Source: an uncultured Candidatus Saccharibacteria bacterium (GTDB lineage: Bacteria > Patescibacteriota > Minisyncoccia > Phycocordibacterales > G965230995). Taken from it: a stretch of 44,073 bases of DNA. The translations under genes were made by a program, and so were the position numbers. The notes under the pieces were generated by a model. The model was not told where the DNA came from, did no database searches, and saw only the letters and a program-made list of their open reading frames with translations. The stretch covers positions 1 to 44,073 of the forward strand of contig OZ246398.1 of assembly GCA_965230995.1 (NCBI GenBank), in the 5' to 3' direction. The stretch's first letter is position 1. Each line of letters opens with the position of its first letter. This document shows positions 1-44,073 of the stretch, piece by piece.

Positions 1-551
1 ACAACATCACCTGCGACAGAGAGTTTGGCGTATGGTGAGGTGGTGCCGATACCAAGTCTTGCGTTTGTATTATCCCAGAACAAAGCTGAGGTATCATCGA
101 CTGTTGTACCTGTTCCTGGGTAGTACGCAAGATAACCTGCTGTACCAGTGTTAACTGTTCCTGAGCCACCCCCACCGCTTGTAGATAGACATGTTCCATC
201 AATTGCAAAACATCCATCTGTTAGATTAATACCGTTTGCAAATGTCGAGGACGCAGATGTAGATGATGCAATAAAATATCCAGCATCAATAAATGCATTA
301 GAAGAAATACCTCCAGCAAAAGTAGAAGTTGCTGTTGTGGTTGCTGTAATATATGGAATCCTTCCTGGGTCAACATTACAATTAGAATCGCCTGGTGAGC
401 AAGAAGGGTCAAGTGTCTCACCAGGAGAATATTGTGTTGTAGGTGGAGCAGCATTTACTGTTGCAAAGATGAGAAGCGAAGACGACAAAACCACCATTAA
501 AAAGTAAACATCTTTTCTATGTAATTTTTTAAAGAAGTTTTGTATCTTCAT
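1..551 (-). CDS. N-terminal part of a large secreted/surface protein (runs off the left edge)
   Basis: Manual translation from ATG 551: MKIQNFFKKLHRKDVYFLMVVLSSSLLIFATVNAAPPTTQYSPGETLDPSCSPGDSNC...WDNTNARLGIGTTSPYAKLSVAGDV. Signal peptide, T/S/G-rich, no stop before base 1, so absent from the ORF track. The GIGTTSPxAKL motif recurs in large CPR surface and tail-fibre-like proteins. Confidence 0.8.
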   Translation of the reverse strand, partial: MKIQNFFKKLHRKDVYFLMVVLSSSLLIFATVNAAPPTTQYSPGETLDPSCSPGDSNCNVDPGRIPYITATTTATSTFAGGISSNAFIDAGYFIASSTSASSTFANGINLTDGCFAIDGTCLSTSGGGGSGTVNTGTAGYLAYYPGTGTTVDDTSALFWDNTNARLGIGTTSPYAKLSVAGDV

Positions 552-660
552 AAACAAAGCACTCCTATATATATTACTATATATTGCGTACTATAAAAAA
601 TTAGCCCTGTGGATTACTATTTTTTATTCCTAAAAAATTTAGCAGAGGAGAAAAAATTTG

Positions 661-2817
661 CTAAACATTAAATCTTTCGTTGATAATTCCCTTCTTAACT
701 TCAAATATTTTTGATGTAAATACATGCTCATATGTCTCGTCCAGGTTCTTTCTTTCAATTTTTATGTAATATTTGCCATTTGGAACCAAACAGAAGTATC
801 TTCCGCTCTTGTCGGCAATCTTGTGAGCTATTTCTGTGTTCAATTCTGCAGAAATTATTCTAACAACAGCAAAAGATAGCGGATCTCCGGTCTTTGAATC
901 ACTTATATACCCATTTGCTTTTGGTTTAAGACCAATAATTCTCAAAATAAGCAACGCAACATACAAAGCAAAAGTAATTATATTGTATGGTTGTGGAGCA
1001 ATGAACAATGCAATGACTGCTATTACAAAACCAACAGCGAACAAGACACTCGCAATTTTTGCAAAGACATAGTCGAACCTTGAATAGAATCTCATCAATT
1101 TTTTATTCTTCTTTGCGAATTCGTTCCAGTCGAATTTTACTGGGTCCATAGGAATACTTTTTATTATCAAAGCTCCGGTAGTTGGAATATCGATTGTCTC
1201 TCCAAAATATAGATTAGAATACAATTCATCAGAAAATCTTCCCGCTAATCTATCTGAAGGGAATTTGTAGTTTGTTTTATTTGCAATCATCTTGTATTTT
1301 CCAGCTTGAAGCAAGAAACCATATCGTCCATCTAGGTCAGTAATAGAAGAGCTAACTTCTTTTCCATTTTCATCAACCAAAACTACGTACGCAGGATCGA
1401 GAGGTTGTTTTGTAATACTGTCATACACAGTTCCCCATGGTTTAAATCTTCTCTTTAGACCGAGAAAGGTTAGGAGCAATGTCCATATTCTAAATGGAGC
1501 AAGTGCAAGTTCAGAAAAAGAACTTGGATTAAAAAACGTAGTAGAAACAGCAGCAAAAGATCCGGTGACGACTCCGGCAGTAGAAACTGTTTTAACGACT
1601 GTTTCTCCTACTGGATCTGCATAGATTTTTTTTGCCACATCATAAGAATCAAGAGCGACCGTTCCAACTGCGACATAAGTATTTTCGATTGCATTACCAA
1701 TTACAGGAGGTAAAATACTTTGAGTGAAGGAAACAACCACACTCGGCACTGATATATTGTTATTATTTGATGGCTGATTGATTAGAGGATTTTCTTCTGG
1801 TGGTAATTGCCCATAAACACAATTTCCATAAGCGTCTCTAACATAACCTTCTGGTAAAGTTGTTTGTGAACCAGAAATATTTGGACACAGATCAGAATCT
1901 TCTGGAATTATACAGTTACCAAAACCATCAGTTGTATATCCATCAGGAATTTGCGTCTGTTCTCCAGAAATATTTGGACAGACATCTAGTGGATCCTCTG
2001 GTAATACACAGTTTCCGAAGCTGTCTAATATATATCCTTCGGGCATTGCGACTTGATTACCCGCCAAATTCGGACACGAATCATTTATAAGTTCTGGAAC
2101 TACACAATTTCCAAATTCATCAAGAACTAATCCAGAAGGTATTGTGGTTTGAGCACCTCCAAGATTAGGGCAAACATCTACAATAGGAATTTCAGGAGGA
2201 AGAACTGGTGGAACAACAGCTACGCCCGGAGAAGATTCGTCAGTATCGAGAAGCGAAGAACATCCATTATCATTTGGATAATCTGTTTGACCATCACCAT
2301 CATCATCTACACTATTATTACAAGCAACTGCTGTAGTTCTAGAACTTGCAGGTCTCCAATCTGTTGCGACTTTGTGGTTTGATGTAGCACAAGAACTATC
2401 TGTCGTACAATTAAAAACAATCCAACCATAATTCTGACTCCATGCATAACCAGAAAAATTACCAGACGAATCAATTGTCACCCCGCCATTAGTAGGATCA
2501 AAATTTATCCAACCAGTATTTTCTCCCCAAGCATAACCAGACAGATTTCCTTCGGCATCATTATCGACACCGCCATTTGTTGGGTTTAGATTTATCCAGC
2601 CAACAGATTCACCCCACGCGTATCCTGTGATTCCACTATCAGTAATAGCAACATTACCGTTTGTTGCGCCAAAGTTTATAAAACCAAGATTACTATTTAA
2701 AAATCTCGCATATTTATTTGTACTATCAATTGTGCCGTTTGTTGAAGAAGCAAATGCTATCGATGCAAAAGAGATTAATACACCAAAAAAGAAAGCAATC
2801 GTCCTAATTGATCTCAT
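661..2817 (-). CDS. Multidomain surface/membrane protein (GYAW repeats, Cys-loop repeats, TM segments, two carboxypeptidase-regulatory-like beta domains)
   Basis: Signal peptide; three GYAWxxxxGWI repeats; DDDGDGQTD Ca-binding-like motif; four D.CPN..G.Q...P.G...D..GNC repeats; TDLDGRYGF and ADKSGRYF beta-sandwich motifs. Confidence 0.8.
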   Translation of the reverse strand: MRSIRTIAFFFGVLISFASIAFASSTNGTIDSTNKYARFLNSNLGFINFGATNGNVAITDSGITGYAWGESVGWINLNPTNGGVDNDAEGNLSGYAWGENTGWINFDPTNGGVTIDSSGNFSGYAWSQNYGWIVFNCTTDSSCATSNHKVATDWRPASSRTTAVACNNSVDDDGDGQTDYPNDNGCSSLLDTDESSPGVAVVPPVLPPEIPIVDVCPNLGGAQTTIPSGLVLDEFGNCVVPELINDSCPNLAGNQVAMPEGYILDSFGNCVLPEDPLDVCPNISGEQTQIPDGYTTDGFGNCIIPEDSDLCPNISGSQTTLPEGYVRDAYGNCVYGQLPPEENPLINQPSNNNNISVPSVVVSFTQSILPPVIGNAIENTYVAVGTVALDSYDVAKKIYADPVGETVVKTVSTAGVVTGSFAAVSTTFFNPSSFSELALAPFRIWTLLLTFLGLKRRFKPWGTVYDSITKQPLDPAYVVLVDENGKEVSSSITDLDGRYGFLLQAGKYKMIANKTNYKFPSDRLAGRFSDELYSNLYFGETIDIPTTGALIIKSIPMDPVKFDWNEFAKKNKKLMRFYSRFDYVFAKIASVLFAVGFVIAVIALFIAPQPYNIITFALYVALLILRIIGLKPKANGYISDSKTGDPLSFAVVRIISAELNTEIAHKIADKSGRYFCLVPNGKYYIKIERKNLDETYEHVFTSKIFEVKKGIINERFNV

Positions 2818-2876
2818 ACACTATTATATTATCAGTTTGGCACATTTTTTAATACTCAAAGTTATTCACACACGTT

Positions 2877-3344
2877 TTAAAGATAAAAAACGACAATATC
2901 ACCAATATTAATTTTTTCCTTTTCTGCCGTACCCGCATTCAATTCTATAATATAAGTAGCGGGACTTTGCGGATAAAAAACATTAGGAAAGCTTTCTGGC
3001 AATGCATTTTCTTTAATATCTATTACCTTTTTTTCTGCATCTAACCAAATAATATCGATTGGAAAATTCATATCTTTCATCCAGATCCCATATTTGTCTG
3101 GATTGTTGTATATAAAAAGCATACCGTAATTTTCTCCCATTTTAATCACACCGGACAAACCTTTGGTTTTTTCAGTTTGAGTTTCGCTTTTTTTAAGGAA
3201 AAAAATATTTTCTCCAATATTTGCAGTCACACATTTATCACAAACATATTCAATATGTGTAACCTTTTTAGGAAAAAATAGTACGATAATCGTAATTGCA
3301 ATCAATACAAAAAATATTTTGATAACCCATTTCATCCAAACCAT
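2877..3344 (-). CDS. DUF192 family protein
   Basis: GLS...GMLF...GIWMKDMNFPIDIIWLD...YIIELNAG...IGD pattern; N-terminal TM helix. Confidence 0.9.
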   Translation of the reverse strand: MVWMKWVIKIFFVLIAITIIVLFFPKKVTHIEYVCDKCVTANIGENIFFLKKSETQTEKTKGLSGVIKMGENYGMLFIYNNPDKYGIWMKDMNFPIDIIWLDAEKKVIDIKENALPESFPNVFYPQSPATYIIELNAGTAEKEKINIGDIVVFYL

Positions 3345-3350
3345 AGTATG

Positions 3351-3971
3351 TTATTTGTGCTTTCTAACGTGATACCAAATTGGCCAAAGTAACAATGCCC
3401 CAACAGTACCAATAACGACGCTTATAACAATCAATTTTTCAAAGCCGAGCGTCACTGCAAAATATCCTCCAATTGCAGAAAAGCCAGCACTTGTGAGATC
3501 AGTAAGAGAATAATACGAACCCCATTCCATTCCTTCCTTTTCTCTATCAATATGCCGTGTAAAGATAGCCATGAAGCTTGGAAAGGTAAAGGCGGTCAAA
3601 AGTCCAGTCAAAAACTGAACTATGTAAAGTTCAAGAGGTGTGTCTATATACAAATACGCAAGAGGTAAAATAGCAATCGCAACAGTAAACACAAACATTA
3701 TCCAGAAATCATCTTTTTCTCCTCGAATTTTATCCAGTACATATGCAATAGGAATCTGGAGACCACTTTTTGTAAATAGATATATTGCAGCAGCCACCCC
3801 AGCAACAGCTTCGTTTCCTCCGATTATAAAGTCATTTATGTATAATGCAAAAATTGGACCGAGAAGAGCCATACTTCCGATAAAAATAGTATCGGAAAGC
3901 ACCATAAACCTAATCACAGGACTTACATCTTTGAAAAAATTAAATTTTAGTCTTGCAAGTCTGGTTTTCAT
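3351..3971 (-). CDS. Half-size (about 6 TM) MFS-type transporter
   Basis: 206 aa hydrophobic ORF; motif-A-like LDKIRGEK; A.FTRHIDREKEGMEWG typical of the MFS N-half. Confidence 0.75.
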   Translation of the reverse strand: MKTRLARLKFNFFKDVSPVIRFMVLSDTIFIGSMALLGPIFALYINDFIIGGNEAVAGVAAAIYLFTKSGLQIPIAYVLDKIRGEKDDFWIMFVFTVAIAILPLAYLYIDTPLELYIVQFLTGLLTAFTFPSFMAIFTRHIDREKEGMEWGSYYSLTDLTSAGFSAIGGYFAVTLGFEKLIVISVVIGTVGALLLWPIWYHVRKHK

Positions 3972-3983
3972 ATTTGTAGGATT

Positions 3984-4640
3984 TTAGATTGTCCAAGAAT
4001 CGTGCACAACTGCAACGAGATACCAATCCCCGTCTTTGTTTTCAAAAACCAAATTCAAACTCTGCCAGTCCATACCCCCATATTTTTCATCAAAACCTGA
4101 AAAATGGTACTCGACAACTTTTCCCTCGGGATAAAAATCTCTGATATTATTTATTGTATTTCCCTTTCCTATAATTTCTCCGTCATATGAGATCTCTTCT
4201 GCATTTGCAAAATCAGATGAATAAACAAAAGTTTTGTAATAATCACTAAAAGTAGCATTTATAGGAAAACCTGATCCATCAGAATATCCCCAAAGGTATA
4301 TTTTTTTATTTGTAAATATATTTTCAAATTCTTCTGAAGTAAGAACGACATCATTTTCACGGACGCTTACATAAGGAGAAAATCTGACACCTTTTTCTGG
4401 ATGAACCCTGAGTGCAAGAGCTTCTGTGTCTTTGTCTTTTATAAGATTAATTACGTCAGTTGCAACTTCTTCCAAAGTTTCATTGACTCCAATTTCATCA
4501 ATGTCTTCAAGTAACTCTTCATCCTCACCGACATCATCAGTATCTTGAGAACCGCCAAAATTACTGCCGATCAAATATGCACCACCCGCAATTAATATAA
4601 TTACGAGTATGCCGATTAAAATTTTCAAACTTTTAGTCAT
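3984..4640 (-). CDS. Membrane-anchored hypothetical protein
   Basis: N-terminal TM, acidic linker, globular domain with VHPEKGVRFSPY and GMDWQSLNLVF. Confidence 0.75.
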   Translation of the reverse strand: MTKSLKILIGILVIILIAGGAYLIGSNFGGSQDTDDVGEDEELLEDIDEIGVNETLEEVATDVINLIKDKDTEALALRVHPEKGVRFSPYVSVRENDVVLTSEEFENIFTNKKIYLWGYSDGSGFPINATFSDYYKTFVYSSDFANAEEISYDGEIIGKGNTINNIRDFYPEGKVVEYHFSGFDEKYGGMDWQSLNLVFENKDGDWYLVAVVHDSWTI

Positions 4641-4710
4641 ATTTTTTTATTAGAGCTAACAATGCAAATATTATATCACAAGGAGTAGCTAAATAAAAAA
4701 ATCTTTTTTG

Positions 4711-5850
4711 TTAATTAGATTCGGACACAAATTCATTTTCTATTTGTACATTAATCAAATTATTGATTTCTGTTAATGATACATTTGTATCGGATTCGCT
4801 TATTGACTTAGTAAATGGATCCAAAATTTTAACGTAGCCACTTCCTGTTATATTAACCAATAAGAAATTACCTTTTGATATCGGGACGATATTTGTCTTC
4901 CATCTTCCAACCCCCCTAAAGACAGGTAGATTATCTGCGGTGTAAAAAATCGGAACAGCTTTTTTCGTTCCAGAATTGCTATCAGAATTTACATCTGACA
5001 TCCATCCCTCTTTAGAATCGAAATAATAGGCAATATCGCCAAATTTAGCATCCACATCGATCATTCGTTCTCCGGTCCTTTTACTTATTATGATTTTATC
5101 ATCGTAATAAGGTCCAAAATTACTAATAGTGATCACATCTCCTTTTTCACTTAGATTCCATGTCTTTGGATAAAAAAACTTAAAGCCAAAGTTTGCATCG
5201 GCATAAGTTTTCCAATTAGCCACCATCTGTTCTTTTACCTCAAAAAATTTAAAAGTAGAAATAATTTTATCTGTTGTTATTTTCCTCATATCAAAATCCT
5301 CATCAGCGAGTGTATTTGGATAAATTCCTGAATATTGCCAAAATGCATCAATAAAGATTACATTTGAATCATCCTTTTGGATATAATAATACCCACTACT
5401 TCCACCTCCTATTTCAAATTCTTTTTTTAATGCATCAAGTCCACCGACTGTGGTTTTAGTAAAACCCTCCTCTCTTGAAAAGTCATTTACATTTCCATTA
5501 AAGTGACATATGTGTAAATAAATATTTTCATTTTCAATGATTTTTACAGATTTTTCGTCGTTTACTTTTTTATCTTTAATCCACTGATAACAATCATTTT
5601 TCCCAACACTGAAGGATTTTGGATATTTTACCTCATAACCAATCAAATCGTTTCTGTATGTTTTCCAGTTAACAATATCTTTTTCTAGATTTTCAATATT
5701 AATTGTTTGAGAAAATTTATCTACCTCTCCCCGTTGTGATATATTAAAATACTGATAAACCCAAGAGCCACACCCGACTAATATCGCAAGAACAATAATC
5801 ACACTCATCGCAATGGGTGTAGATATAGTACGGTTCAAATTTTTAAACAT
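4711..5850 (-). CDS. Membrane-anchored protein with two PsbP-like NWKTY domains
   Basis: N-terminal TM; repeated NWKTYxxxxxGY/FxxxYPK motifs. Start moved from 5901 to the in-frame ATG at 5850 (uncertain). Confidence 0.65.
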   Translation of the reverse strand: MFKNLNRTISTPIAMSVIIVLAILVGCGSWVYQYFNISQRGEVDKFSQTINIENLEKDIVNWKTYRNDLIGYEVKYPKSFSVGKNDCYQWIKDKKVNDEKSVKIIENENIYLHICHFNGNVNDFSREEGFTKTTVGGLDALKKEFEIGGGSSGYYYIQKDDSNVIFIDAFWQYSGIYPNTLADEDFDMRKITTDKIISTFKFFEVKEQMVANWKTYADANFGFKFFYPKTWNLSEKGDVITISNFGPYYDDKIIISKRTGERMIDVDAKFGDIAYYFDSKEGWMSDVNSDSNSGTKKAVPIFYTADNLPVFRGVGRWKTNIVPISKGNFLLVNITGSGYVKILDPFTKSISESDTNVSLTEINNLINVQIENEFVSESN

Positions 5851-5912
5851 ACGAATTAGATTAACTTTAATTTTAAGTTTGTTAATAATATCATATATCA
5901 TTAAAAAATAAC

Positions 5913-6254
5913 CTATCCTCCTTGTTCACTTCGTTCACAGCAGAAGAGATTCGGTCACAACTCTTCTGCTTCGATAAATCTACGCAACGAAGGTCGCGAC
6001 CCCGTCTCATGGGCAAGCCTCGCAAGCTCGCTTGTATACCGGCTCCGACTTTCGAATCTCCCATCCTCTCGCAATGGTAAATTGCTCAAACACTTCGTGT
6101 TTTTGCAAACCATTGCAATAGAGATTCGATCCTTACAGGATCACAGTACCCCGATTGGATAATTACTTCGTCCTAAACGGACTCGTAATTATACACAATC
6201 GGGCTTCGAATCTCCCACGAAAGCCTCCCAGGCTTTCTATCCTCCTTGTTCACT
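5913..6254. repeat. Hairpin-rich tRNA-adjacent element flanked by an 18-bp direct repeat
   Basis: CTATCCTCCTTGTTCACT at 5913-5930 and 6237-6254; inverted copies of the tRNA-Ser 3' arm at 6051-6068 and 6205-6217; several nested stem-loops. Confidence 0.8.
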
Positions 6255-6255
6255 G

Positions 6256-6342
6256 CGGAGGATGGGAGATTCGAACTCCCGAGACCGTTTCCGGCCTGCA
6301 TCCTTTCCAAGGATGTGCACTAGGCCACTATGCGAACCCTCC
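6256..6342 (-). tRNA. tRNA-Ser(GGA)
   Basis: GGAGGGT/ATCCTCC acceptor, G discriminator, CATCC-TTGGAAA-GGATG anticodon arm, long variable arm, GGGAG-TTCGAAT-CTCCC T-arm; CCA not encoded. Confidence 0.97.
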
Positions 6343-6355
6343 ATTGATAATATAG

Positions 6356-6796
6356 CTACATTGATTTACCCTGCTTTAAGCGTCTCGATTGTTCAAATCC
6401 GTAAAAAACAGTGAACTTATTAGCAACCCATCCCAAATAGTCATAAATGATACGATACTCAGCGTCTCCTTCTGTTGTGCCTCTCTTGTCACCTACCTTT
6501 GTAAGTAATTCGGCTTGGATTTTCTTAAAAAAATCGAAATGTCTTTGCGATAATTCTTGTGGTGGTACTCTCATAAACGAAAATAACAATGCGTGTCCTT
6601 CATCAATGAAATTAATATTAGACACATCTTTGGAATCACCAAAATGGTTAGTTTTTCCAGTAACGGTTTCTATTTTTCTTTCTTCTAAAAATATCTCTCT
6701 GACTTCTTCGACTGGCACCTTAGGGAGATTCAGCTCTCGAATTTGATCCTCTAGAGAACTTTTTACAATCTGTGATGCGTGTTCTGGTGTTGACAT
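6356..6796 (-). CDS. Hypothetical protein
   Basis: 146-aa ORF filling the gap between htpX and tRNA-Ser; no recognised motif. Confidence 0.7.
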   Translation of the reverse strand: MSTPEHASQIVKSSLEDQIRELNLPKVPVEEVREIFLEERKIETVTGKTNHFGDSKDVSNINFIDEGHALLFSFMRVPPQELSQRHFDFFKKIQAELLTKVGDKRGTTEGDAEYRIIYDYLGWVANKFTVFYGFEQSRRLKQGKSM

Positions 6797-6800
6797 ATAA

Positions 6801-7682
6801 TTATTTTATTCCTCTTAATCTTTTAATTCTCTCTTCGACTGGCGGGTGTGTTGAAAATAAACTTGAAATCTTTTTTCCTCCACCTGAAAAAGGATTCGAA
6901 ATAAACAAATGAGCTGTTGCATGGTTGGCTTTTCTCATTTCAATTGATGAGCTTGATATCTTTTGTAGCGCTCCCGCTAGACCCTCTGGATATCTTGTAA
7001 ACAATGCACCAGTTGCATCTGCAAGATATTCTCTTTTTCTTGATATTGCAAGCTGAATTAATGTCACTGCTATTGGTGCTATGACAGCCAAAATCAAACC
7101 GACAATTACAAGAACTGTTCCAGCTTTGTTTTCATCACGACCACTATTAAATATCTGTGCACGGAGAAACATATCAGAGAGAAGCGCTACAAAACCCACC
7201 AAAACTACGACGACTGTCTGAAGCAAAGTATCTCTATTTCCAATATGTGCCATTTCGTGGGCAACGACTCCCTCAAGTTCTGATTTCTCCAAAATATCCA
7301 AGAGTCCTGTTGTTACTGCAACAACACCGTGTTCTGGATTTCTTCCTGTTGCAAAAGCATTCGGCTGTCTTTCGTTAATTACATATAATTTTGGCATTGG
7401 TATACCTGCTGTAATAGAAAGATTTTCTGTTATATTCCAAAGATCCGGATATTCATTCCTTGTAACTGGTTTTGCAGAGTACATAGAAAGTACAATCGAA
7501 TCAGAAAACCAGTAGCTGAGCACATTCATAAATAAACTAAAAATTATTGCTCCAACGAGGATTACCTGATTGTTGTAAACTAAAGAAAAAGACCAACCTA
7601 AAATAATCACAATGACAAGAAACATTGTCATAAGAGCCCAAGTCCTAAATATGTTTGATTCTCGTTCTTTATAAATATTCAT
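6801..7682 (-). CDS. htpX: Zinc metalloprotease HtpX (M48)
   Basis: PNAFATG, HEMAH zinc motif, SRKREYLADATGA, FSTHPP. Start set at ATG 7682, which has TATAAT 7 nt upstream. Confidence 0.95.
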   Translation of the reverse strand: MNIYKERESNIFRTWALMTMFLVIVIILGWSFSLVYNNQVILVGAIIFSLFMNVLSYWFSDSIVLSMYSAKPVTRNEYPDLWNITENLSITAGIPMPKLYVINERQPNAFATGRNPEHGVVAVTTGLLDILEKSELEGVVAHEMAHIGNRDTLLQTVVVVLVGFVALLSDMFLRAQIFNSGRDENKAGTVLVIVGLILAVIAPIAVTLIQLAISRKREYLADATGALFTRYPEGLAGALQKISSSSIEMRKANHATAHLFISNPFSGGGKKISSLFSTHPPVEERIKRLRGIK

Positions 7683-7698
7683 AGGTATAATTATACAC

Positions 7699-7741
7699 AA
7701 ACAACAAAAAATTTCCCGTCTAGGGAAATTTTTTGTTGTTT
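7699..7741. terminator. Intrinsic terminator after lemA
   Basis: 19-bp perfect inverted repeat AAACAACAAAAAATTTCCC-gtcta-GGGAAATTTTTTGTTGTTT. Confidence 0.85.
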
Positions 7742-7752
7742 TGAATTAATAA

Positions 7753-8310
7753 CTAGAATTGAACAGAAACAGGATCCTTTGCGGAAGCCTCATCCGAAGA
7801 AAGTTCAAAGAAATCCCTTTTAGCAAATGAAAACATGCTTGCGATAATATTCGAAGGGAATGATTCAATTTTTGTGTTCAAATCCCTTACGTTTCCGTTA
7901 TAGAATCTTCTTGATGCTTGTATTTTATTTTCTGTATCAGAAAGCTCTCTCTGTAATTCTAGAAAGTTTGTGTTTGCTTTCAAATCTGGATAATTCTCTG
8001 CAACAGCAAAAAGTGATTTGAGAGTACCCTCGAGCATATTTTCTGCATTTGATTTGTCTGCAATGCTTTGTGCTCCCATAGCAAGATTTCTCGCCTCCGT
8101 TACCTTTTCGAGAGTTCCTGCTTCGTGTGTGGCATATCCTTTTACAGTGTTTATCAAATTTGGAATCAGATCATATCGTCTTTTCAACTGGACATCTATA
8201 TCTGACCAAGCTTCTTTTGTTCTGTTTACAAGAGTTACCAATCGGTTATATGCAAATACAACCCACAAAACGATTACTACTATTATCCCTATTAATGTAT
8301 ATATTCCCAT
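7753..8310 (-). CDS. lemA: LemA family protein
   Basis: YNRLV...AWSDIDVQLKRRYDLIPNL...YPDLKAN.NF..LQ.EL..TENKI...RRFYN. Start set at ATG 8310. Confidence 0.96.
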   Translation of the reverse strand: MGIYTLIGIIVVIVLWVVFAYNRLVTLVNRTKEAWSDIDVQLKRRYDLIPNLINTVKGYATHEAGTLEKVTEARNLAMGAQSIADKSNAENMLEGTLKSLFAVAENYPDLKANTNFLELQRELSDTENKIQASRRFYNGNVRDLNTKIESFPSNIIASMFSFAKRDFFELSSDEASAKDPVSVQF

Positions 8311-8365
8311 ATTATTTATGTTAGCTATAAAAATCATTATAACACTAAAATAAAGAATAGACACT

Positions 8366-8399
8366 AAACAAAATCGCCACATTATGTGGCGATTTTGTT

Positions 8400-8400
<1 letters not shown>
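8366..8400. terminator. Intrinsic terminator after groEL
   Basis: AAACAAAATCGCCACA-tta-TGTGGCGATTTTGTTT. Confidence 0.85.
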
Positions 8401-10046
<1,646 letters not shown>

Positions 10047-10049
10047 TTA

Positions 10050-10370
10050 TTAACCTACTATCGCAGAAATTTCGCTTTCTCGAACAATGTAATATTCGAC
10101 AGAATCAATAGTTACAGTATCGCCCCAAGAAAACAAAACGACATCACCTTTTGCAACCTGCATAGGTACAAGTTTTCCATCGTCGTATTTTCCTTTTCCG
10201 ACAGCGACGACCACACCCTTCTTTAGACCTTTGTCCGAAGAAGCATTTTCAGGGATGTATATTCCTGAAGCTGTTTGTGTTTCTTTTTCGTTTATTTCAG
10301 ACAGAAGCACCCTATCGTGTAGGGGTATAACTTCCATCTCCTTTTTCTTTGTGCTCACTTTTTTTGTCAT
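10050..10370 (-). CDS. groS: Co-chaperonin GroES
   Basis: PLHDRVL...TASGIYIP...GVVVAVGKG; directly upstream of groEL. Confidence 0.97.
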   Translation of the reverse strand: MTKKVSTKKKEMEVIPLHDRVLLSEINEKETQTASGIYIPENASSDKGLKKGVVVAVGKGKYDDGKLVPMQVAKGDVVLFSWGDTVTIDSVEYYIVRESEISAIVG

Positions 10371-10481
10371 ATTTGTGCAAGTTATACATTAATAATCTTA
10401 TAATGAATACTATTATATGTTGGAGGGCTTTTTTTTCAAGACCATTGCATTTTGAAACGTTTTATGTACAATTAGTAACCA

Positions 10482-10715
10482 ATGGACAGTTTTATTGCTG
10501 TATTACCTTATATACAAATAGTCCTTTCTGTACTTCTAGTTGGAGCAATCCTTCTTCAGAGATCAGATGCTGGACTAGGTAGCGCTTTCGGTGGCGACGG
10601 CTCTTTTGGTGCAACATTCGAAAGACGAGGATTCGAAAGAATATCCTTCTTTACTACAATTGGCATTGCCATTCTCTTCGTATTGGGATCTATACTTGCT
10701 CTTATCTTTGCATAA
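10482..10715 (+). CDS. secG: Preprotein translocase subunit SecG
   Basis: Two TM helices around LLQRSDAGLGSAFGG...RRGFER. Confidence 0.93.
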   Translation: MDSFIAVLPYIQIVLSVLLVGAILLQRSDAGLGSAFGGDGSFGATFERRGFERISFFTTIGIAILFVLGSILALIFA

Positions 10716-10776
10716 AGATAACCTGTTCATATTCTTAAAAAAGTTAAAATAAACGAATTTTTCTATTCTAATATAT

Positions 10777-12516
10777 ATGGAGAATCCTATTTCGGAGGGC
10801 AAAAATTTGCTCACAAAAAACTATTCATTTAGTTTTCTAAAAAAACTTGAAGAAGCTTACAAAACATTTTCACCAGCAGAAAAGAGTATTTTTCTTTTAC
10901 TTGCCGTTGTTATCTTTGTAATATCGGGAGTGCTTTTCTCGAAAGTTTATCTTTCAATGCAGATCGAAGTTCCAAGCAAAGGCGGAACATACACAGAAGG
11001 CATAATTGGAATTCCAAGATTTATTAATCCCCTGCTTGCAGTATCTGACGCAGATAGAGATATGACTTCTCTTTTGTATTCTGGATTACTTAAATCAACT
11101 AGCGATGGCAGACTTGTGCCAGATTTAGCAGAATCATATTTGGTTTCTTCTGATAGCAAAGTCTATGATTTTATATTGAAAGACAATCTAAAATTCCACG
11201 ACGGAACTCCTCTCACCACCGCTGATATAGAATTCACAATTAAAAAAGCTCAAGATCCTCTTATAAAATCACAAAAGAGATCGGCTTGGGATGGTGTTAC
11301 TGTCACAGTTATAGATGCAAAACAAATTCGTTTCGAATTAAAACAACCATACGCACCATTTCTTGAAAATGTCACAATTGGAATTTTGCCGAAACACATT
11401 TGGAAAGACGCAAATGCTGATCAATTTACTTTCAGTAAATACAACATAGAACCAATCGGATCAGGACCATACAAACTAAAAAAACTAAAAGAAAACTCGG
11501 CAAGAACCCCTGTTGAATACAGACTCGTTCCTTTTGAACATTATGTTTTTGGCGAACCATTCATCAGCAAATTGAATATAAGACTTTATTCAAGTGAACA
11601 AGAGTTGCTAAGTGCTTTTGATAATGGAGAAATATCTGCAATCGGAGGTATCAATCCAGATATCGCAGACAAATACAAAAACGAAGGAAAAGAAATTTTG
11701 ACCGCAAGGCTACCGAGAATCTTTGGAGTATTTTTTAACCAAAACCAAAACGAGGCGCTTCTTAGTCTACCAGTTAGAAAAGCTTTGAATATTTCTGTTG
11801 ATAGAGAAAAAATCAATGAAGAAGTTCTAAAAGGCTTTGGCAATATAATTACAAGACCATATTTGATTGACGAGGAAAAAGAAAATCCTAAACAAAATAT
11901 AGATGAAGCAATATCGATTCTCGAAAAGGCAGGCTGGGTAATTAATGAAGAAACTGGTTTTAGAGAAAAGAAATTAAAAGACAAAACCATCCCACTTTCT
12001 TTTACTCTTGCTACCGGAGAAAAAGATGACCTCAAAGAAACTGCCGAGATACTAAAAAATGAATGGGCAAAAATCGGAGCAAACGTTACGATTGCAATAT
12101 ACGAAAATGGAGATCTAAATCAAAACATTATTAGACCGAGAAAATACGACGCATTGCTATTTGGAGAAATAATCGGCAGAGACCTAGACCTGTATCCGTT
12201 CTGGCATTCGTCACAAAGAAATGACCCCGGTTTAAATATTGCCCTATACGCGAACATGACCGTGGATAAATTACTTGAGACACTACGTACAACTAGCGAC
12301 GAAAAAACAAAAATAGAAACTTTAGAAAAAATAAACACCGAAATAGAAAAGGACATTCCAGCAATATTTCTTTATTCACCAAAATACACATATATCGCAA
12401 ATCCGAAAGCATTATCAATAGACATTTCTTATGTCAGTCTGCCAGGTGAAAGATTTTCAGACATTCACACATGGTACATAGACACAAACAGAATTTGGAA
12501 CTTTTTTAAAAAATAA
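10777..12516 (+). CDS. Peptide ABC-type substrate-binding protein (family 5, OppA/DppA-like)
   Basis: NPL, LYSGL, PDLAES, F.LK.NLKFHDG.PLT..DI.FT, PIGSGPYKL; TM anchor. Confidence 0.92.
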   Translation: MENPISEGKNLLTKNYSFSFLKKLEEAYKTFSPAEKSIFLLLAVVIFVISGVLFSKVYLSMQIEVPSKGGTYTEGIIGIPRFINPLLAVSDADRDMTSLLYSGLLKSTSDGRLVPDLAESYLVSSDSKVYDFILKDNLKFHDGTPLTTADIEFTIKKAQDPLIKSQKRSAWDGVTVTVIDAKQIRFELKQPYAPFLENVTIGILPKHIWKDANADQFTFSKYNIEPIGSGPYKLKKLKENSARTPVEYRLVPFEHYVFGEPFISKLNIRLYSSEQELLSAFDNGEISAIGGINPDIADKYKNEGKEILTARLPRIFGVFFNQNQNEALLSLPVRKALNISVDREKINEEVLKGFGNIITRPYLIDEEKENPKQNIDEAISILEKAGWVINEETGFREKKLKDKTIPLSFTLATGEKDDLKETAEILKNEWAKIGANVTIAIYENGDLNQNIIRPRKYDALLFGEIIGRDLDLYPFWHSSQRNDPGLNIALYANMTVDKLLETLRTTSDEKTKIETLEKINTEIEKDIPAIFLYSPKYTYIANPKALSIDISYVSLPGERFSDIHTWYIDTNRIWNFFKK

Positions 12517-12539
12517 ATTATAAAATCTAATAAAATAAT

Positions 12540-14543
12540 ATGATGGAACAACCACGAGGACGACGCCGTGTACACCACGCACGTCAAAGTGCTCCTACGA
12601 AGACATTCGGAAGACCACTAGAACAAAGAAGAAGCAGGCCTCTTACGGCAAGTAATCGCGACAGCAATGTTCGTACTACTACAAATGCAACCGCGTCTGC
12701 TGTAAAACAAGAAATTAGACCTAGAAGAAGACTTTCTTCAAGGGATAATTTCCGAAAGAAGCCTCAACTTCGAACGGAACATACAAAAGGCAGAGCTACA
12801 ACAGCCAGACCAACACTTGCCGAAGAAAAAAACAAAAAAACAATTGGGGTCATCCCGCCACTAAAAGAAGGTAACGTCCGCGTTATTCCTTTGGGTGGAG
12901 TCGAAGAAATTGGTAAAAATATGACAGCCGTCGAAATTGGCGATGATATTATCGTCATCGACGCTGGTTTTCAATTTGAAGAAGAGGATTTGCCAGGAGT
13001 GGATTATGTTATTCCAAACACTGCATATCTCGAAGAAAATAAATCTAAAGTAAGAGCCGTTTTCATTACACACGGTCACCTCGACCATATTGGTGGTATT
13101 CCATACATTATGGAAAAAATTGGAAACCCTCCAATCTATACAAGATCTCTCACTTCTATAATGATAAAAAAGAGACAGGAAGAATTTCCTCATCTTTCAC
13201 CTCTAAACATAATCGTCGTTGAAAGAGAAAGCACAGTGAACGTCGGCAATATGAAGATAAAATTCTTTGCTGTAACACACACAATACCAGATTCAATGGG
13301 CCTCATAATCGAAACACCATATGGAGCAGTGGTAACACCAGGAGACGTAAAACTAGATCACGTTGACGGTATTCCTACCGAAGCAGAACAGAAAGAATAC
13401 GGAAGATTTGAAAAAGAAAAAGTTTTGCTTTTGCTTATGGACTCAACAAACGTTGATAACCCAGGTTTTTCTACTCCAGAAAGACTTACAGCAGAAGGTC
13501 TTGAACATATCATAAAAAATACAAAACGCAGACTCATAATCGGTACTTTTGCTTCTCAGATAGAGAGAATGATAAAAATTATCGAGGCCGCTGAAAAATA
13601 CGGCAAAAAAGTTGTCGTCGAAGGTAGGAGCATGAAGAACAACATCGAAATTGTGAGACAGGTCGGAATGATGGATAAAGTAAAAAAGGAGACAATCATT
13701 ACTGCAGAAGAAATGGACAACTATCCACCAGACAGGATTGTCGTTCTCGCAACGGGGGCCCAAGGTGACGAATTTGCAGCTCTTATGAGAATGAGTAACA
13801 AGACTCACAAATTCTTTAAGGTAACCCCTAGAGATACAATTCTGCTTTCATCTTCTATCGTTCCTGGAAATGAAAAGTCAGTTCAGAAATTAAAGGACAA
13901 CCTCGCAAGACTTGGTGCAAAAATAATTCACTACAGATCTTCTGATGTTTATATTCACTCTTCTGGTCACGGAAACAGAGGCGAGCTCGAATGGATACAT
14001 AAAAAAATCAAACCAAAATTCTTTGTTCCAATTCACGGAAGCCATTATATGTTAAGAGTCCACGAAGAACTTGCACAAAGCGTTGGAACGCCAGCAGAAA
14101 ATATAATTGTGCCTGACAACGGTATGATTATCGAAATCCAAGAAAAAGGTGAGAAAATGGTCGCTCTAAAAGAAAAAGCGCCAGGAGGTTTGGTAACAGT
14201 TGATGGATTTTCAATCGGTGATGTCCAAGAAGTCGTTATGCGAGACAGAAAGATGCTCGCAAAAGACGGAATGTTTGTCATAATTGCAACAATCAATGTA
14301 AAAACCGGCACACTCAAAAAATCACCAGATATTATTTCTCGAGGGTTTATATATCTGAGAGAATCTCAAGACCTTTTGTCACAAACAAGATTAATCATAA
14401 AGAGATCAGTCGAGGAAGCAGCGAAAGACAACCCTATCAACTTTGATCACGTCAAAGAATCAATCGCTCAAAACGTCGAGAAATTCTTGTTCCAAAAAAC
14501 AGCTAAAACACCTATAGTTATACCAGTAGTGCTTGGTGTCTAA
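12540..14543 (+). CDS. rnj: Ribonuclease J with a long basic N-terminal extension
   Basis: IPLGGVEEIGKNM, THGHLDHIG, HTIPDS, beta-CASP FASQ, HSSGH, P.HG. Confidence 0.97.
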   Translation: MMEQPRGRRRVHHARQSAPTKTFGRPLEQRRSRPLTASNRDSNVRTTTNATASAVKQEIRPRRRLSSRDNFRKKPQLRTEHTKGRATTARPTLAEEKNKKTIGVIPPLKEGNVRVIPLGGVEEIGKNMTAVEIGDDIIVIDAGFQFEEEDLPGVDYVIPNTAYLEENKSKVRAVFITHGHLDHIGGIPYIMEKIGNPPIYTRSLTSIMIKKRQEEFPHLSPLNIIVVERESTVNVGNMKIKFFAVTHTIPDSMGLIIETPYGAVVTPGDVKLDHVDGIPTEAEQKEYGRFEKEKVLLLLMDSTNVDNPGFSTPERLTAEGLEHIIKNTKRRLIIGTFASQIERMIKIIEAAEKYGKKVVVEGRSMKNNIEIVRQVGMMDKVKKETIITAEEMDNYPPDRIVVLATGAQGDEFAALMRMSNKTHKFFKVTPRDTILLSSSIVPGNEKSVQKLKDNLARLGAKIIHYRSSDVYIHSSGHGNRGELEWIHKKIKPKFFVPIHGSHYMLRVHEELAQSVGTPAENIIVPDNGMIIEIQEKGEKMVALKEKAPGGLVTVDGFSIGDVQEVVMRDRKMLAKDGMFVIIATINVKTGTLKKSPDIISRGFIYLRESQDLLSQTRLIIKRSVEEAAKDNPINFDHVKESIAQNVEKFLFQKTAKTPIVIPVVLGV

Positions 14544-14573
14544 AAAAAATTAAAATGCTATAATTCCTCTACA

Positions 14574-15752
14574 ATGGAAACATTAGTGAGAGGACTTCGT
14601 TACTACAAAAATATGGTTCCGGTCTACGGGGTCATGTTTTTGTTTTCACTGCATTATTATCTAGTTCTATATGTAAACTCTTCTAACCTAAAAAGATTCT
14701 GGAGTGAAGATGCTATAGGAAATCTATATACATACGGATCTGTAATTACTCTTGCAATCCTTATTTTTTCCTCAAAAATACTGAAACAGAGCAAGGTAAA
14801 ATATCTATTTTATTCTTTTCTTTTTCTGGAATCACTAGCAATATTTCTTTTGTCTTTTGTTAGTGGTCAATATTTTTCTGGAGTTGGTTTTTTACTACTT
14901 CAGACAGCTTCACCGCTTGTATTCTTTGCAATTGATATCTTTATGGAGGAACTAAATAAAAATGCGAACCACAAAGGTGGTGCTCGTTCAATTTTGCTTA
15001 CCGCAACAAATATTACAGTGATGGTTTCTCCTCTCATATCAACATACCTAATTGCAAAATATTCTTTTGAAAGTGCTTATGTTGTGAGTTTTCTCTTGGT
15101 TATCCCAGTATTCATACTTTCAATACTTTCAATGAAAAAAATGAAAGAACCAAAAATTGAATCGGTTTCTTCCCTACACGCTCTAAAAGCCTTTAGCTAC
15201 AAAAAAGATTTGCGTAGAGTCTTCGAAGCAAATTTCATTCTAAAAATATTTTACGCAATAATGGTTGTTTATGTCCCTATTTATCTAAATACAAAAATAG
15301 GTTTTAGCCTAAGTGAAATTGGAATAATGTTTACTATTATGCTAATCCCATTTGTGATATTCGAGATACCATTTGGAACAATTGCGGATAAATGGCTTGG
15401 TGAAAAAGAAATAATGATATCGGGGTTTATCCTAAGCGGACTATCCGTTCTTTTTATGTTTATGTATCCACAAAAAGACATTGTATTGTTTTCTGTTCTC
15501 TTATTCCTTTCTCGAGTCGGAGCAAGTGCAATAGAAATTAGCACAGAAAGTTTCTTCTTTAAAAAAGTTAAAGGCAACGAAATAGACATCATAAGCTTTT
15601 TTAGAGTAACTAACCCACTTTCGTTTATGATTGCTCCATTTATCGTAATGCCCGTAGTGCATATTTGGTCACAGGGTCACATATTGCTTGTTCTCGCAAT
15701 TATTACATTTGCCGGAGTTATCCCTTCTATTTTAATTAAAGATACAAAATAA
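14574..15752 (+). CDS. MFS transporter
   Basis: 392 aa, about 12 TM, G.IADKWLGEK motif. Confidence 0.88.
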   Translation: METLVRGLRYYKNMVPVYGVMFLFSLHYYLVLYVNSSNLKRFWSEDAIGNLYTYGSVITLAILIFSSKILKQSKVKYLFYSFLFLESLAIFLLSFVSGQYFSGVGFLLLQTASPLVFFAIDIFMEELNKNANHKGGARSILLTATNITVMVSPLISTYLIAKYSFESAYVVSFLLVIPVFILSILSMKKMKEPKIESVSSLHALKAFSYKKDLRRVFEANFILKIFYAIMVVYVPIYLNTKIGFSLSEIGIMFTIMLIPFVIFEIPFGTIADKWLGEKEIMISGFILSGLSVLFMFMYPQKDIVLFSVLLFLSRVGASAIEISTESFFFKKVKGNEIDIISFFRVTNPLSFMIAPFIVMPVVHIWSQGHILLVLAIITFAGVIPSILIKDTK

Positions 15753-15753
15753 G

Positions 15754-16533
15754 TTATTTTTCGGCCCTAGCCTCGATCATTAGGAACATCGGGATTTCTT
15801 TTCTCGCAATATCTTCTGCGATTTGTCTTTTGCCCTTTTCGCTTTTTTTGTGCGATACCCACTCTTCAAGTCTAGTTACGACGAAACCACTATTTGAAAT
15901 CAATTTAAAATAGTACTGAAGAGGTCTATGAAAAGAATAGGTCACGTTTTTTTCTTTTCCTCCAGGGTTCATATCTATTTCTATCTTTTTTTCGCTCATA
16001 TAAGCAGAAACATCCCTCGATTGTGTTTTTGTATCCTCATTAAAATTCCAACTTGAAAACTTTGGTATTCTAAATGATGGATGATTCAATACAATATAAA
16101 ATCTACCTTTATCTTGAAGCACACGATAAACTTCTGAAAAAGTCTCTTTAACCTTTTCAATGTTTTGTATTGCGAGAGTAATGGAAGCAATGTCAAAATG
16201 ACTATCGCGTAGCATCGACAGATCATGAGAAGGAGAATCAACGAAAGCTATTTTTGCGTGAGATTTTTCTTTTGCCAAAGACAAGAGTTCTTTTGAAATA
16301 TCAACCCCTATCACTTTTGCACCCAATTCAAATGCCCTCCTTGCAAAAAAGCCTTCACCACAGGCAAGATCAAGAAAATTATTATCCTCTTTTATATTCC
16401 ACAACCTTTCCAGGTTAGGCAGTATTACTTTTTTGTGATAGGAATCATTATCATGATCAAGATAATTAGAATACCAAGAAGACACCCCTCCCCAAGATGT
16501 CTCTTCCCCTTCATTTTTTCCAATGTTTTTCAT
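15754..16533 (-). CDS. Class I SAM-dependent methyltransferase
   Basis: LDLACGEG, GVDIS, VLQDKGRF motifs. Confidence 0.9.
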   Translation of the reverse strand: MKNIGKNEGEETSWGGVSSWYSNYLDHDNDSYHKKVILPNLERLWNIKEDNNFLDLACGEGFFARRAFELGAKVIGVDISKELLSLAKEKSHAKIAFVDSPSHDLSMLRDSHFDIASITLAIQNIEKVKETFSEVYRVLQDKGRFYIVLNHPSFRIPKFSSWNFNEDTKTQSRDVSAYMSEKKIEIDMNPGGKEKNVTYSFHRPLQYYFKLISNSGFVVTRLEEWVSHKKSEKGKRQIAEDIARKEIPMFLMIEARAEK

Positions 16534-16558
16534 AAGACTATGTTATCACGAAAGCCAA

Positions 16559-16590
16559 AACAAAAAAGACCCTTGCGGGTCTTTTTTGTT
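16559..16590. terminator. Intrinsic terminator
   Basis: AACAAAAAAGACCC-ttgc-GGGTCTTTTTTGTT. Confidence 0.85.
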
Positions 16591-16945
16591 ATTTTTCCTC
16601 TTCAGAAGAAAGTTCTTTTTTGATATTTTTCCAATGCTTCTTTAGGTCTTTAATCAAAGAATCAACCTCTGTGCCTTGGACTTTTTTGAGTTTCTTGTAT
16701 TTTCCTACAACATTATCGACTACTTTGTAATATCCATCTTCGCTGACTTCTTTCATATCTTCTAGTTTATCCATCACTTCGCCTTTTGCCTTTACAGCCC
16801 AACCTCGTATTTTCTTTTGTGTCTTTTTTCCTTCATCTGTTCCAAAGAGAAAATATGCTCCTGCAGCAGCGGCAGCAACTAAACCAGTTCCTATTCCGAT
16901 TGCTGTTTTATTAATTTTTGCTTCTTGCTTCTTTTTTGCAGGCAT
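16589..16945 (-). CDS. Small membrane-anchored protein (YtxH-like)
   Basis: From ATG 16945: MPAKKK...IGIGTGLVAAAAAGAYFLFG..GKKTQKKI. The longer track ORF overlaps the upstream gene. Confidence 0.7.
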   Translation of the reverse strand: MPAKKKQEAKINKTAIGIGTGLVAAAAAGAYFLFGTDEGKKTQKKIRGWAVKAKGEVMDKLEDMKEVSEDGYYKVVDNVVGKYKKLKKVQGTEVDSLIKDLKKHWKNIKKELSSEEEK

Positions 16946-16946
16946 T

Positions 16947-17252
16947 TTATTCGTTGTTACTTTTAACTGATATTTTCTTTTTTGCCTTTTTCTTGTCAGG
17001 CGGAGTCTCTGTAGGAATAAACCTCGAGACAAACCTGATTGCAGAACCACCTTTTTGTTCGATAAATTCCCTTGCCGTCCTAACAGCGTGAGTGATCGCA
17101 CCTATTTCTGCTTTTACTTCTTTTGACACAATGTAAACATTGCGAGCAAAACGTATCAAATAGTAGAAAAGTACTACTGAAAGCAAAGCTATTAACACAA
17201 CCACAATCGTTGTTACTAAAAAAAATATATCGGCTTTTATTAGTGACTCCAT
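16947..17252 (-). CDS. Small single-TM protein
   Basis: From ATG 17252 (TGTTATACT 6 nt upstream): MESLIKADIFFLVTTIVVV..., TM followed by an amphipathic helix. Confidence 0.7.
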   Translation of the reverse strand: MESLIKADIFFLVTTIVVVLIALLSVVLFYYLIRFARNVYIVSKEVKAEIGAITHAVRTAREFIEQKGGSAIRFVSRFIPTETPPDKKKAKKKISVKSNNE

Positions 17253-17318
17253 ATGTGCAGTATAACACATTTTTTGTGATGTATATACATAATGCAAAAA
17301 ATCTGTTACTTTTGTGTA

Positions 17319-18011
17319 ATGAGAATTCAAAAATATCTTTCAGAGATCGGCTTATTGTCCCGTAGAGAAGCAGAAAAATATCTACTACTGGGACTAATCA
17401 AGGTCAACGGAAAAGTAATAGACAAACTTGGCACAACGATCGACCCAGAAAAAGACAAGATCGAGGTTGATTTGCAAAACTCAAAAGCCGAGAAAAAATC
17501 TTCTTTTGCTGTTTATAAACCAATCGGGATAGTAGTCTCCGAATCAGAAAGCGAAGGAAAAACAATTAAAAAAGCTTTTCCAAAATTATCACATCTATCA
17601 CCCATAGGTAGACTCGATAAACAAAGCGAGGGCTTGCTTATTCTTTCAAATGACGGCGTCATAGCAAAAAACATTACAGGAAAAGATCATCTGATAGAAA
17701 AAGAATACGAGGTGACAGTCCGAGAAGACGTCGTTCCTGCTATGATTGAAAAATTTAAATCAGGAATAGTTATAGACAAACAAAAGACACTTCCGGCAAA
17801 AGCAGAAAAAATAGACAGACATACTTTTTCTATTTGTCTAAAAGAAGGTAGAAAACATCAGATCCGTAGAATGTGCGATGCGGTTCATCTTACAGTTGAA
17901 AACCTAAAGAGGATTAGAATTGGAAAAATCACTCTCGGTTCGCTCGGTCCAGGTAATGCTAGAGCCCTATCAAAAGAAGAGATAGATAGTCTAAAAACAA
18001 TCAAAAATTAA
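17319..18011 (+). CDS. rRNA pseudouridine synthase (RsuA/RluB/E/F family)
   Basis: MRIQKYL S4 domain with SRREAE; catalytic PIGRLDKQSEGLL; EGRKHQIRRM. Confidence 0.95.
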   Translation: MRIQKYLSEIGLLSRREAEKYLLLGLIKVNGKVIDKLGTTIDPEKDKIEVDLQNSKAEKKSSFAVYKPIGIVVSESESEGKTIKKAFPKLSHLSPIGRLDKQSEGLLILSNDGVIAKNITGKDHLIEKEYEVTVREDVVPAMIEKFKSGIVIDKQKTLPAKAEKIDRHTFSICLKEGRKHQIRRMCDAVHLTVENLKRIRIGKITLGSLGPGNARALSKEEIDSLKTIKN

Positions 18012-18997
18012 TTATCGAAAAGTGTTTTTGAATATTCCCAGTGTGTAGGAAGGTTATTTTCTTTTAGCCAATACCACCATTCAGCACCCCATAAATACTG
18101 ACGTTCAAACTTTGTCTTTTTTGCAAAAACAATAGAATCTTTATACATATCAATGCTCATCCGAGAAAGCTGGGTTTCTATTGGAGTTTCTATTATTGGT
18201 TTAACAAGCCACGGCTCCCCCGCCAATTCAATCAGAAAAGCTGGTTTTTTACCTAGCAACAATCTATTTATGTTGTATTTTGCTCTATAAAATGCAGGCG
18301 GTAAATATGAATTAAAGATTCCAACATCAGGTGTATAAAAGAATCTATACAAACTTGTACCAAAGGCATCACCCGCTTTGTATGCAGAATACCACATTCC
18401 AATATTTCCACTGTCTGTCACAATCACTTTTCTACTTGGATCAATTTCTTTTACAAGAGATATTTCCCTAGCCAAAAAATCTTCGTCTAATTCACCACAT
18501 TGCTCTGTTGCAAATTGTGACAAAAACGGTTCGTTTTCTACTTGCCAATATTCTATTGCAACTGAATCTTTGTATCTCTTTACAACTTTTTCTATAAGAT
18601 CTAAAATCTCTTTTTCTTTTTCTGCTTTTGGCATATAACCAACCCAATATGGAGTATGACATTCAGGCCAAGCAGGCTGTCTTCTACCTAATGTAAGTAT
18701 TGCTTTACCATTTACTTTTTCCAATCTTTTTATTTGATAGTCCAAAAAATCAAAATCATAAACATCTCTTTCTGGTTCGATTATGGGCCAATGAGAAGAC
18801 AATCTAAAATATCTAACACCCAAATCATCTACTATCGCATCGAAAGTTTCTTTTGGAGAAAGCCCCAGAGCTTCGCTTCTAAATTCACTAAATGAAACTC
18901 CGTATATAATTTTTTCTGGAGAAGGTCTATAAGAAATCAAAAAACATATTGCAACTAGTGCAAGAAAAATTATCAAAAAAATATATCTTTTTTTCAT
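18008..18997 (-). CDS. Membrane-anchored clan-A glycoside hydrolase (GH5/GH42-like)
   Basis: WQVENEP acid/base, IELAGEPW nucleophile region, LWGAEWW; N-terminal TM. Confidence 0.8.
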   Translation of the reverse strand: MKKRYIFLIIFLALVAICFLISYRPSPEKIIYGVSFSEFRSEALGLSPKETFDAIVDDLGVRYFRLSSHWPIIEPERDVYDFDFLDYQIKRLEKVNGKAILTLGRRQPAWPECHTPYWVGYMPKAEKEKEILDLIEKVVKRYKDSVAIEYWQVENEPFLSQFATEQCGELDEDFLAREISLVKEIDPSRKVIVTDSGNIGMWYSAYKAGDAFGTSLYRFFYTPDVGIFNSYLPPAFYRAKYNINRLLLGKKPAFLIELAGEPWLVKPIIETPIETQLSRMSIDMYKDSIVFAKKTKFERQYLWGAEWWYWLKENNLPTHWEYSKTLFDN

Positions 18998-18998
18998 A

Positions 18999-19886
18999 TT
19001 AGGTAAACAAGACAAAGAACCCGATCAAGATAATGCTGATTGCAGTTAATTTGTGAAATATTTCTTTCCTTGATATTTCTCCTTTGAAAAAATCTGGGAA
19101 TTTTCTTGCAAAAACTACTGCGATAATAAACAAGAATAGATATTGCAGAGCAGATAAAGCATTAATTACCGAAACATTACCGAGGCTAATAGCGTAAAGA
19201 ATTAAAATAAACGACAAAGCGCTCAAGGTTTTGTTACCAAGCAACAAAAACGTTGTTTCTGATTTTGAGTGTTTTGATTCTTTGAGAATTGCGTATAGAT
19301 TTCCAGGAATAATCAACAGCAGCAATGCACCAAGCACATTTGCCATTCTAGTCCAAAAGAAACCGTTCCAAAAATCAGTGTGGTTAAAAACTTCTTTTAC
19401 CAAGACTGAAGAAACCGCGAATAGGACACCCGAGAAAAACATATACCAAATAATTTTTTTAGGAAATCTAAAATGAGATACAAGCACCATACCTATAACC
19501 AAAAATAGACTTCCTATTGCAAAGTTCTTTGTAAAAACTTCGCCATAAAAAAAGTGTTTAATTAAAAAAGTAGAAATAGCAGAGACTCCACCAATAATTG
19601 GCAGCACTTCGGAAGCGCTCGCTGTTCGCAAAGATGTATAAAGCCCCATAATAGACAAGATATAGCTAACAGCGACTGCGAGCGACAGGATAATGACTAC
19701 ATTGTTTGGCGAAGAGACAACTCCAAATGGCAAAAGAAACAGAACAACTGCAGACAAAATAGAAATATAAAAAGCATAAACAGCAGGTTTCTTTAATTGC
19801 TTATCAGAGACAAGCAATTTATCTCCCAAAACAGAGAGAGCGACCAGAAACTGTGCAATTATGACAATTAATATCCAAGTACTCAT
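18999..19886 (-). CDS. EamA/DMT family transporter
   Basis: Two repeats of about 5 TM; GNVSVINAL motif. Confidence 0.85.
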   Translation of the reverse strand: MSTWILIVIIAQFLVALSVLGDKLLVSDKQLKKPAVYAFYISILSAVVLFLLPFGVVSSPNNVVIILSLAVAVSYILSIMGLYTSLRTASASEVLPIIGGVSAISTFLIKHFFYGEVFTKNFAIGSLFLVIGMVLVSHFRFPKKIIWYMFFSGVLFAVSSVLVKEVFNHTDFWNGFFWTRMANVLGALLLLIIPGNLYAILKESKHSKSETTFLLLGNKTLSALSFILILYAISLGNVSVINALSALQYLFLFIIAVVFARKFPDFFKGEISRKEIFHKLTAISIILIGFFVLFT

Positions 19887-19887
19887 T

Positions 19888-21042
19888 TTAAAAACCGTTA
19901 TGTTCGCAAATATATTTATAAACTAATGCTGACGGCCGAATCTTTCTCTCCATTGTATCATAATTAATTTCAACCAATCCAAATCTTTTTTCAAAACCAA
20001 GTGCCCATTCAAAATTATCCAGAAGAGACCAGTAATAGTAACCCCTAACAGGAACCCCATCGCGAATTGCTTTTGCAACCCACATAAGGTGATCGCTTAT
20101 AAAAGCACCTCTCAAGGTGTCCTTTTCATCAGCCAAACCATTTTCGGTTACATATATTGGTTTGTTATATTTTTTTAAATCGACAAGCAAATGATAAATA
20201 CCCTCTGGATAAATTTCCCAACCCATATCATTTCTAGGATTATTATTTTTTGACCCAAATATTACAGTATGAAAATAATAGTTAAGACCAATAAAGTCTG
20301 TGCTATCTTTTACCATCGCAAGAAATCGATCATTCCAAAACCAAAATAAAACTTTCGCTATTTTTTTTGAAATAAAACCCCTACCTTCAAACAGAATATT
20401 GTTTTTTACAGCGCCCAAAATAATTTCTGGTTTAGCTATTTTTTTCCATGCGTAAATTTCGTTATGTGCTTTAGCAAGATTTTTCAGGACTTTGAAATGA
20501 AGAAAAAAGTTTCTTTTAAAAGGTGGCCAGTTTCCCCTAATATAACCATTAGAAGTATAAACCATAGGTTCGTTCATCGAAGAAAAGTCTCCGGCGAAAT
20601 CCCCAAGAGTCTCGATTACTTTTCTTGCGTATCTAACAAAATAGAAAATATTTTCTTCTTTTTCAAATCCTCCTTTTTCGTAAAACCATATAGGTAATGT
20701 AAAATGCCAAATCGTAACAGAGCTGTGTATTTTTCTTTTTTTAAGATCCTTTAAAACTTCAATATAGTGACCAAGAGCTTCCTTTGAAAAAACACCTTCT
20801 TCTGGTTCGATTCTTGCCCATTCAACAGAAAGCCTGTGTGCGTTTTGATTCAATGTTTCTATAATATCAAAATCTTCACTGTATCTTTCGTAATGTTCGC
20901 AAGCGCGCCCACAAACAGGAATTTTCTTTGACTGCCCAGCTAATACAGCCCAATCGCAGTTATCAATACCTCCCTCTACCTGATACGAAGCAGTAGCAGA
21001 ACCCCATAAAAAGTCTTTTGGAAAAGTAATACGAACATCCAT
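19888..21042 (-). CDS. Glycoside hydrolase family 1 (beta-glucosidase-like)
   Basis: FPKDFLWGSATASYQVEG, R.SVEWARIEP, NEP, YVTENG, WSLLDNFEW. Confidence 0.96.
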   Translation of the reverse strand: MDVRITFPKDFLWGSATASYQVEGGIDNCDWAVLAGQSKKIPVCGRACEHYERYSEDFDIIETLNQNAHRLSVEWARIEPEEGVFSKEALGHYIEVLKDLKKRKIHSSVTIWHFTLPIWFYEKGGFEKEENIFYFVRYARKVIETLGDFAGDFSSMNEPMVYTSNGYIRGNWPPFKRNFFLHFKVLKNLAKAHNEIYAWKKIAKPEIILGAVKNNILFEGRGFISKKIAKVLFWFWNDRFLAMVKDSTDFIGLNYYFHTVIFGSKNNNPRNDMGWEIYPEGIYHLLVDLKKYNKPIYVTENGLADEKDTLRGAFISDHLMWVAKAIRDGVPVRGYYYWSLLDNFEWALGFEKRFGLVEINYDTMERKIRPSALVYKYICEHNGF

Positions 21043-21087
21043 AACTTCGTATTATAACATTTATATTCAAAGACTTCACGGAGAAAA

Positions 21088-21186
21088 CTAGTCGAGCAAT
21101 TTGCTCCACCACTCAAAAGTAAGGTGCATAAATACACCAATGGTTCCATAAACCGGCAAAAGCAAAAAGAAAAGTATCTTTTTCAT
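21088..21186 (-). CDS. Putative 32-aa hydrophobic small protein
   Basis: MKKILFFLLLPVYGTIGVFMHLTFEWWSKLLD; TATAAT 10 nt upstream; below the track length cutoff. Confidence 0.45.
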   Translation of the reverse strand: MKKILFFLLLPVYGTIGVFMHLTFEWWSKLLD

Positions 21187-21263
21187 ATATTACGATATTA
21201 TATATTAAATGATAAAAATCAAGCCCTAAATATGCTATAATTTGAACCTAATAATTAAACAAT

Positions 21264-21650
21264 ATGAATATAATTTTGCTTGTAGGAAGAATTATTTTTG
21301 GTGGTTATTTTCTCTTTATGGGGATTAACCATTTTTTGAAATTAAATTCAAATACTGGTTATGCACAGAGCAAAGGAATAATTTTTCCAAAATTTAGCGT
21401 GATCATTACTGGAATTTTGCTTGCACTTGGAGGATTGGGAATAGTCTTGGGGATGTATGTAAATATAGCTTTGCTATTTTTGGTGCTTTTCCTCATACCG
21501 ACTACAATCCTTATGCATAATTTTTGGAAAGAAACAGAACCAGGGAAAAGAAATGCGGAAATGTATGGCTTCCTCAAAAATATGGCACTACTTGGGGCAA
21601 TAATAATGATGTACGCAATGTATGCAAACGACTGGTCCTATGTAATCTGA
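21264..21650 (+). CDS. DoxX family membrane protein
   Basis: GRIIFGG.F...G.NHF...H.FW...FLKNMALLGA. Confidence 0.92.
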   Translation: MNIILLVGRIIFGGYFLFMGINHFLKLNSNTGYAQSKGIIFPKFSVIITGILLALGGLGIVLGMYVNIALLFLVLFLIPTTILMHNFWKETEPGKRNAEMYGFLKNMALLGAIIMMYAMYANDWSYVI

Positions 21651-21688
21651 AAGAAAAACCACAGGCGTAGCCTGCGGTTTTTCTTTTT
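21650..21688. terminator. Bidirectional terminator between doxX and rpmG
   Basis: AAAGAAAAACC.CAGGC-gta-GCCTG.GGTTTTTCTTT between convergent genes. Confidence 0.85.
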
Positions 21689-21691
21689 AAA

Positions 21692-21865
21692 TTATTTCTT
21701 CTTTTCCTTGTAAACAGTGTGCTTTCTTGCTATTGGGTTATATTTTTTTAACTCAATTTTTCTTTCAACACCTTTTTTGTTCTTGAAAGTATAGTAGGTG
21801 TGGCCTTTTCCAACCCCTTTTTCGTCTCCTGTTGTTACGAGTTTAATTAATCTGTCTTGTGCCAT
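21692..21865 (-). CDS. rpmG: 50S ribosomal protein L33 (Cys-free form)
   Basis: Manual translation MAQDRLIKLVTTGDEKGVGKGHTYYTFKNKKGVERKIELKKYNPIARKHTVYKEKKK; absent from the track. Confidence 0.93.
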   Translation of the reverse strand: MAQDRLIKLVTTGDEKGVGKGHTYYTFKNKKGVERKIELKKYNPIARKHTVYKEKKK

Positions 21866-21918
21866 AATGTTTTTTTATGTACGACCCATTCTACACGTTT
21901 TTAATGATTTAGCAAGCC

Positions 21919-23196
21919 CTAAAGCTTAGAAACATCCCTTGCAAACAATAGGTTTATAGCCCATTCTAGCCCAGTTCTAAGCTTTGCCCTAATTCCAACC
22001 AATTTTGATAGATATATCGTTCTATAAAGCCACCAAGCCACAGGTCCCGATATTTTGATGCCCATAACAGAAGCAAGGGCTCCTCCCCGCCCTAGGGATA
22101 ATATGAAACCCTGATCTTTCCAAGAAAATTCCTTTTTCTTTCTCTTGTCTATGTCGGCCAATATATTTTCTGCTACAATCTGGCCCTCGCGAACAGCAAA
22201 TTGTGCTCTCATTGGATATGGCTGTCCATTTTCTTTGTTTACAATCCAAGCCATATCGCCAGCAACGTATATGGACGGGTCTGCAATTGTTTGCAGATAA
22301 TTATTTACTTTAATTCTTCCCGTTCGCTCTTCTTTTGAAATTTCTTCTTTAGATTTTATATCAATATTTTTTGACCTAACCCCAGCAGTCCAAAATATAT
22401 TTTTTGCTTTGATACTACCATCCTCCAAAAAAACTTCTCCTTCTCTTACCTCGGTGACTTTTTTTGATAGCAATACCTCAACTCCAAGTTTTTGCAAAAT
22501 CTTTAGAGTTTTTTTATGGAACCACTCTCCCATTACAGAAATTAGTCTATCTCCTGCATTAATCAATATAACTCCGGCTTTATTTTTTAGATCTGGATAC
22601 ATTTCGTACATTTCATCAAAAACAAAATCTGCCATTTCAGAAGCAAGCTCAACTCCAGTTGGACCACCTCCTATCACAACAAAAGTTAAAAGCTCCCTTC
22701 TTTTATTTTCATCTTCTTCCAAATACGCTTTTTCAAAAGCTGTAAGTATTCTGTTTTTTATAACCTTTGCATCAAAAAGTCCCGATAGGGGCAAAGTATT
22801 TTCTTTGGCTCCTCTAATACCAAAATAGTCTGGAGTGCTACCTATCGAAAGCAACAAATAATCATAATGGATTATTTCTATCTTTTTTCCACTATCTCTT
22901 TCGAGAGATATTTCGATTGTTTTTGTGATTGAATCTATTTTTTCTGCTTTGCCTTGTAAAAATTTCGTATGTTCATCTTTTGGCAATCTGTGTATAGACA
23001 TTGTTACATCAGAAGGCATAAGTCCTCCTGTCGCTATTTCATGGGAAAGGGGTATAAAATCAAAATAGTCGTCTTTGTTTACTATCGTAATATCAAAACA
23101 GTCTCTTTTTTTACATTGAGAAAGTAGTTTAAGGTAGGCGTGCACACCAGCAAAGCCAGAGCCAATGATTACTATTTTTTTATATTTCTTTTCCAT
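21919..23196 (-). CDS. ndh: Type II NADH dehydrogenase (Ndh-like FAD oxidoreductase)
   Basis: GSGFAG, YDYLLLSIGS, FVVIGGGPTGVELA, YVAGD, P.RAQFA..EG, C-terminal amphipathic WLYRTIYL. Confidence 0.85.
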   Translation of the reverse strand: MEKKYKKIVIIGSGFAGVHAYLKLLSQCKKRDCFDITIVNKDDYFDFIPLSHEIATGGLMPSDVTMSIHRLPKDEHTKFLQGKAEKIDSITKTIEISLERDSGKKIEIIHYDYLLLSIGSTPDYFGIRGAKENTLPLSGLFDAKVIKNRILTAFEKAYLEEDENKRRELLTFVVIGGGPTGVELASEMADFVFDEMYEMYPDLKNKAGVILINAGDRLISVMGEWFHKKTLKILQKLGVEVLLSKKVTEVREGEVFLEDGSIKAKNIFWTAGVRSKNIDIKSKEEISKEERTGRIKVNNYLQTIADPSIYVAGDMAWIVNKENGQPYPMRAQFAVREGQIVAENILADIDKRKKKEFSWKDQGFILSLGRGGALASVMGIKISGPVAWWLYRTIYLSKLVGIRAKLRTGLEWAINLLFARDVSKL

Positions 23197-23233
23197 TAAC
23201 ACATAATATAACGAGTCGAGTAAAAACTCTAAT

Positions 23234-23265
23234 ACAAAAAAAACGCCTTGCGGCGTTTTTTTTGT
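23234..23265. terminator. Intrinsic terminator
   Basis: ACAAAAAAAACGCC-ttgc-GGCGTTTTTTTTGT. Confidence 0.85.
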
Positions 23266-23268
23266 TTT

Positions 23269-23853
23269 TTATCTCCTGTCTGAATTTACCCTAATTGATT
23301 TCATTAAATTTTTTGCACCAATCCTATCACCTGATTCAAATAGTTCTCTTGCCTTTTCAAGGGTCACTCTTTCTTCATCAGATAAGTTTTCAAGCATAGG
23401 TCTTCCCATCCCCCTTCCAATCGGACCGAGCCCGATTTCGTTCATAATTTTTTGTGCCTCTGCTACTTTTCCGGAAATTCTTAAATTATGAGCTTCAACA
23501 ATTTTTGCAAAGACCGCTTCGGTGATTTTGTCTTTTTCTGGATGGTCACCAATTGCAGAAATGAAAGCATTATAATCGTTTTTTTCTATCGCATCTCTGA
23601 CCGCGTCAGCATTTTTTCCAAAGAAAGGTCCCTTGCCTTTTCTTGCCTCTGGTAAATTGTTTTCTTCAGCTAGTTTCTTTGCTCCCTCTATGTCTCCGGC
23701 TCGCCTTAGTTCTCTTATCTCTTCTAGAGCCTCCTTTTGTTTGTCAGTCAAAGCATTTCTTTGACTCATTGCCTTTACGCTATAGCCACCACCCACAACA
23801 GAGAGTCCGAATATTGCTACAGCAATCAAAATATTTAGCTTATTTATTTTCAT
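23269..23853 (-). CDS. Secreted helical repeat protein
   Basis: Signal peptide; three L..ARELx.xGDxxGAK.L-like repeats. Confidence 0.75.
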   Translation of the reverse strand: MKINKLNILIAVAIFGLSVVGGGYSVKAMSQRNALTDKQKEALEEIRELRRAGDIEGAKKLAEENNLPEARKGKGPFFGKNADAVRDAIEKNDYNAFISAIGDHPEKDKITEAVFAKIVEAHNLRISGKVAEAQKIMNEIGLGPIGRGMGRPMLENLSDEERVTLEKARELFESGDRIGAKNLMKSIRVNSDRR

Positions 23854-23857
23854 TATT

Positions 23858-24745
23858 TTATATTTCTACTGCTTTAATTTTTTGTAATATATCGTAAGGC
23901 CGTACGCCCTTACAATTATTCATACGCGTAGAATCAGACATTCTTTCACCGACACGTGTTTTTAATAACATCCTTGGTCTATCAATTTCTTTTTGTATAC
24001 CCTTTCCACTCGGAATTGGGACATCCCAAGGTAATATAAAGCAAGCATAAAAGGTATCTGTTGATGTTGCTGGTAATCCTACTATTCTAATTTTTCCTGG
24101 TAACAAAAGATTTTCAATATCATTTGGAAAAAGCCCACCCGTTTCAACAGTCCATTCCTTTCCTAAAAAGTCTTTAATTTTTGCGATTTGTAATTCTTCG
24201 TCGAATTCAAAGACATCTCCAGCAAGTAGCCCCTTTTCTGGCTTTATCCATTTTTCACTTTCAAGCATAAAAATAGATCTATGAGCTGGAAATCTCTCAG
24301 AAATTTCTCTATCGATAATAGGACCCGCACCTGCTATATACAAAATATTTCCTAAAACAGAGCTCGCACCTACACTTGCACATAAAATTAACCATAGCGG
24401 ATAACGATAGCCTTTGTTTGTCTTCCGGATGTTTACATACGACAAAGTTATAATTGCCCCGAGTACCACAATCCACAAAATCGGCAAGGCATCATAGAAG
24501 AAAGAGATGAAACTATCGTGAGTAATTTCGTAATATTTAAAACCGCTATTATCCAATCTATACATAATTCCAATCACTGCCCCAGCTCCAATTAACACAG
24601 ACAAAGTCCAAATTGTCCAAAACATATCCTCCTTGAGAACAAATTGCCACCTTGGATCTGGTTTAATCTCTTCTGATTCAATCCTTGAAAGAATTTTATT
24701 TGTGAGATCTTGATTATTCTGTTTTTCGTTTTGTGTCTGGTTCAT
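23858..24745 (-). CDS. Membrane protein, probable anti-sigma factor
   Basis: About 3 TM plus a C-terminal extracytoplasmic domain; ATGA overlap with the ECF sigma stop. Confidence 0.6.
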   Translation of the reverse strand: MNQTQNEKQNNQDLTNKILSRIESEEIKPDPRWQFVLKEDMFWTIWTLSVLIGAGAVIGIMYRLDNSGFKYYEITHDSFISFFYDALPILWIVVLGAIITLSYVNIRKTNKGYRYPLWLILCASVGASSVLGNILYIAGAGPIIDREISERFPAHRSIFMLESEKWIKPEKGLLAGDVFEFDEELQIAKIKDFLGKEWTVETGGLFPNDIENLLLPGKIRIVGLPATSTDTFYACFILPWDVPIPSGKGIQKEIDRPRMLLKTRVGERMSDSTRMNNCKGVRPYDILQKIKAVEI

Positions 24746-25335
24746 TTTATTTCAAGATGTGATAATTTTTCTCTTAATTTTTTCTTTGCTCGGTGGATCA
24801 AGGTCGCTACCGAACCTGGTGGTATTCGTAAAATGTCTGATATTTCGTCATAGTCTAATTCTTCAAAAAAACGTAGGACTATGACTTCGCGGTATTTTTC
24901 ATCAATCTCTTGCAGTGCTTTTTTTATGTGTTCTCTATTAATTCTATTTTCTGCAAAGTCCTTTGAATCAATATCGTCAAAAATAAATTGTAAGACTTCG
25001 TCACTATCATCTATGAGATTACCTTCTGGTCTAATCTTTTTTGATCTAAAGAAACTCATAGTTTCATTATGAGCGATTCTATAAACCCACGATGAGAACT
25101 TTAATTCTTTATCAAAACCATTTAGGTTTTTATATATTTTTATAAAAATACTCTGAAGCAAATCTTCTATATCTTCAGGTACGCGAACCCCAAGTCGTTT
25201 TATATAACGACCAAGCCTTTCTTCGTAACGATTGATAATAAAAACAAAAAAGTCTTTATTTTCAAGTGCCAGCGAAGCTATTTCTTCGTCCGTATTACCT
25301 GCGATATCCGGCATATCTATACTATTATACGCCAA
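24742..25335 (-). CDS. ECF RNA polymerase sigma factor
   Basis: Region 2 EDLLQSIFIKIY...FSSWVYRIAHNE; region 4 YREVIVLRFFEELDYDEISDIL.IP.GSV.TLIHRAKK. Confidence 0.95.
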   Translation of the reverse strand: MAYNSIDMPDIAGNTDEEIASLALENKDFFVFIINRYEERLGRYIKRLGVRVPEDIEDLLQSIFIKIYKNLNGFDKELKFSSWVYRIAHNETMSFFRSKKIRPEGNLIDDSDEVLQFIFDDIDSKDFAENRINREHIKKALQEIDEKYREVIVLRFFEELDYDEISDILRIPPGSVATLIHRAKKKLREKLSHLEIK

Positions 25336-25358
25336 ATAGTAGCTTTTCTTTCAAAACA

Positions 25359-25389
25359 AAGAACCGCACAGCTTCGCTGTGCGGTTCTT
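25359..25389. terminator. Intrinsic terminator after the helicase
   Basis: AAGAACCGCACAGC-ttc-GCTGTGCGGTTCTT. Confidence 0.8.
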
Positions 25390-25412
25390 GCCTTTAATTA
25401 ATTGTAGAAAAT

Positions 25413-26645
25413 TTATTCAACAAACGTAATCGCCTTTCCTTTTTTGTTTCCTCTTCCTGTTCGCCCTATTCTGTGGACATAGTCTTCGTATGTTGCAGGC
25501 TGATCATAGTTTATCACATGGCTAACATCAGAAATATCCAATCCTCTAGCAGCGACGTCTGTCGCAACCAAAACTTTTACATGATTATCCTTGAAAGCCT
25601 TGAGTGATCTCTGTCTTTGGCTGTGTGATTTATTTCCGTGTATTGAATCAGCCTTATGACCCTTTTTAACGAGCAGTTTTGAAAGTTTCTCGACTCCGTG
25701 TTTTGTTCTGCCGAACACAAGGACTTTTTCGAATTCATCATTTGAAAGATGACTGTGCAAAACATCAAATTTGTCCTGTCCTCTTTCTATCTTTACTATT
25801 TCTTGATGAACGCTTTTTGCAGTATCTCTTGTTTTAACTGAAATTCTAATTTCATTTGTCAAAAATTCACCAATCAATTTTTCTATTTCCTTTGATAGAG
25901 TCGCAGAGAAAAACAACGTGTGTCTTTTTGCTGGCATTTTTGAAACCATATTTCTGATTTCATTTATAAATCCCATATCGAGCATTCTGTCTGCTTCATC
26001 CAAAACCAAAGTCCCGAATCCAGAAAGATTGATTGCTTTTCTATCCATTAGATCCTTTATTCGTCCTGGTGTTCCAACCACAAAATTATATGGTCGTTTT
26101 AATTCAGAAATTTGTCTACCTATATGAGCACCCCCAACAACACAAACAGAATAGATGTTTATTCTACCTGCAAATGTTTTGAATTCTTCCATTATCTGTA
26201 CAGCAAGTTCTCTTGTTGGAACAACTATCAGAACCTTTTCATTTCTGTTGTTTATAACTTTATTTAATAGCGGAATGAGAAATGCTCCGGTCTTTCCAGT
26301 ACCAGTATTTGCAATACCAACAACGTCCTTTCCAGCTAAAATCTCAGGAATAGTTTTATCCTGAATTGCTGTTGGTGTTTTATAACCTTTTTCTGCAATA
26401 TTATTTTTAATTCTTTGGTCTATAGTAAAATCAGAAAAAGAATGTTTCGGAACAAAAACTTCTTCCACCGCCTCCTCTTTTGCATTACTTACAAATTTTG
26501 ACGGATCAATTCTTTGTCCAAACATTTTTCTTCCTCTAAAAGGAGTTCTCGGTCTGTTTGAACCAAAACCTCCTCTTGGTTTATTATCACCAAATCTTCT
26601 TCTCCTAAATCCGCCTGATGCGGGTCTTTTTCCATCTCTAAACAT
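25413..26645 (-). CDS. DEAD-box RNA helicase (RhlE-like)
   Basis: PTAIQ, GTGKT, PTRELA, TPGR, DEAD, SAT, HGNKS, TDVAARGLD, HRIGRTGR. Start set at ATG 26645. Confidence 0.97.
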   Translation of the reverse strand: MFRDGKRPASGGFRRRRFGDNKPRGGFGSNRPRTPFRGRKMFGQRIDPSKFVSNAKEEAVEEVFVPKHSFSDFTIDQRIKNNIAEKGYKTPTAIQDKTIPEILAGKDVVGIANTGTGKTGAFLIPLLNKVINNRNEKVLIVVPTRELAVQIMEEFKTFAGRINIYSVCVVGGAHIGRQISELKRPYNFVVGTPGRIKDLMDRKAINLSGFGTLVLDEADRMLDMGFINEIRNMVSKMPAKRHTLFFSATLSKEIEKLIGEFLTNEIRISVKTRDTAKSVHQEIVKIERGQDKFDVLHSHLSNDEFEKVLVFGRTKHGVEKLSKLLVKKGHKADSIHGNKSHSQRQRSLKAFKDNHVKVLVATDVAARGLDISDVSHVINYDQPATYEDYVHRIGRTGRGNKKGKAITFVE

Positions 26646-26771
26646 ATATAATAAATTGCCCAAACTTGGGCTAAGGTAGTCTTAATAATTACTAGTAAGG
26701 CGACTACGGCTCTAAAAGAATTGAACAAAGCCGTTTCGCCCCACAACTCCTCGAGATATACTTACCGACAC

Positions 26772-26800
26772 ATAATAGCAAACTATAGTCTGTTTGTCAA
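26772..26800 (-). promoter_or_regulatory. Sigma70 promoter of the DEAD-box helicase gene
   Basis: TTGACA (26800-26795), 17-nt spacer, TATTAT (26777-26772). Confidence 0.8.
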
Positions 26801-26809
26801 ATTTTCTGG

Positions 26810-28261
26810 CTACTTCATCATATCCAAAGTCTGGTCGATGCGGATTTGTTTTACAAATTCTGGGACATGGCTCACAAGTATCATCGCCCCCTCATAATCA
26901 TTTAACGCTTTTGCAATTACAGGAATATGTCTAAAGTTTATATGGTTTGTTGGCTCGTCCAGAATTAAAAGTCCTGGTCTCTGTAAAACCAATCTTGCAA
27001 ATGATACAAGCCCTTTCTGCCCCTCTGAAAGCATACCGATTTTTGTATCAATTATTTCTTTTGTAATTAAAAAGCTTGCAGATGTTGATCGTATTTTTTC
27101 ATCGTTTGGTCTATCCATAACTCTCGCCAAACAATCATAAACCGTGTCATTGAAATCTAACGTAGAAAAATCTTGTCTATAGTATCCAACAACTGTATTA
27201 GGTGATATTTCAATTCCAGTCGCTTTTCCTCTTGCAATAGATTCGAGAAGCGTTGTCTTGCCGACACCATTAGGACCCACAATCAGCAAATGATCATTTT
27301 TCTTTAATGCAATCTTTGCTGTTCTTTTTGTTGGTTTATGGTCTTTAATCATTTTGAAAGAAGATATCTTTATGACATCACCAGACAGTCCGTCTTGAGA
27401 TGGAATCACAAATGGTCGTATTGTTTTGTCTTCTTTTCTCATGTCTACTTTTTCTTCTTCCATTTCTTCAGCTTTTTCACGCATTTTCTTTGCGACAAGT
27501 CTCATCTGACCCCCTTTGTTTGCAAAAAAGTTGGCCTTTTCTTTGTTCTCTTGTATTTGTTTTTCGAACTGAGCGTTTTTTCTTCGTTCTCTCTCGATTC
27601 TAATCTCAATCTGGCTGACTACATCGTTGTAGTTTCCAACATACTGTTCGACTTTTTGAGTATGGACATCAAGATACAAAACACCTTGAGTGAAAGCATT
27701 CAAAAACTCTGAATCGTGAGAAATGACTAGAACAGTTTTTTTGTAATCTACGAGAAATTGCGTGAGGTGTTCTATTCCTGCCTTGTCGAGGTTGTTTGTT
27801 GGTTCATCGAGCAAAAGCAAATCAGGGTTTTGGATTAGAGCCGACGCGAGAAGTAGCCTTGCTTGTTGACCACCAGAAAATGAACCGACTTTTCTGTCGT
27901 GTGGTGCGTTTAGATGTACAACCTCTAGAATTTTATCTATTCTAGGATCAATATCGTAGATTTTTTGTTTGAAACATTTAGCAAAAAAGTCTTTCACCGA
28001 TAGTTCCAATTCGTCTCTAGGAATTACTTGCCTTGAAGTCGCAATTGTAATATTAGGATCTAAATGTATTTGTCCCTCTTCTGTAGATAGTTCACCATTA
28101 ATCAATTTGAACATGGTGCTTTTTCCTGCTCCATTTTGTCCCATTATGGTTGTCTTTGTACCTTTTCGTAACGGAAAACTAACCTCTTTTAAGATAGGTT
28201 TTTTTGGTCCATATTCAAAGGACACATTTTCGAATCTAACAATTACGTTTTTGTCGTTCAT
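26810..28261 (-). CDS. ABC-F family ATPase
   Basis: Two NBDs (GQNGAGKS/FSGGQ/LLLDEPTN and GPNGVGKT/LSEGQ/LILDEPTN) with a charged linker and no TM. Confidence 0.93.
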   Translation of the reverse strand: MNDKNVIVRFENVSFEYGPKKPILKEVSFPLRKGTKTTIMGQNGAGKSTMFKLINGELSTEEGQIHLDPNITIATSRQVIPRDELELSVKDFFAKCFKQKIYDIDPRIDKILEVVHLNAPHDRKVGSFSGGQQARLLLASALIQNPDLLLLDEPTNNLDKAGIEHLTQFLVDYKKTVLVISHDSEFLNAFTQGVLYLDVHTQKVEQYVGNYNDVVSQIEIRIERERRKNAQFEKQIQENKEKANFFANKGGQMRLVAKKMREKAEEMEEEKVDMRKEDKTIRPFVIPSQDGLSGDVIKISSFKMIKDHKPTKRTAKIALKKNDHLLIVGPNGVGKTTLLESIARGKATGIEISPNTVVGYYRQDFSTLDFNDTVYDCLARVMDRPNDEKIRSTSASFLITKEIIDTKIGMLSEGQKGLVSFARLVLQRPGLLILDEPTNHINFRHIPVIAKALNDYEGAMILVSHVPEFVKQIRIDQTLDMMK

Positions 28262-28312
28262 ATGGGTTACAATGCAAAGCATAGTAACACATTTAGACTA
28301 TCATTGAAAGGG

Positions 28313-29563
28313 TTACGCGTTTTTTCCGGCCACAAAACCAGTAGTCCAACAAAGCTGGAGCGAATATCCGCCCGAAGGTCTCGTGATATGAAGCAAGTCC
28401 CCAGTTACAAAAAGGTTATTGAAAAGTTTTGATTTCATCGTGCGTGTATCTATTTCTTCCAAAATTACACCGCCGTCGGCAACAACCGCCCTATCAAAAC
28501 CCATTAAATGAGAAACGGTTAGGGGTAAGGCTTTTAGCAATCTAACAATAGTTTTTCTGTCTTCTTTTTTAATACTATGTACTTTTGTTTCGAGTAATTC
28601 TGGGCTTATTATTTTCGATATTCCAGACGAAGTACCTTCCGGCACAATTTCTTTTAAAACATTTTTTAGAGTTTTGTTTTTATTTTTATCAAAAACATTG
28701 ATTATATTTTTTTCGAGAGATCCCAAATCTGTATGCGGAAAAGTGTCTATTTCGCAAGTCACCCTGCCTGCCTGAAGCATTTCACCGACTTCTTTTGCTG
28801 AATTCAAGATTAGAGGACCAGATAAACCAAAATGGGTAAACAAAATTTTTCCCATTTTTGAAAACTGTTTTTTATCATCGAGAAAAAAAGTAATTTTCAT
28901 AAATGATAGAGAAACTCCGGCGAGAGTTTTGGACCATTCTTCTTTTGTTGCAATCGGAACTATCGCAACTGTTGGTTTTTTAACTGTGTGTCCTAAATTT
29001 TGAAGCCAAGAAAAACCATCGCCCGTTGATCCGGTTTCTGGATGTGACATTCCACCAGTTGCGAGAATATAGTTTTTTCCTCGAATCGTTCCTTCATTTG
29101 TGATAACACCGCTTATCGTATCTTTTTCAAAAAGTATTTTTTTAACTGTTGTATTTGTTTTGCAAATAACCCCGAGATTATTTAATTCTTTTTTGAGCAA
29201 ATTTACCACATCAATCGCCTTTTCTGTTTTTGGAAAAACTCTATTTCGCGCTTGCGTCTCTAGAGGCAATCCTCTTTTTTCAAAAAAATCAAAAGTATCT
29301 TTTACGCCGAATTGCGAAAATGGTGAATACAGAAAATCTTCTGCCTTTCCAAATTTAGAGAGAAACTTTTTTATATCAAATTCTGCGTTAGTGATATTAC
29401 ATCTGCCACCACCTGTTATCTTTAATTTTTCTCCAAGATTTTTGTTTTTTTCAAGTATAATTACCTTCTTTCCACTAAGTACAGAAAAAATCCCGGCAAA
29501 CATCCCCGATGCTCCGCCACCGATTATTACAACGTCGTAATTAACTTTTTCCACAATAGACAC
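28313..29563 (-). CDS. HI0933/YhiN-family flavoprotein
   Basis: GGGASG, KLKITGGGRCNITN, TGSTGDG, LFTHFGLSGP, GGYSLQLCWTTG. Confidence 0.93.
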   Translation of the reverse strand: MSIVEKVNYDVVIIGGGASGMFAGIFSVLSGKKVIILEKNKNLGEKLKITGGGRCNITNAEFDIKKFLSKFGKAEDFLYSPFSQFGVKDTFDFFEKRGLPLETQARNRVFPKTEKAIDVVNLLKKELNNLGVICKTNTTVKKILFEKDTISGVITNEGTIRGKNYILATGGMSHPETGSTGDGFSWLQNLGHTVKKPTVAIVPIATKEEWSKTLAGVSLSFMKITFFLDDKKQFSKMGKILFTHFGLSGPLILNSAKEVGEMLQAGRVTCEIDTFPHTDLGSLEKNIINVFDKNKNKTLKNVLKEIVPEGTSSGISKIISPELLETKVHSIKKEDRKTIVRLLKALPLTVSHLMGFDRAVVADGGVILEEIDTRTMKSKLFNNLFVTGDLLHITRPSGGYSLQLCWTTGFVAGKNA

Positions 29564-29594
29564 AGATTATCAGACAAATCTTGTCTAAACAATA

Positions 29595-29993
29595 CTAAAT
29601 GCCAGAAGAACCAACACCCCTGATAAAATCTATATTACCGAGAGAATACCCTGCCGGGATACAAGTTACACCTGCAAAAACCATACAGGTACTTGGCTTT
29701 AGATCATGACCGCCCACAAGATATGCCTTTGGAGTGAAAATATTAAATTTAGGACGAAGCAGAGAGTATCCTGGTCTATACATATAGCTTTGCGGTGTAT
29801 AACCAAGAGAATAATCAGAAATTGTTATAAGAGTACTCCCAGGCCACAAAGAACATGTGCACAGAGTTGAATACAAGACCATTCCACCAAAGAAATCGTG
29901 CTTTACAGAAGAAGCGGTAACAGCAGATGCAGTATTTACATTGAAAAAACCGAAAACCGAAAAGACTAAAAATGAAAGAAAAATCTTTTTCAT
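29595..29993 (-). CDS. Secreted Cys-containing hypothetical protein
   Basis: Signal peptide; CTC and C..AG..C motifs; TGATATAAT 6 nt before the ATG. Confidence 0.75.
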   Translation of the reverse strand: MKKIFLSFLVFSVFGFFNVNTASAVTASSVKHDFFGGMVLYSTLCTCSLWPGSTLITISDYSLGYTPQSYMYRPGYSLLRPKFNIFTPKAYLVGGHDLKPSTCMVFAGVTCIPAGYSLGNIDFIRGVGSSGI

Positions 29994-30011
29994 ACTTAAA
30001 TTATATCATGT

Positions 30012-30779
30012 TTAAAACAAAACAAAAAAGAAAATCAGAGCAATGAGAATTCTATAAATACCGAAGGCAATAAAACTTCTTTTTTGAATAAATTTCAGCA
30101 GAAATTTTATTGAAAACATCGCAACAAAGAAAGAAACAACAAAACCAGCTGCAAGAACAGAGAACTGTGATATCTCGAATTCTTTGTAGCTCTGGAGCAG
30201 ATCAAAACCGCTAGCAGCAATCATTGTTGGTACAGCCAAAAGAAAAGAAAATTCAACAATGGTTTTTCTCTTTAACCCAAGAAACAACCCACCGACAATC
30301 GTCGATGCCGAACGAGAGACACCAGGCACAACTGCGAGAGCCTGAAATAGTCCAATCAAGATCGCGTTTTTATAAGAAGGCATACCACCATCTTCATCTT
30401 CTTTGTCTTTTTTGAAATGATATTTTTCAAAAATAATCAAAAACAAACCGCCGATTGCGAGTGCCCAAATGACAACAGAAGGATTTCCGATCAAATATCC
30501 TTTTATAAAATCATACAAAACAAAGCCAATAATGGCAGTTGGTATAAAAGCTGACGAGACTTTTTTAATAGTCTCAATTTTGAAAATAGTTTTCCAATAC
30601 AAAAATATTACCGAAGAAATTGCACCGAGTTGAATTATTATCTCAAAGCTTTTTGTAAAAACAGTCTGCTCTATTTTTAAGAGCTCGCTTACAAGTATTA
30701 AATGCCCAGTCGAAGAAATGGGCAAAAATTCTGTTATTCCCTCTACGATACCCAAAACAATACTATGCCAAATTTCCAT
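30012..30779 (-). CDS. uppP: Undecaprenyl-diphosphate phosphatase
   Basis: LGIVEGITEFLPISSTGHL, IQLGAI, PGVSRS. Confidence 0.97.
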   Translation of the reverse strand: MEIWHSIVLGIVEGITEFLPISSTGHLILVSELLKIEQTVFTKSFEIIIQLGAISSVIFLYWKTIFKIETIKKVSSAFIPTAIIGFVLYDFIKGYLIGNPSVVIWALAIGGLFLIIFEKYHFKKDKEDEDGGMPSYKNAILIGLFQALAVVPGVSRSASTIVGGLFLGLKRKTIVEFSFLLAVPTMIAASGFDLLQSYKEFEISQFSVLAAGFVVSFFVAMFSIKFLLKFIQKRSFIAFGIYRILIALIFFFVLF

Positions 30780-30810
30780 CACTACATAATAACGCAATTA
30801 ATGTCCCAAG

Positions 30811-30858
30811 TAAAAAGCGAGGCGGGGCCACGAGCACGAATGCTCGCAAACCCCGCCT
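30811..30858 (-). terminator. GC-rich nested hairpin terminator of the GC-rich ORFan
   Basis: AGGCGGGG/CCCCGCCT outer stem, CGAGCA/TGCTCG inner stem, followed by a T-run on the minus strand. Confidence 0.7.
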
Positions 30859-30876
30859 AATCTCAGACCTCTTCCT

Positions 30877-31473
30877 TTACTTGACTTTGAGCTTCACACC
30901 ATGGAACACCCAGAGGCAGAGAACAGCGACAAGACCCGCCTGATCGAATCTGAACGACTCGAAAACCGAAACACCCCAGGCGTAGATACTCCTCCGCTGA
31001 GACAGGAAGTTGTCCGCCTTGGCGATGTCTCTCAAGCAACGACTGCCGTCCTCGGTACGAAGGAATTCCTTGTACCGATACAAGACTTCAAGGTAGTGCT
31101 TCATCCAGATCTTCCGCTTCTTGATACGACCGTACTCGAAGAGGCGAAAAGCCTCTGAACGAGACAGACCGTTCTCCGTGTAGGTGGCGAGCTCAGACTG
31201 GCGGAACTGACCGAACGTCATCCGTCTGTAGTCCCCGGTGTGGTCCCTGCGACCATCGCGGGTAGCAAAGACGCGAATCTGACACGATTTGGTATTGCCC
31301 TTGCGAGTGAGGTGATGATGGTTCAGGGTCACAACAGTGAACCCGGAGCGAACGCTCACATCAACAGTATGCCAATCCTTGGCATTTCCTCGTCTGTTGA
31401 TGGTACCAATCGGTCTTCTTGCCCAATCGGGGCAATTCCTGGGAAGACGTACAGCACCAGATGGCATGTGCAT
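30877..31473 (-). CDS. GC-rich hypothetical protein (ORFan)
   Basis: 198-aa ORF with high GC at third codon positions; 33/60 GC on line 30901 versus 18/60 on line 31921. Confidence 0.65.
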   Translation of the reverse strand: MHMPSGAVRLPRNCPDWARRPIGTINRRGNAKDWHTVDVSVRSGFTVVTLNHHHLTRKGNTKSCQIRVFATRDGRRDHTGDYRRMTFGQFRQSELATYTENGLSRSEAFRLFEYGRIKKRKIWMKHYLEVLYRYKEFLRTEDGSRCLRDIAKADNFLSQRRSIYAWGVSVFESFRFDQAGLVAVLCLWVFHGVKLKVK

Positions 31474-31562
31474 CTCTTACCACGCGTTTTGGAAGTTACT
31501 TGATAGAACATTCAGAAACCCAATAAAAGACTACTAATATTTACCAAATAATCAATAGCGGG

Positions 31563-32189
31563 CTATTTTTGTATAAAATTAATTGCTTTATCTTTAATAA
31601 AAATTGCTTGATTATCACAGAGATAAAATAACGCTGTTTTATATTTTGCAACATCATCAATTACTTTTTTGTTACCCTCAGAAAAATCAGCATTGTCCGC
31701 GTGTGGCATAATTAAAAAATCCAGCAAACCTAGACCAGAAAAATCATTAATATTTTTAATTATCTCAATTTCCTCAGGATCATTTTTATCTACCGACAAG
31801 TCACCAGAGACAATCATAGAACCAGCACTTGTGCCTGTATAAATTATTTCGTCTTTTTTTATTGCATCAACCAGCGAATCTTTTAGTCCTTTCTTTTTGA
31901 TTAGATCAATTAAATAGAAAACACTACCACCACAAAAATGTATAATGTCTGATTGCTTTAAAAGTTTTTCAAAATCTCCAGCTGATAGCAATCGCAAATC
32001 TGCTGTAATAACCTCTGCACCAAGTCTTTCATATGCTTCTCTATCAACTCTTATCCACCATTTATCTTCAACATCATCTACATCTGAAGCATTTTCTATA
32101 AAAATAACTTTTTTACCAATCACATCTCCAACACAATCTACCAGCTTCTCTGCTGTTTGATTAAAAGCAGAAGCAAGAAATAATTTCAT
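31563..32189 (-). CDS. Peptidase E (S51) / class I glutamine amidotransferase-like protein
   Basis: DIIHFCGGSVFYL, YTGTSAGS nucleophile elbow, GLGL...MPH. Confidence 0.88.
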   Translation of the reverse strand: MKLFLASAFNQTAEKLVDCVGDVIGKKVIFIENASDVDDVEDKWWIRVDREAYERLGAEVITADLRLLSAGDFEKLLKQSDIIHFCGGSVFYLIDLIKKKGLKDSLVDAIKKDEIIYTGTSAGSMIVSGDLSVDKNDPEEIEIIKNINDFSGLGLLDFLIMPHADNADFSEGNKKVIDDVAKYKTALFYLCDNQAIFIKDKAINFIQK

Positions 32190-32213
32190 ATCTATATAAT
32201 GACCTAAATATAT

Positions 32214-32418
32214 AAAAAAACAACCACCTAGCAGAGCTAAGGTGGCATACGGCGGACAAAGAGCGAGGGGAAAGGAACAAGAGTGAAGGGTTTAAAGTCT
32301 GGTGATTGCATATGCAATCTTGCGAGTATCACAACCAGACTGGGAGGGACTTTCGTCCTTTAACCCATTAAACCGTCTACACTCGGCATTTGGCTCTTCA
32401 ATTGAATGAATCGCCTCT
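32214..32418 (-). ncRNA. Structured non-coding RNA, candidate 6S RNA
   Basis: Own promoter, no credible ORF, long-range pairing with an asymmetric bubble and branched apex, ends in a hairpin plus U-run. Confidence 0.55.
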
Positions 32419-32424
32419 GTGTAT

Positions 32425-32452
32425 ATAATACCAGATGTAAAATATTTGTCAA
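32425..32452 (-). promoter_or_regulatory. Sigma70 promoter of the ncRNA
   Basis: TTGACA (32452-32447), 16-nt spacer, TGG-TATTAT (32430-32425). Confidence 0.75.
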
Positions 32453-32466
32453 ACGTTTTTTGCAAA

Positions 32467-32505
32467 GAAAAAGGGCGGGAAAGCGAAGCTTTCCCGCCCT
32501 TTTTC
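32467..32505. terminator. Terminator after the cupin gene
   Basis: GAAAAAGGGCGGGAAAGC-gaa-GCTTTCCCGCCCTTTTTC. Confidence 0.9.
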
Positions 32506-32520
32506 ATATTCAATTTTATT

Positions 32521-32919
32521 CTACAAATCACTAGTTACCCCATCAAAAGTTTCGTCGTCTTTTTCTGCTTCTGCTTTTGTCTGGTGCATTACACCGTCTC
32601 TGTGATTAGGAGGAGCATAAACAGTATACAATTTCAGATGGACATTTTCTGATGTGTTCATAATATTATGTTTCGCTCCGGCAGGAACAACCACTGCAAA
32701 GCCATCTGAAAGCTGATGCTCTACCCCGTTGATAATAGATTTTCCACTACCAGCCTCGCATCTTATGAACTGATCGAGCTCGTGTGTTTCTTCACCGATT
32801 TCTTCACCAGGTTTTAAACACATAATGACAAGCTGACAATTCTTTGCTGTGTACAAAACACGACGAAAATATTCGTTTGTTAATGTTTCTCTCTCTAGAT
32901 TTAAACTGTATCCTTTCAT
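32521..32919 (-). CDS. Cupin domain protein
   Basis: GEEIGEETHELDQFIRCEAG...VVVPAGAKHNI...LKLYTVYAPPNH. Confidence 0.92.
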   Translation of the reverse strand: MKGYSLNLERETLTNEYFRRVLYTAKNCQLVIMCLKPGEEIGEETHELDQFIRCEAGSGKSIINGVEHQLSDGFAVVVPAGAKHNIMNTSENVHLKLYTVYAPPNHRDGVMHQTKAEAEKDDETFDGVTSDL

Positions 32920-32953
32920 ATTTTTATTTTAAAGATAATTAATTATAACATTT

Positions 32954-33841
32954 TTATTCTTCAAAATGTGAAAATAGGGACAAAACACCTGCTATGTTTT
33001 TTTGAAAATCTGTATCAGTATGATTTTTTAATTCAACTGAAAATGCAGGCACGCCAATTTTTGCAAGCCAATCATCCGCCGCTCCGGTAATAGCATAAGC
33101 ATCAAAAGATTTTGCTACAGGATAACCGGATGCTTTTGAATATTTTGTCACAATATCTGTAGTCTCTTTCAAAATACCTTTTTCACATTGTGATGTGTAA
33201 ACAGCATTTGATTGACTATGCCAAAATACTACAGCCACTGGCTTTGATTCGATTATGTAATCTTTGAACACTTCTGATTCTGGTTCAGAAAAAGGTTCTT
33301 CCCCACTACTGACTTTTTTTGATCTCCAGACACTTTCTGGTTCCCACTTACAATCAAAGTTTCTGTTTAGATCTACCTCGTTTGAATTAAACCTACCCGA
33401 AGCCAAGACAGCGTCATTTTCAGAAACATCTGATATCTCAAATCTTCCTTCTTTTTTTGTAACCCTAAACAAGCCATCTGGGTTCATAGCAGGTATCACA
33501 TCTACCCTGACGTCTGAAGGAATCTTTGAGAGGTTTTCTGACAAATAATCGATCATTTCATAAGCAAGAGAAACGGTATTCCATTCGTATCCACCATGTA
33601 TTCCACCAACCAAAGTTATTACCTTTTTACCACTACCAAAAGAATATTTTTCAATAGCCAAACCTTCTTTCGAATTTCCAATCACGCTTTTTTCAAAAGG
33701 AGAGCTTGGAACAATGACTTCGTTTTGATTATTTGTTTCCCCCTTTTCTTTTCCTGTTTGCAGGACCACTATTCCAATAATAATTAGAATTATTACAACA
33801 ACTAAAACAACTAGTTTCCTTTTAACAAAGAACCCCAGCAT
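32954..33841 (-). CDS. M14 zinc carboxypeptidase (MpaA-like), active-site residues intact
   Basis: HGGYE, DLNRNF, FSEPES, FWHS, SVEL; N-terminal TM. Confidence 0.88.
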   Translation of the reverse strand: MLGFFVKRKLVVLVVVIILIIIGIVVLQTGKEKGETNNQNEVIVPSSPFEKSVIGNSKEGLAIEKYSFGSGKKVITLVGGIHGGYEWNTVSLAYEMIDYLSENLSKIPSDVRVDVIPAMNPDGLFRVTKKEGRFEISDVSENDAVLASGRFNSNEVDLNRNFDCKWEPESVWRSKKVSSGEEPFSEPESEVFKDYIIESKPVAVVFWHSQSNAVYTSQCEKGILKETTDIVTKYSKASGYPVAKSFDAYAITGAADDWLAKIGVPAFSVELKNHTDTDFQKNIAGVLSLFSHFEE

Positions 33842-34755
33842 TATTTTGCGTAGTATTTTAGAACAGCTTCAACTCCGGCTTTGTTTTTTGAGAACTCAGT
33901 GCTTGTGTGGTTTGTAAGGAGGATGCTTATTGCAGGAACTTCTATTTTTGCTAGCCAGTTTGTCATATCACCTGTTGTCTCGTAGAAATCAAAATCTTGA
34001 TAAGCTTTATATCCTGACGCTTGAGCATATTTTTTAACTAGATCATTTGTTTCTGTTGATACACCTTTGTGGCAATTCGAAGCAAATACACCACCAGCAG
34101 CACTGTACCAAGCAATCACTGCAACCGGCTTATTTTTCTCTACATAATTTTTTATCGCCAAAGTCTCTGGTTCTGAAAAAGCTTCTGTTCCACCACTAAC
34201 TGTTTTCGCTTGCCATTTTGCATTTTCTTGCCAATCACAATCAAAGTTTCTGTTTAGATCAACATTGTTTCCATTGAACCTGCTCGCTTTTAGAACTTCT
34301 GAATCAGAAGTCACGTCTTTTGCTGTAAATTCTCCGGCTGTACCGACAGCCTTCTTTAATCCATCTGGGTTAAGAACTGGTATGACTGAGACTTTTACGT
34401 TTGCAGGAATAGTCGTTGTACTTTTCTTGAAATATTCCATCATTTCAAAAGCAACGAGTGAAGCGTTCCAGCTGTATCCACCGTGTGCACCACCAACCAA
34501 AACAATTTCCTTCTCACCTTCTCCAAAATGATATGCGATTATATCTTCACCACCGACTGATTTACCAATTACTGTTTTTGTTTTATCAACCGGAGCCGTT
34601 TCTACAGGCTTTTGTTCTTCGCCTGTATTTTTAACTGTTTCTTCTTGATTATTTTTCTGTGTGTTGTTTACGGTGTCAGAAGAATCTTTTGTAAACAAAT
34701 AAATACCCAAACCAATTATAATAATTACTACCGCCCAAATGATGACTTTTTTCAT
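33841..34755 (-). CDS. M14 carboxypeptidase paralog, probably inactive
   Basis: HGGYS, DLNRNF, FSEPET, WYSA, SILL; N-terminal TM. Confidence 0.85.
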   Translation of the reverse strand: MKKVIIWAVVIIIIGLGIYLFTKDSSDTVNNTQKNNQEETVKNTGEEQKPVETAPVDKTKTVIGKSVGGEDIIAYHFGEGEKEIVLVGGAHGGYSWNASLVAFEMMEYFKKSTTTIPANVKVSVIPVLNPDGLKKAVGTAGEFTAKDVTSDSEVLKASRFNGNNVDLNRNFDCDWQENAKWQAKTVSGGTEAFSEPETLAIKNYVEKNKPVAVIAWYSAAGGVFASNCHKGVSTETNDLVKKYAQASGYKAYQDFDFYETTGDMTNWLAKIEVPAISILLTNHTSTEFSKNKAGVEAVLKYYAK

Positions 34756-34844
34756 ATATACACATTATATCACGCGAGCAAGGTACGCGACCCTTTAAAA
34801 AATCATTTTTTATGTCCTAAAAAGTGATATTTTTAGGCAAATCT

Positions 34845-35135
34845 CTAGATTATAAACACCAAGACAACAAACAAAGCCACAAAACAAGCAAATATTCCTA
34901 GGGTTTTTCCAAAGAAAGCTATCGATTCTTTTTTCTTGCCATCCACGAGCAAACATAGAGGTTCATAGAGGAACAAAAATCCCATTACAGCGACAGACAG
35001 AACAAATAAACTGAGCATTGCCATAGGCATTAATAGATTTTCCTCTGGCAATAAGTTACTCGTATAATTCATTCCCAATACGATTGTGACAATATAAACA
35101 ATCGCAACCAATGCATATAAAAATGGTTTTTTCAT
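34845..35135 (-). CDS. Small 3-TM membrane protein
   Basis: 96-aa hydrophobic ORF (MLSLFVLSVAVMGFLF.YEP...GKKKE). Confidence 0.75.
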   Translation of the reverse strand: MKKPFLYALVAIVYIVTIVLGMNYTSNLLPEENLLMPMAMLSLFVLSVAVMGFLFLYEPLCLLVDGKKKESIAFFGKTLGIFACFVALFVVLVFII

Positions 35136-35138
35136 ATA

Positions 35139-35474
35139 TTAATTTTTAATCTTACCTAATGACGAATAAACAAAAGCCAGAAAAAACCTAACGACCAAAA
35201 CAAGGACTATGAAAATCAAAGAAATACTAACCCATATTGGAAAATCTGGCACGTCGCTATTACAGCTCATTTCAGCCCAACATTTATATCCAAATATTTT
35301 ATAGACAAATGAGTAAAATGGTAACAATACAAAAAGAACAGTAAAAAATATTATTTTCTCGATTCTAAAAAAATAATACAACTGATCTGGTAAAAATCTC
35401 GCCTCGGTTGCAAAAGAGTAAAATAATAGAGAAACCAATACAATACTTATGATTATTAATATAATATTTTTCAT
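35139..35474 (-). CDS. Small membrane protein
   Basis: 111 aa, 3 TM; TGATATAAT 6 nt upstream of the ATG. Confidence 0.7.
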   Translation of the reverse strand: MKNIILIIISIVLVSLLFYSFATEARFLPDQLYYFFRIEKIIFFTVLFVLLPFYSFVYKIFGYKCWAEMSCNSDVPDFPIWVSISLIFIVLVLVVRFFLAFVYSSLGKIKN

Positions 35475-35494
35475 AAAAATATTATATCACTTTT

Positions 35495-35791
35495 TTAATA
35501 CCTAGACTCGTCATTGATTTTAAGTTTAGACAGGACTGGATTTTTTATTTGTTTTGCAACCACTTCAACAATTATATCCGGTATTTTATTTCGCAAAAAA
35601 TCTTCTATCGGTTTAATATCCGTATCAGTCGGTAAAGCAACTCGCACAACATTTTCTTTATCAGTAGCGTTTTCAACCAAGCAATCAATATCGTTTTCAA
35701 TACTAAACTTGCGAATTTTTCCACGTAGCATTACACCATGCAAAACTGTTCTGGAACTTCTAATCTCGTATATATCCCAAATTATTTTCAT
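35495..35791 (-). CDS. Hypothetical protein (possibly acylphosphatase-like fold)
   Basis: VLHGVMLRGKIRK...VEN..D spacing loosely resembles acylphosphatase VQGVGFR...V.N..DG. Confidence 0.55.
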   Translation of the reverse strand: MKIIWDIYEIRSSRTVLHGVMLRGKIRKFSIENDIDCLVENATDKENVVRVALPTDTDIKPIEDFLRNKIPDIIVEVVAKQIKNPVLSKLKINDESRY

Positions 35792-35795
35792 AATA

Positions 35796-36077
35796 CTAAA
35801 TTATACCTTTCTTTTCTTTAAACCACTTTTTTGCGTTTTCGTTACTATGCGGACATCCCGGCCAACAACACGGCCTACGTTTGCCTTTGAACAAATCGCT
35901 TTGCAATCTCTCTAAATGTTGTTTGCGTGTTTCTTCATTTTTTACAATTGTAATCCAGCAAATCCATTCATTACGAGCAAGCGGTGTTAGGCCATCCCAA
36001 ACAGACAAAAGTTTTTTGTCTGAAAGCAAAATCTTTTTTAAATCGTCTGGAATTTTGTGTTTTGTGCCGTGCTTCAT
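35796..36077 (-). CDS. YdeI/OmpD-associated family protein
   Basis: IPDDL...W..LTPLARNEWICWI..K.EETR...L.KGKRRPCCWPGC.H. Confidence 0.88.
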   Translation of the reverse strand: MKHGTKHKIPDDLKKILLSDKKLLSVWDGLTPLARNEWICWITIVKNEETRKQHLERLQSDLFKGKRRPCCWPGCPHSNENAKKWFKEKKGII

Positions 36078-36145
36078 TTTTATTAATTTATATGTTATAA
36101 TAAACTATAAAGTGTTCTAAACCAAAACCGAACGGGAGAGGTGCA

Positions 36146-36424
36146 ATGAACATCATGTTCTATGGGTTGGGGATTAACGCAAACGAAGAGAGGGTCCTGA
36201 GATATGCCGAGGCATTATGCCTGAAACTCAAGGATTGTGACTTAGTTTGCACCCTTGTCCCCAGCGAATGTTTCAATGAGAAGGGCGTGCAGTGCCCATA
36301 TGCTTCGATCACCCACACCGTGGACGAAGAAGAACTTGTCCTCAAGGCCGTGGCCGTTCTGCGAGAGCATGGCCTCGACGTGGAAGTCCCCCGCCCGTTG
36401 GCACGGTTCTTTTCCAAGTCATGA
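36146..36424 (+). CDS. GC-rich small hypothetical protein
   Basis: 92 aa; SD-like GGAGAGG before the ATG, TGTTATAAT near 36092, downstream hairpin; 34/60 GC on line 36301. Confidence 0.65.
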   Translation: MNIMFYGLGINANEERVLRYAEALCLKLKDCDLVCTLVPSECFNEKGVQCPYASITHTVDEEELVLKAVAVLREHGLDVEVPRPLARFFSKS

Positions 36425-36444
36425 CCGATCACGAAGACCACCCC

Positions 36445-36472
36445 GAGCCCCGCCGTTCACTCGGCGGGGCTC
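36445..36472 (+). terminator. GC-rich hairpin after the GC-rich ORFan
   Basis: GAGCCCCGCCG-ttcact-CGGCGGGGCTC. Confidence 0.7.
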
Positions 36473-36506
36473 ATCTTCATTTAAAATATTTCTCAACTAT
36501 TTGTTG

Positions 36507-36812
36507 CTATTTATCCTTTGGTTTGCCCCACTGCCATTTTGGTTTTTCTCCTTTTTTGTAAGCAATGAAAATAAAAAGAGCGGTCAACACAATTAATGGC
36601 AATCCTAATACCAAAAAATTACTTCCTGAATCTGAATTTCCAGGAATTGCTTCTTCTCTAGTAAATATGAGCGACAAAACGAGTACCATATATAGTAAAG
36701 TTGAAAGCCATCCTTGCCAAGTAGCTGGTGTCCATCCCCAACCCAAAACCTTTCGCTTGAACCAATATCGTTCTGGGTTGTCTTTTATATAATCAAGATA
36801 TTTTTTTAACAT
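36507..36812 (-). CDS. Small 2-TM membrane protein
   Basis: YWFKRKVLGWGWTPATWQGW motif, two TM helices, PKWQWG tail. Confidence 0.8.
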   Translation of the reverse strand: MLKKYLDYIKDNPERYWFKRKVLGWGWTPATWQGWLSTLLYMVLVLSLIFTREEAIPGNSDSGSNFLVLGLPLIVLTALFIFIAYKKGEKPKWQWGKPKDK

Positions 36813-36988
36813 GGGTATATTTTAGCAGAATGTGAGGAGTGATACTACCAAATGTTACTTGAGGTTTAACCTAAAAATGGCCATCATCCTTTTCATAATA
36901 TGGAACACCCTTCCAACAGCTATGTGTGCTTGACGTGGTATATTTATATTATGACATAGATTTTAGTGTTTAATCGGACTTATCCCCA

Positions 36989-37324
36989 TTATCTTAAAAA
37001 ACCAGCTCTGTTGGTATGATTCACTATTGCTGATTTAGCTCCCAGTTTATTTTTGACACTATATCTAATCCCATTAATTTCTAGATCAGCTTTTGAGCCT
37101 GTTGGAGCTTTCGGAAAGATGCTTTTTAAAGAATGGTAGTCTCTTTTTTGAAGCATTATCTCATACTCTGTCTTCCATTCAGGTAATTTGCCATCAGGAG
37201 AAAATTTTAATGATTCAATCACTCCAATATTATGATCGCCAACCAAAGGCTTCTTTTTGTAAAACATCATCAGTAAAAAAGTCTTTAGAAATATTTCATT
37301 TTGTTCCCCCAGATTACGTGGCAT
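36989..37324 (-). pseudogene. Truncated HpaII-like restriction endonuclease fragment
   Basis: N.GE..E start and SKAD...YSVK..LGA.SAIVN resemble the HpaII catalytic region from memory; stop after 111 aa with no continuation in any frame. Confidence 0.5.
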
Positions 37325-37394
37325 ATATAATAAATACTAGCAAAAATGAAGAAATATTGCGACTTTATATTAATATACTAGGTGTTGTGATTAA

Positions 37395-38861
37395 TTAGTT
37401 ATTCGATCTTAATTTACTAGGAGAAGGGTGGATTAAACCGTCAACAATAATTAACTCTGGGGTGGCTATCTTTGCTTCAATATTTTTTTCATAAAGTTCT
37501 TTAACACGCTGTAGTTGTGCATTTAATTCATCAGGTTTCTTTTTACCTTCCTTTACAACCACTACCACGAAGAAACTGCAAAATGCTGCCTCACTTTTTT
37601 GGTAAGCCGCAATTTGTTTTTTATATCCATCTTCAAGATCTTTATTTGTTGATTTTTTTATCTCAACCAAGATTTTAGTATCGTAGCCCTTACCTAATGA
37701 AAAATCTACAGGGCCGAGACCTGCATTCGGCTCTCGTGAGAGAAGAATATCTGCTTTTTGACAAAAAATATCTGCAATCAAATAGAAAATGGTTTGAGGT
37801 ACATCTTCATTATGTGGTTTGTCTTTGATAAGTGCTCCTGTTTCTGTTTTTCGATACAACAACTTATTTCCACCATTATCCTCAATTGATCTCTTAAATT
37901 GAGTTATCAATTCTCTAACAGAGATAATTAATTCATCCTGAGTTTTAGGTTTGGTATTAGTACTGATGCCTGTAGATTCTTTCTCTACGAAAGGTTGGAT
38001 AGCATAATAACCCTTTGGATCAATATCCAGATCATATCCTTTGACATTGATTCTTCTATAAATTTTTAAAACTCGATTTACTCCGTCCTTAAGAGCTTTT
38101 CTTTCGTCTTTATCCTTATCTTTTATTTCATTTATCGCTTCCTTTAACACAGGATAAATAATTGCATTAAAATCATTTCTTAACGAGCGATTATGAAATC
38201 CTGCTGCTGCAATTTCATCCCAAGAGACAGCTACAGGAAGAGGGCTTAGTAATGAAAATGGAACAAAAATTATCGGAGTCTTTTTATATGGATGCTTGGG
38301 AAGATGATATTTTTTACCATCTATTGTGTATTCAATAGTGGGAGCCATGAGTTCCTTAGAAACTCTGTGGGTAAACGAACAAAAATCATGATAAATAATA
38401 CTTACAGTTAGATCGCTCATACTGTCGGGACCAAAGCCATCAATAAACAACCCGAGCATTTCAATCAACTCTTCATCATCAACGCCAACTGCAAGGATTT
38501 CGCTTGCAGAGAGTAGGATTTTATTGGCAAGAGTTTTTGAGATAGCAGTTCCTCTGTCTGTTGTATTTCCATAGCCGATAGATAAACCTTGTGGTTCTTT
38601 TACGGCAAGCATATCTCTTGCTTGTAATCTTAATCTTGGAGATTTGTGTGATTGTTTATGTATTTTTAATAACTTCGCAAAATAAAGAAGTATTACTTTT
38701 CTTGAACCACTAAATTCCTTTATTTTTGATTTAACTAACAATTTAGGATCAACAAAAAGTTTTGTATCAACACCAAGAGTAGAGTCAAATACACCGAACT
38801 TTTCCAGTTTCTTTCGATTAACTCCCAAATATTTACTCAATGATATTGTTTTTGCTTCCAT
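37395..38861 (-). CDS. Putative PD-(D/E)xK nuclease, candidate defence protein
   Basis: C-terminal REPNAGLGPVDF...VEIK...QIAAY; uncharacterised N-terminal domain (LFVDPKLL, GFGPDSMSD). Confidence 0.65.
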   Translation of the reverse strand: MEAKTISLSKYLGVNRKKLEKFGVFDSTLGVDTKLFVDPKLLVKSKIKEFSGSRKVILLYFAKLLKIHKQSHKSPRLRLQARDMLAVKEPQGLSIGYGNTTDRGTAISKTLANKILLSASEILAVGVDDEELIEMLGLFIDGFGPDSMSDLTVSIIYHDFCSFTHRVSKELMAPTIEYTIDGKKYHLPKHPYKKTPIIFVPFSLLSPLPVAVSWDEIAAAGFHNRSLRNDFNAIIYPVLKEAINEIKDKDKDERKALKDGVNRVLKIYRRINVKGYDLDIDPKGYYAIQPFVEKESTGISTNTKPKTQDELIISVRELITQFKRSIEDNGGNKLLYRKTETGALIKDKPHNEDVPQTIFYLIADIFCQKADILLSREPNAGLGPVDFSLGKGYDTKILVEIKKSTNKDLEDGYKKQIAAYQKSEAAFCSFFVVVVVKEGKKKPDELNAQLQRVKELYEKNIEAKIATPELIIVDGLIHPSPSKLRSNN

Positions 38862-38944
38862 ATATAGATAGACATATTCAGTCTACACTTTTGACAAGTT
38901 ATATAGCAAATTGAGCCACCTCGGACTCTGAACCTATCTCAAAC

Positions 38945-39018
38945 TGGCTGCCAGACTTGGACTCGAACCAAGATAGACGCCTCCAGAGGGCGCCGTCCTA
39001 CCATTAGACGATCTGGCA
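38945..39018 (-). tRNA. tRNA-Gln(CTG)
   Basis: TGCCAGA/TCTGGCA acceptor, G discriminator, encoded CCA, GCGCC-CTCTGGA-GGCGT anticodon arm, CTTGG-TTCGAGT-CCAAG T-arm. Confidence 0.97.
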
Positions 39019-39144
39019 ATATTAACTTCTATCTATGTCTTTGAATAAGCTCTCTGATCCTTAATGTTCAATCCACAAAACTTTTGTGGTGACAATACAA
39101 TACGATAAAAAAAGAGAAAATTCAAGGAAACCTAGCAAGGTTAA

Positions 39145-39399
39145 TTATTTATATAAATCATGGTCACCAATATCCAAAAACTGATATTCATTATCCTTAA
39201 TTCTATAAATAATCCTCAAATTGTAATTAACAGAAAAACTATACCTGCCCCTGAGGCGACCGTGTAATTTATGATTTTTTAGGTTTGTACTCTGTGTGTC
39301 TTTTTCAAATTGTTTAATCTTAAGCAAGACTTCGTCAATAATTTTTTTGGGGAATTTTTTCAATTGTCTAAGAAAAGATGGCGAATATGAAATATCCAT
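39145..39399 (-). CDS. Type II toxin, RelE/YafQ-like mRNA interferase
   Basis: SPSFLRQLKK...HKLHGRL.G.YSFSVNY.LRIIY...DIGDHD.Y. Confidence 0.88.
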   Translation of the reverse strand: MDISYSPSFLRQLKKFPKKIIDEVLLKIKQFEKDTQSTNLKNHKLHGRLRGRYSFSVNYNLRIIYRIKDNEYQFLDIGDHDLYK

Positions 39400-39402
39400 A
39401 TA

Positions 39403-39621
39403 TTAAACCTTTTTCAAAAGTTTTTTAACATCACCTTTTAGACCTTTACCACCATCCATTTCTTTTTCTGCCAACATAATTCGATCAAAAGCAATATCTT
39501 CCTCAAGTTTTCGGAGGGCTCTTTTTACAACCTGAGATTTAGTTTCAAATCTTCCAGATGCAATTTCATTTTCAATAAAAGCTTCAATGTCTGGTGGTAG
39601 GGACACAGATAAAATAGCCAT
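39403..39621 (-). CDS. Ribbon-helix-helix antitoxin (ParD-like)
   Basis: LSVSLPPDIEAFIE..IASGRFETKSQVVKRALRKLEE; 3 nt upstream of the toxin. Confidence 0.88.
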   Translation of the reverse strand: MAILSVSLPPDIEAFIENEIASGRFETKSQVVKRALRKLEEDIAFDRIMLAEKEMDGGKGLKGDVKKLLKKV

Positions 39622-39679
39622 TTTAATTTATACTAAATATTAATAATTCTTAATATATTATCATATACCTGCAAAAAGG

Positions 39680-39722
39680 AAAGTAAAGCCCCGCAGGCCT
39701 TTGGCCTGCTGGGCTTTACTTT
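39680..39722. terminator. Terminator after pyrG
   Basis: AAAGTAAAGCCC.GCAGGCC-ttt-GGCCTGC.GGGCTTTACTTT. Confidence 0.85.
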
Positions 39723-39740
39723 ACCAATTCAATATTCACA

Positions 39741-41390
39741 CTATTTTTTTAGATTGTTTTTAATTGCTTTTACAAAAGCTGTAAACAATGGATGTGGCGA
39801 TAGCGGTCTTGCTTTGAATTCTGGATGGAATTGTGTTGCAAGGAAAAATGGATGTTTAGATGTTGGTAGTTCTGCAATTTCCATTAATTTTCCATTTGGA
39901 GATTTTCCAGAAAAAACCAAACCAGCACTTTCTATTTTCTCGATATATTCTGGATTGATTTCAAATCTATGTCGATGTCTTTCTGTGACCTCTTCTGTTC
40001 CATAAGATTTTGCAGATATACTTCCCTTTTTCAAAATTGCAGGATATGCCCCAAGTCTCATCGACGCTCCGTACTGCCCTTTTGCCAAGAGTTCCTTTTG
40101 TTCAGGCATAATATCGACTACTGGATGTGGTGTCTCTGGATCAACTTCTGTTGTATGTGCTTTTGCCAGACCCGCAACGTTTCTTGCATATTCTATAACC
40201 ATAAGTTGCATACCATAACAAAGTCCTAGATATGGTATTTTATTTTCTCTAGCATATTTAATTGTAGACAAAACTCCATCAATTCCATTTGAACCAAAAC
40301 CACCCGGCACAAGTATTCCATGGAATTTTGAAAGCTCTTTTATATCGAAAACTCCTTTTTCTATATCCTTTGAATTAATCCAAGTAAGATCAACAGAAAC
40401 ACCCTCTTTTGCTCCAGAGAATTTTATCGCTTCGATAACAGAAATATACACATCAGACAAAACGAAATCTCCGGAATCAAAATATTTTCCAACAATTCCA
40501 ATACGGACAGTTTCTTTTGCGTCTTGCATTCTTTTTACCATCGCTCTCCACTGCACTAGATCTTTTTGTTTTGGTCTGATACCGAAATGGCTAAGTATTC
40601 TGGTAGATAGTCCATCGTTTTCGAAATTGATTGGAATTTCGTATATACTTTTGATATCGGGAGCAGAGATAACATCCGCCACTTCTACACCGGTCATATT
40701 GGCAATTTTTTCTTTTCTTTTTTTATCAATCGGTACCTCGCTTCGAGCAATGATAATATCTGGGTTTATTCCATAAGAATTGAGTTGTCTAACAGCGTTT
40801 TGTGTTGGCTTTGTTTTCATCTCGCCGATAATACGAGGAACTGGTAGATAGGAAACCATCACAAACATTACATCTCGAGGATTCTTTTGTTTTAATACAC
40901 GAGCAGCTTCGAGGAAAATAGCATTTTGATATTCGCCAACAGTTCCTCCAATTTCTATCACAGTAATTTCTGAACCAGTTTTTGTAGCTGATGCTTTTAT
41001 TCTTCGGATTATTTCTTCGGTAATATGATACATCGGTTCTACACACTGCCCTTTGTAGCCGAGAGCCCTTTCTTTGTCGATCACATATTTGAAAATCATT
41101 CCGTTAGTCATATAATTTTCATTCGGCAAATCAACATCGAGAAATCTCTCGTAGTTTCCCATATCTTGATCAGTTTCTAGACCAGAATCCATTACATAGA
41201 CTTCACCGTGTTCTGTTGGATTCATCGTTCCCGCGTCCACATTCAAATATGGATCTGCTTTCATCAAAGAGACCTTGTAACCTTTTGATTGTAAAATTGT
41301 TCCGATAGAAGCGGTTGTGACGCCCTTACCTACGCCGGACATGACTCCCCCTACCACAAAAACATACTTGTGTGATTTTCTTTTTGCCAT
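39741..41390 (-). CDS. pyrG: CTP synthase
   Basis: GGVMSGVGKG, DPYLNVDAGTMNP.EHGEV, KTKPTQ, GLCYGMQ, RHRHRFE, QFHPEF. Confidence 0.99.
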   Translation of the reverse strand: MAKRKSHKYVFVVGGVMSGVGKGVTTASIGTILQSKGYKVSLMKADPYLNVDAGTMNPTEHGEVYVMDSGLETDQDMGNYERFLDVDLPNENYMTNGMIFKYVIDKERALGYKGQCVEPMYHITEEIIRRIKASATKTGSEITVIEIGGTVGEYQNAIFLEAARVLKQKNPRDVMFVMVSYLPVPRIIGEMKTKPTQNAVRQLNSYGINPDIIIARSEVPIDKKRKEKIANMTGVEVADVISAPDIKSIYEIPINFENDGLSTRILSHFGIRPKQKDLVQWRAMVKRMQDAKETVRIGIVGKYFDSGDFVLSDVYISVIEAIKFSGAKEGVSVDLTWINSKDIEKGVFDIKELSKFHGILVPGGFGSNGIDGVLSTIKYARENKIPYLGLCYGMQLMVIEYARNVAGLAKAHTTEVDPETPHPVVDIMPEQKELLAKGQYGASMRLGAYPAILKKGSISAKSYGTEEVTERHRHRFEINPEYIEKIESAGLVFSGKSPNGKLMEIAELPTSKHPFFLATQFHPEFKARPLSPHPLFTAFVKAIKNNLKK

Positions 41391-41405
41391 AATGGATTAT
41401 TTCTG

Positions 41406-42326
41406 TTAATTCAAATATCTTCTCACAGCAAGGAAGCTGGAGATTGCACCAATCCCTATTCCCGACAACATAACGATAAGGAATATTTGTCCGAAATTGG
41501 CGATATAGTAGTCAAACACATTCATCCCGATAAAGAAATTAACTGTTTCTTTACCGAGCCAAGCAGTAATTGGATAAAACAAAACGAGAGTAATCAAGCC
41601 AGCAATTGAACCGTAAAGCATTCCAGCAACCATAAACGGACCTCTGATATACATTGTACTTGCTCCCACCAATTTCATTACAGAAATTTCTTCTCTTGCT
41701 ATGTATATTGCAAGCCTAATTGTATTAAAGGTTATGAGCAGAGATAACATTATGAGAATAATCATCACAGCAAAACCGATTTTTTGTGCTGATGATATCA
41801 AAGATGTTAATTTGTCTATCGCTGTTTTGTTGTTGTTGAAGTTTACCTTTTCCACCATCTGAGAACCTGTTGCCGACAAAATATTGTCACCCTTTAGAAA
41901 ATTGTTTAGGTCTTCGTATTGTGAAGTTTCTTTTGCACGAATATTTAGAACTGCTCCGAGCGGATTTTCTCCGAGCTCTTCGAGAGCCTGAAGGCTTGTC
42001 GCATCATTCTCATGTCTAGATTTGTAATCAGCGAGAACTTGTTCACGAGAAATATAAACGACTTCGGCGACTTCTGGCAAAACTTCGAGTTTTTCTTTTA
42101 GACTTCTTATGTCTGGTTCAGAAGCAGATGTGACGAAATATACATTGATATCTACTTTTTCTTGCAAGGCTTTTAGGGATGAATCGAGAAGTGCCCCGAG
42201 AAAAACAATAGAACCAAGCACACCCAAGGCAATCGTCATCACAAATACAGACGAAAGAGAAACGAAACCGTTTCGCCAAAAACTGAAGAAACCTGATTTA
42301 ACTATTCTTTTTATATGTATCCACAT
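41406..42326 (-). CDS. ftsX: Cell division permease FtsX
   Basis: 4 TM with a large extracellular loop; NTIRLAIY..REEI.VMKLVGAS..YIRGPF. Confidence 0.96.
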   Translation of the reverse strand: MWIHIKRIVKSGFFSFWRNGFVSLSSVFVMTIALGVLGSIVFLGALLDSSLKALQEKVDINVYFVTSASEPDIRSLKEKLEVLPEVAEVVYISREQVLADYKSRHENDATSLQALEELGENPLGAVLNIRAKETSQYEDLNNFLKGDNILSATGSQMVEKVNFNNNKTAIDKLTSLISSAQKIGFAVMIILIMLSLLITFNTIRLAIYIAREEISVMKLVGASTMYIRGPFMVAGMLYGSIAGLITLVLFYPITAWLGKETVNFFIGMNVFDYYIANFGQIFLIVMLSGIGIGAISSFLAVRRYLN

Positions 42327-42332
42327 AATTTT

Positions 42333-43013
42333 TTATAAAATATATTTACCCTCTTTATCATCCCTGACAATTTTTCCATCTACTAATGTGATTACACGTT
42401 TTCCGAGCGAATCAATCACGCCCTTGTTATGTGTTGTAAGCAAAACAGTAGTTCCAAGATCATTTATCTTTTTCAAAATCTGCACAATGTCGTATGTGTT
42501 TATAGGATCGAGATTCCCTGTTGGTTCGTCTGCAATGATTATGTTTGGCTGATTTACTATTGCTCTTGCGATAGCAACTCTTTGTTTTTCTCCACCAGAA
42601 AGTTCGTGCGGAAAATTCCAAATTTTGTGTCCCAAATCAACAAGCTCCAAGACGTGAGGAACGTCTCCTTCTATTTCATCATCTGTTTTTCCTGACGCCT
42701 CCATTGCAAAAGCAATATTCTCGTAAACTGTTTTATTGGGAAGCAATCTAAAATCCTGAAAGACAACACCAATATTTCTGCGGAATTCATTCATCTGAGA
42801 CCTCTTTAGTCTGTGTATATTGCTTGATTCATAAAATACTGACCCTTCTGTTGGTTTTTCTTCGGCAAGTAACATCTTGAGCAAAGTAGTTTTTCCCGCA
42901 CCGGAATGTCCGACGAGAGAAACAAATTCTTTTGGCTCGATACTAAATGTCACATTCTGCAAAGCAACAGAGTTGTCAGAATATATTTTGGTGACATTAT
43001 CAAAATAAATCAT
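42333..43013 (-). CDS. ftsE: Cell division ATPase FtsE
   Basis: GHSGAGKTT, VVFQDFRLL, LSGGEKQRVAIARA, ADEPTGNLD. Confidence 0.97.
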   Translation of the reverse strand: MIYFDNVTKIYSDNSVALQNVTFSIEPKEFVSLVGHSGAGKTTLLKMLLAEEKPTEGSVFYESSNIHRLKRSQMNEFRRNIGVVFQDFRLLPNKTVYENIAFAMEASGKTDDEIEGDVPHVLELVDLGHKIWNFPHELSGGEKQRVAIARAIVNQPNIIIADEPTGNLDPINTYDIVQILKKINDLGTTVLLTTHNKGVIDSLGKRVITLVDGKIVRDDKEGKYIL

Positions 43014-43117
43014 ATATGCCCTATAGTATATAACATTTCTATAAATACTAAAAACTTTTCTTTACTGTGACACGTACAATTAATGATTGCAAAATAAATA
43101 CCAAAAGATAAGGGTTT

Positions 43118-43999
43118 TTAAAGGTTTTTTTCAGCCTCTATAAAACCATCTAGATTACCCTCTTCTAATATTGATTCTACATCGTGCGTCTCAAAATCTG
43201 TTCTATGATCTTTTACCATTTTGTATGGATGTAGCACATATGAACGAATCTGATTTCCCCATTCTATTTGAGTCGTCTTTGAAACATACATTCCTTTTTC
43301 TGATTTTTTTCTGTCGTCCTCCATTTTTGCAAAGATTTTTCCGTACAAAAGTTGCATTGCCTTTTCTTTATTTTGAGCTTGTGATCTTTCGTTATCAGAT
43401 TGTGCCGAAAGTCCTGTCGGTTTATGAACAACACGAACTGCTGTTTCTCTTTTGTTTACGTTCTGTCCACCCGGACCAGAAGAACGTGAGAGTTCTATTT
43501 CAATATCATCTTGTGGAATTTCTAATTCTGTAAGGGCTTCAAATTTTGGTATGACTTCTACCATAGAAAAAGAAGTGTGTCGCAATTTTTTGGCATTAAA
43601 AGGGGAAATCCTCACCAAACGATGTACACCAGATTCATTTTTGAGAGTTCCGTATGCATTCTTGCCTTTTATCTCAAGTGTTATGTTACGAAATCCTCCG
43701 TGATCATTTTCGTTTTGATGTATGATTGAATATGAAAAATTATGCGAATCAAAATATTTTCTATACATAAAAAGTAGCATTGCGGAAAAGTCTTCCGAGT
43801 CGTCTCCTCCGGCTCCAGAAAAAATTGTCATTATCGCATCACCTTTGTCGTATTTACTTCCACCTAAAATTTCTGATTTTAATTCTTGGAGTTCTTTTAT
43901 CTCTGCTTGAGCCTTTTCTTTGTCATTCCAAAAATCCGCGCTTTGCATGCGGTTTTCAATTTCTTGTATTCTATTTTGTAGTTCTTCTTTTGTACTCAT
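43118..43999 (-). CDS. prfB: Peptide chain release factor 2 (short form)
   Basis: GAGG, ESGVHRLVRISPF (SPF = RF2 specificity), SGPGGQNVNK, WGNQIRSYVLHPY; prfB-ftsE-ftsX gene order. Confidence 0.93.
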   Translation of the reverse strand: MSTKEELQNRIQEIENRMQSADFWNDKEKAQAEIKELQELKSEILGGSKYDKGDAIMTIFSGAGGDDSEDFSAMLLFMYRKYFDSHNFSYSIIHQNENDHGGFRNITLEIKGKNAYGTLKNESGVHRLVRISPFNAKKLRHTSFSMVEVIPKFEALTELEIPQDDIEIELSRSSGPGGQNVNKRETAVRVVHKPTGLSAQSDNERSQAQNKEKAMQLLYGKIFAKMEDDRKKSEKGMYVSKTTQIEWGNQIRSYVLHPYKMVKDHRTDFETHDVESILEEGNLDGFIEAEKNL

Positions 44000-44032
44000 A
44001 TTTGTGTTGATCTGAAGGCCATTTCATTCCGA

Positions 44033-44055
44033 TGGAGCCACCTCGCAGAATCGAA
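44033..44055 (-). other. Isolated tRNA 3'-end fragment (tRNA-Thr-like), possible att scar
   Basis: Minus strand TTCGATT-CTGCG-AGGTGGC-T-CCA, but the preceding bases (TAAGT) cannot pair to form the T-stem. Confidence 0.45.
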
Positions 44056-44073
44056 ACTTACAGTTTCAGTACC

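Follow-up and report, generated by a model that had tools for sequence, protein, structure and literature searches.

Two stacked tRNA-end cassettes form the trailer of a tRNA-Ser(GGA) gene and belong to a protein-less repeat family associated with tRNA 3' ends

Results

The tRNA-Ser(GGA) trailer is an array of two cassettes

The approximately 340 bases located 3' of tRNA-Ser(GGA) in the window (the whole stretch of 44,073 nucleotides that was analysed) consist of a small non-coding repeat, rich in hairpins, in two copies stacked on each other. We call such repeats "tRNA-end cassettes", and the interval 5913-6254 is an array of two of them with different cores, where the original prediction had seen a single element. 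Cassettes measure about 110-160 nt, are non-coding and combine a conserved core of several hairpins, which comes in at least two types, with two arms that copy the 3' end of the resident tRNA: one antisense, 5' of the core (about 20 nt, from the T-loop to nucleotide 73/74), the other sense, 3' of it. The parts follow each other in the order trailer hairpin, anti-acceptor, hairpin H1, anti-T arm, core and sense copy of the tRNA 3' end. In intact cassettes the two arms pair and close the unit, the closing helix mimicking the acceptor/T-stem stack of a tRNA and H1 branching off where the tRNA body would sit. Literature searches retrieved no description of such cassettes in CPR bacteria. The parts of the Ser locus are, 5' to 3' along the minus strand:

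6256..6342, minus strand: tRNA-Ser(GGA), detected by ARAGORN (6255-6342) and by the Rfam tRNA model with Infernal (48.2 bits)
6237..6254, minus strand: post-tRNA flank with copy 2 of the 18-mer, reading AGTGAACAA-GGAGGAT-AG
6220..6236, minus strand: hairpin H1, AAAGCCU-GGG-AGGCUUU, which folds and is of a type present at other tRNAs
6205..6217, minus strand: antisense arm 1 (anti-T), TGGGAGATTCGAA, a perfect complement of tRNA nucleotides 54-66
6126..6209, minus strand: type-1 core, matched by covariance model R1 (82.3 bits, E about 1e-17), this core being one of the 10 sequences used in building R1; covariation; fold z-score -6.1
6121..6129, minus strand: truncated sense copy 1, TCGAAUCUC, tRNA nucleotides 55-63, 9 nt left
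6069..6120, minus strand: hairpin X, UUGCAAUGGU...ACCAUUGCGA, from inverted repeat and fold
6051..6068, minus strand: antisense arm 2, GAGGAUGGGAGAUUCGAA, contiguous anti-acceptor and anti-T, a perfect 18-nt complement of tRNA nucleotides 54-71
5954..6050, minus strand: type-2 core, AGUCGGAGCC...GGGGUCGCGACC...GUUGUGACC, with copies at other tRNAs and in other genomes
5931..5953, minus strand: decayed sense copy 2, (C)GAAUCUC then UUCUGCUGUGAACGA, pairing with GCAGAAGAG of the type-2 core
5913..5930, minus strand: flank and anti-acceptor repeat (copy 1 of the 18-mer), a partial next unit that ends the array
4711..5901, minus strand: downstream ORF, lipoprotein-like, with lipobox LVGC; gene callers start it at 5850

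Every sequence element described in the original prediction was recovered where it had been placed. The 18-mer CTATCCTCCTTGTTCACT occurs exactly twice in the window (5913-5930 and 6237-6254), a situation found in 0/100 shuffles, and this direct repeat lengthens to 21 nt at 95% identity. The 3' part of tRNA-Ser (6258-6275) has a perfect 18-nt reverse complement at 6051-6068, which lengthens to 31 nt at 81%, and a second antisense copy of the tRNA 3' end, at 6205-6217, is perfect over 13 nt. The 18-mer pair and both antisense copies are thus exact and beyond chance expectation. Similarly, TTCGAATCTCCCA gave 3 matches against 0.08 expected and GAGATTCG gave 5 against 1.16 expected, those at 5946-5953 and 6121-6128 having the same orientation as tRNA-Ser. 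The trailer hairpins were confirmed by inverted-repeat search and folding, and the G+C content of the trailer is about 50% compared to about 30% in its flanks.

None of the antisense pieces stands alone: each makes up the 5' arm of a cassette whose usual 3' end is a sense copy, and the two GAGATTCG motifs correspond to the sense copies, both truncated at this locus. Behind the tRNA, which does not encode CCA and whose nucleotide 74 is C at 6255, the anti-acceptor GGAGGAT (6239-6245) is the reverse complement of the acceptor 3' strand ATCCTCC; it fits this strand and not the acceptor 5' strand, which would give GGAGGGT. It should be noted that the layout of the family predicts an anti-acceptor at the position 6237..6254 of the Ser locus. 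H1 is the conserved branch that separates anti-acceptor and anti-T arm in type-1 cassettes. The type-1 core begins about 46 nt past the end of tRNA-Ser, on the same strand, and is composed of a long hairpin (CCCGAUUG...CAAUCGGG, interrupted by the internal loop GAGU/ACGAA), a linker GGUACUG and a small hairpin with the loop UGUAA; it is 84-86% identical to independent copies. Sense copy 1 pairs with antisense arm 1 and so closes cassette 1. Hairpin X then takes the place that the trailer hairpin has at other loci, after a tRNA-end copy and before the next antisense arm. The type-2 core has copies in the same genome behind tRNA-Glu(CTC), Leu(TAG), Tyr, Lys(CTT) and Thr(TGT); its helix GGUCGCGA/UUGUGACC is conserved, with the G.U pairs on the minus strand, which is the tRNA-sense strand.

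Both 5' arms of the Ser locus are perfect (13/13 and 18/18) and the anti-acceptor GGAGGAT matches at 7/8 positions. By contrast, a full sense copy, from the T-loop to nucleotide 73/74, is lacking: intact members of the family carry the tRNA 3' end as a perfect direct repeat of 18-21 nt, whereas 7-9 nt are kept here, the second copy being reduced to 7 nt (5946-5952). The locus is a truncated member of the family, and the truncation of both sense copies beside perfect antisense arms points to an older, partly decayed array. No ORF was found inside the Ser cassettes.

The nature of the 18-bp repeat bears on whether the trailer derives from a classical DNA transposon (MITE, REP or REPIN) whose transposase lies elsewhere and whose target-site duplication would be this repeat. 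The family is indeed repeated within the genome, short, intergenic, hairpin-forming and non-coding, as REP/REPIN and MITE families are, and a direct repeat bounds the interval. However, this repeat is made of the post-tRNA flank and the anti-acceptor GGAGGAT and belongs to a partial next unit, not to a transposon-type duplication. Comparable flank repeats exist at tRNA-Thr(TGT) of the same genome and at the tRNA-Cys of genome L026, and at other loci what is repeated is the tRNA end itself (18-21 nt). The GGAGG within 5913..5930 resembles a ribosome-binding site, yet it lies 17 nt before the ATG at 5901.

To our reading of the assemblies, the Ser stretch is not an artefact of one of them, since both its edges were matched with 0 mismatches in two independent short-read assemblies (Logan SRR14271366 and SRR14271374). 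These assemblies stop within the repeated cores, at 6165 and 5980. The original prediction had named an assembly artefact as a possible undoing; this is answered at the edges, and the middle (5981-6164) is confirmed by the complete genome only.

A scan for RNA families with permissive thresholds (Rfam; Ser locus and 13 other loci) returned only tRNA and tmRNA, with no ribozyme, intron, RtT or riboswitch match. A hidden tmRNA, RNase P RNA or plus-strand tRNA was considered for the TTCGAATCTCCC pieces and rejected, the T-stem partner being missing and ARAGORN and Rfam being negative. A hammerhead-like nature of the three-way junction was likewise discarded by inspection, the conserved segments being in the wrong order.

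Cassettes lie behind most tRNA genes of the genome

The association of cassettes with the 3' ends of tRNA and tmRNA genes is near-absolute. The idea that the trailer is part of a repeat family tied to tRNA genes was borne out in the 743-kb source genome, where R1 detected 17 type-1 cores, 17/17 of them directly 3' of a tRNA or tmRNA gene, and where the trailer sub-modules recur genome-wide, always 3' of tRNA genes and with a constant relative orientation. The key test of the original prediction, namely the presence in each trailer of antisense sequence specific to its own tRNA, was positive at about 20 of the 36 tRNAs, each with 10-18 nt in its trailer that are antisense to its own T-loop and T-stem; such trailers also exist in other genomes of the order. 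In total, about 25/36 tRNAs carry cassettes and about a third are without any. As to trailers similar to that of tRNA-Ser, its sub-modules were retrieved behind other tRNAs and in related genomes, whereas a genome-wide search found no second copy of hairpin X anywhere in the genome.

The genome set comprised 41 genomes of the same order, with no other member of the family of the source genome, and it offered no true empty allele of the Ser locus. Exact-protein look-ups led only to short-read contigs that end inside cores, and the one metagenome relative found for the upstream gene (46% identity) has no tRNA at that place. Type-1 cores are present in 25 of them, at 0-25 copies per genome over the set, and none was found outside the order. 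Among the 110 R1 matches in these 25 genomes, 86 have a tRNA or tmRNA on the same strand within 400 nt upstream (median distance, 72 nt); in two genomes, some cores lie away from any tRNA in the DNA examined.

Elements that target tRNA genes by means of a tyrosine integrase, and their cargo-less cis-mobilisable remnants, share with the cassettes the insertion point in the T-loop, the duplicated tRNA 3' end, the intact tRNA gene and the ability to accumulate as arrays at one tRNA. The T-loop is reportedly a classical sublocation for integrases. Accordingly, cassettes might be attL/attR scars left by prophages or genomic islands, the direct repeat of the tRNA 3' end starting in the T-loop and the tRNA being regenerated. 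We regard this as barely credible: cassettes contain neither integrase nor cargo, measure about 150 nt, affect about 25/36 tRNAs of a 743-kb genome, have a core that is a conserved fold with compensatory changes, and possess an additional antisense att copy, which is not a trait of att scars. Furthermore, one core family serves many tRNAs, while there is one tyrosine recombinase per genome.

The arms match the resident tRNA

The arms were compared with their own tRNA and with permuted tRNAs. Anti-T stems have on average 1.31 mismatches out of 5 with their own tRNA against 2.54 +/- 0.10 with permuted ones, and sense copies 4.69 out of 13 against 7.91 +/- 0.20. The match varies between cassettes: the anti-acceptor is perfect (8/8) in 40/85, the anti-T stems are imperfect in 47/85 and the acceptor part of the sense copy is absent in 37/85. 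A negative association between perfect antisense and perfect sense copies, seen in a small sample, disappeared with 85 cassettes (p = 0.27).

The arms match the 3' strand of the tRNA, its discriminator and nucleotide 74. In the cases made informative by a G.U pair in the T-stem, perfect arms are the reverse complement of the 3' strand (5/5), and the possibility that the anti-T arm is a sense copy of the T-stem 5' strand was discarded, all informative perfect cases following the 3'-strand reverse complement. CCA is absent from the copies where the gene is without CCA, which rules out the mature tRNA as template. Complementarity of the anti-acceptor runs on into the trailer of the tRNA itself (mean 3.95 nt; full 8 nt in 11/40) and is not continued into the flank past the sense copy (mean 1.78 nt).

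Another possibility is RNA-mediated (retro) mobility, in which a cassette transcript, or a terminated pre-tRNA whose 3' end primes itself within the trailer hairpin, would be reverse-transcribed, thereby writing the antisense arm, and the cDNA would recombine at the tRNA gene. The start of the antisense arm coincides exactly with the point from which a snap-back primer in the trailer hairpin would copy, and its end lies at the T-loop; the folded strand is the RNA-sense strand (see below), and the source genome (G000) carries one reverse transcriptase gene (425594-426217). On the other hand, reverse transcriptase (RVT_1) does not correlate with the cores, being encoded by 11/25 core-bearing and 4/16 core-free genomes, and three core-rich genomes (G013, G017 and G025) have none. 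The CCA-less copies exclude a mature tRNA template, and Rfam gave no group II intron or retron match. We consider retro mobility improbable.

The core fold is conserved on the tRNA-sense strand

Selection acts on the fold of the core, and it is the tRNA-sense strand that adopts it. In the core alignment, 98.3% of the cells are paired and compensatory changes affect 12/16 pairs, which 0/500 shuffles equal. G.U pairs outnumber A.C pairs (40 vs 4), and the sense strand is more stable than the antisense strand in 32/34 core copies. The conserved unpaired nucleotides of the core are GGUACUG and UGUAA.

Cores cluster by genome (51 label changes vs 78.3 +/- 2.4 when shuffled) and far more weakly by tRNA type (55 vs 60.3 +/- 2.0). 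This clustering and the patchy distribution over the 41 genomes speak for spread and turnover of the cassettes, as do several loci: tRNA-Ile(TAT) is followed by perfect tandem copies, some insertions are nested, sense copies are either perfect or absent, and the tRNA-Cys/tRNA-Leu junction exists in filled and empty states in different genomes. Finally, conservation of the tRNA-Ser(GCT) trailer loop extends over four families, implying that it has long resided at this one tRNA.

No cassette-encoded or cassette-associated protein was found

Neither the cassettes themselves nor their immediate surroundings encode a protein that goes with them: clustering of the neighbouring ORFs at 30 loci yielded no recurrent real protein, just frames through the repeats. 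As for enzymes that could act from elsewhere, Y1 transposase (PF01797) gave 0 matches in the source genome and in 6 other core-bearing genomes. Overall, it is found in 26/41 genomes of the order, 18/25 core-bearing and 8/16 core-free, a difference that is not significant. The tyrosine recombinase (PF00589) is present as one Xer-like gene in the source genome (180354-180866) and as one gene in almost every related genome.

These data complete the case regarding a transposon derivative. Y1 transposases do occur in the order. Nevertheless, the source genome harbours 17 cores without any Y1, the ends of the cassettes are variable, the terminal arms changing with the resident tRNA, their association with tRNA 3' ends is of a strictness foreign to REP/REPIN and MITE, and neither RAYT nor Y1 is in the genome. 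Since the arms vary from tRNA to tRNA and no Y1 transposase is present, the cassettes are not a classical MITE or REP, a MITE/REP-like family having been one of the options in the original prediction, and descent from a DNA transposon of this kind is very improbable.

Discussion

The oddity of the cassettes lies in the combination of a conserved fold, tRNA-specific arms and no protein of their own. In otherwise pared-down genomes of 0.6-1 Mb, they follow as many as two thirds of all tRNA genes. The reading that we favour, with about as much doubt as conviction, is that they are selfish, protein-less repeats of RtT type, co-transcribed with the tRNA, by a mechanism that we infer. They may persist and spread within a genome through host replication and recombination alone. 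Two features would assist such a spread: the T-loop sequence common to all tRNAs (GGTTCGA, nearly palindromic), which forms both core-arm junctions, and the direct repeats of the tRNA end, which could give rise to tandem and stacked arrays. The antisense arm would be written, or corrected, from the adjacent tRNA by fold-back templating across the trailer hairpin. This last step is a proposal, and simple copying does not explain why H1 splits the antisense arm exactly at the acceptor/T-stem junction.

The closest known relatives in layout are the RtT (RttR) repeats of the tyrT-tyrV locus of E. coli K-12 (RF00391), which we examined directly. To our knowledge, these repeats were described around 1980 and their function has never been explained. 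As in the cassettes, the units lie directly 3' of the tRNA in the same orientation, each comprising an antisense piece of the tRNA 3' end (GGGGAAGGAT), a structured core of about 95 nt and a sense copy (AATCCTTCCCCCACCACCA); they are repeated in tandem, the array ending in a partial unit, and they are non-coding apart from a tiny ORF. A mobilome signal at tyrT-rttR is described in a preprint (10.1101/2024.07.17.603846). The two have no similarity in sequence or by covariance model, RF00391 giving no match in the region 5700-6500 (E <= 10) or in 13 further cassette loci (E <= 1). RtT resides at one tRNA locus and its antisense piece spans the T-stem region only, whereas CPR cassettes follow the majority of tRNA species as well as tmRNA, their arms being rewritten in every case, and possess the anti-acceptor, H1 and at least two interchangeable cores. 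Given the common layout, RtT would be the only representative of a far larger class that is open to experiment, and the question becomes testable in a model organism.

A further parallel, by analogy, is offered by the integron attC sites and the attP hairpin of phage CTX used by XerCD, in which a folded single strand rebuilds a duplex chromosomal site from two inverted segments. The cassettes may resemble these sites in their strand-specific fold and in their arrays of units behind a fixed site; they differ in that there is no IntI and in that the stems copy each tRNA instead of a constant R/L box. If the cassettes are mobile, they show how DNA can target tRNA genes, and change from one to another, with no need of integrase or transposase. 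A bolder version, which we think unlikely, is that the cassettes and E. coli RtT form a new class of protein-less, self-addressing element. Its rewritable address, the last third of the tRNA gene on both strands, would be borne by a conserved RNA or single-strand fold and re-templated, by fold-back copying across the trailer hairpin, from any tRNA next to which a unit arrives. Once folded, the address would guide host recombination or replication enzymes to the T-loop of that tRNA, the unit thus moving with no enzyme of its own, or else form a tRNA-specific clamp that settles what becomes of read-through precursors.

Several observations do not sit easily with the selfish reading. Clustering of the cores by genome could also reflect gene conversion between functional units that are old and of vertical descent; the strong structural selection, the conserved unpaired GGUACUG and UGUAA and the tRNA-like closing helix fit a host function too; anti-T stems are often imperfect (47/85) and some cores stand away from tRNAs in two genomes; and the tRNA-Ser(GCT) trailer has been resident for long, in four families. 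An alternative is that cassettes are host cis-acting RNA, i.e. functional parts of the tRNA transcription unit, which we judge possible though doubtful. In one version, the antisense arms would clamp the tRNA 3' half in read-through transcripts, and this clamp would act in quality control, offer RNase III a substrate or time maturation. In another version, RNase P and RNase Z could cut at the closing helix that mimics the acceptor/T-stem, freeing the tRNA from the downstream mRNA in the manner of tRNA-like punctuation.

In support of such a role, the fold is formed on the transcribed strand, with strong covariation and invariant loop sequences, intact cassettes fold as an acceptor-like stem, H1 and a T-like stem, and the anti-acceptor has as its partner the end and trailer of the tRNA itself rather than the sense copy. 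According to Bosl and Kersten (1991), also cited in a more recent preprint, the rtT RNA of E. coli is reportedly a processed transcript. At the Ser locus, no terminator was predicted between the tRNA and the downstream ORF. When tRNA and trailer were folded jointly, the model reached -183.6 kcal/mol with the tRNA 3' end paired with 6051-6068, compared to -38.2 kcal/mol for the tRNA and -130.5 kcal/mol for the trailer folded apart. The misfold that would break the cloverleaf, put forward in the original prediction, is thus thermodynamically possible, being favoured by about 15 kcal/mol in these predictions, and a read-through Ser precursor could clamp the 3' half of its tRNA. A functional cassette would amount to a new layer of control over tRNA maturation in CPR/Patescibacteria. 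Against this role, the cores are missing from 16/41 genomes of the order and about a third of the source-genome tRNAs have no cassette; the copy number varies from 0 to 25, with tandem, stacked, truncated and nested copies; both Ser sense copies are broken; and the cores group by genome, not by tRNA. More uniformity would be expected of an essential processing signal.

Cassettes also have practical consequences for genome analysis. They break short-read assemblies at tRNA loci, and the partial tRNA copies that they contain can pass for the att sites of integrated elements.

The tRNA-Ser(GGA) trailer is an array of two cassettes

The window covers the first 44 kb of the source genome, which is complete on a single contig (742,714 bp, 37% G+C), and the genes neighbouring tRNA-Ser(GGA) all lie on the minus strand, like the tRNA itself. 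All the features observed in the original prediction were found again: an 18-mer that occurs only twice in the window (5913-5930 and 6237-6254), perfect antisense copies of the 3' end of tRNA-Ser of 18 nt (6051-6068) and 13 nt (6205-6217), and GAGATTCG at 5946 and 6121 in the orientation of the tRNA, within a G+C-rich interval consisting almost entirely of hairpins. Both edges of this interval were matched without mismatch in two independent short-read assemblies, which stop within the repeats of the locus, at 6165 and 5980. The parts of the locus are as follows.

Feature list of the tRNA-Ser(GGA) locus
6342-6256, minus: tRNA-Ser(GGA)
6254-6237, minus: flank AGTGAACAA and anti-acceptor GGAGGAT
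6236-6220, minus: hairpin H1
6217-6205, minus: antisense arm 1
6209-6126, minus: type-1 core
6129-6121, minus: truncated sense copy TCGAATCTC
6120-6069, minus: hairpin X, unique
6068-6051, minus: antisense arm 2, with anti-acceptor and anti-T contiguous
6050-5954, minus: type-2 core
5953-5931, minus: decayed sense copy
5930-5913, minus: flank and anti-acceptor, second copy
5901, minus: ATG of the next ORF

Two cassettes, hairpin-rich non-coding units behind a tRNA gene, are stacked at this locus: the antisense copies are their 5' arms, and the GAGATTCG motifs are remnants of their sense copies. The direct repeat of 18 bp is no target duplication; it is the post-tRNA flank with its anti-acceptor, and it comes back at the array end as an incomplete further unit. 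Arrays at tRNA-Thr(TGT) in the source genome and at a tRNA-Cys in another genome end in a similar partial unit. With the sequence GGAGGAT, the Ser anti-acceptor is the reverse-complemented 3' strand of the acceptor stem; the 5' strand would read GGAGGGT. It is therefore truly antisense. The Ser locus is an older, partly decayed array of two cassettes of an RtT-like, order-wide family.

The layout recurs behind tRNA genes of the order

Parts of the Ser interval, compared with the whole genome, recur always directly 3' of a tRNA gene and in the same relative orientation, as expected from the proposal of a tRNA-linked repeat family. Comparison of the trailers of all 36 tRNAs of the source genome, in tRNA orientation, yielded a common layout. 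The tRNA is followed by trailer hairpin B, in many cases a terminator, and then by an anti-acceptor that is the reverse complement of the tRNA's final 8-9 nt. Next come hairpin H1 and an anti-T arm that reverse-complements the T-loop and the 3' strand of the T-stem. A conserved core leads on to the last part, in which the tRNA 3' end is repeated in sense from the T-loop as far as nucleotide 73/74. The predicted tRNA-specific antisense was borne out, as about 20 of the 36 tRNAs have their own T-arm exactly antisense-copied over 10-18 nt in their own trailer, and antisense matches to the trailers of other tRNAs are much shorter. At least two core types exist: in type 1 the linker GGUACUG joins a long hairpin to a small UGUAA hairpin, and type 2 has the form AGNCGGAGC...GGGGUCGCG...GUGACC.

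R1, a covariance model built for the type-1 core, has 17 matches in the source genome, each behind a tRNA or tmRNA. Copies occur in 25 of 41 genomes of the order, all of different families, and numbers per genome range from 0 to 25. Among 301 genomes sampled evenly from the phylum, only two were matched, the source genome and a second member of its order; the type-1 core is therefore order-restricted, within the sensitivity of the search. A same-strand tRNA or tmRNA lies at most 400 nt upstream of 86 of 110 R1 matches (median gap 72 nt). In two genomes, some copies occur in other contexts with a different 5' part. At loci L076-L082 (genome G017) and L071-L072 (genome G013), some of the type-1 cores are without a tRNA in the surrounding 300 nt; their 5' part differs but is conserved (GGTTGAAAAGCGAATACTTGGAGCTT), they lack a tRNA-like 3' end, and some follow protein genes, e.g. 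groEL. At L079 the type-1 core is antisense to a nearby tRNA.

Regarding other loci of the source genome (contig C1 of G000), a type-1 core lies behind the tmRNA (85538-85921) at G000:C1:85999-86084; it therefore seems that any T-arm/acceptor end of tRNA-like form can be the target, and not tRNAs alone. The window stops (44051-44073) within another type-1 cassette, in a stretch reaching to ~44410. Behind tRNA-Thr(CGT) (44335-44410), in a stretch that is partly N in the sequence, tandem units each close with GATTCTGCGAGGTGGCTCCA, with CCA present as in the gene. The other tRNA of the window, tRNA-Gln(CTG) (38945-39018), whose gene encodes CCA, has neither a cassette nor an antisense copy in its trailer. 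The trailer of tRNA-Phe (G000:C1:390582-390640) has no core but does have a terminator, an anti-acceptor of 9 nt (TGTCAGGAC) and a hairpin resembling H1, and could be the layout in a core-less state. The type-1 cassettes of tRNA-Val(TAC) and tRNA-Arg(CCT) (G000:C1 ~238640-238800 and 387430-387750) share an insert of ~45 nt (gcgacattgtttgatttatca.acaagaagtactcttgtggt) inside the long hairpin, and cassettes are therefore mosaic themselves.

The arms copy the resident tRNA

Across 85 cassettes, with permuted tRNAs as control, the anti-T arm shows 1.31 mismatches to its own tRNA at the five tRNA-specific bases, against 2.54 +/- 0.10, and the sense copy 4.69 of 13, against 7.91 +/- 0.20. A perfect anti-acceptor occurs in 40/85 cassettes, and where the T-stem holds a G.U pair, perfect arms copy its 3' strand (5/5 cases). 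The sense copy has a bimodal acceptor part (35/85 perfect, 37/85 essentially absent), which suggests loss by discrete truncation and not by gradual decay. Where the gene has no CCA, its copies have none either, which makes the gene or its primary transcript the template and rules out mature tRNA. Complementarity of the anti-acceptor extends beyond the discriminator into the trailer of its own tRNA by 3.95 nt on average (the full 8 nt in 11/40), and shows no such extension into the flank past the sense copy (mean 1.78 nt); tRNA end, trailer hairpin and anti-acceptor together therefore make up a single long palindrome that is nearly perfect.

The core is a selected, strand-specific fold

Among 34 distinct copies of the type-1 core, 98.3% of model-helix cells are paired and 12/16 pairs show compensatory change, values approached by none of 500 shuffles and by none of the slid controls. 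G.U pairs outnumber A.C (40 vs 4), 27-30 of the G.U pairs being at one terminal position, and the tRNA-sense strand out-folds its complement in 32/34 copies. The type-2 core has a single consensus helix with G.U pairs likewise on the tRNA-sense strand. The fold of the core is under selection and specific to one strand. In intact cassettes, an acceptor-like stem, H1 and a T-like stem are arranged around a three-way junction (z = -8.5, -7.9; -6.1 for the Ser type-1 cassette). From tRNA-Ser to the next ORF, terminator and promoter predictions were both empty, and the cassettes are therefore probably co-transcribed with the tRNA.

GCGAAGC, an unusually stable DNA mini-hairpin, or C-GAA-G hairpins recur in trailer hairpins and cores, e.g. 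at tRNA-Arg(CCT) of the source genome and at loci L011, L028 and L030. This motif leaves open that the folded molecule is single-stranded DNA instead of RNA.

The cassettes resemble E. coli RtT repeats

In E. coli K-12, the RtT units behind tyrT and tyrV comprise an antisense piece (GGGGAAGGAT), a core and a sense copy AATCCTTCCCCCACCACCA, and are tandem with a partial final unit in the sequence examined. The layout is identical to that of the cassettes, but these give no match to the Rfam RtT model: they are RtT-like in working and outside the RtT sequence family. Our literature search found such cassettes described nowhere in CPR bacteria, and an order-wide RtT-like family is apparently undescribed so far. 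An exonuclease-resistant DNA signal over tyrT-rttR is reported to rise under stress (2024 preprint, 10.1101/2024.07.17.603846), which is a lead and not evidence.

Selfish spread and host function

An integrase att scar, a MITE/REP element and a retroelement each have at least one defining feature that the cassettes lack. The original prediction is partly supported: it stands for the tRNA-linked family and its tRNA-specific antisense, and the classical MITE reading and a target-duplication reading of the 18-mer fall. No enzyme is associated with the cassettes: no ORF recurs next to them, no Y1 (IS200/RAYT) transposase occurs in the source genome or in six other core-bearing genomes, reverse transcriptase is uncorrelated with the cores and missing from core-rich genomes, and almost every genome has only one tyrosine recombinase. 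The sole reverse-transcriptase and tyrosine-recombinase genes of the source genome lie at G000:C1:425594-426217 and 180354-180866, respectively.

Because no enzyme accompanies them, we favour the cassettes being a protein-less repeat that uses host replication and recombination. We infer that fold-back templating across the trailer hairpin would write the antisense arm, that the conserved, nearly palindromic T-loop sequence would form both core/arm junctions, and that direct repeats of the tRNA end would drive array growth. Counted toward selfish spread are the patchy distribution of cores among genomes of the order, identical tandem units, stacked heterologous cassettes, nested insertions and truncated copies, and a tRNA-Cys/tRNA-Leu junction that is filled in some genomes and empty in others. 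So is the grouping of cores by genome (51 label changes vs 78.3 +/- 2.4 in shuffles), which is far weaker by tRNA type (55 vs 60.3 +/- 2.0); gene conversion among old units could also produce this clustering by genome. Evidence for a function, on the other side, comes from the strong structural selection, the invariant loop nucleotides of the core, the tRNA-like closing helix and a tRNA-Ser(GCT) trailer conserved across four families.

The Ser precursor and the downstream gene

Truncation of both Ser sense copies leaves the perfect antisense arms with no intact partner within their own cassettes. In the minimum-energy fold of tRNA-Ser with its trailer, the 3' half of the tRNA pairs with arm 2 (-183.6 kcal/mol, against a sum of -168.7 kcal/mol for the two folded apart); formation of this predicted misfold in the cell would depend on co-transcriptional folding and the speed of 3'-end processing.

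The anti-acceptor of serine tRNAs reads as a Shine-Dalgarno-like GGAGG because the acceptor 3' strand is CCUCC-like. This motif lies in 5913-5930 and 6237-6254 of the Ser locus, and at L019 (tRNA-Ser(GCT) of genome G040) the same flank motif AGTGAACGAAGTGAAC and GGAGGAG stand at proper ribosome-binding-site spacing to an ATG. Judging from these sequences, the tRNA tail could mask the ribosome-binding site of the next gene in an unprocessed transcript. The ORF after the Ser cassettes (4711-5901, minus) probably starts at Met18 (5850), as in the Logan gene call; this start gives its product, for which no Pfam family is on record, a signal peptide and a lipobox LVGC.

Directly behind tRNA-Met (G000:C1 46544-46618) lies an ORF with a LAGLIDADG-type motif, LGFFAADG (~46350-46540), and a similar ORF fills the tRNA-Lys/tRNA-Leu gap at locus L022; homing-endonuclease-like genes thus also occur at tRNA 3' ends in the order.

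Follow-up and report, generated by a model that had tools for sequence, protein, structure and literature searches.

The E. coli 6S RNA gene is followed by an ORF on the same strand (ssrS-ygfA), and some bacteria have two such RNAs, 6S-1 and 6S-2. A structured RNA followed by a terminator and then by a same-strand gene is also the classic layout of a regulated leader. We analyzed a Saccharibacteria locus for which a stand-alone structured RNA of about 200 nt had been predicted and described as 6S-like, possibly a divergent CPR 6S RNA. The window, meaning the whole stretch of DNA analyzed, is 44,073 nucleotides long. The genome it comes from is a complete single contig of 743 kb (742,714 bp), of the Paceibacteria-type CPR, and is the sole member of its own family among species representatives. 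We found no paper in the literature that links 6S RNA with CPR or Patescibacteria. The unit that encodes the candidate RNA is built as follows:

32521-32919, minus strand: cupin gene, upstream of the RNA unit
32467-32505, minus strand: cupin terminator, GGGCGGGAAAGC-UUCG-GCUUUCCCGCCC plus a U-run, with a 12-bp GC-rich stem and a UUCG loop (sequence and hairpin alignment)
32425-32452, minus strand: sigma-70-type promoter, -35 TTGACA at 32452-32447 and -10 TATTAT at 32430-32425 (sequence)
32214-32246, minus strand: intrinsic terminator of the candidate RNA, GCCACCUUAGC-UCU-GCUAGGUGGU, with its hairpin at 32246-32223

These sequence features predict a discrete short transcript that has its own promoter and its own intrinsic terminator. 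The 16-nt promoter spacer ends in TGg (TG at 32433-32432), which makes an extended -10, and consensus scoring gave 11/12 with the TG present. Sites scoring at least 11/12 number 42 in the 743-kb genome, 30 of them intergenic, and the promoter of the candidate RNA is among them. The TTGACA-16-TATTAT promoter given in the original prediction was thus confirmed in the sequence and is near-consensus. Transcription is predicted to begin at about 32418 and to run to about 32215 on the minus strand, giving an RNA of ∼204 nt. The terminator tail, UGUUUUUUU (32222-32214), reads UGU7 and ends at 32214, so that the hairpin and T7 said to close the unit are indeed found there. The cupin terminator is likewise present upstream at 32467-32505 and, to judge from its sequence, the RNA unit is insulated by it from upstream transcription. 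With U/A runs on both sides, this terminator could act bidirectionally. A plus-strand promoter-like site scoring 10/12 (TTGAAT-16-TATAAT, 32402-32429) stands back-to-back with the RNA promoter and faces the bidirectional cupin terminator; it would yield a transcript of ∼70 nt and may simply be AT-rich noise.

We folded the candidate RNA as a single sequence, and its structure is therefore a thermodynamic prediction. The minimum free energy (MFE) fold has the following parts:

32256-32420, minus strand: structured RNA body (MFE fold, stability tests and composition)
32420-32411 with 32266-32256, minus strand: closing stem P1, weak (MFE fold)
32410-32397, minus strand: small side hairpin (MFE fold)
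32396-32385, minus strand: 5' side of the internal loop, GAGCCAAAUGCC (MFE fold)
32279-32267, minus strand: CU-rich 3' side of the internal loop, UUGUUCCUUUCCCC (MFE fold)
32384-32280, minus strand: very stable Y-shaped core domain, comprising P2, a forked stem that carries two hairpins, and a GNRA hairpin, GGAC-GAAA-GUCC (MFE fold)

The pairings drawn originally all exist in the sequence, and most of them recur in the MFE fold, which contains GAGUG/CACUC, GGUUUAA/UUAAACC, GGAC-GAAA-GUCC, AGUCUGGU/ACCAGACU, UUGUGA/UCGCAA and GAUUGC/GCAAUC. The closing stem differs, however: the MFE fold favors ACAGAG-GCGA/UCGC-CUUUGU over GGCG/CGCC plus AAGAG/CUCUU. The bubble closed by a stem that had been proposed is also only partly borne out. 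The MFE fold does contain a large internal loop (12 x 14 nt), but the ∼10-bp closing stem contributes only ∼1.6 kcal/mol and is the weakest part of the structure.

Stability was scored against dinucleotide shuffles. The full RNA had a z-score of -4.1 (0/200 shuffles were as stable), the core without the terminator -3.8 (1/1000 shuffles), and the inner 105-nt Y-shaped domain -5.9 (0/1000 shuffles); the opposite strand reached only -2.8. Among intergenic windows of its own structure-rich genome, the folding energy of the candidate RNA is unremarkable. In the predicted fold, it is thus the three-way-junction domain that is robust, rather than a rod bearing a bubble.

We compared the candidate RNA with known RNA families. 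At the Rfam gathering threshold, a scan of the window returned tRNA alone. At E<=10 on 30700-32700, no family fell on the candidate RNA, the matches in the region being terminator look-alikes on the cupin hairpin; the cmscan against 6S/SsrS and riboswitches suggested with the original prediction was thus negative at this level. The 6S model RF00013, which matched 7 of 14 named genomes in control runs, had no match at E<=10 on the candidate RNA or anywhere in the whole genome. Two defining traits of 6S were rejected for this RNA. It does not have the rod shape: its ∼10-bp closing stem is near-neutral in energy and its apex branches into three hairpins at a three-way junction. Nor is it a conserved housekeeping RNA, with 0 homologs in 400 + 40 order genomes.

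Other identities were also rejected. RNase P RNA (134391-134708, 99.3 bits) and tmRNA (85538-85921) are both encoded elsewhere in the same genome. A T-box was dismissed on the lack of an Rfam match on the candidate RNA and of the T-box motif in its sequence. The SRP RNA models RF00169 and RF01854 had no match in the genome. Ffh and FtsY were absent from the complete genome by HMM, motif search and tblastn: the best PF00448 score was 17.3 bits, and tblastn with an approximate E. coli Ffh query gave E>0.2. There is therefore no SRP partner for the candidate RNA to serve, and a divergent SRP RNA was rejected as well. As an observation in its own right, this complete genome shows no detectable SRP pathway.

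The search for 6S among relatives led to a different RNA. RF00013 gave only eight sub-threshold matches in 201 order genomes; of the best of these weak matches, two adjoin ndk and a third, from another genome, follows ndk closely. We gathered ndk neighborhoods from 30 relatives and read 28 loci. Near ndk we found a conserved unit composed of a TATAAT promoter, AGGG... AGGGAG ... CACCCACCUAG-loop-CUAGG ... ACCCU, and then a terminator. The AGGGAG-to-CACCCAC motif pair was present downstream of ndk in 15/28 loci, including that of the genome under study:

96156-96752: ndk, with the 6S-like RNA about 430 nt downstream
95536-95723, minus strand: ndk-linked 6S-like RNA, its 151-nt core lying between a TGTATAAT promoter and a terminator (z = -6.6)

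An alignment of 13 sequences of the ndk-linked RNA displayed compensatory changes (one pair, for instance, reads UA:6/CG:5/GC:2), and we built a covariance model, R2, from it. R2 matched 251/301 order genomes (E<=0.001), almost always once per genome, and coincided with 7/8 of the weak RF00013 matches. Ten listed genomes carried two matches, and in two of them the second lay just downstream of the first. In the genome under study, the sole R2 match lies on the minus strand at 95566-95716 (87.8 bits, E = 6e-17), and the window has none at E<=0.1. Across 30 aligned members, 92.9% of cells were paired and 19/24 pairs showed double changes. The covariation score was 0.607, versus 0.228 in shuffles (0/500 reached the observed value) and 0.08-0.12 in slid controls, on an alignment that is model-fitted and hence somewhat favorable. 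Judging from these sequences, the 6S role in the host lineage is taken by the conserved ndk-linked RNA. Because this conserved 6S-like RNA sits elsewhere in the same genome, the candidate RNA is not the cell's 6S RNA. The 6S assignment of the original prediction, whether as 6S-like or as a divergent CPR 6S, is thus not supported: it also fails on the missing RF00013 match, the branched apex, the marginal P1 and the want of homologs.

We searched for relatives of the candidate RNA itself. BLAST against 60 relatives found none. R1, a single-sequence covariance model of the RNA, detected no homolog in 400 order genomes with strict filters or in the 40 nearest genomes with lax filters. The collection of homologs that had been proposed for a covariation test thus came up empty across 440 order genomes. 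One scan of metagenome contigs with a degenerate junction/GNRA pattern retrieved one chance hairpin, on an apparently unrelated contig; the same pattern found no relative in viral contigs, and neither did blastn of the RNA against phages and plasmids. No second copy was found in the genome itself. The organism's DNA also occurs in assemblies of SRR14271366 and SRR14271374, and contigs from other assemblies of the same strain are 100% identical. As far as these sequence comparisons go, the RNA is a lineage-specific orphan.

The candidate RNA is followed closely by two genes on its own strand:

31563-32189, minus strand: peptidase S51 (dipeptidase E-like) gene (family match)
30877-31473, minus strand: ORF198, a 198-aa ORFan of 53.6% GC, 90 nt downstream of the S51 gene
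30818-30858, minus strand: strong terminator hairpin closing the S51-ORF198 unit (sequence and hairpin alignment)

The S51 ATG (32189) lies 24 nt past the T-run of the candidate RNA, which ends at 32214, and the gene has no Shine-Dalgarno sequence. Downstream of the RNA promoter, neither S51 nor ORF198 is preceded by a promoter scoring at least 9/12. The best S51 promoter candidate, judged by eye, is a 7/12 site (TTGTTT-16-CATTAT) that overlaps the T-run and would give a leaderless mRNA. The layout thus suggests that S51 probably depends on read-through or on this weak 7/12 promoter, and ORF198 probably belongs to the S51 transcription unit. ORF198 matched no Pfam or PHROG family and had no homolog among 5.8 billion proteins. 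The 30818-31520 segment of the window forms a 53.6%-GC island that looks like another foreign orphan gene islet, and the GC-rich ORFs of ∼200 aa in this genome showed no paralogy among themselves.

The RNA was absent upstream of the four closest placed S51 orthologs (72, 65, 62 and 49% identity), where R1 was also negative. The orthologs are preceded by another ORF 7-14 nt away or by AT-rich spacers of ∼110-116 nt. The closest cupin ortholog (90% identity) is uninformative on synteny, its contigs stopping 21 nt past the stop codon.

A regulated leader would be expected to offer its terminator a competitor, and here folding of 5' prefixes and duplex scans revealed no competing structure. The best alternative for the 5' arm of the terminator was a discontinuous pairing of -7.2 kcal/mol, and the sole other alternative was a 5-bp CAGAG/CUCUG contact that joins the terminator loop to the 5' end of the RNA. 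Either option falls short of the terminator fold by ∼11 kcal/mol, and the junction domain does not overlap the terminator. On present evidence from folding, we assume constitutive termination. The strong promoter, the stable fold and a terminator without a competing antiterminator fit the stand-alone unit for a structured non-coding RNA that was originally proposed. A leader or attenuator of S51 had been held less likely at the outset; that ranking was too low for an arrangement that places a terminator 24 nt before a co-oriented gene without a convincing promoter.

The composition of the locus switches at the borders of the unit, the GC-richer stretch between promoter and terminator being about 170 nt long. 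The RNA unit has ∼47% GC in a 31-36% background, with 46.6% in the RNA body, 31% in the S51 gene and 25% in the promoter region, and it lies in a non-syntenic gap that extends from the cupin gene to the S51 gene. A survey of the genome uncovered many orphan GC-deviant units, each running from a strong promoter to a terminator of its own; most of them encode orphan proteins, with a few non-coding ones among them. Other promoters scoring at least 11/12 precede long stable structured leaders at 626029-625760(-), 226271-226520(+), 494870-495300(+), 424552-424200(-), 662617-662900(+) and 116447-116200(-). The leader at 626 kb folds with -88 kcal/mol over 237 nt and that at 226 kb is a long near-perfect hairpin; several of these leaders precede GC-rich ORFs, and none resembles the candidate RNA. 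The genome also carries a LOOT RNA (about 423166-423286, 76.5 bits) and a group I intron (about 660991-661283, 65.2 bits), both above the Rfam threshold, together with a type III hammerhead (about 129678-129730, 43.1 versus a threshold of 48.5) and a Phe_leader-like element (about 627370-627495, 53.3 versus a threshold of 55), both just below it.

The terminator of the candidate RNA bears a likeness to a tRNA. Its 5' arm, GCCACCTTAGCTC (32234-32246), is identical to nt 1-13 of tRNA-Thr(CGU) (44398-44410), and its 3' arm is a near-antisense of the same 13 nt. The chance of a 13-nt match to any tRNA gene is ∼0.02, a rough, post hoc estimate. The most stable intergenic folds of this genome are tRNA trailers, which lie downstream of most tRNA genes (for example at 6062-6241, 222557-222916 and 439494-439673), have the block CGAAGCCCGATTGAGC...GAGTCCGTTTAGGACGAAG...CCAATCGGGGTACTGA...TCGA in common and contain copies of tRNA 3' ends. 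Comparison of the candidate RNA with this tRNA-trailing element family found only a shared 8-mer, AGGACGAA. The tRNA-Thr(CGU) copy could echo the tRNA-copying elements of the genome, and a tRNA-linked function could go with it.

We also looked for targets in trans. RNAduplex runs with four accessible segments of the RNA against 712 start regions gave best energies of -16.7 to -24.9 kcal/mol, no better than those of shuffled segments.

Taken together, these results lead us to favor, with moderate confidence, the reading that the candidate RNA is an orphan, lineage-specific small-RNA module that doubles as a constitutive attenuator, and is not 6S. We regard the module as lineage-specific because composition switches in GC at its start, its terminator is private, it has no relatives and it occupies a non-syntenic gap. 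We regard the unit as a constitutive attenuator as well because its terminator lies 24 nt before the S51 ATG and S51-ORF198 has no good promoter of its own. In the proposed mechanism, the extended -10 promoter would drive a ∼204-nt transcript with a stable Y-shaped three-way-junction core that ends at a constitutive terminator. Most transcripts would stop there as free small RNA, and the fraction that reads through would supply S51 and ORF198. We infer expression and accumulation of the RNA, incomplete termination, and action of the free RNA in trans. Given the junction and GNRA architecture of the predicted fold and the lack of predicted targets, the free RNA would more probably work with a protein partner than by base pairing.

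Several other explanations share part of this evidence. The S51-ORF198 operon might be controlled by the RNA in cis, as a riboswitch or as a protein- or tRNA-dependent attenuator, the junction domain binding a ligand or factor and thereby governing formation of the terminator, 9 nt downstream of P1. This is possible, and rather unlikely in our estimate. It would account for a co-oriented gene whose ATG is 24 nt past the T-run with no promoter of at least 9/12 in between, for the multi-stem junction with its GNRA loop, and for a P1 that is as marginal (about -1.6 kcal/mol) as in many ligand-stabilized aptamers. However, the aptamer-like domain shares no sequence with the terminator, the search for antiterminator or anti-antiterminator pairings was negative, and no Rfam cis-regulatory family matches. 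Four S51 orthologs, the closest at 72% identity, do without such a leader (upstream gaps of 7-116 nt). Riboswitch classes are normally found repeatedly, but neither this genome nor any of 440 relatives contains a second copy. The opposite extreme, that the unit is functionless inserted DNA, foreign or decayed, with a chance promoter-like site and a terminator-like hairpin that only insulate or attenuate S51, seems improbable to us. Chance is unlikely to have flanked functionless sequence with a correctly spaced 11/12 promoter bearing a TG and with a canonical terminator right behind it, and the inner domain is far more stable than its shuffles (z = -5.9), with a strand bias. Such an insert would nevertheless look like this one in being an orphan in every search, in having a deviant composition like the other one-off GC-rich inserts of the genome, and in folding with an energy that is unexceptional among the intergenic windows. 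The RNA might instead be the first member of a new regulatory class, either an antiterminator-free sensing attenuator of S51 and its ORFan neighbor or a small RNA captured from a foreign source and acting in trans; we would put little trust in this idea. If true, it would mean a junction domain that senses a ligand or factor, or a foreign RNA at work in a bacterium with very few regulators.

Two explanations can be given far less weight. A second, highly divergent 6S RNA or analog would mimic an open promoter and sequester sigma-70 RNA polymerase through the 12 x 14-nt loop. Size (∼200 nt), a strong promoter of the housekeeping type and a large internal loop with a pyrimidine-rich 3' strand are what one would expect of it. 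Some relatives carry two copies of the ndk-linked RNA, which gives the order a precedent for two such RNAs in one cell. RF00013, however, has no match at E<=10 on the RNA or the genome, and R2, which scores 87.8 bits at 95566-95716, misses the window at E<=0.1. The RNA also has a closing stem of ∼10 bp that is nearly energy-neutral, a three-way junction at its apex and an extra terminator hairpin behind its 3' part, and unlike a housekeeping 6S it is conserved in no relative. All of this makes the reading very improbable. Translation of a small peptide that modulates termination is harder still to credit. A 24-codon frame (MQSPDFKPFTLVPFPSLFVRRMPP*) and a 9-codon frame starting at an AUG in the internal loop both exist, and the longer one ends in Pro-Pro-stop with its UAG in the 5' arm of the terminator. 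Its start codon is buried in a hairpin, however, no homolog is found, and CU-rich sequence trivially gives Pro, Phe, Ser and Leu codons; the 71-aa ORF proposed by the gene caller overlaps the cupin terminator and the promoter and belongs to no family.

The reading we favor, an orphan small-RNA module with a constitutive attenuator, corrects the annotation of the locus: the RNA is not to be called 6S. If it is expressed, it would be a rare case of a lineage-specific small RNA or attenuator in a 743-kb genome. The unit adds another lineage-specific, self-contained RNA module to a CPR genome in which orphan GC-deviant inserts and structured intergenic RNAs are unusually abundant. The by-product of the analysis may outweigh the result at the locus itself. 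A covarying 6S-like family, usually located by ndk, is present in ∼83% of the sampled order genomes and is missed at the Rfam threshold, and R2 can serve as a concrete model when 6S is annotated in these bacteria.

Compared with the described systems, the candidate RNA resembles 6S RNA (RF00013) in its size of ∼200 nt, its strong promoter, the helices on both sides of a large internal loop and a same-strand ORF downstream; it differs in lacking a covariance-model match, in its short near-neutral closing stem and branched apex, in the intrinsic terminator appended to it and in not being conserved. With the ndk-linked RNA it shares a genome, a small size (130-200 nt for both) and a TATAAT promoter followed by an intrinsic terminator, but the AGGGAG...CACCCACCUAG...CUAGG core and the strong covariation of the R2 family set that RNA apart, the candidate RNA being without these motifs. 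Attenuating leaders (riboswitch, T-box or protein-dependent) have the same order of promoter, multi-stem domain with a weak P1, short linker, terminator and gene within 24 nt; unlike them, the candidate RNA has no antiterminator and no Rfam leader match, is missing upstream of orthologs and occurs as a single instance. Most orphan GC-rich promoter-to-terminator modules, which are phage-moron-like, encode an orphan protein with a Shine-Dalgarno sequence, whereas this unit of ∼240 bp is without a convincing ORF. It is nonetheless like these modules in its strong promoter, in the deviant GC that sets in at its predicted start and ends behind its private terminator, in its lack of relatives and in its position in a variable gap between native genes.

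Follow-up and report, generated by a model that had tools for sequence, protein, structure and literature searches.

A conserved pair of intact and degenerate M14 carboxypeptidase paralogs in one order of Paceibacteria

One of the main means by which bacteria control dangerous wall-cutting enzymes is the pseudoenzyme partner, as with EnvC and NlpD, which act with amidases, or Csd2, which acts with Csd1. For M14 carboxypeptidases, we know of no such partner. In Helicobacter pylori, Csd1, an M23B/LytM peptidoglycan endopeptidase, is paired with the degenerate paralog Csd2, believed to be a partner that stabilises the active protein (PMC5053510). M16 processing peptidases likewise form alpha/beta pairs, including bacterial two-gene operons, and in these proven heterodimers the inactive subunit supplies a substrate-binding loop (PMC11266112). 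Eukaryotic M14 pseudopeptidases—AEBP1/ACLP, CPXM1, CPXM2, domain III of CPD, and yeast Ecm14—act by binding, not catalysis; AEBP1, CPXM2, and CPD-III have lost both His196 and Glu270 (as N/Y, Q/Y, and D/Y, respectively), Ecm14 carries E270K, and the M14 pseudopeptidases covered in a 2024 review were all eukaryotic, none bacterial (PMC11266112). Catalytic M14 enzymes of bacterial peptidoglycan include the D,L-carboxypeptidase Csd4/Pgp1 (PMC4220969). Our own literature search found no bacterial M14 pseudopeptidase, and nothing relevant on the HGGYE motif described below or on nSTAND1 in combination with carboxypeptidases.

The locus analysed here resembles Csd1–Csd2 in that two paralogous, putative peptidoglycan metallopeptidase genes lie side by side and one of them has a degenerate metal/catalytic site.

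Gene layout, fold, and active-site residues

Both paralogs are encoded on the minus strand of the window (the whole stretch of DNA that was analysed, 44,073 nucleotides):

33841–34755, minus strand: upstream gene, pseudo-carboxypeptidase of 304 aa (open reading frame, Pfam M14, AlphaFold, residue mapping)
32954–33841, minus strand: downstream gene, M14 carboxypeptidase of 295 aa, catalytically intact by sequence (open reading frame, Pfam M14, AlphaFold)
33839–33843, minus strand: stop/start overlap TAATG, with one base common to both genes (sequence)
34764–34772, minus strand: possible extended −10 element TGATATAAT, recognised by eye only, without tool support

On the coding strand, the stop codon TAA of the upstream (dead) copy (33843–33841) shares its last base with the start codon ATG of the downstream (intact) copy (33841–33839), which suggests that translation of the two is coupled. 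The dead-then-intact order recurred in 76 of 79 related loci, the three exceptions being contig ends; 39 of the 76 had the one-base overlap and the remainder mostly gaps of 0–12 nt. A terminator scan between the two genes found none. The candidate −10 element ends 8 nt ahead of the upstream ATG and, if real, would imply an operon transcript with a very short leader or none; a consensus promoter scan detected no −35/−10 pair in this region and nothing above shuffled expectation. Within both genes there are also conserved ORFs on the antisense strand (clusters 1 and 2), which were rejected as mere reflections of coding-strand conservation.

The two proteins are 46% identical across 270 residues, and both exceeded the curated cut-off of Pfam PF00246 (Peptidase_M14; 21.6 bits), the downstream one with 81.5 bits and the upstream one with 68.7 bits. 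When their AlphaFold models (pLDDT 91.3 and 85.9, respectively) were submitted to Foldseek, carboxypeptidases A, B, and T as well as MpaA were retrieved with probability 1.00 and TM 0.55–0.70; as modelled, both proteins adopt the carboxypeptidase A-type alpha/beta fold. MpaA was the best target-normalised match for both models (TM 0.67–0.70), yet assignment of the pair to MpaA was ruled out by the NCBIfam equivalog model NF007897, which scored 33.6 and 37.3 bits, far short of its 157-bit cut-off, and matched only the C-terminal half. Each of the two models begins with a hydrophobic helix (residues 2–22 and 3–29). These helices fit signal anchors, and neither protein has a lipobox or an obvious cleavage site, in agreement with a sequence-only reading of the window that had called both paralogs membrane-anchored. 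A linker of about 35 residues tethers both M14 domains to the membrane of their own cell, and the dead protein has no cytoplasmic output domain, just Met-Lys-Lys ahead of the anchor. The ectodomains cover roughly residues 55–304 of the dead and 48–295 of the intact protein, and a pair of invariant Cys points to a disulfide.

Catalytic positions, numbered as in carboxypeptidase A, were mapped by profile-to-structure alignment against carboxypeptidase B (7eqx). This placed the motif sites at H69/E72, H196, and E270, and DLNRNF at N144/R145. In the downstream protein, HGGYE (H82, E86), FWHS (H208), and SVEL (E270) correspond to the zinc ligands His69, Glu72, and His196 and the general base Glu270; on this alignment it is predicted to be a competent zinc carboxypeptidase. 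The upstream protein reads HGGYS (H91, S95), WYSA (Y217), and SILL (L279), so that H69 is retained as H91 and E72, H196, and E270 are replaced by S95, Y217, and L279. Lacking the His196 ligand and the Glu270 base, it is unable to hydrolyse peptides by the M14 mechanism. The codons concerned are:

34105–34107, minus strand: TAC, Tyr217 at the zinc-ligand His196 position of the dead copy (sequence)
33919–33921, minus strand: CTC, Leu279 at the general-base Glu270 position of the dead copy (sequence)
34471–34473, minus strand: codon for Ser95 at the zinc-ligand Glu72 position of the dead copy, a position that varies in the dead clade
33218–33220, minus strand: CAT, His208 (His196 equivalent) of the intact copy (sequence)
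33032–33034, minus strand: GAA, general base Glu270 of the intact copy (sequence)

Arg127, Asn144, Arg145, and Tyr248, which bind the C-terminal carboxylate of the substrate in M14 enzymes, are present in both copies (R150/N159/R160/Y249 in the intact one, R159/N168/R169/Y258 in the dead one). The sequence-only reading had identified all six motifs, and had described two paralogs overlapping by TAATG at 33841. The overlap was confirmed by direct reading of the sequence, and the motifs by translation and by the 7eqx alignment, in which they fall on the catalytic positions as claimed.

HGGYE has the form H-x-x-x-E, one residue longer than the canonical H-x-x-E, and in alignments the reference is gapped at this point. 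The longer spacing is found subfamily-wide, in active copies too (98 of the 150 best-matching cluster representatives), and since it is kept throughout the subfamily it is probably functional. To our knowledge, zinc binding through this spacing has never been demonstrated.

Conservation, origin, and distribution of the degenerate copy

Missing catalytic residues, and a Glu72 position that drifts between E, S, A, and G, are what a functionless duplicate in decay might display. We compared 74 genome pairs picked by similarity to the dead copy. H69, E72, R127, N144, R145, H196, Y248, and E270 of the intact copy were invariant (74/74), and the 120 closest homologs of this copy all retained the H-E-N-R-H-E set. 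The dead orthologs kept H69, R127, R145, and Y248 in 74/74 cases and N144 in 68/74. At the H196 position 71 of the 74 had Tyr, and at the E270 position there was either Leu (70) or Ile (4), while the E72 position was mixed (E in 49, S in 15, A in 9, and G in 1). Just six alignment columns differed in conservation between the two clades, two of them being the H196 and E270 positions. Residues with clade-specific conservation in the dead copy include K270, T98, and G188.

Mean ortholog identity was 67.7% for the dead copy vs. 64.4% for the intact one, and in 78% of 2701 genome pairs conservation was higher for the dead copy—a comparison that the choice of set may slightly inflate in favour of the dead copy. 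For pairs with dS below about 2, dN/dS amounted to 0.03–0.11 for the dead and 0.07–0.14 for the intact copy. The upstream reading frame was intact in 79/79 loci. In the tree, the dead sequences formed a single monophyletic group (support 0.99), whose sister was the clade of active copies (support 0.947). Members of the dead clade span many candidate phylum-level names.

The upstream copy is a true pseudo-enzyme under purifying selection, not a decaying gene: intact frames, low dN/dS, conservation above that of the active twin, and monophyly across those many names refute the functionless duplicate, to which we assign a negligible likelihood. The sequence-only reading had proposed a pseudo-enzyme and had named sporadic decay as the finding that would overturn it. 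The proposal is upheld by the clade-wide losses at H196 (Tyr in 71/74) and E270 (Leu/Ile in 74/74) and by the retained clamp. Its description of the losses—two zinc ligands and the general base gone, the substrate motif kept—is accurate for this genome and needs amending for the clade, in which loss of E72 is variable; what defines the family is the absence of the general base and of a single zinc ligand, H196.

Conservation of Tyr at position 196, of His229 (62/74), and of Lys270 is particular to the dead clade, and might be taken to mark an enzyme that catalyses a new reaction through other residues (for example Tyr217, His229, and Lys270). Against this, the Leu that takes the place of the base is chemically inert, the protein shows no recognisable constellation of a known catalytic kind and, with Glu72 lost in a third of the orthologs and His196 in all of them, the dead clade can have no conserved metal site. 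We consider this explanation very improbable.

The two copies also share an identical stretch of DNA:

34237–34260, minus strand: 24-nt block encoding DLNRNFDC in the dead copy, identical to 33350–33373
33350–33373, minus strand: 24-nt block encoding DLNRNFDC in the active copy, identical to 34237–34260

This block, also pointed out from the sequence beforehand, is real and exact, with a naive probability of about 0.0045 given the window's codon usage. It is nevertheless unremarkable, because 4 of 54 other genomes with the same eight-residue motif in both paralogs were equally 24/24 identical (most had 20–23/24). These four genomes, together with same-codon use across the paralogs overall (67 observed vs. 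56.8 expected), ruled out gene conversion as its source.

The family occurred in 113 of 401 genomes of the order, about 97 of them with two copies, which were adjacent wherever both coordinates were listed. Missing from about 72% of the order's genomes, the pair is accessory; a 400-genome sample of the phylum contained no instance outside the order. Species representatives contribute at least 568 loci, and metagenomes thousands. The sequence-only reading had proposed to check whether the pair is conserved across Parcubacteria with purifying selection on the dead copy. Selection was borne out (dN/dS as above), and conservation held for about a quarter of the order's genomes and did not extend to the wider sample. 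At least one genome with only the active copy (G014) and one dead-only locus (G756, in a genome 89% complete) were verified, so neither protein strictly depends on its twin; both cases weaken the idea of a heterodimer or obligate partnership. The dead-only locus adjoins a large surface protein, whose repeats resemble peptidoglycan-binding repeats by eye. Open frames of ~600 aa in G016, G035, and G038, at first candidates for dead–active fusions, each resolved into two separate ORFs in the same frame, and in P0299 and P0384 both M14 domains proved intact, one of the HGGYE and the other of the HGDE subtype. Among the candidate proteins inspected, there was no natural dead–active fusion that could serve as Rosetta-stone evidence.

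Peptidoglycan context and possible roles

A gene for the D-Ala-D-Ala carboxypeptidase VanY lay within 5 kb of the pair in 22 of the 79 loci—immediately upstream and on the same strand in 11—and was the sole recurrent neighbour. Ddl adjoins the pair in one locus (L006), and UppP/BacA is located 2 kb away in the window. Fusion partners of intact HGGYE-subfamily domains are LysM, Peptidase_M23, and SLT, all of them peptidoglycan modules. These fusions and the frequent VanY neighbour make peptidoglycan stem peptides the likely substrate.

Alternatively, a surface carboxypeptidase and its binding partner might free amino acids from external peptides, with no role in peptidoglycan. CPR bacteria are known auxotrophs, the structural matches of the pair are the digestive carboxypeptidases A, B, and T, and a gene for an S51 dipeptidase-like protein follows 750 bp downstream in the window. 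This last gene is not conserved near the pair, however, and both the peptidoglycan fusions of intact relatives and VanY as the only recurrent neighbour argue against nutrient scavenging, which we judge improbable.

With moderate confidence, we read the locus as an operon, derived from one ancient duplication, that encodes a carboxypeptidase trimming stem peptides and a co-made, non-catalytic peptide-binding subunit or regulator. The two genes would go back to a single tandem duplication in one Paceibacteria order (Patescibacteria/CPR). Both products would be type-II membrane proteins, composed of an N-terminal anchor, the disordered linker, and an extracytoplasmic M14 domain. The most likely job of the downstream enzyme would be to trim the C-terminal residue from the cell's own peptidoglycan stem peptides. 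Its upstream twin, made from the same message by way of the TAATG overlap, is incapable of M14-type hydrolysis and retains the clamp for the C-terminal carboxylate of peptides; it probably acts beside the enzyme, and may either hold or select stem peptides or position or restrain the active copy. In this reading the substrate, physical association of the twins, and ligand binding by the dead copy are inferred; the data themselves establish the pseudoenzyme status, single origin, purifying selection, conserved operon, and fold, as well as the peptidoglycan domain context of relatives.

Degenerate domains also arose elsewhere in the HGGY subfamily. A second dead clade, separate from that of the pair (support 0.999), forms the outer domain beyond a transmembrane helix in Ser/Thr kinases, nSTAND1 NTPases, and a TIR protein, implying that such dead domains are able to act in ligand sensing. 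A single origin of all dead domains was ruled out by the two separate clades in the tree.

This independent clade, a stand-alone sensor module, lends some weight to an autonomous function for the window's dead protein as well, namely as a receptor or lectin tethered to the membrane and directed at peptide C-termini, not as an enzyme subunit. In this role it could mask certain stem peptides from trimming or, in the version put forward by the sequence-only reading, recognise the wall of a host cell. The retained carboxylate clamp and the dead-only locus beside a large surface protein point the same way. Yet gene order and the stop/start overlap with the active twin are near-universal, which would be difficult to account for if the two had no functional connection; the dead protein has no output domain of its own, and its short linker holds it near its own membrane. 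Recognition of a host by an episymbiont found no support in particular: no data point to a host, both proteins are tethered to their own cell, and VanY, Ddl, and UppP serve that cell's own wall. Overall, we regard an autonomous binder as unlikely, and retain the enzyme-and-partner operon as the preferred reading.

A broader, tentative possibility is that dead HGGY M14 domains constitute a hitherto unrecognised class of bacterial extracytoplasmic sensors for the C-termini of peptides (muropeptides). The stand-alone, co-translated Paceibacteria module would read the state of stem peptides in its own cell and gate trimming by its twin. In other bacteria, the independently inactivated version would be wired through a transmembrane helix to Ser/Thr kinases, STAND NTPases, and TIR domains; these parallel occurrences hint at a wider sensor class. 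If so, M14 pseudopeptidases would for the first time be on record from bacteria, and wall sensing would gain a new input domain. In genomes of ~0.7 Mb, where little is dispensable, a dead M14 protein has persisted over a very long period. With its gripping residues retained and its cutting residues lost, it makes a clear-cut and testable example of an enzyme that has become a reader, and the pair provides a way into wall shaping or sensing in CPR bacteria.

Comparison with known systems

MpaA (murein tripeptide amidase; PDB 4axv/5hxd) and Csd4/Pgp1 share the M14 fold with the pair and act on stem peptides, as the intact copy probably does, but differ in ligand spacing (HxxE in MpaA and QxxE in Csd4 vs. 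HxxxE in the pair's subfamily) and, unlike the pair, have no dead twin. PASTA-domain Ser/Thr kinases (PknB/PrkC) are receptor kinases that sense muropeptides. They are analogous to the second dead clade only, as both combine a cytoplasmic kinase, a transmembrane helix, and an extracytoplasmic domain, which binds wall fragments in the PASTA kinases and may do so in the dead clade; their sensor is PASTA and not a dead M14 domain, and the window's dead protein lacks an output domain.

The eukaryotic M14 pseudopeptidases belong to the same family and have undergone the same kinds of residue loss. However, they also lack the Arg127/Arg145 clamp, which the bacterial dead copy retains, and no active twin gene adjoins them. 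The M16 alpha/beta proteins match the layout of the pair, with inactive and active paralogs of one metallopeptidase family in an operon, and work as one unit, whereas their family and clam-shell architecture are different.

Csd1–Csd2 differs from the M14 pair in family and fold (M23), the latter being membrane-anchored and found in CPR bacteria; the Csd1–Csd2 heterodimer has been solved, whereas the M14 pair is known here from sequences and monomer models. What the two systems have in common is adjacent paralogs, one of them degenerate, that are conserved together—in the M14 pair, in 76/79 loci and about 97 of 113 genomes.

Gene pair and catalytic residues

Two minus-strand open reading frames take up 32954-34755, and they are the only M14 genes of the source genome (742,714 bp in a single contig):

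33841..34755, minus strand: upstream gene, dead copy (M14 pseudo-carboxypeptidase), 304 aa
32954..33841, minus strand: downstream gene, active copy (intact M14 carboxypeptidase), 295 aa
33584-33598: HGGYE codons of the active copy
34471-34485: HGGYS codons of the dead copy

Both proteins score well beyond the Pfam Peptidase_M14 cut-off of 21.6 bits (active copy, 81.5 bits; dead copy, 68.7 bits) and are 46% identical over 270 residues. The one-base overlap described in the sequence-only reading is present: the TAA that ends the upstream gene and the ATG that opens the downstream one have base 33841 in common, giving TAATG on the coding strand. That reading had also singled out a 24-nt block encoding DLNRNFDC that recurs in both genes (33350-33373 and 34237-34260). 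The identity is real but not special, as four of 54 other genomes with the same octapeptide in both paralogs likewise match at 24/24 positions, and most at 20-23/24.

By eye, a candidate extended -10 element (TGATATAAT; 34764-34772, minus strand) ends 8 nt ahead of the upstream-gene ATG, and no Shine-Dalgarno sequence is visible for this gene; such an arrangement would make the operon mRNA leaderless or near-leaderless. Antisense ORFs of ~90 aa lie on the plus strand within both M14 genes (33264-33548 and 34265-34531) and recur in 36-48 related loci, yet were rejected as genes, being shadows of the conserved coding strand.

The AlphaFold2 models of the dead copy (pLDDT 85.9) and the active copy (91.3) are confident; in both, a linker of low confidence joins an N-terminal helix (residues 2-22 in the former, 3-29 in the latter) to a compact alpha/beta domain. 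Foldseek matched them with probability 1.00 to carboxypeptidases A, B, T, TAFI and MpaA—the best target-normalised TM-score, 0.67-0.70, being to MpaA—while no close solved relative was found (identity to any solved chain, ~20%). When the proteins were aligned with the solved carboxypeptidase B 7eqx, both as single sequences and as profiles (catalytic positions in carboxypeptidase A numbering), the H of HGGY[ES] came to lie on His69 and the E/S on Glu72, the reference needing a gap of one residue; W[HY]S fell on His196, [VI][EL]L on Glu270, DLNRNF on Asn144/Arg145 and Y..TG..(D/N)W on Tyr248. Every motif reported earlier is found in the sequence, namely HGGYE, FWHS and SVEL in the active copy and HGGYS, WYSA and SILL in the dead copy. 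Throughout this HGGYE subfamily, the first two predicted zinc ligands are spaced H-x-x-x-E, as opposed to the canonical M14 H-x-x-E; among the 150 best-matching cluster representatives, 98 have this motif together with all other catalytic residues.

Fixed losses, selection and distribution

The dead copy belongs to a conserved family and is not a case of sporadic decay: in all of its 120 nearest database homologs, Y (rarely F or D) replaces His196 and L (once I) replaces Glu270, and the 120 nearest homologs of the active copy all keep H-E-N-R-H-E. Across 74 genomes with both genes recovered, the active copy was invariant at H69, E72, R127, N144, R145, H196, Y248 and E270. In the dead copy, H69, R127, R145 and Y248 were kept by all 74 genomes and N144 by 68; position 196 was Tyr in 71 of the 74, and position 270 was Leu in 70 and Ile in 4. 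Its sole drifting position was Glu72 (E 49, S 15, A 9, G 1). His196 and Glu270 are among the only six columns that are conserved but differ between the clades. Because residue states are fixed at these two positions and Glu72 drifts, the dead clade is defined by losing one metal ligand (His196) and the general base (Glu270), and Ser95 of the source genome is a secondary, lineage-variable loss. The claimed loss of two zinc ligands and the base thus stands clade-wide for His196 and Glu270, but not for Glu72. Two cysteines (C173/C228 in the dead, C164/C219 in the active copy) never vary in either clade (74/74 in each), which suggests a disulfide and fits an extracytoplasmic location.

In a maximum-likelihood tree of 166 domains (50%-identity cluster representatives, 14 sampled pairs and the window pair), the Paceibacteria dead clade was monophyletic (33 tips, support 0.99) with the active clade as its sister (parent node 0.947), indicating that the pair arose by one ancient duplication. 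Purifying selection on the dead copy was borne out by dN/dS values of 0.03-0.11 (active gene, 0.07-0.14), limited to ortholog pairs with dS < about 2. Mean ortholog identity was 67.7% for the dead versus 64.4% for the active domain, the dead domain being the more conserved in 78% of 2701 genome pairs, with the caveat that the loci had been picked as best matches to the dead profile.

Species-representative genomes contain at least 568 loci with a dead-type relative, with records from Zambryski-, Taylor-, Nomura-, Kaiser-, Yonath-, Jorgensen-, Wolfe- and Vogelbacteria. Among the best 80 of these, 79 were analysable, and in 76 the dead gene precedes the active one on the same strand; the remaining three run into the end of their contig. 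In 39 loci the two genes overlap by 1 nt, and most of the others leave 0-12 nt between them. Within the order of the source genome, the family occurs in 113 of 401 genomes; ~97 of these are two-copy, with the copies ~100 bp apart wherever both coordinates are listed. A phylum-wide sample of 400 genomes contained the pair only in the source genome and one other of the same order; the M14 domains in the rest of the sample were single and distant (30-40% identity). Genomes with either copy alone show that the tie is not absolute: one (G014, 97% complete) has only the active copy, in an unrelated context and with the dead copy found nowhere in the genome, and another (G756, 89% complete) has only the dead copy and no active twin.

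L009 (G014), 1354-2265: active-only gene, single intact HGGYE-type M14, after GDSL/SGNH-like hydrolase and FtsX-like permease genes (named by eye)
L094 (G756:C12:15500-20500), 2513-3373, minus strand: dead-only gene, HGAYSY/WYSS/SVLLT

The dead-only gene lies upstream of LemA and TPM-like genes and downstream of a >526-aa surface protein, the C-terminal repeats of which resemble, by eye, peptidoglycan-binding repeats.

Substrate context

Seven genes flank the pair on its own strand, none of which is conserved beside it in other genomes:

28313-29563, same strand as the pair: HI0933-like flavoprotein
30012-30797, same strand: UppP/BacA, 2 kb from the pair
31563-32189, same strand: S51 peptidase
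32521-32919, same strand: cupin
34845-35135, same strand: small multi-TM protein without family
35139-35474, same strand: small multi-TM protein without family
35796-36077, same strand: OmdA/YdeI-like protein

The only recurrent neighbour was a VanY-type D-Ala-D-Ala carboxypeptidase, located within 5 kb in 22 of 79 loci; in 11 of them the VanY gene shares the strand of the pair and directly precedes it. These VanY proteins (for example L019:3998-4930 and L030:5209-6165, plus 20 further loci) are anchored at the N-terminus and include a coiled-coil region. The source genome encodes one VanY, away from the pair at about 179.8 kb, and no YkuD transpeptidase; at another locus (L006) a D-Ala-D-Ala ligase comes after the pair.

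In a representative library of 1.84 billion proteins, intact HGGYE domains were fused to LysM (P0260, P0299), M23 plus LysM (P0268) or an SLT lytic transglycosylase (P0331), and peptidoglycan stem peptides are therefore the likely substrate. P0299 bears HGGYE-type and canonical HGDE-type M14 domains in tandem, followed by LysM. Host-wall recognition, as envisaged in the sequence-only reading, found no support; both proteins are short-tethered to their own membrane and the context genes all concern the cell's own wall.

A second dead clade and the putative role of the dead copy

The same library held a separate dead clade (12 representatives, support 0.999; signature HA...[E/G/L]...L) of metagenomic proteins from JGI, ENA and Logan. 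Its Leu at the base position is a convergence with the dead clade of the pair. In most proteins of this second clade the dead domain is C-terminal and follows a predicted TM helix, ahead of which lie Ser/Thr kinase domains (P0370, P0390), nSTAND1 NTPases (P0374, P0377, P0378) or, in P0358, a TIR domain; another member, P0354, has LRRs. Such a predicted layout matches a transmembrane receptor that binds its ligand through an extracytoplasmic domain, and the clade looks like an undescribed extracytoplasmic sensor domain. This architecture in an independent clade is evidence that M14 domains of the HGGYE subfamily can be useful as binders once inactivated, an argument from analogy, not from orthology.

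Only Met-Lys-Lys precedes the anchor of the dead copy in the window; having no cytoplasmic output, it would therefore exert any effect outside the membrane. Strict predicted co-transcription and the stop-start overlap with its active twin argue for a putative joint function. Most economically, the dead copy would grip substrate without cutting it, as the partner or regulator of a putative stem-peptide carboxypeptidase.

The M14 cases in a 2024 review on pseudoenzymes among metallopeptidases (PMC11266112) are AEBP1, CPXM1, CPXM2, CPD-III and Ecm14, none of them bacterial. Full-text literature searches returned nothing on this pair, the HGGYE motif, or STAND proteins with a carboxypeptidase domain. 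We rate the dead copy as a putative pseudoenzyme partner of a wall hydrolase, which is a known kind; what is new is the M14 family and this phylum, where none has been described. The dead copy beside its active twin may be likened to Csd2 with Csd1 of Helicobacter pylori—a degenerate paralog and an M23B/LytM endopeptidase—with the pairing here deduced from the genes, and likewise to the alpha subunit of M16 peptidases.
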